A stretch of 63,967 bases of DNA, counting the filler, from Octopus bimaculoides (Eukaryota): the NCBI RefSeq assembly GCF_001194135.2. It is 9 parts of 9 records of this genome, joined end to end, with 100 filler letters (N's around TTAATTAATTAA, not from the genome) between each part and the next. Parts side by side here need not be neighbours in the genome. Positions count along the whole stretch, not along the records: positions 54,443 to 62,768 come from NC_068985.1; 8 more parts are not named here. One strand, given 5' to 3'. Position numbers and translations under genes: made by a program. Positions 1 through 63,967 of the stretch are shown here, in pieces. How positions within the stretch are numbered: the stretch's first letter is position 1; every line of letters begins with the position of its first letter. The notes under the pieces are model-generated. The model did not search any database. It worked only from the letters and a program-made list of their open reading frames with translations, and was not told the DNA's origin.

Positions 1-40190: not shown

Positions 40191-40332
40191 AATGCAACAT
40201 TGGCACTGTTTCTGTATTACGTCTCAAAACTCGAAGAATAAAAGTGAAACCTTCGACGGATTAACAGTTATAAATAGTTTCACTTTTATATCGTTTCACG
40301 TATGTATGTATGTATGTATGTATGTATATCTT

Positions 40333-40374
<42 letters not shown>

Positions 40375-40724
40375 CGTATGTACATATAATATATATGTAC
40401 TTATATATGTGTATATATATGTGCATATTCTCTTTTACTCTTACGTGTTTCAGTCATTTGACTGTGGCCATGCTGGAGCACTGCCTTTAGTCGAGCAAAT
40501 CGGCCCCAGGTCTTATTCTTTGTAAGCCTAGTACTTATTCTATGAGTCTCTTTTGCCGAACCGTTAAGTTACGGGGACATAAACACACCAGCATCGGTTG
40601 TCAAGCGATTTTGGGGGGACAAACNNNNNNNNNNNNNNNNNNNNNNNNNNNNNNNNNNNNNNNNNNNNTTAATTAATTAANNNNNNNNNNNNNNNNNNNN
40701 NNNNNNNNNNNNNNNNNNNNNNNN

Positions 40725-40878
40725 AGAACTACTGATTTCAAAACTACAAATTATTACTCTAGATTGATAGCGATATTTTTGATACACACAGAACAAAAAA
40801 CAGTTTTTGTTCTGTGTGTACCATAAATATCGCTATCAATCTGGAGTAATAATTTGTAGTTTTGAAATCAGTAGTTCT
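40725..40878. repeat. Near-perfect palindrome, 75-bp arms with a 4-nt loop
   Basis: 40725-40799 versus 40804-40878, 3 mismatches. The left arm starts at a gap edge. Confidence 0.92.
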
Positions 40879-41582
40879 TTGACTGCTGTTTCTGAATTCT
40901 CAGTATGTTGGAGAAGCAGGTTACTGTCGATCCCTATATATTTATGATATATATATATATATATATATATTATACTATACTATACTATACTCATTCTACA
41001 GCACTATAAGATAACACACTAAGCCATACTATAATACCATTATAGTATAACTATATTTCACCACACTGCAGCATATATTCTGTAGTTCACACCAAACAGC
41101 ATGCAGTACTACGATTTATAACAACACCACCACCATCACTACCGCCGCAATAACTCTACACCGCATTATCGAACCAAAAACTCTATCAAGCCCTACACTG
41201 CGGTGTCTCGACGTGGTCGCTTCACTTACAAGAAATAACAGCCAAATTCCCTTCGTAAAAGAAAGCAATGCAAACATACATTGAACAATGCAGCCTCCCT
41301 CTCCAGTGAAAACAAAATAAATGATAAAATAAATAAGTAAATGAGTAAATAAATAAATGAATAAAAGGGGGTATTGTTCATTCATGGCTAGATAGGACGC
41401 CTCGGATCATAAAGTGTACCGGATTGAGGCAGACCTAGGGTTAAAAAGCCCCTCGATGACAGCAACGACACGTCGGTCTGTTTAACACGTTATATCACAT
41501 AAGATTAGACTGCACCACTCCACAAACTCTCTCTAAATCACAACAAACAACAGAAGCCTACAACTACTACTANNNNNNNNNN

Positions 41583-41632
<50 letters not shown>

Positions 41633-42386
41633 GTTAACACCATTGCGTGTAATCAATAACAAACGACGAAAACACACGACCACTAAGGCGACACTTTATA
41701 CTAGCCATCACACAGCACAAGTCGCTGCAGCACACTACACTACACTACGCTATACTTTACTACACTTCACTACATCACACTACAGTGTGCACTATGTCCC
41801 CAGTATTACTAAACTGTACTGTACAGTACTGTGGCAATTACACGACGCAAGTCAATGAGGGGTGACTGTACGATATATGTAAATATATATATATGTATAT
41901 ATATGGTTGTTGAGCTTGCTAGAAAGACCAGCCAAATCTCCCTCAAATGTCATACCCTACCTTCTGAAGTACGAACACATTGGATAAGATTATGTAGCCC
42001 TTGAAAGACACGCGTGTACACAAACACACACACACATACATACATACATACATATATATATATATACATACACACTCACGCTCACACGCACACACACACA
42101 TATATATACATATATACATACACATATATGTATATATATGTAAACATTTAATATAAACTGTATTTAAATTCGCGCTAGAGAGAGAGAGAGTATGTTTGTA
42201 TATATGCTTATATATGTATTAAAGATGGTGTAGTCGTGGCTGGAACGCCTTGATCATAAAGTTACTTCTCTGGAGGTTGACCCAGGGCCAAACAGCAACA
42301 ACAAAGTGCACACACACCACAGTATAACAGTCACATTTATAAATACACACACACATACACACACATAAACAGTACATTGCCCGATT

Positions 42387-42430
<44 letters not shown>

Positions 42431-42500
42431 TCCAACTGCTGCTGCTACTTGATTTTGTTGTTGCCATTTGCTGTTAGCGTTGTTGTCACATTTGTTGTTC

Positions 42501-42567
<67 letters not shown>

Positions 42568-42959
42568 GGTGGAGGTGGCGGTATAAGTGGCGGTAGTGGT
42601 GGTGTTAGTGTTGCTGACGGAGGTGGCGGCGGCGGCAGCGGTGTCGGTGGTGGTAGTGGTGGTGGTGGGAGTTGGTGTCGTCGCTGTTTGATAAGCATCA
42701 ACGTGGGAGATTCGATTACGGCGACTATTTTAACTGAAGAAGAAGAAGAGTGACAAAAACAACAACAACAACAAAGGAAGTTACGGGAGGAAACTAATAC
42801 ACGGAAGGAGAAAAGATAAGAGGAAGAAAAATTATTGAAAGAAATAAAGAAGAAAACATGGACTAAGCTACGTTTAAAACGTATTTAAAGGTAGGCTAAT
42901 TGTTGTTGTTGATGTTGTTGTCATGGATGTTGTTCTCGTAGTTGATGCTGTGACAATTT

Positions 42960-43830
42960 TAGCCTCTAGTTATCCTCTAATCAAGCAGACCTCCCTTCTA
43001 AAGCCCCGTTCCAGTCGATCCGTGTGACAATCACACACACACACACACACACATTATCACATATGTGTGTGGGTTTGTCTTTCGTATTTTCTAAGGCTTG
43101 AGAACGCGATTCGAAGATTCTGCTGCTATTTCTAGCTGTTCATCTTTGATATTGTGTTCTTGTTATTTGGCCCTAGGTCAGCCAAGATCGAACAGACCTT
43201 TGATCAGAAGTATCCCAGCCATACCAATCCACTCTTGTCTGTCCCTCACATAAGACAGTTACGATGCGATTTGAGTGAGATTTGGTTGTTATTTCTAGCA
43301 GGTCGTATAATTATTTAGTCCCAGGTCAGCCGTGATCGAAATAGACCTGTGGTCAAAGGCATGCCAGCCGTGGCCATCCACTTTTGTTTGTTGAGAAAGA
43401 TTTGGCTGATATTTCTCACAGATCGTAGTTTTGTTGTTGTTGTTGTTGTTCAATGGTTATTATTCAGCCCCAGGTCAGCCGTGACCGAGCAGACCTATGA
43501 TCAGAGGTAACCCAACCGTAGCCATCCAGTCTTGTCTATCCATCACATTAGACAGGAGGTATGATTTGAGGAAGATTTCATTGCTATTTCTAGCAGGTCG
43601 TATAACTGCTGTTCTTGTATTATCATCATCAAGCCCTTAGATCTGCCGTGATCGAACTGACCTATGATCAAAAAGTCTTCCAACCGTGTCCATCCCGTCT
43701 TTTTAGAGGAAACAAATCTAGGACTACCATTAACCATTATCCTATGTATCCTGTCGTGTCTTTTGTGTGATTCGAGGGAAACTTGGTCGCTATTTCTAGC
43801 AGATCGAGCAACCATGTACAGGTTCGCTTG
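42960..43830 (-). repeat. Head-to-tail array of about 5 copies of a short (AAC)n-tailed retroposon
   Basis: AGGTCAGCC-type motif at 43175, 43323, 43472 and 43639 (spacing 148, 149, 167), plus a remnant near 42980. Each is followed by CAGACCT.TGATCA and GCTATTTCTAGCAG; opposite-strand copies at 41214-41470 and 41903-42305. Confidence 0.85.
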
Positions 43831-43849
43831 CTTTGATATTGCTGTTGAT

Positions 43850-43912
<63 letters not shown>

Positions 43913-44629
43913 GGTGGTGCAGTGTTGCTATTTGTTGCTGTGGCGCTACAGCAGCATCTTTTGCTGCTGCTGCTGCTGCTGTTGCTACTGATGTCGTACT
44001 TGTTATTGTCNNNNNNNNNNNNNNNNNNNNNNNNNNNNNNNNNNNNNNNNNNNNNNNNNNNNNNNNNNNNNNNNNNNNNNNNNNNNNNNNNNNNNNNNNN
44101 NNNNNNNNNNNNNNNNNNNNNNNNNNNNNNNNNNNNNNNNNNNNNNNNNNNNNNNNNNNNNNNNNNNNNNNNNNNNNNNNNNNNNNNNNNNNNNNNNNNN
44201 NNNNNNNNNNNNNNNNNNNNNNNNNNNNNNNNNNNNNNNNNNNNNNNNNNNNNNNNNNNNNNNNNNNNNNNNNNNNNNNNNNNNNNNNNNNNNNNNNNNN
44301 NNNNNNNNNNNNNNNNNNNNNNNNNNNNNNNNNNNNNNNNNNNNNNNNNNNNNNNNNNNNNNNNNNNNNNNNNNNNNNNNNNNNNNNNNNNNNNNNNNNN
44401 NNNNNNNNNNNNNNNNNNNNNNNNNNNNNNNNNNNNNNNNNNNNNNNNNNNNNNNNNNNNNNNNNNNNNNNNNNNNNNNNNNNNNNNNNNNNNNNNNNNN
44501 NNNNNNNNNNNNNNNNNNNNNNNNNNNNNNNNNNNNNNNNNNNNNNNNNNNNNNNNNNNNNNNNNNNNNNNNNNNNNNNNNNNNNNNNNNNNNNNNNNNN
44601 NNTATATCTTTAGCATTTAAAAAAAAATC

Positions 44630-45030
44630 TTTTACTTGTTTCAGTCATTGGACTGCGGCCATGCTGGGGCACCACATTGAAGACCTTTTAGTCAAATGAA
44701 TCGATCCCAGTATTTGTTTTTCTATTATTTTTTTTTTATGTCAGCCTGGTACTTAATTTATTGGTGTTTTTACCGAACTGCTAAGTTACAGGAACGTAAA
44801 CACACCAACACCGGTTGCCAGGCGGCAGTAGGGGACAACACACACACATATATATGTATATATACGACGAGCTTCTTTCAGTTTTCTTCTATCAAATCCA
44901 CGCACAAGGCTTTAATCGGCCCGAGGCTATAGTACAAGACACTAACCGAAGGTGTCACGCAGTGGGACTGCACCCAGAACCATGTGTTTGGGAAGTAGGC
45001 TTCTCATCACACAACCATTCCTGCGCCTAT
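44630..45030 (-). mobile_element. SINE family B, near full length
   Basis: From GGCGCAGGAATGGTTGTGTG (head) to CAGCATGGCCGCAGTCCAATGACTGAAACAAGTAAAAG (tail) on the minus strand. Confidence 0.85.
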
Positions 45031-45557
45031 TTTGTCCATTAACGAAAAAAAGAACACTTCTTTACATTTTTGCCTCTCCACCACCACCATTTCATATCCT
45101 TTACGATAAATTTTCGCTTTTACTCCCGTCTTGAGAGACAGGTTGCAATAGAGAAATTCACCGCTAAGAGGCAGAAGCAAATACCACAAGGCACTTTGTC
45201 CAGCACGGACGATTCTGAGATGCAAGGCCACGTATTTTTAAGGATGGACAAGGGACATTAGATAGTGGTGCCTGCAAAGAGTTTAAATCGGGGAGCACAA
45301 TTTTAGTACCAGGGGTGAATTGTTAGTATATAATAAACCGCGTGTGTGCGTGTGTGCGTGTGTACATATATGTATGTATGCGATTTATTTCACTAAAATG
45401 TGTATGTCTGTCTCTGTGTGTGCGCGTGCATATAATTACACCTACATACGTACACACACACACAGACACACGCACATATATATGTACATGAATATGTATG
45501 AATACATACACATACATACAAACACACACAGAGACAGATAGACGGACGGACAGACAA

Positions 45558-45614
<57 letters not shown>

Positions 45615-45680
45615 CGGACGGACAGACAGACAAATAGATANNNNNNNNNNAGAGATAGACAGACAGATAGACGGACAGAC

Positions 45681-45742
<62 letters not shown>

Positions 45743-46010
45743 GTTTCCCTGTATCGACCAGCCTATCGGTTTCCCTGTATCGACCGCTGGTCACAATGCG
45801 CTGAGCATTGTTTCAACTTTCGAATGATGCACCGCCATCGCTGGCTAGGCGGGCAGGCCAACATTCCCCCACGAACCGAATACAAGTCCGTGGCAGGGCT
45901 GTTCATTTACAGATGAGTAAACTGCACCAACACAAAATGAATTGTTTTGCTCAAGAATGCAGCGCATCATCCGGTCTGGGAATTGATACCACGATCTCGC
46001 GATCATGAGT

Positions 46011-46258
46011 TATTTCTTTACTGCCCACAAGGGGCTACGCACAGAGGGGATAAACAAGGACAGACAAACGGATTAAGTCGATTATATCGACCCCAGTGCG
46101 TAACTAGTACTTATTTAATCGACCCCGAAAGGATGAAAGGCAAAGTCGACCTCGGCGGAATTTGAACTCAGAACGTAGCNNNNNNNNNNNNNNNNNNNNN
46201 NNNNNNNNNNNNNNNNNGCAGACGAAATACCGCTAAGCATTTCGCCCGGCGTGCTAAC
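46011..46258 (-). mobile_element. tRNA-derived SINE family A with Tx1-like tail
   Basis: Head GTTAGCACGCCGGGCGAAATGCTTAG, body GTCGACTTTGCCTTTCATCC. Other family A copies at about 3841-4040, 14876-15002, 27751-27948 (+) and 21685-21863, 28608-28820, 56256-56392, 58355-58570 (-). Confidence 0.85.
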
Positions 46259-46479
46259 CATAACCACTCGTCCACGTGCCTTCACACTCCACACTTACAC
46301 TTAAACACACGCGCGCGCGCGCGCTTCCAGTTCGTTGCTTCACAGCGTTCAACATACACATAATTTTTCACGTCTGGCCGTATAGCCTTTTCCGTTTGTT
46401 TTCCTGTCTTGTTTTCTTTCCGTTTGTTTTCCTGTCCTGTTTTCTGTCCGTCACTACATTGCTCTATAGTACAAGTTTA

Positions 46480-46860
46480 ATTTGTGTATACAAATTTAAT
46501 TTGTGGTCCGTGGGAAGAGCCATTTTAACGATGCGTCCTGCCATACTCTTCGAAACGCCTGTGTTAGAATGGGGGTAGCTGATGAAGGAAAATGTTCTCT
46601 ATGTGGCCTGTGTGTTTTCTGTACTGTGGTTATTATTATTTTTTTCTCTACGTTTTGTTTGCAATGTCCCGTACCCAGATATGCACGTAGGTATGCACAT
46701 ACCTGTACGTATATATGCATATACTCATTTATTATTTGTTTTACATATATTTTTTTTTTCTCACCTGATGAACATAGTGACATGAAACTCGAATCGCTAG
46801 ATAAACTTTCAGTTTCAGTAAAAGAAAAAAATATTCATATCCTCTACAAGGACTGAGCAT
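46480..46860 (+). mobile_element. Unclassified interspersed repeat (reverse copy at about 53250-53470)
   Basis: GTGGGAAGAGCCATTTTAACGATGCGTCCTG...CTCTTCGAAACGCC...GCTGATGAAGGA is shared with the reverse complement of 53340-53430. Confidence 0.7.
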
Positions 46861-46914
46861 TCGTCCGACACAAACCAACGTACGTATACGCACACAGCCA
46901 TACACACACACATA

Positions 46915-47192
46915 TATCGTGGCACTCCGTCGGTAACGACGACCAGGGTTCCAGTTGATCCGATCAACGGAACAGCCTGCTCGTGAAATTAACGTGCAAG
47001 TGGCTGAGCACTCCACAGACACGTGTACCCTTAACGTAGTTCTCGGGGAGATTCAGCGTGACACAGTGTAACAAGGTACAACAGAAACAGGAAGAAAGAG
47101 TGAGAGAAAGTTCTAGTGAAAGAGTACAGAAGGGTTCGCCACTACACCCCTCGTGGAGCTTTAGGTGTTTTCGCTCAATAAACACTCGCAAC
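46915..47192 (-). mobile_element. OR-like SINE, partial
   Basis: Reverse complement of the 55530-55830 segment with few differences; runs into a gap. Confidence 0.85.
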
Positions 47193-47299
47193 NNNNNNNN
47201 NNNNNNNNNNNNNNNNNNNNNNNNNNNNNNNNNNNNTTAATTAATTAANNNNNNNNNNNNNNNNNNNNNNNNNNNNNNNNNNNNNNNNNNNNTATATAT

Positions 47300-47335
<36 letters not shown>

Positions 47336-47507
47336 GCATGTACGTATCCATATATGCTGTTGAAATCTTATTTGGGTACATAGCCACACGTACAGAACAT
47401 ATATACACTGAAATCTCCATAGGTATGTACGTAATTTCTTACATAAACACATACGGAAGTATATTTATAACTTTCAATGTACTTCTCTCTCTTTCTCCCT
47501 ACAAACA

Positions 47508-47570
<63 letters not shown>

Positions 47571-47998
47571 GCACAAAGCCACATACACACACATGCACAC
47601 ACATATGTTAGATGTGGAAAAGAAAAAAAACAGGAAGTAAGAAAGAAAGCATTGAAATCTTTTACATATGGTTGTGTAGTCAAGAAGCCAGCGATAAGAT
47701 AGGCCAGTCACACAGAAAGGTAAAACCTAATAAAGTACAGCATTTTGAGCGCACACGTTTCTCAAAGACGGCCTGCACTGATACGGTTTCCGCCTGGGGT
47801 CTATAGGGACCATCAGTTCGTAAAATATGTGTACTTACGCGCGCGCGTGTGCGTGCGTGCATGTGTGTGTGTGTGTATGTGTTCTTTCAAGTTGACTATA
47901 TGGGAGGGCGAGGAATAATTAGATATACTGAGCATATGTGATGTGTGTGTATATATGTATGTATATGTATAGGTAGGTATATACAAATTTATATCCAA

Positions 47999-48038
<40 letters not shown>

Positions 48039-48744
48039 NNNNNNNNNNNNNNNNNNNNNNNNNNNNNNNNNNNNNNNNNNNNNNNNNNNNNNNNNNNNNN
48101 NNNNNNNNNNNNNNNNNNNNNNNNNNNNNNNNNNNNNNNNNNNNNNNNNNNNNNNNNNNNNNNNNNNNNNNNNNNNNNNNNNNNNNNNNNNNNNNNNNNN
48201 NNNNNNNNNNNNNNNNNNNNNNNNNNNNNNNNNNNNNNNNNNNNNNNNNNNNNNNNNNNNNNNNNNNNNNNNNNNNNNNNNNNNNNNNNNNNNNNNNNNN
48301 NNNNNNNNNNNNNNNNNNNNNNNNNNNNNNNNNNNNNNNNNNNNNNNNNNNNNNNNNNNNNNNNNNNNNNNNNNNNNNNNNNNNNNNNNNNNNNNNNNNN
48401 NNNNNNNNNNNNNNNNNNNNNNNNNNNNNNNNNNNNNNNNNNNNNNNNNNNNNNNNNNNNNNNNNNNNNNNNNNNNNNNNNNNNNNNNNNNNNNNNNNNN
48501 NNNNNNNNNNNNNNNNNNNNNNNNNNNNNNNNNNNNNNNNNNNNNNNNNNNNNNNNNNNNNNNNNNNNNNNNNNNNNNNNNNNNNNNNNNNNNNNNNNNN
48601 NNNNNNNNNNNNNNNNNNNNNNNNNNNNNNNNNNNNNNNNNNNNNNNNNNNNNNNNNNNNNNNNNNNNNNNNNNNNNNNNNNNNNNNNNNNNNNNNNNNN
48701 NNNNNNNNNNNNNNNNNNNNNNNNNNNNNNNNNNNNNNNNNNNN

Positions 48745-48795
<51 letters not shown>

Positions 48796-49603
48796 GACGA
48801 TGAAGGTTCCAGTTGATCCGATCAACGGAACAGCTTGCTCGTGAGATTAAAGTGCAAATGGCTGGGCACTCAACAGACACGCGTACCCCTTCACATATTT
48901 CTCAGGGAGATTCGGCGTGACACAGAGTGTGACAAGGCTGGTCCCTTTGAAATACAGGTACAACTAATTTTTACCAGCTGAGAGAACCGCAGCAACGTAC
49001 ACACACACGTACACAAACGTGCTTTTACACAGTTTCCTTCTACCAAGTGCACTCGAAAGGCACTGGTCAGATGGGGCTGTATAGCAGAAGAGTGCAAACT
49101 GTGCTTCTTAACCACACAGCCATGTTGTAGAATACATCATTTGTTAGGATCGGAGACCACTTACTGTAACAAAGAAACAGGAAAATCCTATCTGAGAAAC
49201 TTACGCTAGGAAATCTGTACATCTTGAAGGTGTAGGCTTAAACATCTATCATCCGTCATTACTTGACACTTAAAATCGTGTTGCCATAAAAACAAATGAA
49301 AAACAAGAAAAGATATTAAGAACACTGAAATAAAATGCCAGGAGCGGAGAAGACAAAAAGAAAAACAGAAACAATAAAAATTCTGAATCACCAATTATAA
49401 GACGGGCAGTAGCAATTATGTTTGCATTGAAGAAAACAGGAGGATTGGTAGGGCCGTTTTAATCTCGTACTTCGTCATTGTTTGACAACATTTTCCTTAA
49501 TTGTGTGTGAGAAGGTGTAGTTTGTTAAATATGAGGGAACAATCAGTAAACGATTGCTGCAAAAACATCAAACAAAGACACGAAATAAAAATGAAGTGAA
49601 ATG

Positions 49604-49618
49604 AAATGGCGGCCATTT
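49604..49618. promoter_or_regulatory. Palindromic double YY1-like motif AAATGGCGGCCATTT
   Basis: 7-bp arms around one G, matching the YY1 core (AAnATGGC) on both strands, in locally CpG-containing unique sequence. Confidence 0.35.
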
Positions 49619-49759
49619 TCAGGACATCATCGATCGGCGGACGGATATATCATTGCTTCCACAACACTGAACGTACATCAAACGGTTAAAAACAACGAAG
49701 GATTGATGCTGGCTTTCCCCACCTCACTTCGCTAACTTCTCCGAAATTGTTTCCGCATA

Positions 49760-49806
<47 letters not shown>

Positions 49807-49909
49807 TATNNNNNNNNNNNNNNNNNNNNNNNNNNNNNNNNNNNNNNNNNNNNTTAATTAATTAANNNNNNNNNNNNNNNNNNNNNNNNNNNNNNNNNNN
49901 NNNNNNNNN

Positions 49910-49961
<52 letters not shown>

Positions 49962-50867
49962 CAAGTTTGAATGTATGTAGCTATTAACGTACGATCAAAT
50001 ATGCAACGGTTTCTTTTATTTATCAAGAAATATCAAGAATCTTAATGGAATACATAAGAATAAGTAAATAAATAATCTCTGATTAAGAACATCGGTAACG
50101 AACACACAAGCTTATATCACAAAGACCGAACCTAAACGTGCAAAATGGACAAAGTAAACATCAAAACAAGACTATTCCCAACCCTACGACATCTACAAAA
50201 TACTAACAATAACAGAACCAGAGCAACACAAACAAGAAATATAAATGAAAGGAAAATATGAGGGAGATTTAGGAATAGATAATTGCAAAGTTGAATTAAT
50301 GAACATGATTACACTGTGTAACACGATTTTTGTCCTTGGTTAGCAACTGTTATTTCTTATTTGTTTTTACTTCTAGGAAGTATGAAAAATGGCTAGTATT
50401 TTCTTCAAACTTTGCTTTTGTTACGATATTTATTTAAACCCGAAGGAATCACTCTCACTCTCCCCTACTGCTCCTGCTCAGGATCAGAGATGCACATATT
50501 GTCAGCTACTAGGAGACATGCTCAAGTGGTTAAAGTCAAACCACTGACAAGCACATCTGTGGTATTAAGCAGAATATTTGTTATAACGATATTTCTGCTT
50601 CAGCAACTCAGTGTTGAATCTGTCTGAAATGTAATAGAAAATAGGTCAGAAAATTGGTCCAGGTCAGAAAGGCAAAGTTTGAAGGGAATTGTAGTCACTT
50701 GCTTTGGTTTCTAGATAGAAGCAAAGAGGAAATTACACTTAGTGATCAAAGGCAAAAATAAATAAATAAATAAATAAATAATAAAAATGTTGTTACACAG
50801 TGTAATTGAAAAGTTGAATCCATGAAGATGATTATTTTAAAGGAGGAAATATTTAAGGCGTTCAAAA

Positions 50868-51133
50868 CAGTGATCCGCAACTTGGGTCCACATGACTTTT
50901 GGGGCCCCCTTGGGAGTTCATATAAGGTTTTATTGCTAAGATTTATGTGCAATAAACTGATTATACTTCTACAATATACAAACTATCATAACAATTGTTT
51001 TTACACATTTCCTAATAATATTTGATTATAAAAATACAGTAGGATTTTTTAAACATTGAATAGCTAGGAAGGTCCAACTCAGCAAAATAGCAATCGAGGG
51101 GATCCGTAGGTAGAAAATGGTTGAGAACCACTG
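50868..51133. mobile_element. hAT-like MITE
   Basis: Termini CAGTGATCCGCAAC / GTTGAGAACCACTG (imperfect CAG-type TIRs). No matching 8-bp TSD. Confidence 0.45.
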
Positions 51134-52482
51134 TAGTAGATATTTCTGTAGTCCAATAGCTCCCAACTATTCTTATTGGCCCTTTAATTAACCCTTTTAA
51201 TTCTTATTTCATTGGATCCCATAGTTATTCAATATCTAAAAACTAGAGTTGACATTTCTTTCAAAATTCCTATTTTGTTTTTCACGCATTAACTTGTATA
51301 GGTTGAACTATGCAAAATGCGAAAGAAAGAAACGTACCTGTTTCTTGCAATACATACATCATCAACGACATTTTTTCATGGATCTTTAATACACTGTGGA
51401 TCTCCAATTCACTATCGTGCTTGCATGGAACCTCAAAAATCTCAGATGAAACCGTTGGGGTCATATGAATTCCGGTTAAGAACGACTACTGTTGACCAAC
51501 GGAAATATTTCCAACGATATAAACCGGATATAAAATACAATATGCAATAAAAAGAAAAAAGTTCATTACATGAGATACAAGCAGTATTAGTTCAAAATAG
51601 TAATCCCTGCTTCATACCTAATGTAGAAAAATATCATTCAAAGCCTAAGTAACTGCGATATTCCCTCTGAGATAGTATCCCTTATAGACGCATAGTGTTT
51701 ATATATATATCAGTAGGAGAAGGAAATTCTTCAGCAGTGGTGGTAGCATTGCTAAATGCACATTTCTGTCTCTTTGAGATTCATCAGTAGCCTGTATCTG
51801 CTGGCAACTGCATACTAAGACAGACTCTGCTGCTACTGATGTAGTGAAACAGCCAGCCACAACAGAGTTAAATCAAGACAGACACGGGTATTAATGTCAC
51901 TAGGTTAAATAGTAGCTACAGTAGTTGCAAAGAATAGTGGATAGTTACTCTGATTTATGTATATGGAAATATCAATGAATAATAATAGTGATGATGATGA
52001 TGAGGAGGAGGAGGAGGAAGAGGAGGNNNNNNNNNNNNNNNNNNNNNNNNNNNNNNNNNNNNNNNNNNNNNNNNNNNNNNNNNNNNNNNNNNNNNNNNNN
52101 NNNNNNNNNNNNNNNNNNNNNNNNNNNNNNNNNNNNNNNNNNNNNNNNNNNNNNNNNNNNNNNNNNNNNNNNNNNNNNNNNNNNNNNNNNNNNNNNNNNN
52201 NNNNNNNNNNNNNNNNNNNNNNNNNNNNNNNNNNNNNNNNNNNNNNNNNNNNNNNNNNNNNNNNNNNNNNNNNNNNNNNNNNNNNNNNNNNNNNNNNNNN
52301 NNNNNNNNNNNNNNNNNNNNNNNNNNNNNAGGAGGAGGAAAAGGAGGAGGAGGAGGAAAAGGAGGAGGATATTAATAACAACAACGAGAAGAAGAAGAAG
52401 AAGAAGAAGAAGAAGAAGAAGAAGAAAAAGAAGAAGAACAACAACAACAACAATAACAACAACAACAGCAATAACAACAACA

Positions 52483-52514
<32 letters not shown>

Positions 52515-52959
52515 GATAACATGGTAAACAAACAATTACAGAGGAAAGATCTCTCAACTCTTAATAAAATCATTAATAATATGGTATTTGAAAGGAGAGA
52601 GAAAAAAACAAATGAAAAAAGGAGGGACAAACATTAGAGAAAGTGAAAGTTGTAAAAAAAAACATGCACGAAATGATAGAAGGACGGAAACAAGTTAAAT
52701 CGCAAAGAAGCGTTGTTTTGAAAAGTGACAAGAACATGGGAGGAAGGAGAATCAGAAGATAACGGTTAAGGAAGAAAATATTCCTGACGAGATTGTTCAA
52801 AACAATGAACCCAGAGTTTGAACAAACGTAGAGGAGACGTGACGACACACACATGTATTTATGGATATGCATTTATGTATATAAATGCATGTACGCATAC
52901 ATGTACGTGTGTATGTATGGTGGTGCATGTACATGCAAACATATGATATACATATATAC

Positions 52960-53168
52960 GAAGTGGTGCTGGAAGCTTTAAAGATGTCACGAAAGGCCTG
53001 GTTGAAGGCCCAACCTTCCGAGTTCTTTTACAAGACTTAGAAAAACTGAAGGAGCGCTGCAATAAGAGTTTGAATCTGAGAAGGGAATATGTTGAATGAA
53101 ATCATAATTAACTGACCCTCCTGCATTTTCTTTTACCCAAAACCAGAAACTTTACGGCACCCCATCGT
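52960..53168 (+). mobile_element. mariner 3' end with TIR
   Basis: DLEKLKERCNKSLNLRREYVE* is the mariner C-terminus, followed by AACTTTACGGCACCCCATCGTA. A similar inverted end TACGAGAGAGTGTTGAAATGTT lies at 14396. Confidence 0.65.
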
Positions 53169-53789
53169 ATGTATGTATGTATGTATGTACAAACAATATA
53201 TGAGTATATGCATATATATGCACATGTATGTACATACCTTCATCTACATGTACATATAGATACATATCTGGGTACATGACGTTGCAAAAGAACATGGACA
53301 AAATAAACAAGGTACAACAAACAAGCAGGCCACATGGAGAACATATCCTTCATCAGCTGCCACCATTAAAACACCGGCGTTTCGAAGAGTTAGAGCAGGA
53401 CGCATCGTTAAAATGGCTCTTCCCACGAACACAAATTAAATTTTTTTCGTGGAGGAGGGAAAACAAGACAGGAAATGTATGTATGCATGCATGGCGATGC
53501 AAGTACTAAAGTGTATGTATATATATTTTCTTCGTTAACCGTTATCTTCTGATTCTCCTTCCCCAATGGATAAAGATGTAGCTGTCTTGCGCACGTGTTT
53601 TCGGTACGTATTTGCAACCGCATAATTATTCATTAATTAGCAATCTCGTTGACGATTTAGATTCCCAATTAGTTTATCTGGCAATTAATAGAGAAACTCG
53701 AGTTCGGGATTAACTAATTTATCTTTTGTTCGTTTGGGTGTTATAACAGAGTGCCTCATGAATTCCCTTTTTTTCGCTGTTTAGGTTTT

Positions 53790-53965
53790 AACTGCCCTTT
53801 CTAGCATGCCCTTTCTCCACACTGGTAGCATATTGGAGGTCTTCCTTCCACCACCACTCTTAATCTCACTTCCTCGGGTAATACGACCTCCTCTGCAATT
53901 TTGTGCAAATCCTGCAAACTGACCTGGACCGCCACCTCGAGACCGTTCCGCCATCAGTTTACCTC
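53790..53965 (-). mobile_element. Tx1/L1-type ORF1 fragment with zinc knuckle
   Basis: GLEVAVQVSLQDLHKIAEEVVLPEEVRLRVVVEGRPPICYQCGER matches GRPPxCYxCGxxGH. Confidence 0.6.
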
Positions 53966-54442
53966 AGTCGTTCAATAATTCAACAAGAATTCAATAATTC
54001 AACAATTAGGTTAAACAATTAGGTTCACCCTTACGGGAAACCTTCAATAAATATCAGCAAATGAAACAAGTAAAAGATAATATATGTATGTATATTGTCT
54101 TTTACTCGCTTCAGTCATTAGACTGCGGCCATGCTGGGGCACCGCCTCCAATTTTTAGTCGAATGAATCGACCCGAGGGCTTATTTTTTGAGCCTGGTAC
54201 TTATTCTATCGGTCGAATCGCTGAGTTACGGGGACGTAAACACACCAACACCGGTTGTCAAGCGGTGATGGGGACAAACACAGACACAAAGACACACACA
54301 CACGCACGCACACACACACACACGCACACACGCACACACACANNNNNNNNNNNNNNNNNNNNNNNNNNNNNNNNNNNNNNNNNNNNTTAATTAATTAANN
54401 NNNNNNNNNNNNNNNNNNNNNNNNNNNNNNNNNNNNNNNNNN

Positions 54443-55045
54443 ATTAAATAACAACTAATTAAATAACATCTAATAACCTAACGATATGTCATTTTTACAC
54501 CTCTGAATTTAACTCTTTGGGTAAAATTGAAACAGCTGTAATGGAACATGTTAAATGTTTGCAGTTAATAAATTATAAACCAAGATTTATACTTAATTCC
54601 AGTAATTAAAACATTTTATTGGGCAAAATCTCGTCAGAGGTGTAAAAATGACATAAATTTAAATAGAGGGTAAAATAACCACCTTAAGGGATAGAAAATA
54701 TCCAATGAATTACTGGTTTGTTACCTATTATTTTCTTGTGAATTCCTAAAATAATAGGTTTAAGTATAAATCTTGGTTTAGAAATATTCAAATTAAAATT
54801 CACAAATGGAGAGGTAGCACTAATATAATTCATTAACTGTAAAAATTCAGCATGCTCTCTTACACCTGTTTCGATTTTTCCCAAAGAGTTAAATTTCAGT
54901 AATTAAAACGTTTTATTAGGAAAAATCTCGTCCGGGGAGTAAAAAAGACATACCGTTAGGTTGTTAGATATTATTCTTCGAAAATATTTTAATTACTGGA
55001 ATTTAACTCTTTGGACAAAATCGAAACAGCTGTAATGGATCATAT
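54443..55045. repeat. AT-rich foldback region of interleaved inverted and direct repeats
   Basis: Perfect inverted pairs 54485-54506/54634-54655 (22 bp), 54576-54596/54760-54780 (21 bp) and 54723-54734/54748-54759 (12 bp). A 37-bp pair 54505-54541/54860-54896 is repeated again at about 55000-55039. Confidence 0.9.
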
Positions 55046-55446
55046 GGAACTCTAAACATCATATGAATCCCGGTTGAGAATGAATGGTTTAATCAGAGGA
55101 GTAAATTCAGACCAATCGGAACTGGCGAGGAGAAAAATCGAAGTTGTCCTGATTATGATAACTTGGCTTGTGTGAAAGACACAGAAGAACCAGGTGGTAT
55201 TGTTAAACGAGTCAACGCATTAAGTGTAGGATCCAAGAATAGAAACAATCTGTGATTCTACATAGTTTTTGTCTACCAAGTCTCACTCAGGTGTTTTTGT
55301 CTGCTAATGTATCACTCAGCTCGAAGTTACGGCAAAAAAACAAAAACAAAAATGCTTAGCCAGTGCACCACGCTGTGGAATTGAACCCGAGACTACATAG
55401 TTACACAGTGGATATTTTAACTTATTGATTCACGCTTATTAACAAT

Positions 55447-55830
55447 GTGTGGAGGCGCAATGGCCCAATGGTTAGGGCAGCGGACTCGCGGTCATAGGAT
55501 CGCGGTTTCGATTCCCAGACCGGGCGTTGTGAGTGTTTATTGAGCGAAAACACCTAAAAGCTCCACAAGGCTCCGGCAGGGGATGGTGGCGAACCCTGCT
55601 GTACTCTTCCACCACAACTTTCTCTCACTCTTATTTTCCGTTTCTGTTGTGCTTGTAATTCAAAGGGTCAGACTTGTCACACTGTGTCACGCTGAATATA
55701 GCCGAGAACTACGTTAAGGGTACACGTGTCTGTGGAGTGCTCAGCCACTTGCACGTTAATTTCACGAGCAGGCTGATCCGTTGATCGGATCAACAGGAAC
55801 CCTCGACGTCGTAAGCGACGGAGTGCCAAC
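55447..55830 (+). mobile_element. Full-length tRNA-derived SINE (octopus OR-like family)
   Basis: A box TGGCCCAATGG and B-box-like GGTTTCGATTCCC, a unique body and an (AC)n tail. Reverse copies at about 46915-47192 and 48793-48962. Confidence 0.85.
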
Positions 55831-58800
55831 ACACACACATTGACACTGTAATGAAATAAGCAAAACAGTAATATAAAAGTCAGTCATTGTTTTTTAGTTG
55901 CCTACACTCGTCTGCCAAAATCTGTACCGAAATAAGAATCACTAAACCATCAACTTGAAATAATGTACGAGTTTAATACAAATATTAAATATGTAAAATA
56001 CGTCATCCGTTGCCTCAACCATCAAACAAGAAAATGCAAAACAAAATATATTGTTCTTCAAAACCCTCGCACTCAGCAATGATATTTAAAAATATAAACT
56101 AAATACAAAGATATTCATAAACGAGGAAGAAAACTTTTTCAAGGGACGTAACTCTTTGAGTTTGTGATATTCGTGATTTGCTTATTTCCCTTGGACTGTA
56201 AATTCTACTTGTATCGTTTATGACGGTGATGAAGCAATAAATTTTTTTTTTTCTACTCTAGGCAAAAGACCTGAAATTTTGGGGGAGGGGGACCAGTCGA
56301 TTAGGTTGACCCCAGTACGCAGCTGGTACTTAATTTATCGACCCTCAAAGGATGAGAGGCAATTTGAACTCAGAACGTAAAGACACTGGGGGCGATGTAA
56401 TCGACTTAACCCGTTTGACTGTCTTTCTTTGTCCCCTCTTCCTTCCTTCCTTCCTTCACAAAATCTATTTTGTATATGCAAGGGGAATAACTCTTGATGA
56501 ATTTTCTTTCGAACTCTCATAAGTTAGCTCCCTTGTTTCTTTTTACATTTTCATATTTTCTTTCCTTTGTTTAACTTATTGGACTGCGACCATACTGGAG
56601 CGTCGCCCTGAGGAATTTTCGTCAAACGAATTGACACCAGTACTCATTTTTCTAAAGCCTGGTGCTTATTATATCGGTCATTTGTCAAAATGCTAAGTTA
56701 CGGGAACGTGAACAGGCACTTTTGACCATTCTGAATCGTTAGACTATGAGCTACTTTTTGATTGACGAAAAAATCAAATTTGGTATTGCATTCAGACATT
56801 GAAATGCTTTGTTGTCAGATGTTATGAAGCTTATTATTAGGATCCCAAGCTTACCCCATGGATGTCAGACAGTCTTGTTTTACCGTGAGCAACATAGAAC
56901 CTAAGCTATTTGAAGTCACTAGCCTTGAATTATATGCCCTCGTTGATGTAAATCGATAGTTAGCTTTCATCTTCACAAACGGCCATGCATTCATTTTTTT
57001 ACTTTTCTATTTTTTTTTTTTTTTTTTTTTTTTTTTTAGGTGGTGGTGCATTGAGAAAAAGGACCGACCTTGGATACAACATTCTTAAATGAATGTTAAA
57101 CAAGTCTTGCAAATAGCTATGAGAGCAAGATCATTTTCATAGATGTTGGATATGCTGATATTTTGATATCTTCTGCTTAATAGTATGAACCTTACCTTGG
57201 ATGGGGTCAGTTACAAAATGAAAAGTAGCCAGGGTGTCTTCCTGAAAGATTCTTGCTGCTAGCCATAAGTTATAGGAACGTAAACAAACCAATACCGCTG
57301 TCAAACAGTGTGGGGACAATCGCAGAAACATGCACACACACAAACACATACACACCTGTAATATAATATAATATAATATAATATAATATATAACATGGTA
57401 TATATCACATACACACATGTAGCAGACTTCCACATACTTTCTATCTGCCAGATTTACTCACTATTAATTATTAATTATATCACAGTGTACTAAACAGCTC
57501 ATCTAAATTATTTGTAATGAGGTAAAGTACACCATTTACCATAAGCATACAATTTTTGCTTCACCGTGTGAAGTAAGCTATGTGTTTTCATCACGGCTAT
57601 ATAATCACTCTGTCCGAAGAAAAAACATAGGATCGATCTGATCCGTTTTTAGTCTTCTTTCCATAGAGGTATACGAAGCTTATAGGTATTTATGATATAT
57701 GCAGGCTAGGATTCAACTAAACTGATCAGTCTAATTTGCATAACAGAGCATGCGCTTACAAACTGAATGAATTAATTCATACACAGTTCACTACGTTACC
57801 GATTGTTTTCACTTTTATAATATTATGATGTTCATCCTTGTGTACAAAAGAATATTTTCATTATAAATGCGACATATTTATTCTTGTAATTATTACAACA
57901 GCTTATTTCCAGAGGTTAATTTTAAATTCCATTTTGAATATTGATTTCAAAGAATCAAGTATTCTTGTAAGTCTTTTGCAAAGAAAAGAGATCATGTTCT
58001 TGGTTGATACTTCGACAGCTTTGTACATCAGTGGTTTCTGTGCCAGGTTGTTGTATAACAGCATTAGAACTCTTACACATCTTTGAAGTCATCATGTGTC
58101 TGTATACTTCTTGAACTTCTAACAGCAAGAAACACAATCATGCCCGAAGAAATTATAGGTCATATAATCCACGTAGCTTGATATTCGCATTTGCTATATT
58201 TACATATATGTTATCATATTACTTCTCTAAAAGTGATTTTTTAGCCTTTTATTGAGCTCTTTTTAATCGTTTTCTACAAAATGTTTTTTCATTATAATTA
58301 CAAAGTAATTATTTATTTAAAAACATTATGGAAATGAGTTCCTGTAGTAATTATGGTTTCAAAATTTGGCACAAGGTTAGAAAGTTCAGGAAAGGGGTAA
58401 CTCGATTGCATCAACCACAGTGTTCAAATGTACTTACTTTATCGACCTCGGGAAAAAAAATTAAAGGCAAAGACAACCTTGCCGGAATTTGAACACAGAA
58501 CCTAATAAGCTGAAAAAAATGTCATAAAGCATTTTTGCCTGACACTCTATCGATTCTGCCAGCTCACCGATTTAGTTCTTTCAGTAGTTATAAAATTGGA
58601 ATTAAAGCTCATTTCCCTATTGTTTTAAAATTCCATTTTTAATATTAATTTTGATGATTCGAGTGTTATTTTTGTTTTTGTTTTGTTTTCCTTGGTATTT
58701 CGAATGCTTCTGTTATATCACCGTTCTTCGTATCATGGTGCATATAAATAGCAGAGTCGCAGATGAAAACATCAAATGTCCATCTATTTTTTAAATATCA

Positions 58801-58871
58801 AAACAGCAAGAGAAAATGAGTTAAGAAAGCCCAACGTGTCAAACTTGTTTGTGTGTGCGCAGCGAAGTCTG

Positions 58872-59069
58872 CTACGAATTTTTATTGGGAATCTCAAATG
58901 ACAAAGTTTTACTCAGGTACCATGACCAGTAACCCAAACTGAAGAGGAGAAAACAGAGAGGAAAACTAATACGGGATATAACATCCATTCGTTTCGCTTT
59001 GGAACGCATCTGTGCTTCGGTCCTTTCATCGCATTCGGCTTTGATATCTCCGTTCTCGACGCTTTCAGC
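58872..59069 (-). CDS. Cys-loop anion channel subunit, terminal coding exon with M4 and stop
   Basis: Acceptor tttctataccacag|GCT in phase 0, matching the upstream donor. 198 nt reading AESVENGDIKAECDERTEAQMRSKAKRMDVISRISFPLCFLLFSLGYWSWYLSKTLSFEIPNKNS*; AKRMDVISRISFP...YW..Y is the canonical M4 signature. Not in the ORF track because the frame lacks a start. Confidence 0.93.
   Translation of the reverse strand, partial: AESVENGDIKAECDERTEAQMRSKAKRMDVISRISFPLCFLLFSLGYWSWYLSKTLSFEIPNKNS
58881..58886 (-). terminator. AATAAA hexamer inside the last codons of the channel gene (candidate poly(A) signal)
   Basis: CCC AAT AAA AAT TCG TAG; U/GU-rich sequence follows 35-80 nt downstream. Confidence 0.25.
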
Positions 59070-59161
59070 CTGTGGTATAGAAAATCAAAAGACATGCTGT
59101 ATTAAAGCTAATAATTTACACGTCACATATACACACACCCAGTACACACACACACACACAC

Positions 59162-59192
<31 letters not shown>

Positions 59193-59259
59193 TGCACACA
59201 ACAGTACACATAAGTACACATAAGTACACACACNNNNNNNNNNATAAGTACACACACAC

Positions 59260-59290
<31 letters not shown>

Positions 59291-59890
59291 TGCACACAAC
59301 AGTACACATAAGTACACATAAGTACACACACACACACAACAGTACACATAAGTACACACACGCACATATACATATGTACGCATACGCATGTACATGTGCG
59401 TGTGAGTGTGTGTATGTGTGACTGTGTGTATGTGTGTATGTGTGTATGTGTGCCTCTGTGTGTGTGTCTCTGTGTGTGTGCCTCTGTGTACCTCTGTGTG
59501 CGAGTGTGTGTATGTGTGAGTGTGTGTGTGTTTGCGTGTGCGCGCGTGTGTGTGTGCCTTTGTGAGTGAGTGTCTGTGTGTGTTAGCGCGCGTGCGTGTG
59601 TGTGTGTATTTGTGCCTGTGTGTACAAGTAAATGATAACAGCCTAACTCAGCTTCACACGACACAAAGTTTCGTGAGTGCGTAGAACACGCCCGTCTCAT
59701 CAGTTGTTAAGAGGTAGAGTGGCCTCTGAATAACGAATGAGATGAACCGTTCTATGCCCCCGCGAAACTTTAAGCTATGCACAGCTGAATCAAACTATCT
59801 CTGAATACATGTATTTCTAACCAAATGAAACGTTTGATTCTTTAGATGTTGCAAAATTCCACGTAGTTTTGTATTGAATGTGAAGTTTTA

Positions 59891-59945
<55 letters not shown>

Positions 59946-59948
59946 CAT

Positions 59949-60382
59949 TGAGTAAGAGAGCAGTGCATGCCATCAAAGTGACACGGGTAAAATATACGAA
60001 GCCCATTATACCCATCATGACTACCCGTCTGATAAGGGTACACCAGGCACATGCATCACAACCATATGTGCGTGACATGGTGATCTCATATCAAGATAAA
60101 CAGCGCATGACCTTGCAGGTGGAGCCCAGTTAGAATTTTCTTCAGGTCGAGTAGCCTATTCCGCTCAAAAGGTCCCTGAATAACGGTTGTTTAAAGATGT
60201 TGAACAAAACACCCATGTTTCCAAAGGTTAATTATTCAAACCCCAAAGAATTCCTTTCAACACATGGCTATGATGCTCCCACACTACTTCTGCTCGTGAT
60301 CAGAGATGTACATATCGTCAGCCACCAAGGGACATGCTCAACTGGTTATGGTCAAACAACTGACAAGCAACTGACAAGCAAA
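59949..60382 (-). mobile_element. Same (AAT)n-tailed repeat, in the last intron of the channel gene (sense orientation)
   Basis: Collinear reverse complement of about 18470-18865; (ATT)n runs on both sides. Confidence 0.8.
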
Positions 60383-60775
60383 TATTATTATTATTATTAT
60401 TATTTTATTATTATTACTATTATTATTATTATTATTACTATTATTATTATTATTATTATTATTATGCGCCCTTTTCAAGCCTAGCCAGGCTCATGGGCCC
60501 GGTTTCCCGGTTTCTATGGCGTAGAGGAGTGTGTGCGTGTGTGTGGAGTAATAGAAGGAGAGAGAGAGAAAAGAAAAAGAGCGAGAAACAGAGAACGAGA
60601 GAGAGGCAGAAAGTGAGAAGGAGAGTGAGAGAGAGAGAGAGAAAAGAGAGGGTAAGGTGTGTGTGTGTGTGAAGTAATGGGAGAGAGAGAAGGGAAAGAG
60701 AGAGAGAGAAGGGAGAGAGAGAAACAGAGAGAAAAAGAGAGAAATGGAGAGAGAGACATAGAGAGAGACAGACAT

Positions 60776-60820
<45 letters not shown>

Positions 60821-60846
60821 GTGAGAGCAAGAGAGAAAGGACTTAC

Positions 60847-61238
60847 TTGGTTAACGTTGAATGTTTGTTTTAGGCTTCTGTTGTTCTGAATAACTTTGAT
60901 GGAAAAGCGCTTGGTTTCGTGTCTGGAATACGTACTGACCACAGCGTATTCTAAGAGGGCGGCAAACACGAAAACCAAGCACGTGACAGTCCACACATCG
61001 ATGGCTTTGACATAAGAGACGGGAGGCAGCGAGATAGCAGTTGACTGTCTTTGCGTTATCATGATTAATACGGTGGTGCTGCCCAGTGCGATTCTGGCAG
61101 GAACTGCGTTGATGGGGAGCCAGAACGATACCCATGATATGAACACTATCATCGTACTCGGAATGAATACTTGTAAAAGAAAGAACTCAACACGTCTCTG
61201 CAGGTAAATGAAGGCCACAATACAGGTGAACTCATTCT
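60847..61238 (-). CDS. Cys-loop anion channel subunit, exon with end of loop C, M1, M2, M3 and start of the intracellular loop
   Basis: 392 nt, acceptor tttttacag|AG (G+AG completes a Glu codon with the upstream exon), donor AACCAA|gtaagt (phase 0). Contains FTC, FIPSTMIVFISWVSFW (M1), PARIALGSTTVLIMITQ (M2, PAR anion motif) and LPPVSYVKAIDVW...FVFAALLEYAVV (M3). Confidence 0.97.
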
Positions 61239-62132
61239 CTGTAAAAACCAAAAAAAAAAAACCAAAAAAAACAATAAAGAAGTATTGTCTCCCTTGTTTG
61301 GGTTTACTGTTTCATATGGTCCAAAGATGTTTACATGTAAAAGAGACAGAGGAAGACAAGGCTCTTAATGTTACCATAAATGACCGTGCCGATCAGCTGG
61401 ATGAAGTTGTCTAACTCAATGGTTGCAAAGTCGAATGAAAGATGCAACAGATTTGACAACTCCAATTGACCTGGTTACCTAGCCATCGGGTTCACTTGGC
61501 ATATTTGTGAAGAAGCGAGTGTTTCTTGGAATGCAAAAGAACACGTTAAATAACACTACNNNNNNNNNNNNNNNNNNNNNNNNNNNNNNNNNNNNNNNNN
61601 NNNNNNNNNNNNNNNNNNNNNNNNNNNNNNNNNNNNNNNNNNNNNNNNNNNNNNNNNNNNNNNNNNNNNNNNNNNNNNNNNNNNNNNNNNNNNNNNNNNN
61701 NNNNNNNNNNNNNNNNNNNNNNNNNNNNNNNNNNNNNNNNNNNNNNNNNNNNNNNNNNNNNNNNNNNNTATATATATATATATATATGTAGACTTTTTCA
61801 ATTCCCGAGCGTTATACTAATACATCTGTTTGTTTTCTATACCATCTGTAGTATGAATTTAAGCATATGTGTGTGAGTTTGTCTCTGTGCATGTCGATCG
61901 CGAGGGATAACCATAACGACTAAGAGGCCGTATTAATCGTTAAACTGTGTTAATCTTTAAACCTTGGCTCAAAAGCTAGCAACAGAATGAACCTTGCTAA
62001 ATCCATCAAGAGTCTGGTCGTCGAAGTAATGTTCGACTCGACCAAATAAAAAGTCACTTGTGTTTGAAATTCAGTTTTGTCGATGTCTTGGATGTGATTA
62101 ACAAAGAAATTAGAACAAACGAGATCGATTAC

Positions 62133-62264
62133 CTTCATGTTTAGTGGAACAGTTCTCAGGCTGTATATCATCAATCACAAACTGAGCCATCTCAAGTTTA
62201 CCATATATCGCTACCGGATTATTGTCCTGCCACATGAATACTACGTTATCAGGAGTGTAAACAA
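62133..62264 (-). CDS. Cys-loop anion channel subunit (GlyR/GluCl-like), internal exon with loop B end, loop F and first half of loop C
   Basis: 132 nt, phase 1-1, acceptor ttttgcag|TT and donor GAAG|gtaatc. Reads (x)VYTPDNVVFMWQDNNPVAIYGKLEMAQFVIDDIQPENCSTKHE, aligning to GlyR alpha1 [46 protein letters not shown] with the same exon boundaries. Confidence 0.93.
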
Positions 62265-62484
62265 CTGCAAAAGAAACATTAACGAAAAGTAGTATGAATT
62301 TATACATGTGTGTGTCAGTTTGTCTCTATGCATGTTTGATAAGTATGTATGAATATATACTTTTATATATTTGCATATTTAATATGCAATATGAATATAT
62401 TATGCATATATTAATATATATACCAAATTGGTGAAATTGTCATTAAACTATATAGGTAGGAATACTTTTATTTATTATTATTAT

Positions 62485-62692
62485 TGTGTCCGTTCGGCTC
62501 TATGTCCGTTCAGCATTGTGTCCGTTCGGCTTTATGTCCGTTCAACATTGTGTCCGTTCGGCTTTATGTCCGTTCGGCTTTATGTCCGTTCGGCATTGTG
62601 TCCGTTCGGCTTCATGTCTGTTCGGCATTGTGTCTGTTCGGCTCTATGTCCGTTCAACATTGTGTCCGTTCGATTTTATGTCCGTTCAGCTT
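62485..62692. repeat. 16-bp minisatellite x13 with a 32-bp higher-order pattern
   Basis: Units TGTGTCCGTTCGGCTY alternate with TATGTCCGTTCRRCAT. Intronic, 220 bp 5' of the 62264 acceptor. Confidence 0.93.
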
Positions 62693-62868
62693 CTTGGCTT
62701 CCGCTTGTTCTCCTTCGGCAAAAGTGCATTCGGCATCCTGTCCGCGTACGATATGAAACAGCACCAATNNNNNNNNNNNNNNNNNNNNNNNNNNNNNNNN
62801 NNNNNNNNNNNNTTAATTAATTAANNNNNNNNNNNNNNNNNNNNNNNNNNNNNNNNNNNNNNNNNNNN

Positions 62869-62903
<35 letters not shown>

Positions 62904-63074
62904 GAAGTGATGTACAGATATTGTATATTTAGAATAATAAAGGTAGTCAGAATGTTGGATTATTATATATATATATTTTTTATTTATTTACATCTTATTT
63001 ACATTTTTAGCACTTTTGGCCTTTTTATAAAGAATTTTCTGGAGTTTGCCTTTCAGCATCCCCTCATGTATGTG

Positions 63075-63116
<42 letters not shown>

Positions 63117-63146
63117 CACATGCACACCACATTTATATATATATAT

Positions 63147-63795
63147 AAATGTGGTATGGAAGAGAGATGACTGCGCTGGTATGGTCATGTGTTAGATATG
63201 GATGAGGACAGCTGTGTGAGGAAGTGCCACTCCCTAAGTTTGGAAGAAACCCTAAGTGTGGAAGAGGTAGACCCCAGAAGACATGGGATGAGGTGGTGAA
63301 GCATGACCTTCGAACACTGGGCCTGACAGAGGCAATGACAAGAGACCGAGACCTTTGAAGATATGCTGTGATTGAGAAGACCCAGCAACTAAAGTGAGAC
63401 CTCAGCCATGCATATCTGGCCCAGTTAAGGGTACCCCTGATGCGTCAGGTAATATGATATGCCTGAGAAGACCTGTTGAGTCAAGTAAAACCAATATCAT
63501 AGCTGTGGCCAGCTAGGGAGCCTAACTGGCTCCCATGCCAGTGGCACACAAAAAGCACCATCTGAACATGATCGACACCAGGACTGCCTGACTGGCCCCC
63601 GTGCCAGTGGCACATAAAAAGCCCCATCTGAACATGGCCAATGCCAGTATCCCCTGACTGGCCCCCGTGCCAGTGGCATGTAAAAGGCACCATCTGAACA
63701 TGGCCAATGCCAGTATCCCCTGACTGGCTCCCATACCAGTGACACGTAAAAAGCACCATCTGAATGTGATCAATGCCAGGCTTACCTGACTGGCA
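63147..63795 (+). mobile_element. RTE LINE 3' end (ORF C-terminus plus 3'UTR with 66-bp tandem repeats)
   Basis: LRWYGHVLDMDEDSCVRKC...CGRGRPQKTWDEVVKHDLRTLGLTEAMTRDR is the typical RTE ORF2 C-terminus; 66-bp units follow. Confidence 0.8.
63525..63795. repeat. 66-bp tandem repeat, about 4.1 units
   Basis: ACTGGC recurs at 63525, 63591, 63657, 63723 and 63789. Each unit has a GTGCCA-G-TGGCAC-type hairpin followed by TAAAAAGCACC. Confidence 0.93.
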
Positions 63796-63967
63796 CCTCT
63801 CTCTCTCTCTCTCTCTCTCTTTCCCATCTAAATAGAATTATTTAATCTTAGTTATATGTGATACCATTCTTTCAAGTTAACTACTTGAATTTCTTTCTAT
63901 CTTAATACTGAAGAAAAGTCAGACGGACAGAGAGACAGACAGACGGACAGAGACACAGACAGACGGA

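What the first reader, a model, noticed from the sequence alone, without database searches (positions are those of the whole stretch)
61222..62264. Rewired agonist pocket: candidate orphan chloride channel not gated by an amino acid
Seen after splicing: loop C is CSTKHEENEFTC. It keeps the C-x10-C disulfide and the distal aromatic of GlyR (CTKHYNTGKFTC) but has His at Y202, Glu at T204 and Asn at G205. Loop B has Val at G160, loop F reads MAQF instead of LPQF, and an N-C-S sequon sits at the first Cys. Known: GlyR T204 and GluCl T197 contact the agonist carboxylate, and the loop C T-G pair is kept in GlyR, GluCl and HisCl; invertebrate relatives are gated by amines, acetylcholine or pH. Inference: an acidic H-E-E-N-E loop should disfavour glycine and glutamate and favour a cationic amine, protons or Zn2+, or an environmental chemical. 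The clean splicing and open frame argue for a functional gene. This is the best candidate here for an undescribed signalling component, distinct from the nAChR-derived chemotactile receptors.
Basis: partly seen in the sequence, partly recalled or inferred. Interest (0 to 1): 0.72.

Follow-up and report, generated by a model that had tools for sequence, protein, structure and literature searches.

The report
Orphan octopus chloride-channel subunit, altered pocket
This is the back half of an Octopus bimaculoides gene, labelled "glycine receptor alpha-2" in RefSeq, whose agonist pocket lacks every residue that normally holds an amino acid's carboxylate, so its natural trigger is unknown and probably not glycine or glutamate bound in the usual way.

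Summary
On the minus strand, exon 62264-62133 joins exon 61238-60847 in frame to give loop C CSTKHEENEFTC, then M1-M3 with a PAR anion filter. A third exon, 59069-58872, adds M4 and the stop codon. The 209-N gap lies inside the intron and hides no exon.

The three exons match RefSeq XP_052824041.1 (Octopus bimaculoides "glycine receptor subunit alpha-2") exactly. The gene is therefore annotated, but probably misnamed.

The loop D Arg (GlyR R65) is Thr, the loop E Ser (S129) is Arg and the loop B Glu (E157) is Lys.

All pocket residues are invariant across three paralogue groups in octopods and decapods. None of the 147 nearest non-clade cluster representatives has the motif. The clade sits in a mollusc-wide GlyR-like group that also lacks the loop D Arg. 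Lynagh et al. 2015 noted lophotrochozoan anionic subunit classes without the amino-acid motif, untested.

- His202 is unique to O. bimaculoides; relatives have Tyr or Phe.
- Lys at E157 argues against simple amine binding.
- The Cys-loop exon falls in a 2,183-N assembly gap, so intactness is unproven.

The ligand remains unknown.

The parts
62265..62768 (-). 3' end of the upstream intron, with a 16-bp tandem repeat at 62487-62692. The edge of the piece at 62768 abuts a 2,183-N gap in the chromosome assembly.
   Evidence: piece position 1 = L004 21373; N run at L004 19190-21372. No Cys-loop exon was found here by tblastn.
62133..62264 (-). Coding exon of 132 nt. It holds the end of loop B (x-V-Y-T), loop F (LEMAQF), and the first half of loop C (N-C-S-T-K-H-E plus the first base of the next Glu codon).
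   Evidence: It has an AG acceptor and a GT donor. It is an exact substring of XP_052824041.1. The same exon occurs in L001 at about 6393-6525.
62137..62139 (-). CAT codon for His at the GlyR Y202 position. This is the only pocket residue that differs from all relatives, which have Tyr or Phe.
61239..62132 (-). Phase-1 intron that splits the second Glu codon of loop C (G|AG). It contains the assembly gap 61560-61768 (209 N), which is flanked by a (TA)n run.
   Evidence: The same 209-N gap is present in GCA_001194135.2. The L001 intron has the same position and phase.
60847..61238 (-). Coding exon of 392 nt. It holds the second half of loop C (E-N-E-F-T-C), pre-M1, M1, M2, M3 and the start of the short M3-M4 loop. 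In M2 the P-A-R filter is at 61101-61093 and the 9' Leu is kept.
   Evidence: Pfam PF02932 at 2.5e-25. GlyR alpha-3 at 9e-45.
59070..60846 (-). Phase-0 intron rich in microsatellites ((GAGA)n, (TAT)n, (TG)n/(AC)n), with a 10-N gap at 59234-59243.
58872..59069 (-). Last coding exon of 198 nt. It holds the end of the M3-M4 loop, M4 (ISFPLCFLLFSLGYWSWYL) and the TAG stop.
   Evidence: It reads AESVENG...EIPNKNS*, which is identical to the C-terminus of XP_052824041.1.

Best explanation
What is shown. The window holds the last three coding exons of an Octopus bimaculoides gene, RefSeq XP_052824041.1, named 'glycine receptor subunit alpha-2'. It encodes a subunit of a pentameric Cys-loop ligand-gated channel of the GABA-A/GlyR/GluCl branch. 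The P-A-R filter and the 9' Leu in M2 predict a gated chloride pore. The gene belongs to a clade of three paralogue groups seen only in coleoid cephalopods. This clade sits within a mollusc-wide set of GlyR-like subunits that lack the loop D arginine.

The clade keeps the aromatic box of the orthosteric site: loop A Y-F, loop B F and Y, loop C Y/F...F. It has replaced every residue that holds an amino-acid agonist's carboxylate, and it has redistributed the charges: R65->T, S129->R, T204->E, N203->E, G205->N, E157->K and G160->V. These residues do not vary within the clade, whereas about half of the ligand-binding domain does. The site is therefore used rather than decayed.

What is inferred. 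The channel is not gated by glycine, glutamate or GABA bound in the canonical pose. It responds to a different agonist that fits between the aromatic box, the loop C Glu-Glu pair, Lys157 and Arg129/Arg131. That agonist is still unidentified. It could be a cationic or zwitterionic small molecule, or protons titrating the Glu/Lys network. On binding it would open a chloride conductance, alone or in heteromers with its paralogues. The His at position 202 is a peculiarity of O. bimaculoides and not part of the family design.
For: Identity:
- The spliced window exons are an exact substring of XP_052824041.1 and XP_014782107.1.
- The piece maps at 100% identity to chromosome CM046605.1.

Family:
- PF02932 and PF02931 both hit.
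- The best solved relatives are GlyR alpha-3/alpha-1 at 9e-45, then GluCl at 2e-34.
- The PAR filter is visible in the sequence.

Pocket:
- HMMER and MAFFT equivalences to GlyR give T at R65, R at S129, K at E157, V at G160 and E-E-N at 203-205.
- Of the 20 pocket positions tabulated, 19 are invariant in 10 clade sequences and only 202 varies. Overall, 78 of 161 ligand-binding-domain positions are invariant.
- Mutating the loop D Arg, loop E Ser or loop C Thr in the GluCl AVR-14B abolishes glutamate gating or shifts its potency about 400- to 700-fold (PMC4338433).

Clade:
- NJ bootstrap is 100 for the clade and 85 for its union with the mollusc group that lacks the loop D Arg.
- None of the 147 nearest non-clade 50%-cluster representatives among 1.84 billion carries EENxF[TS]C or KSFxY.

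Expression and splicing of relatives:
- Intronless contigs in RNA-type assemblies encode full-length proteins with an uninterrupted loop C.

No deorphanised match:
- The list of characterised LGICs in Courtney et al. 2025 contains no member of this group.
- The proton-gated Alv-a1-pHCl has canonical loops.
Against: - No functional data exist for any clade member, so ligand, ion selectivity and homomeric assembly are all inferred from sequence.
- Arg129 and Arg131 on the complementary face could still hold a carboxylate. Lynagh et al. showed experimentally in a GluCl that an Arg supplied from either face of the site (loop G or loop A) is sufficient for glutamate gating.
- Aplysia GluClAc1 (P0147) is named as a glutamate-gated channel although it has Ser where GlyR has R65.
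- Alv-a1-pHCl shows that pocket residues do not reliably predict the gating stimulus.
- Lys at E157 removes the usual partner of an agonist's amine.
- In O. bimaculoides the Cys-loop exon and the first exon are not in the assembly, so an intact gene is not demonstrated in this species.
- The NJ tree is a simple distance tree without outgroup GABA-A sequences.
Confidence: 0.6

Rival explanations
1. It is still an amino-acid-gated chloride channel, responding to glycine, beta-alanine, taurine, GABA or glutamate. The carboxylate-binding arginine has simply moved from loop D to loop E (R129, next to R131). The amine partner has moved from loop B Glu to the loop C Glu pair.
For: - R at S129 and R at 131 are invariant in the clade.
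- Lynagh et al. 2015 showed that the arginine for glutamate's second carboxylate arose in different loops and on opposite faces in different lineages, and that either position works experimentally.
- P0147 (Aplysia GluClAc1) lacks the loop D Arg in my alignment.
- The aromatic box is fully kept.
Against: - Two adjacent Glu at 203/204 on loop C, directly over the site where the carboxylate sits in GlyR and GluCl, should repel it.
- The loop C Thr, loop E Ser and loop D Arg are all lost together. Each single loss costs 400-fold or more in potency in AVR-14B.
- The loop A Arg typical of lophotrochozoan GluCls is absent (YFANEK).
Confidence: 0.2
2. It is a chloride channel gated by protons or by a metal ion, in the manner of insect pHCl/Hodor or Alvinella Alv-a1-pHCl. 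The Glu-Glu/Lys/His network would act as the titratable sensor.
For: - The pocket holds a cluster of titratable residues: E203, E204, K157 and H119, plus H202 and E206 in O. bimaculoides.
- Proton-gated and Zn-gated members of the anionic branch exist (list).
Against: - The only lophotrochozoan proton-gated relative whose sequence I could read has canonical loops (IYFRQ, ESYSYQ, CTKEYKTGSF). There is no shared signature.
- His202 is not conserved.
- Nothing in the sequence is diagnostic of pH or Zn gating.
Confidence: 0.12
3. It does not bind an agonist itself. Either it is an accessory subunit of a heteromer whose ligand site is supplied by another subunit, or the O. bimaculoides copy is a decaying gene.
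For: - All three O. bimaculoides models lack a proper Cys-loop exon and have spurious N-termini.
- O. bimaculoides alone carries a substitution (H202) at an otherwise invariant aromatic position.
- Several octopus LGIC paralogues gave no homomeric current in oocytes in Courtney et al. (DopC2, AChRB2/3).
Against: - The missing exon coincides with a 2,183-N assembly gap placed exactly where the exon is expected. In L001 it lies about 280 bp upstream of the loop B exon.
- All exons that are present are open, with canonical splice sites, and are 98-99% identical to O. vulgaris and O. sinensis.
- Pocket residues are more conserved than the rest of the domain and are shared by all three paralogue groups, which is the opposite of a degenerate site.
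Confidence: 0.07
4. The loop C sequence is an artefact of joining two contigs across the N gap, through mis-scaffolding or a hidden exon.
For: The two halves of loop C lie on opposite sides of an unsized gap.
Against: - The two exons have the same strand and order, and compatible phase.
- The intron position and phase are identical in a gap-free cuttlefish-like locus.
- Loop C has the same length, and EENxFTC is the same, in nine relatives including intronless transcripts.
Confidence: 0.01

Closest known systems
Vertebrate glycine receptor alpha subunits (e.g. GlyR alpha-3, PDB 5CFB/5TIN; alpha-1, 6PLR)
   Same: - They are the best solved relatives (9e-45 over loop B to M3; about 40% identity).
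- The fold and the four TM helices are the same.
- The P-A-R anion filter and the 9' Leu are shared.
- The second disulfide in loop C has the same C-x10-C length.
- Aromatic residues at 99/100, 159, 161 and 207 are shared.
- There is a short conserved pre-M1 'LQRR/LERQ'.
   Different: R65->T, S129->R, R119->H, F63->I, E157->K, G160->V, N203->E, T204->E, G205->N. Y202->H applies to O. bimaculoides only. R19' in M2 is lost and R15' gained. The M3-M4 loop is very short. The gene is not nested within the vertebrate clade in the NJ tree.
Mollusc-wide orphan 'GlyR alpha-2-like' subunits that lack the loop D Arg (e.g. Haliotis P0088, Mactra P0089, Littorina P0135, Octopus sinensis P0118/P0127). These may correspond to the unnamed classes without the amino-acid-agonist motif noted by Lynagh et al. 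2015.
   Same: - They group with the cephalopod clade (bootstrap 85).
- Loop D has no Arg.
- Loop E reads Y-[R/K]-x-R.
- Loop C is often acidic.
- M2 has a basic residue at 15' (TQ[K/R]).
- None has been characterised functionally.
   Different: They have Gln at 157 (rarely Arg or Glu), not Lys. Loop B reads SFA[F/Y][S/T], not SFVYT. Loop C varies in length and sequence and often keeps Gly205. None has [Y/F]EENxFTC.
Lophotrochozoan glutamate-gated chloride channels (Aplysia GluClAc1/2, Kehoe 2009; Schistosoma SmGluCl; analysed by Lynagh 2015)
   Same: They are anion-selective pLGICs of the same branch in molluscs and flatworms, at about 38-45% identity.
   Different: They have the loop A Arg (FFRNEK), and most keep the amino-acid-agonist motif. 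This gene has YFANEK and lacks the three carboxylate-binding residues.
Non-amino-acid-gated members of the anionic branch: Alvinella Alv-a1-pHCl, Drosophila pHCl / pHCl-2 (Hodor), and C. elegans amine- and choline-gated LGCs
   Same: They set the precedent that GlyR/GluCl-like chloride channels can be gated by protons, Zn2+, amines, choline or betaine.
   Different: There is no shared pocket signature. Alv-a1-pHCl has canonical loops D, B and C. No orthology was detected.
Cephalopod chemotactile receptors (CRs)
   Same: They are a lineage-specific cephalopod expansion of pLGICs with a remodelled orthosteric site.
   Different: CRs derive from nicotinic (cationic) receptors. This gene is in the GABA-A/GlyR-like branch and has a PAR filter.

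Membership tests
[quoted passage not shown] | Neur_chan_LBD (PF02931) and Neur_chan_memb (PF02932) domains | tested here: met
   The window fragment hits PF02932 at 2.5e-25. O. bimaculoides' own upstream exons hit PF02931 at 2.7e-24, and the Argonauta orthologue hits both.
[quoted passage not shown] | The C-x13-C 'Cys loop' in the extracellular domain | not testable with these tools
   The exon is absent from the piece and from all O. bimaculoides models. It should lie in the 2,183-N gap. It is present in the orthologues, e.g. CPMHLQNFPLDTQVC in O. vulgaris.
[quoted passage not shown] | Four transmembrane helices M1-M4 | tested here: met
   M1-M3 lie in exon 61238-60847 and M4 in exon 59069-58872. 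They align throughout with GlyR.
Anion-selective GABA-A/GlyR/GluCl branch | Pro-Ala-Arg at M2 positions -2' to 0' | tested here: met
   AVPARIALG; the codons are at 61101-61093. Selectivity itself is inferred and was not measured.
Anion-selective GABA-A/GlyR/GluCl branch | A second disulfide within loop C, a trait of GlyR, GluCl and HisCl | tested here: met
   C-x10-C, the same length as in GlyR.
Glycine receptor alpha (the RefSeq name) | Loop D arginine (R65) that binds the agonist carboxylate | tested here: not met
   It is Thr in O. bimaculoides' own exon and in all 10 clade sequences.
Glycine receptor alpha (the RefSeq name) | Loop E serine (S129) and loop C threonine (T204), the hydroxyls that hold the carboxylate | tested here: not met
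   S129->R and T204->E, both invariant in the clade.
Glycine receptor alpha (the RefSeq name) | The initial loop B glutamate (E157), typical of glycine-binding subunits (Lynagh 2015) | tested here: not met
   It is Lys in all 9 clade sequences that carry the exon. In O. bimaculoides itself the residue lies in the missing exon.
Glycine receptor alpha (the RefSeq name) | The aromatic box (loop A F99/F100, loop B F159/Y161, loop C Y202/F207) | tested here: met
   The residues are Y-F, F, Y and F. There are two exceptions in O. bimaculoides: Y202 is His, and the first base of the F159 codon lies in the missing exon (?TT).
Glycine receptor alpha (the RefSeq name) | Orthology with vertebrate GLRA genes | tested here: inconclusive
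   In the NJ tree the cephalopod clade plus the mollusc no-Arg group is sister to (annelid/nemertean + vertebrate GlyR) with 66% support. It is not nested within GlyR.
Lophotrochozoan glutamate-gated chloride channel | Loop A arginine (FFRNEK) together with the amino-acid-agonist motif | tested here: not met
   Loop A is YFANEK, and the motif lacks Arg, Ser and Thr.
Proton-gated chloride channels (pHCl, Alv-a1-pHCl) | No sequence signature is known; the family is defined by function | not testable with these tools
   The loops of Alv-a1-pHCl, read from the alignment of Courtney et al., are canonical and unlike this gene.
Cephalopod chemotactile receptors | Descent from nicotinic (cationic) receptors | tested here: not met
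   All strong hits are GlyR, GluCl or GABA-A, and the pore has a PAR filter.

The most novel reading that the evidence does not exclude
The coleoid clade is a new functional class of chloride channel. Its orthosteric site has been rebuilt around a charge-swapped network: Lys157 from loop B reaches into the aromatic box where an agonist's amine normally sits, and it is paired with Glu203/Glu204 of loop C and Arg129 across the interface. Gating would come from a non-classical stimulus that breaks or bridges this network. Candidates are an abundant marine osmolyte or environmental chemical (betaine, TMAO, homarine or a similar molecule), or pH. This would give cephalopods an inhibitory or sensory signalling pathway with no counterpart in other animals.
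Probability: 0.15. Interest if true: 0.75.

Novelty: new variant of a known kind. Interest (0 to 1): 0.45.

Why it matters
- Ligands of invertebrate Cys-loop receptors are repeatedly mispredicted from homology, and this gene carries the name "glycine receptor alpha-2" in RefSeq.
- The name probably rests on overall similarity alone. The whole carboxylate-binding half of the site is replaced yet strictly conserved across octopuses, argonauts and cuttlefish-like decapods.
- This singles out a small, tractable set of three paralogue groups for deorphanisation.
- A hit would add a transmitter or stimulus to cephalopod inhibitory signalling. It would also give a natural experiment in how the GlyR pocket can be re-specified.
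- The finding also flags a concrete annotation defect: an exon missing in an assembly gap.

Tried and rejected
- A third homologue search used only the loop B to loop C segment. The aim was to find octopus transcripts that would test the splice and the His codon independently. It returned no candidates, so there is no independent check of CAT versus TAT.
- The look-up of the O. vulgaris model P0087 found no record. No O. vulgaris DNA was available, so no dN/dS could be computed.
- I looked for the exons upstream of loop D in L001 1-3620 and found nothing convincing. The signal-peptide exon was also not found in L004.
- Accession numbers of the gene and its paralogues appear in no searchable paper.
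- Supplement 5 of Courtney et al. holds only HCR probe sequences. Their supplement 1 lists only the reported receptors and not all 41 tested. Whether this clade was screened is therefore unknown.
- MolluscaGenes deals only with the nicotinic branch.
- I did not run structure prediction. The tool returns no coordinates and cannot build the inter-subunit pocket, so it could not test the Lys157-Glu204 proximity. Fold membership was already settled by sequence.
- Rejected: orthology to Alv-a1-pHCl, because its loops are canonical.
- Rejected: a hidden exon in the gap.
- Rejected: A-to-I editing as the source of His/Tyr, because the difference is C/T in the genome and not A/G.
Full report
OBSERVATION

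The gene lies on the minus strand. Exon 62264-62133 has the acceptor ttcttttgcag| and the donor |gtaatc. It reads (x)VYTPDNVVFMWQDNNPVAIYGKLEMAQFVIDDIQPENCSTKHE and ends with the first base of a Glu codon.

Exon 61238-60847 has the acceptor gtttttacag| and the donor |gtaagt. It supplies the other two bases and continues ENEFTCIVAFIYLQRR, then M1, M2 (AVPARIALGSTTVLIMITQRQ) and M3, ending at ...NVNQ. My first script wrongly included base 60846 in this exon. The correct end is 60847.

A third exon, 59069-58872, encodes AESVENG...KAKRMDVISRISFPLCFLLFSLGYWSWYL...KNS and a TAG stop.

Loop C is therefore CSTKHEENEFTC. HMMER prefers to align TKH with TKH and opens one gap. That affects only position 202.

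THE GAP

The N run 61560-61768 is inside the phase-1 intron that splits the second Glu codon of loop C (G|AG), and it is bordered by a (TA)n run. Four lines of evidence show that nothing coding is hidden there.
- The two exons have the same orientation and compatible phase.
- A related, gap-free locus (L001, ENA ERZ21867824, cuttlefish-like) has an intron at the same codon and phase (GAA G|gt...ag|AA AAC), with no LGIC-like tblastn hit inside it.
- Nine relatives have a loop C of identical length.
- Two of those relatives come from intronless contigs of 1.4-1.6 kb that encode full-length proteins, so they are transcripts (L005 from SRR27666061 and L006 from SRR27666058).

IDENTITY

The second homologue search returned P0082 = XP_052824041.1, "glycine receptor subunit alpha-2 [Octopus bimaculoides]". 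The 239 residues encoded by the three window exons are an exact substring of it and of the older XP_014782107.1.

The piece maps at 100% identity to chromosome CM046605.1 of GCA_001194135.2 (L004), which carries the same 209-N gap. The chromosome assembly reuses the same contigs, so it is not an independent check of the His codon.

STATE OF THE GENE IN O. BIMACULOIDES

All three public models are defective. Two jump from ...HLYKN straight to VVYTPDN. The third fills the space with unrelated residues. All three have spurious N-termini.

O. vulgaris, Argonauta and Sepia have the expected exon GTIKYRVR|LTITGACPMHLQNFPLDTQVCSIVIKS|F. In L004 the piece's upstream edge (window 62768) abuts a 2,183-N run at L004 19190-21372. 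In L001 the Cys-loop exon sits only about 280 bp upstream of the loop B exon. The simplest reading is that the exon lies in the gap. That is an inference, so "intact functional gene" is not shown for this species.

The exons that are present are open, have canonical splice sites, and are 98-99% identical to O. vulgaris and O. sinensis.

THE REST OF THE POCKET

L004 also yields O. bimaculoides' own upstream exons at 8498-8569, 16249-16317 and 17405-17632. Aligned by HMMER to the GlyR alpha-3 crystal construct, mdytmtfiltqiw pairs with mdyrvniflrqkw, and tikyrvr pairs with nvlysir. This puts Thr at R65 and Arg at S129, and keeps R131.

Lynagh et al. 2015 (PMC4338433) define the "amino acid agonist motif" of GluCl, GlyR and GABA-A subunits as follows:
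- aromatic residues and one Thr from loops A-C;
- one Arg from loop D;
- one Ser from loop E.

In the GluCl AVR-14B they showed that R95A abolishes glutamate gating. S169A and T245A raise the EC50 from 0.04 mM to 27 mM and 16 mM respectively.

Here the aromatic residues are kept, but the Arg, the Ser and the Thr are all replaced. The loop B Glu typical of glycine-binding subunits is Lys in every relative that has the exon. The loop A Arg of lophotrochozoan GluCls is absent (YFANEK).

CONSERVATION

I compared ten sequences in three paralogue groups:
- XP_052824041-like: Octopus, Argonauta, Sepia pharaonis and a decapod transcript;
- P0083-like;
- P0084/85/86-like.

Positions 63, 65, 99, 100, 117, 119, 129, 131, 157-162, 203-205, 207 and 208 never vary. 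Across residues 55-215, 78 of 161 positions are invariant. The flanking loop C positions 199-201 and 206 vary freely.

The single exception in the pocket is position 202. It is Tyr or Phe everywhere except O. bimaculoides, which has His (codon CAT, 62139-62137). Glu at 206 is confined to Octopus.

The family signature is therefore [Y/F]-E-E-N-x-F-T-C together with K-S-F-V-Y-T, and not H-E-E-N-E. This pattern is what one expects of a site that is in use, not of a degenerate one.

PLACEMENT

In an NJ tree of 90 non-redundant relatives (Kimura distances, 380 columns, 100 bootstraps) the results were:
- the clade is monophyletic (bootstrap 100);
- it joins, at 85, a mollusc-wide set of "GlyR alpha-2-like" subunits from gastropods, bivalves, a chiton and octopus;
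- this larger group is sister, at 66, to annelid/nemertean canonical subunits plus vertebrate GlyRs.

The mollusc-wide set also lacks the loop D Arg. It has Y-[R/K]-x-R in loop E, usually Gln at 157, and often an acidic loop C (for example CTEEDENGNFTC in Haliotis and CTPQDDDDEYFAGFTC in Littorina).

A full HMMER scan of 1.84 billion cluster representatives found 15,863 relatives. None of the 147 closest non-clade representatives carries EENxF[TS]C or KSFxY.

[quoted passage not shown] The general phenomenon is therefore known. I did not find this coleoid clade and its invariant pocket described anywhere.

LITERATURE ON FUNCTION

Courtney et al. (bioRxiv 10.1101/2025.04.02.646353) expressed 41 O. 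vulgaris LGICs and tested them against 18 ligands. They report only DopC1 and AChRB1, both from the nicotinic branch.

Their table of characterised LGICs contains no member of this group. The nearest lophotrochozoan entries are Aplysia GluCl, Alvinella Alpo5/6 (glycine) and Alv-a1-pHCl (protons).

I read Alv-a1-pHCl from their alignment. It has IYFRQ, ESYSYQ and CTKEYKTGSF, which are canonical loops. It is therefore not a model for this gene. It also shows that pocket residues do not always predict the stimulus.

MECHANISM

Shown:
- it is a Cys-loop subunit of the anionic branch with a PAR filter;
- the carboxylate-binding triad is replaced;
- the pocket is invariant within the clade.

Inferred:
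- it forms a chloride channel;
- it does not bind Gly, Glu or GABA in the canonical pose;
- its agonist must fit a site lined by the aromatic box, Glu203/Glu204, Lys157 and Arg129/Arg131.

The charges are rearranged rather than simply made acidic. The negative charge has moved from loop B to loop C, and the positive charge from loop D to loops E and B. I therefore do not endorse "cationic amine" over other options.

A zwitterion in a shifted pose, or a titratable salt-bridge network, fits equally well. A relocated-arginine solution for a carboxylate ligand remains a live rival, given the precedent in Lynagh et al.

VERDICT

This is an orphan, probably misnamed subunit of a lineage-specific variant of a known family. 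It is a good target for deorphanisation, but not a surprise to specialists in invertebrate LGICs.

Noticed in passing
window 62768 (piece edge) = L004 21373; L004 19190-21372: The piece begins exactly at the end of a 2,183-N gap in the O. bimaculoides chromosome assembly. The Cys-loop exon of this gene is missing from all three public gene models and is expected there. RefSeq XP_052824041.1 and XP_014782107.1 are therefore defective models: they skip or invent an exon and carry spurious N-termini of about 130 residues.
   Followed up: partly
window 62487-62692: A 16-bp tandem repeat (TGTCCGTTCGGCTTTA, about 13 copies, 78% matches) fills the intron just upstream of the loop B exon. In the cuttlefish-like locus L001 this intron is only about 280 bp long.
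   Followed up: no
window 59131-59623 and 60383-60836: The last intron consists largely of microsatellites ((AC)n/(TG)n of about 230 bp, (TAT)28, (GAGA)n of about 280 bp). It also contains a 10-N gap at 59234-59243.
   Followed up: no
P0087 / P0202 (O. vulgaris CAI9722939.1 and CAI9722940.1): The two O. vulgaris models of the orthologue are also faulty. One jumps from pre-M1 (FFLLQ) directly to the M4 exon. The other runs out of frame after M2 (...SLPPSLMSKPSMCGLSRAWFSCLPRF). Both carry about 290 unrelated N-terminal residues.
   Followed up: no
L001 19511-20465: A retrotransposon pol ORF (RT_RNaseH, Integrase_H2C2 and rve domains) lies about 3.4 kb downstream of the M4 exon in the cuttlefish-like locus.
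   Followed up: no
P0084/P0085/P0086 (paralogue group; O. bimaculoides XP_052828513.1 and relatives): This paralogue group has T-A-A-R instead of V-P-A-R before M2, so the -2' proline is lost. Its M3-M4 loop is longer, yet its pocket residues are identical. Its ion selectivity may differ from that of the other two groups.
   Followed up: no
The word-indexed homologue search found no candidate for a 75-residue query that is an exact substring of P0082, a protein in the same database. Negative results from that tool with short queries should not be read as absence.
   Followed up: no
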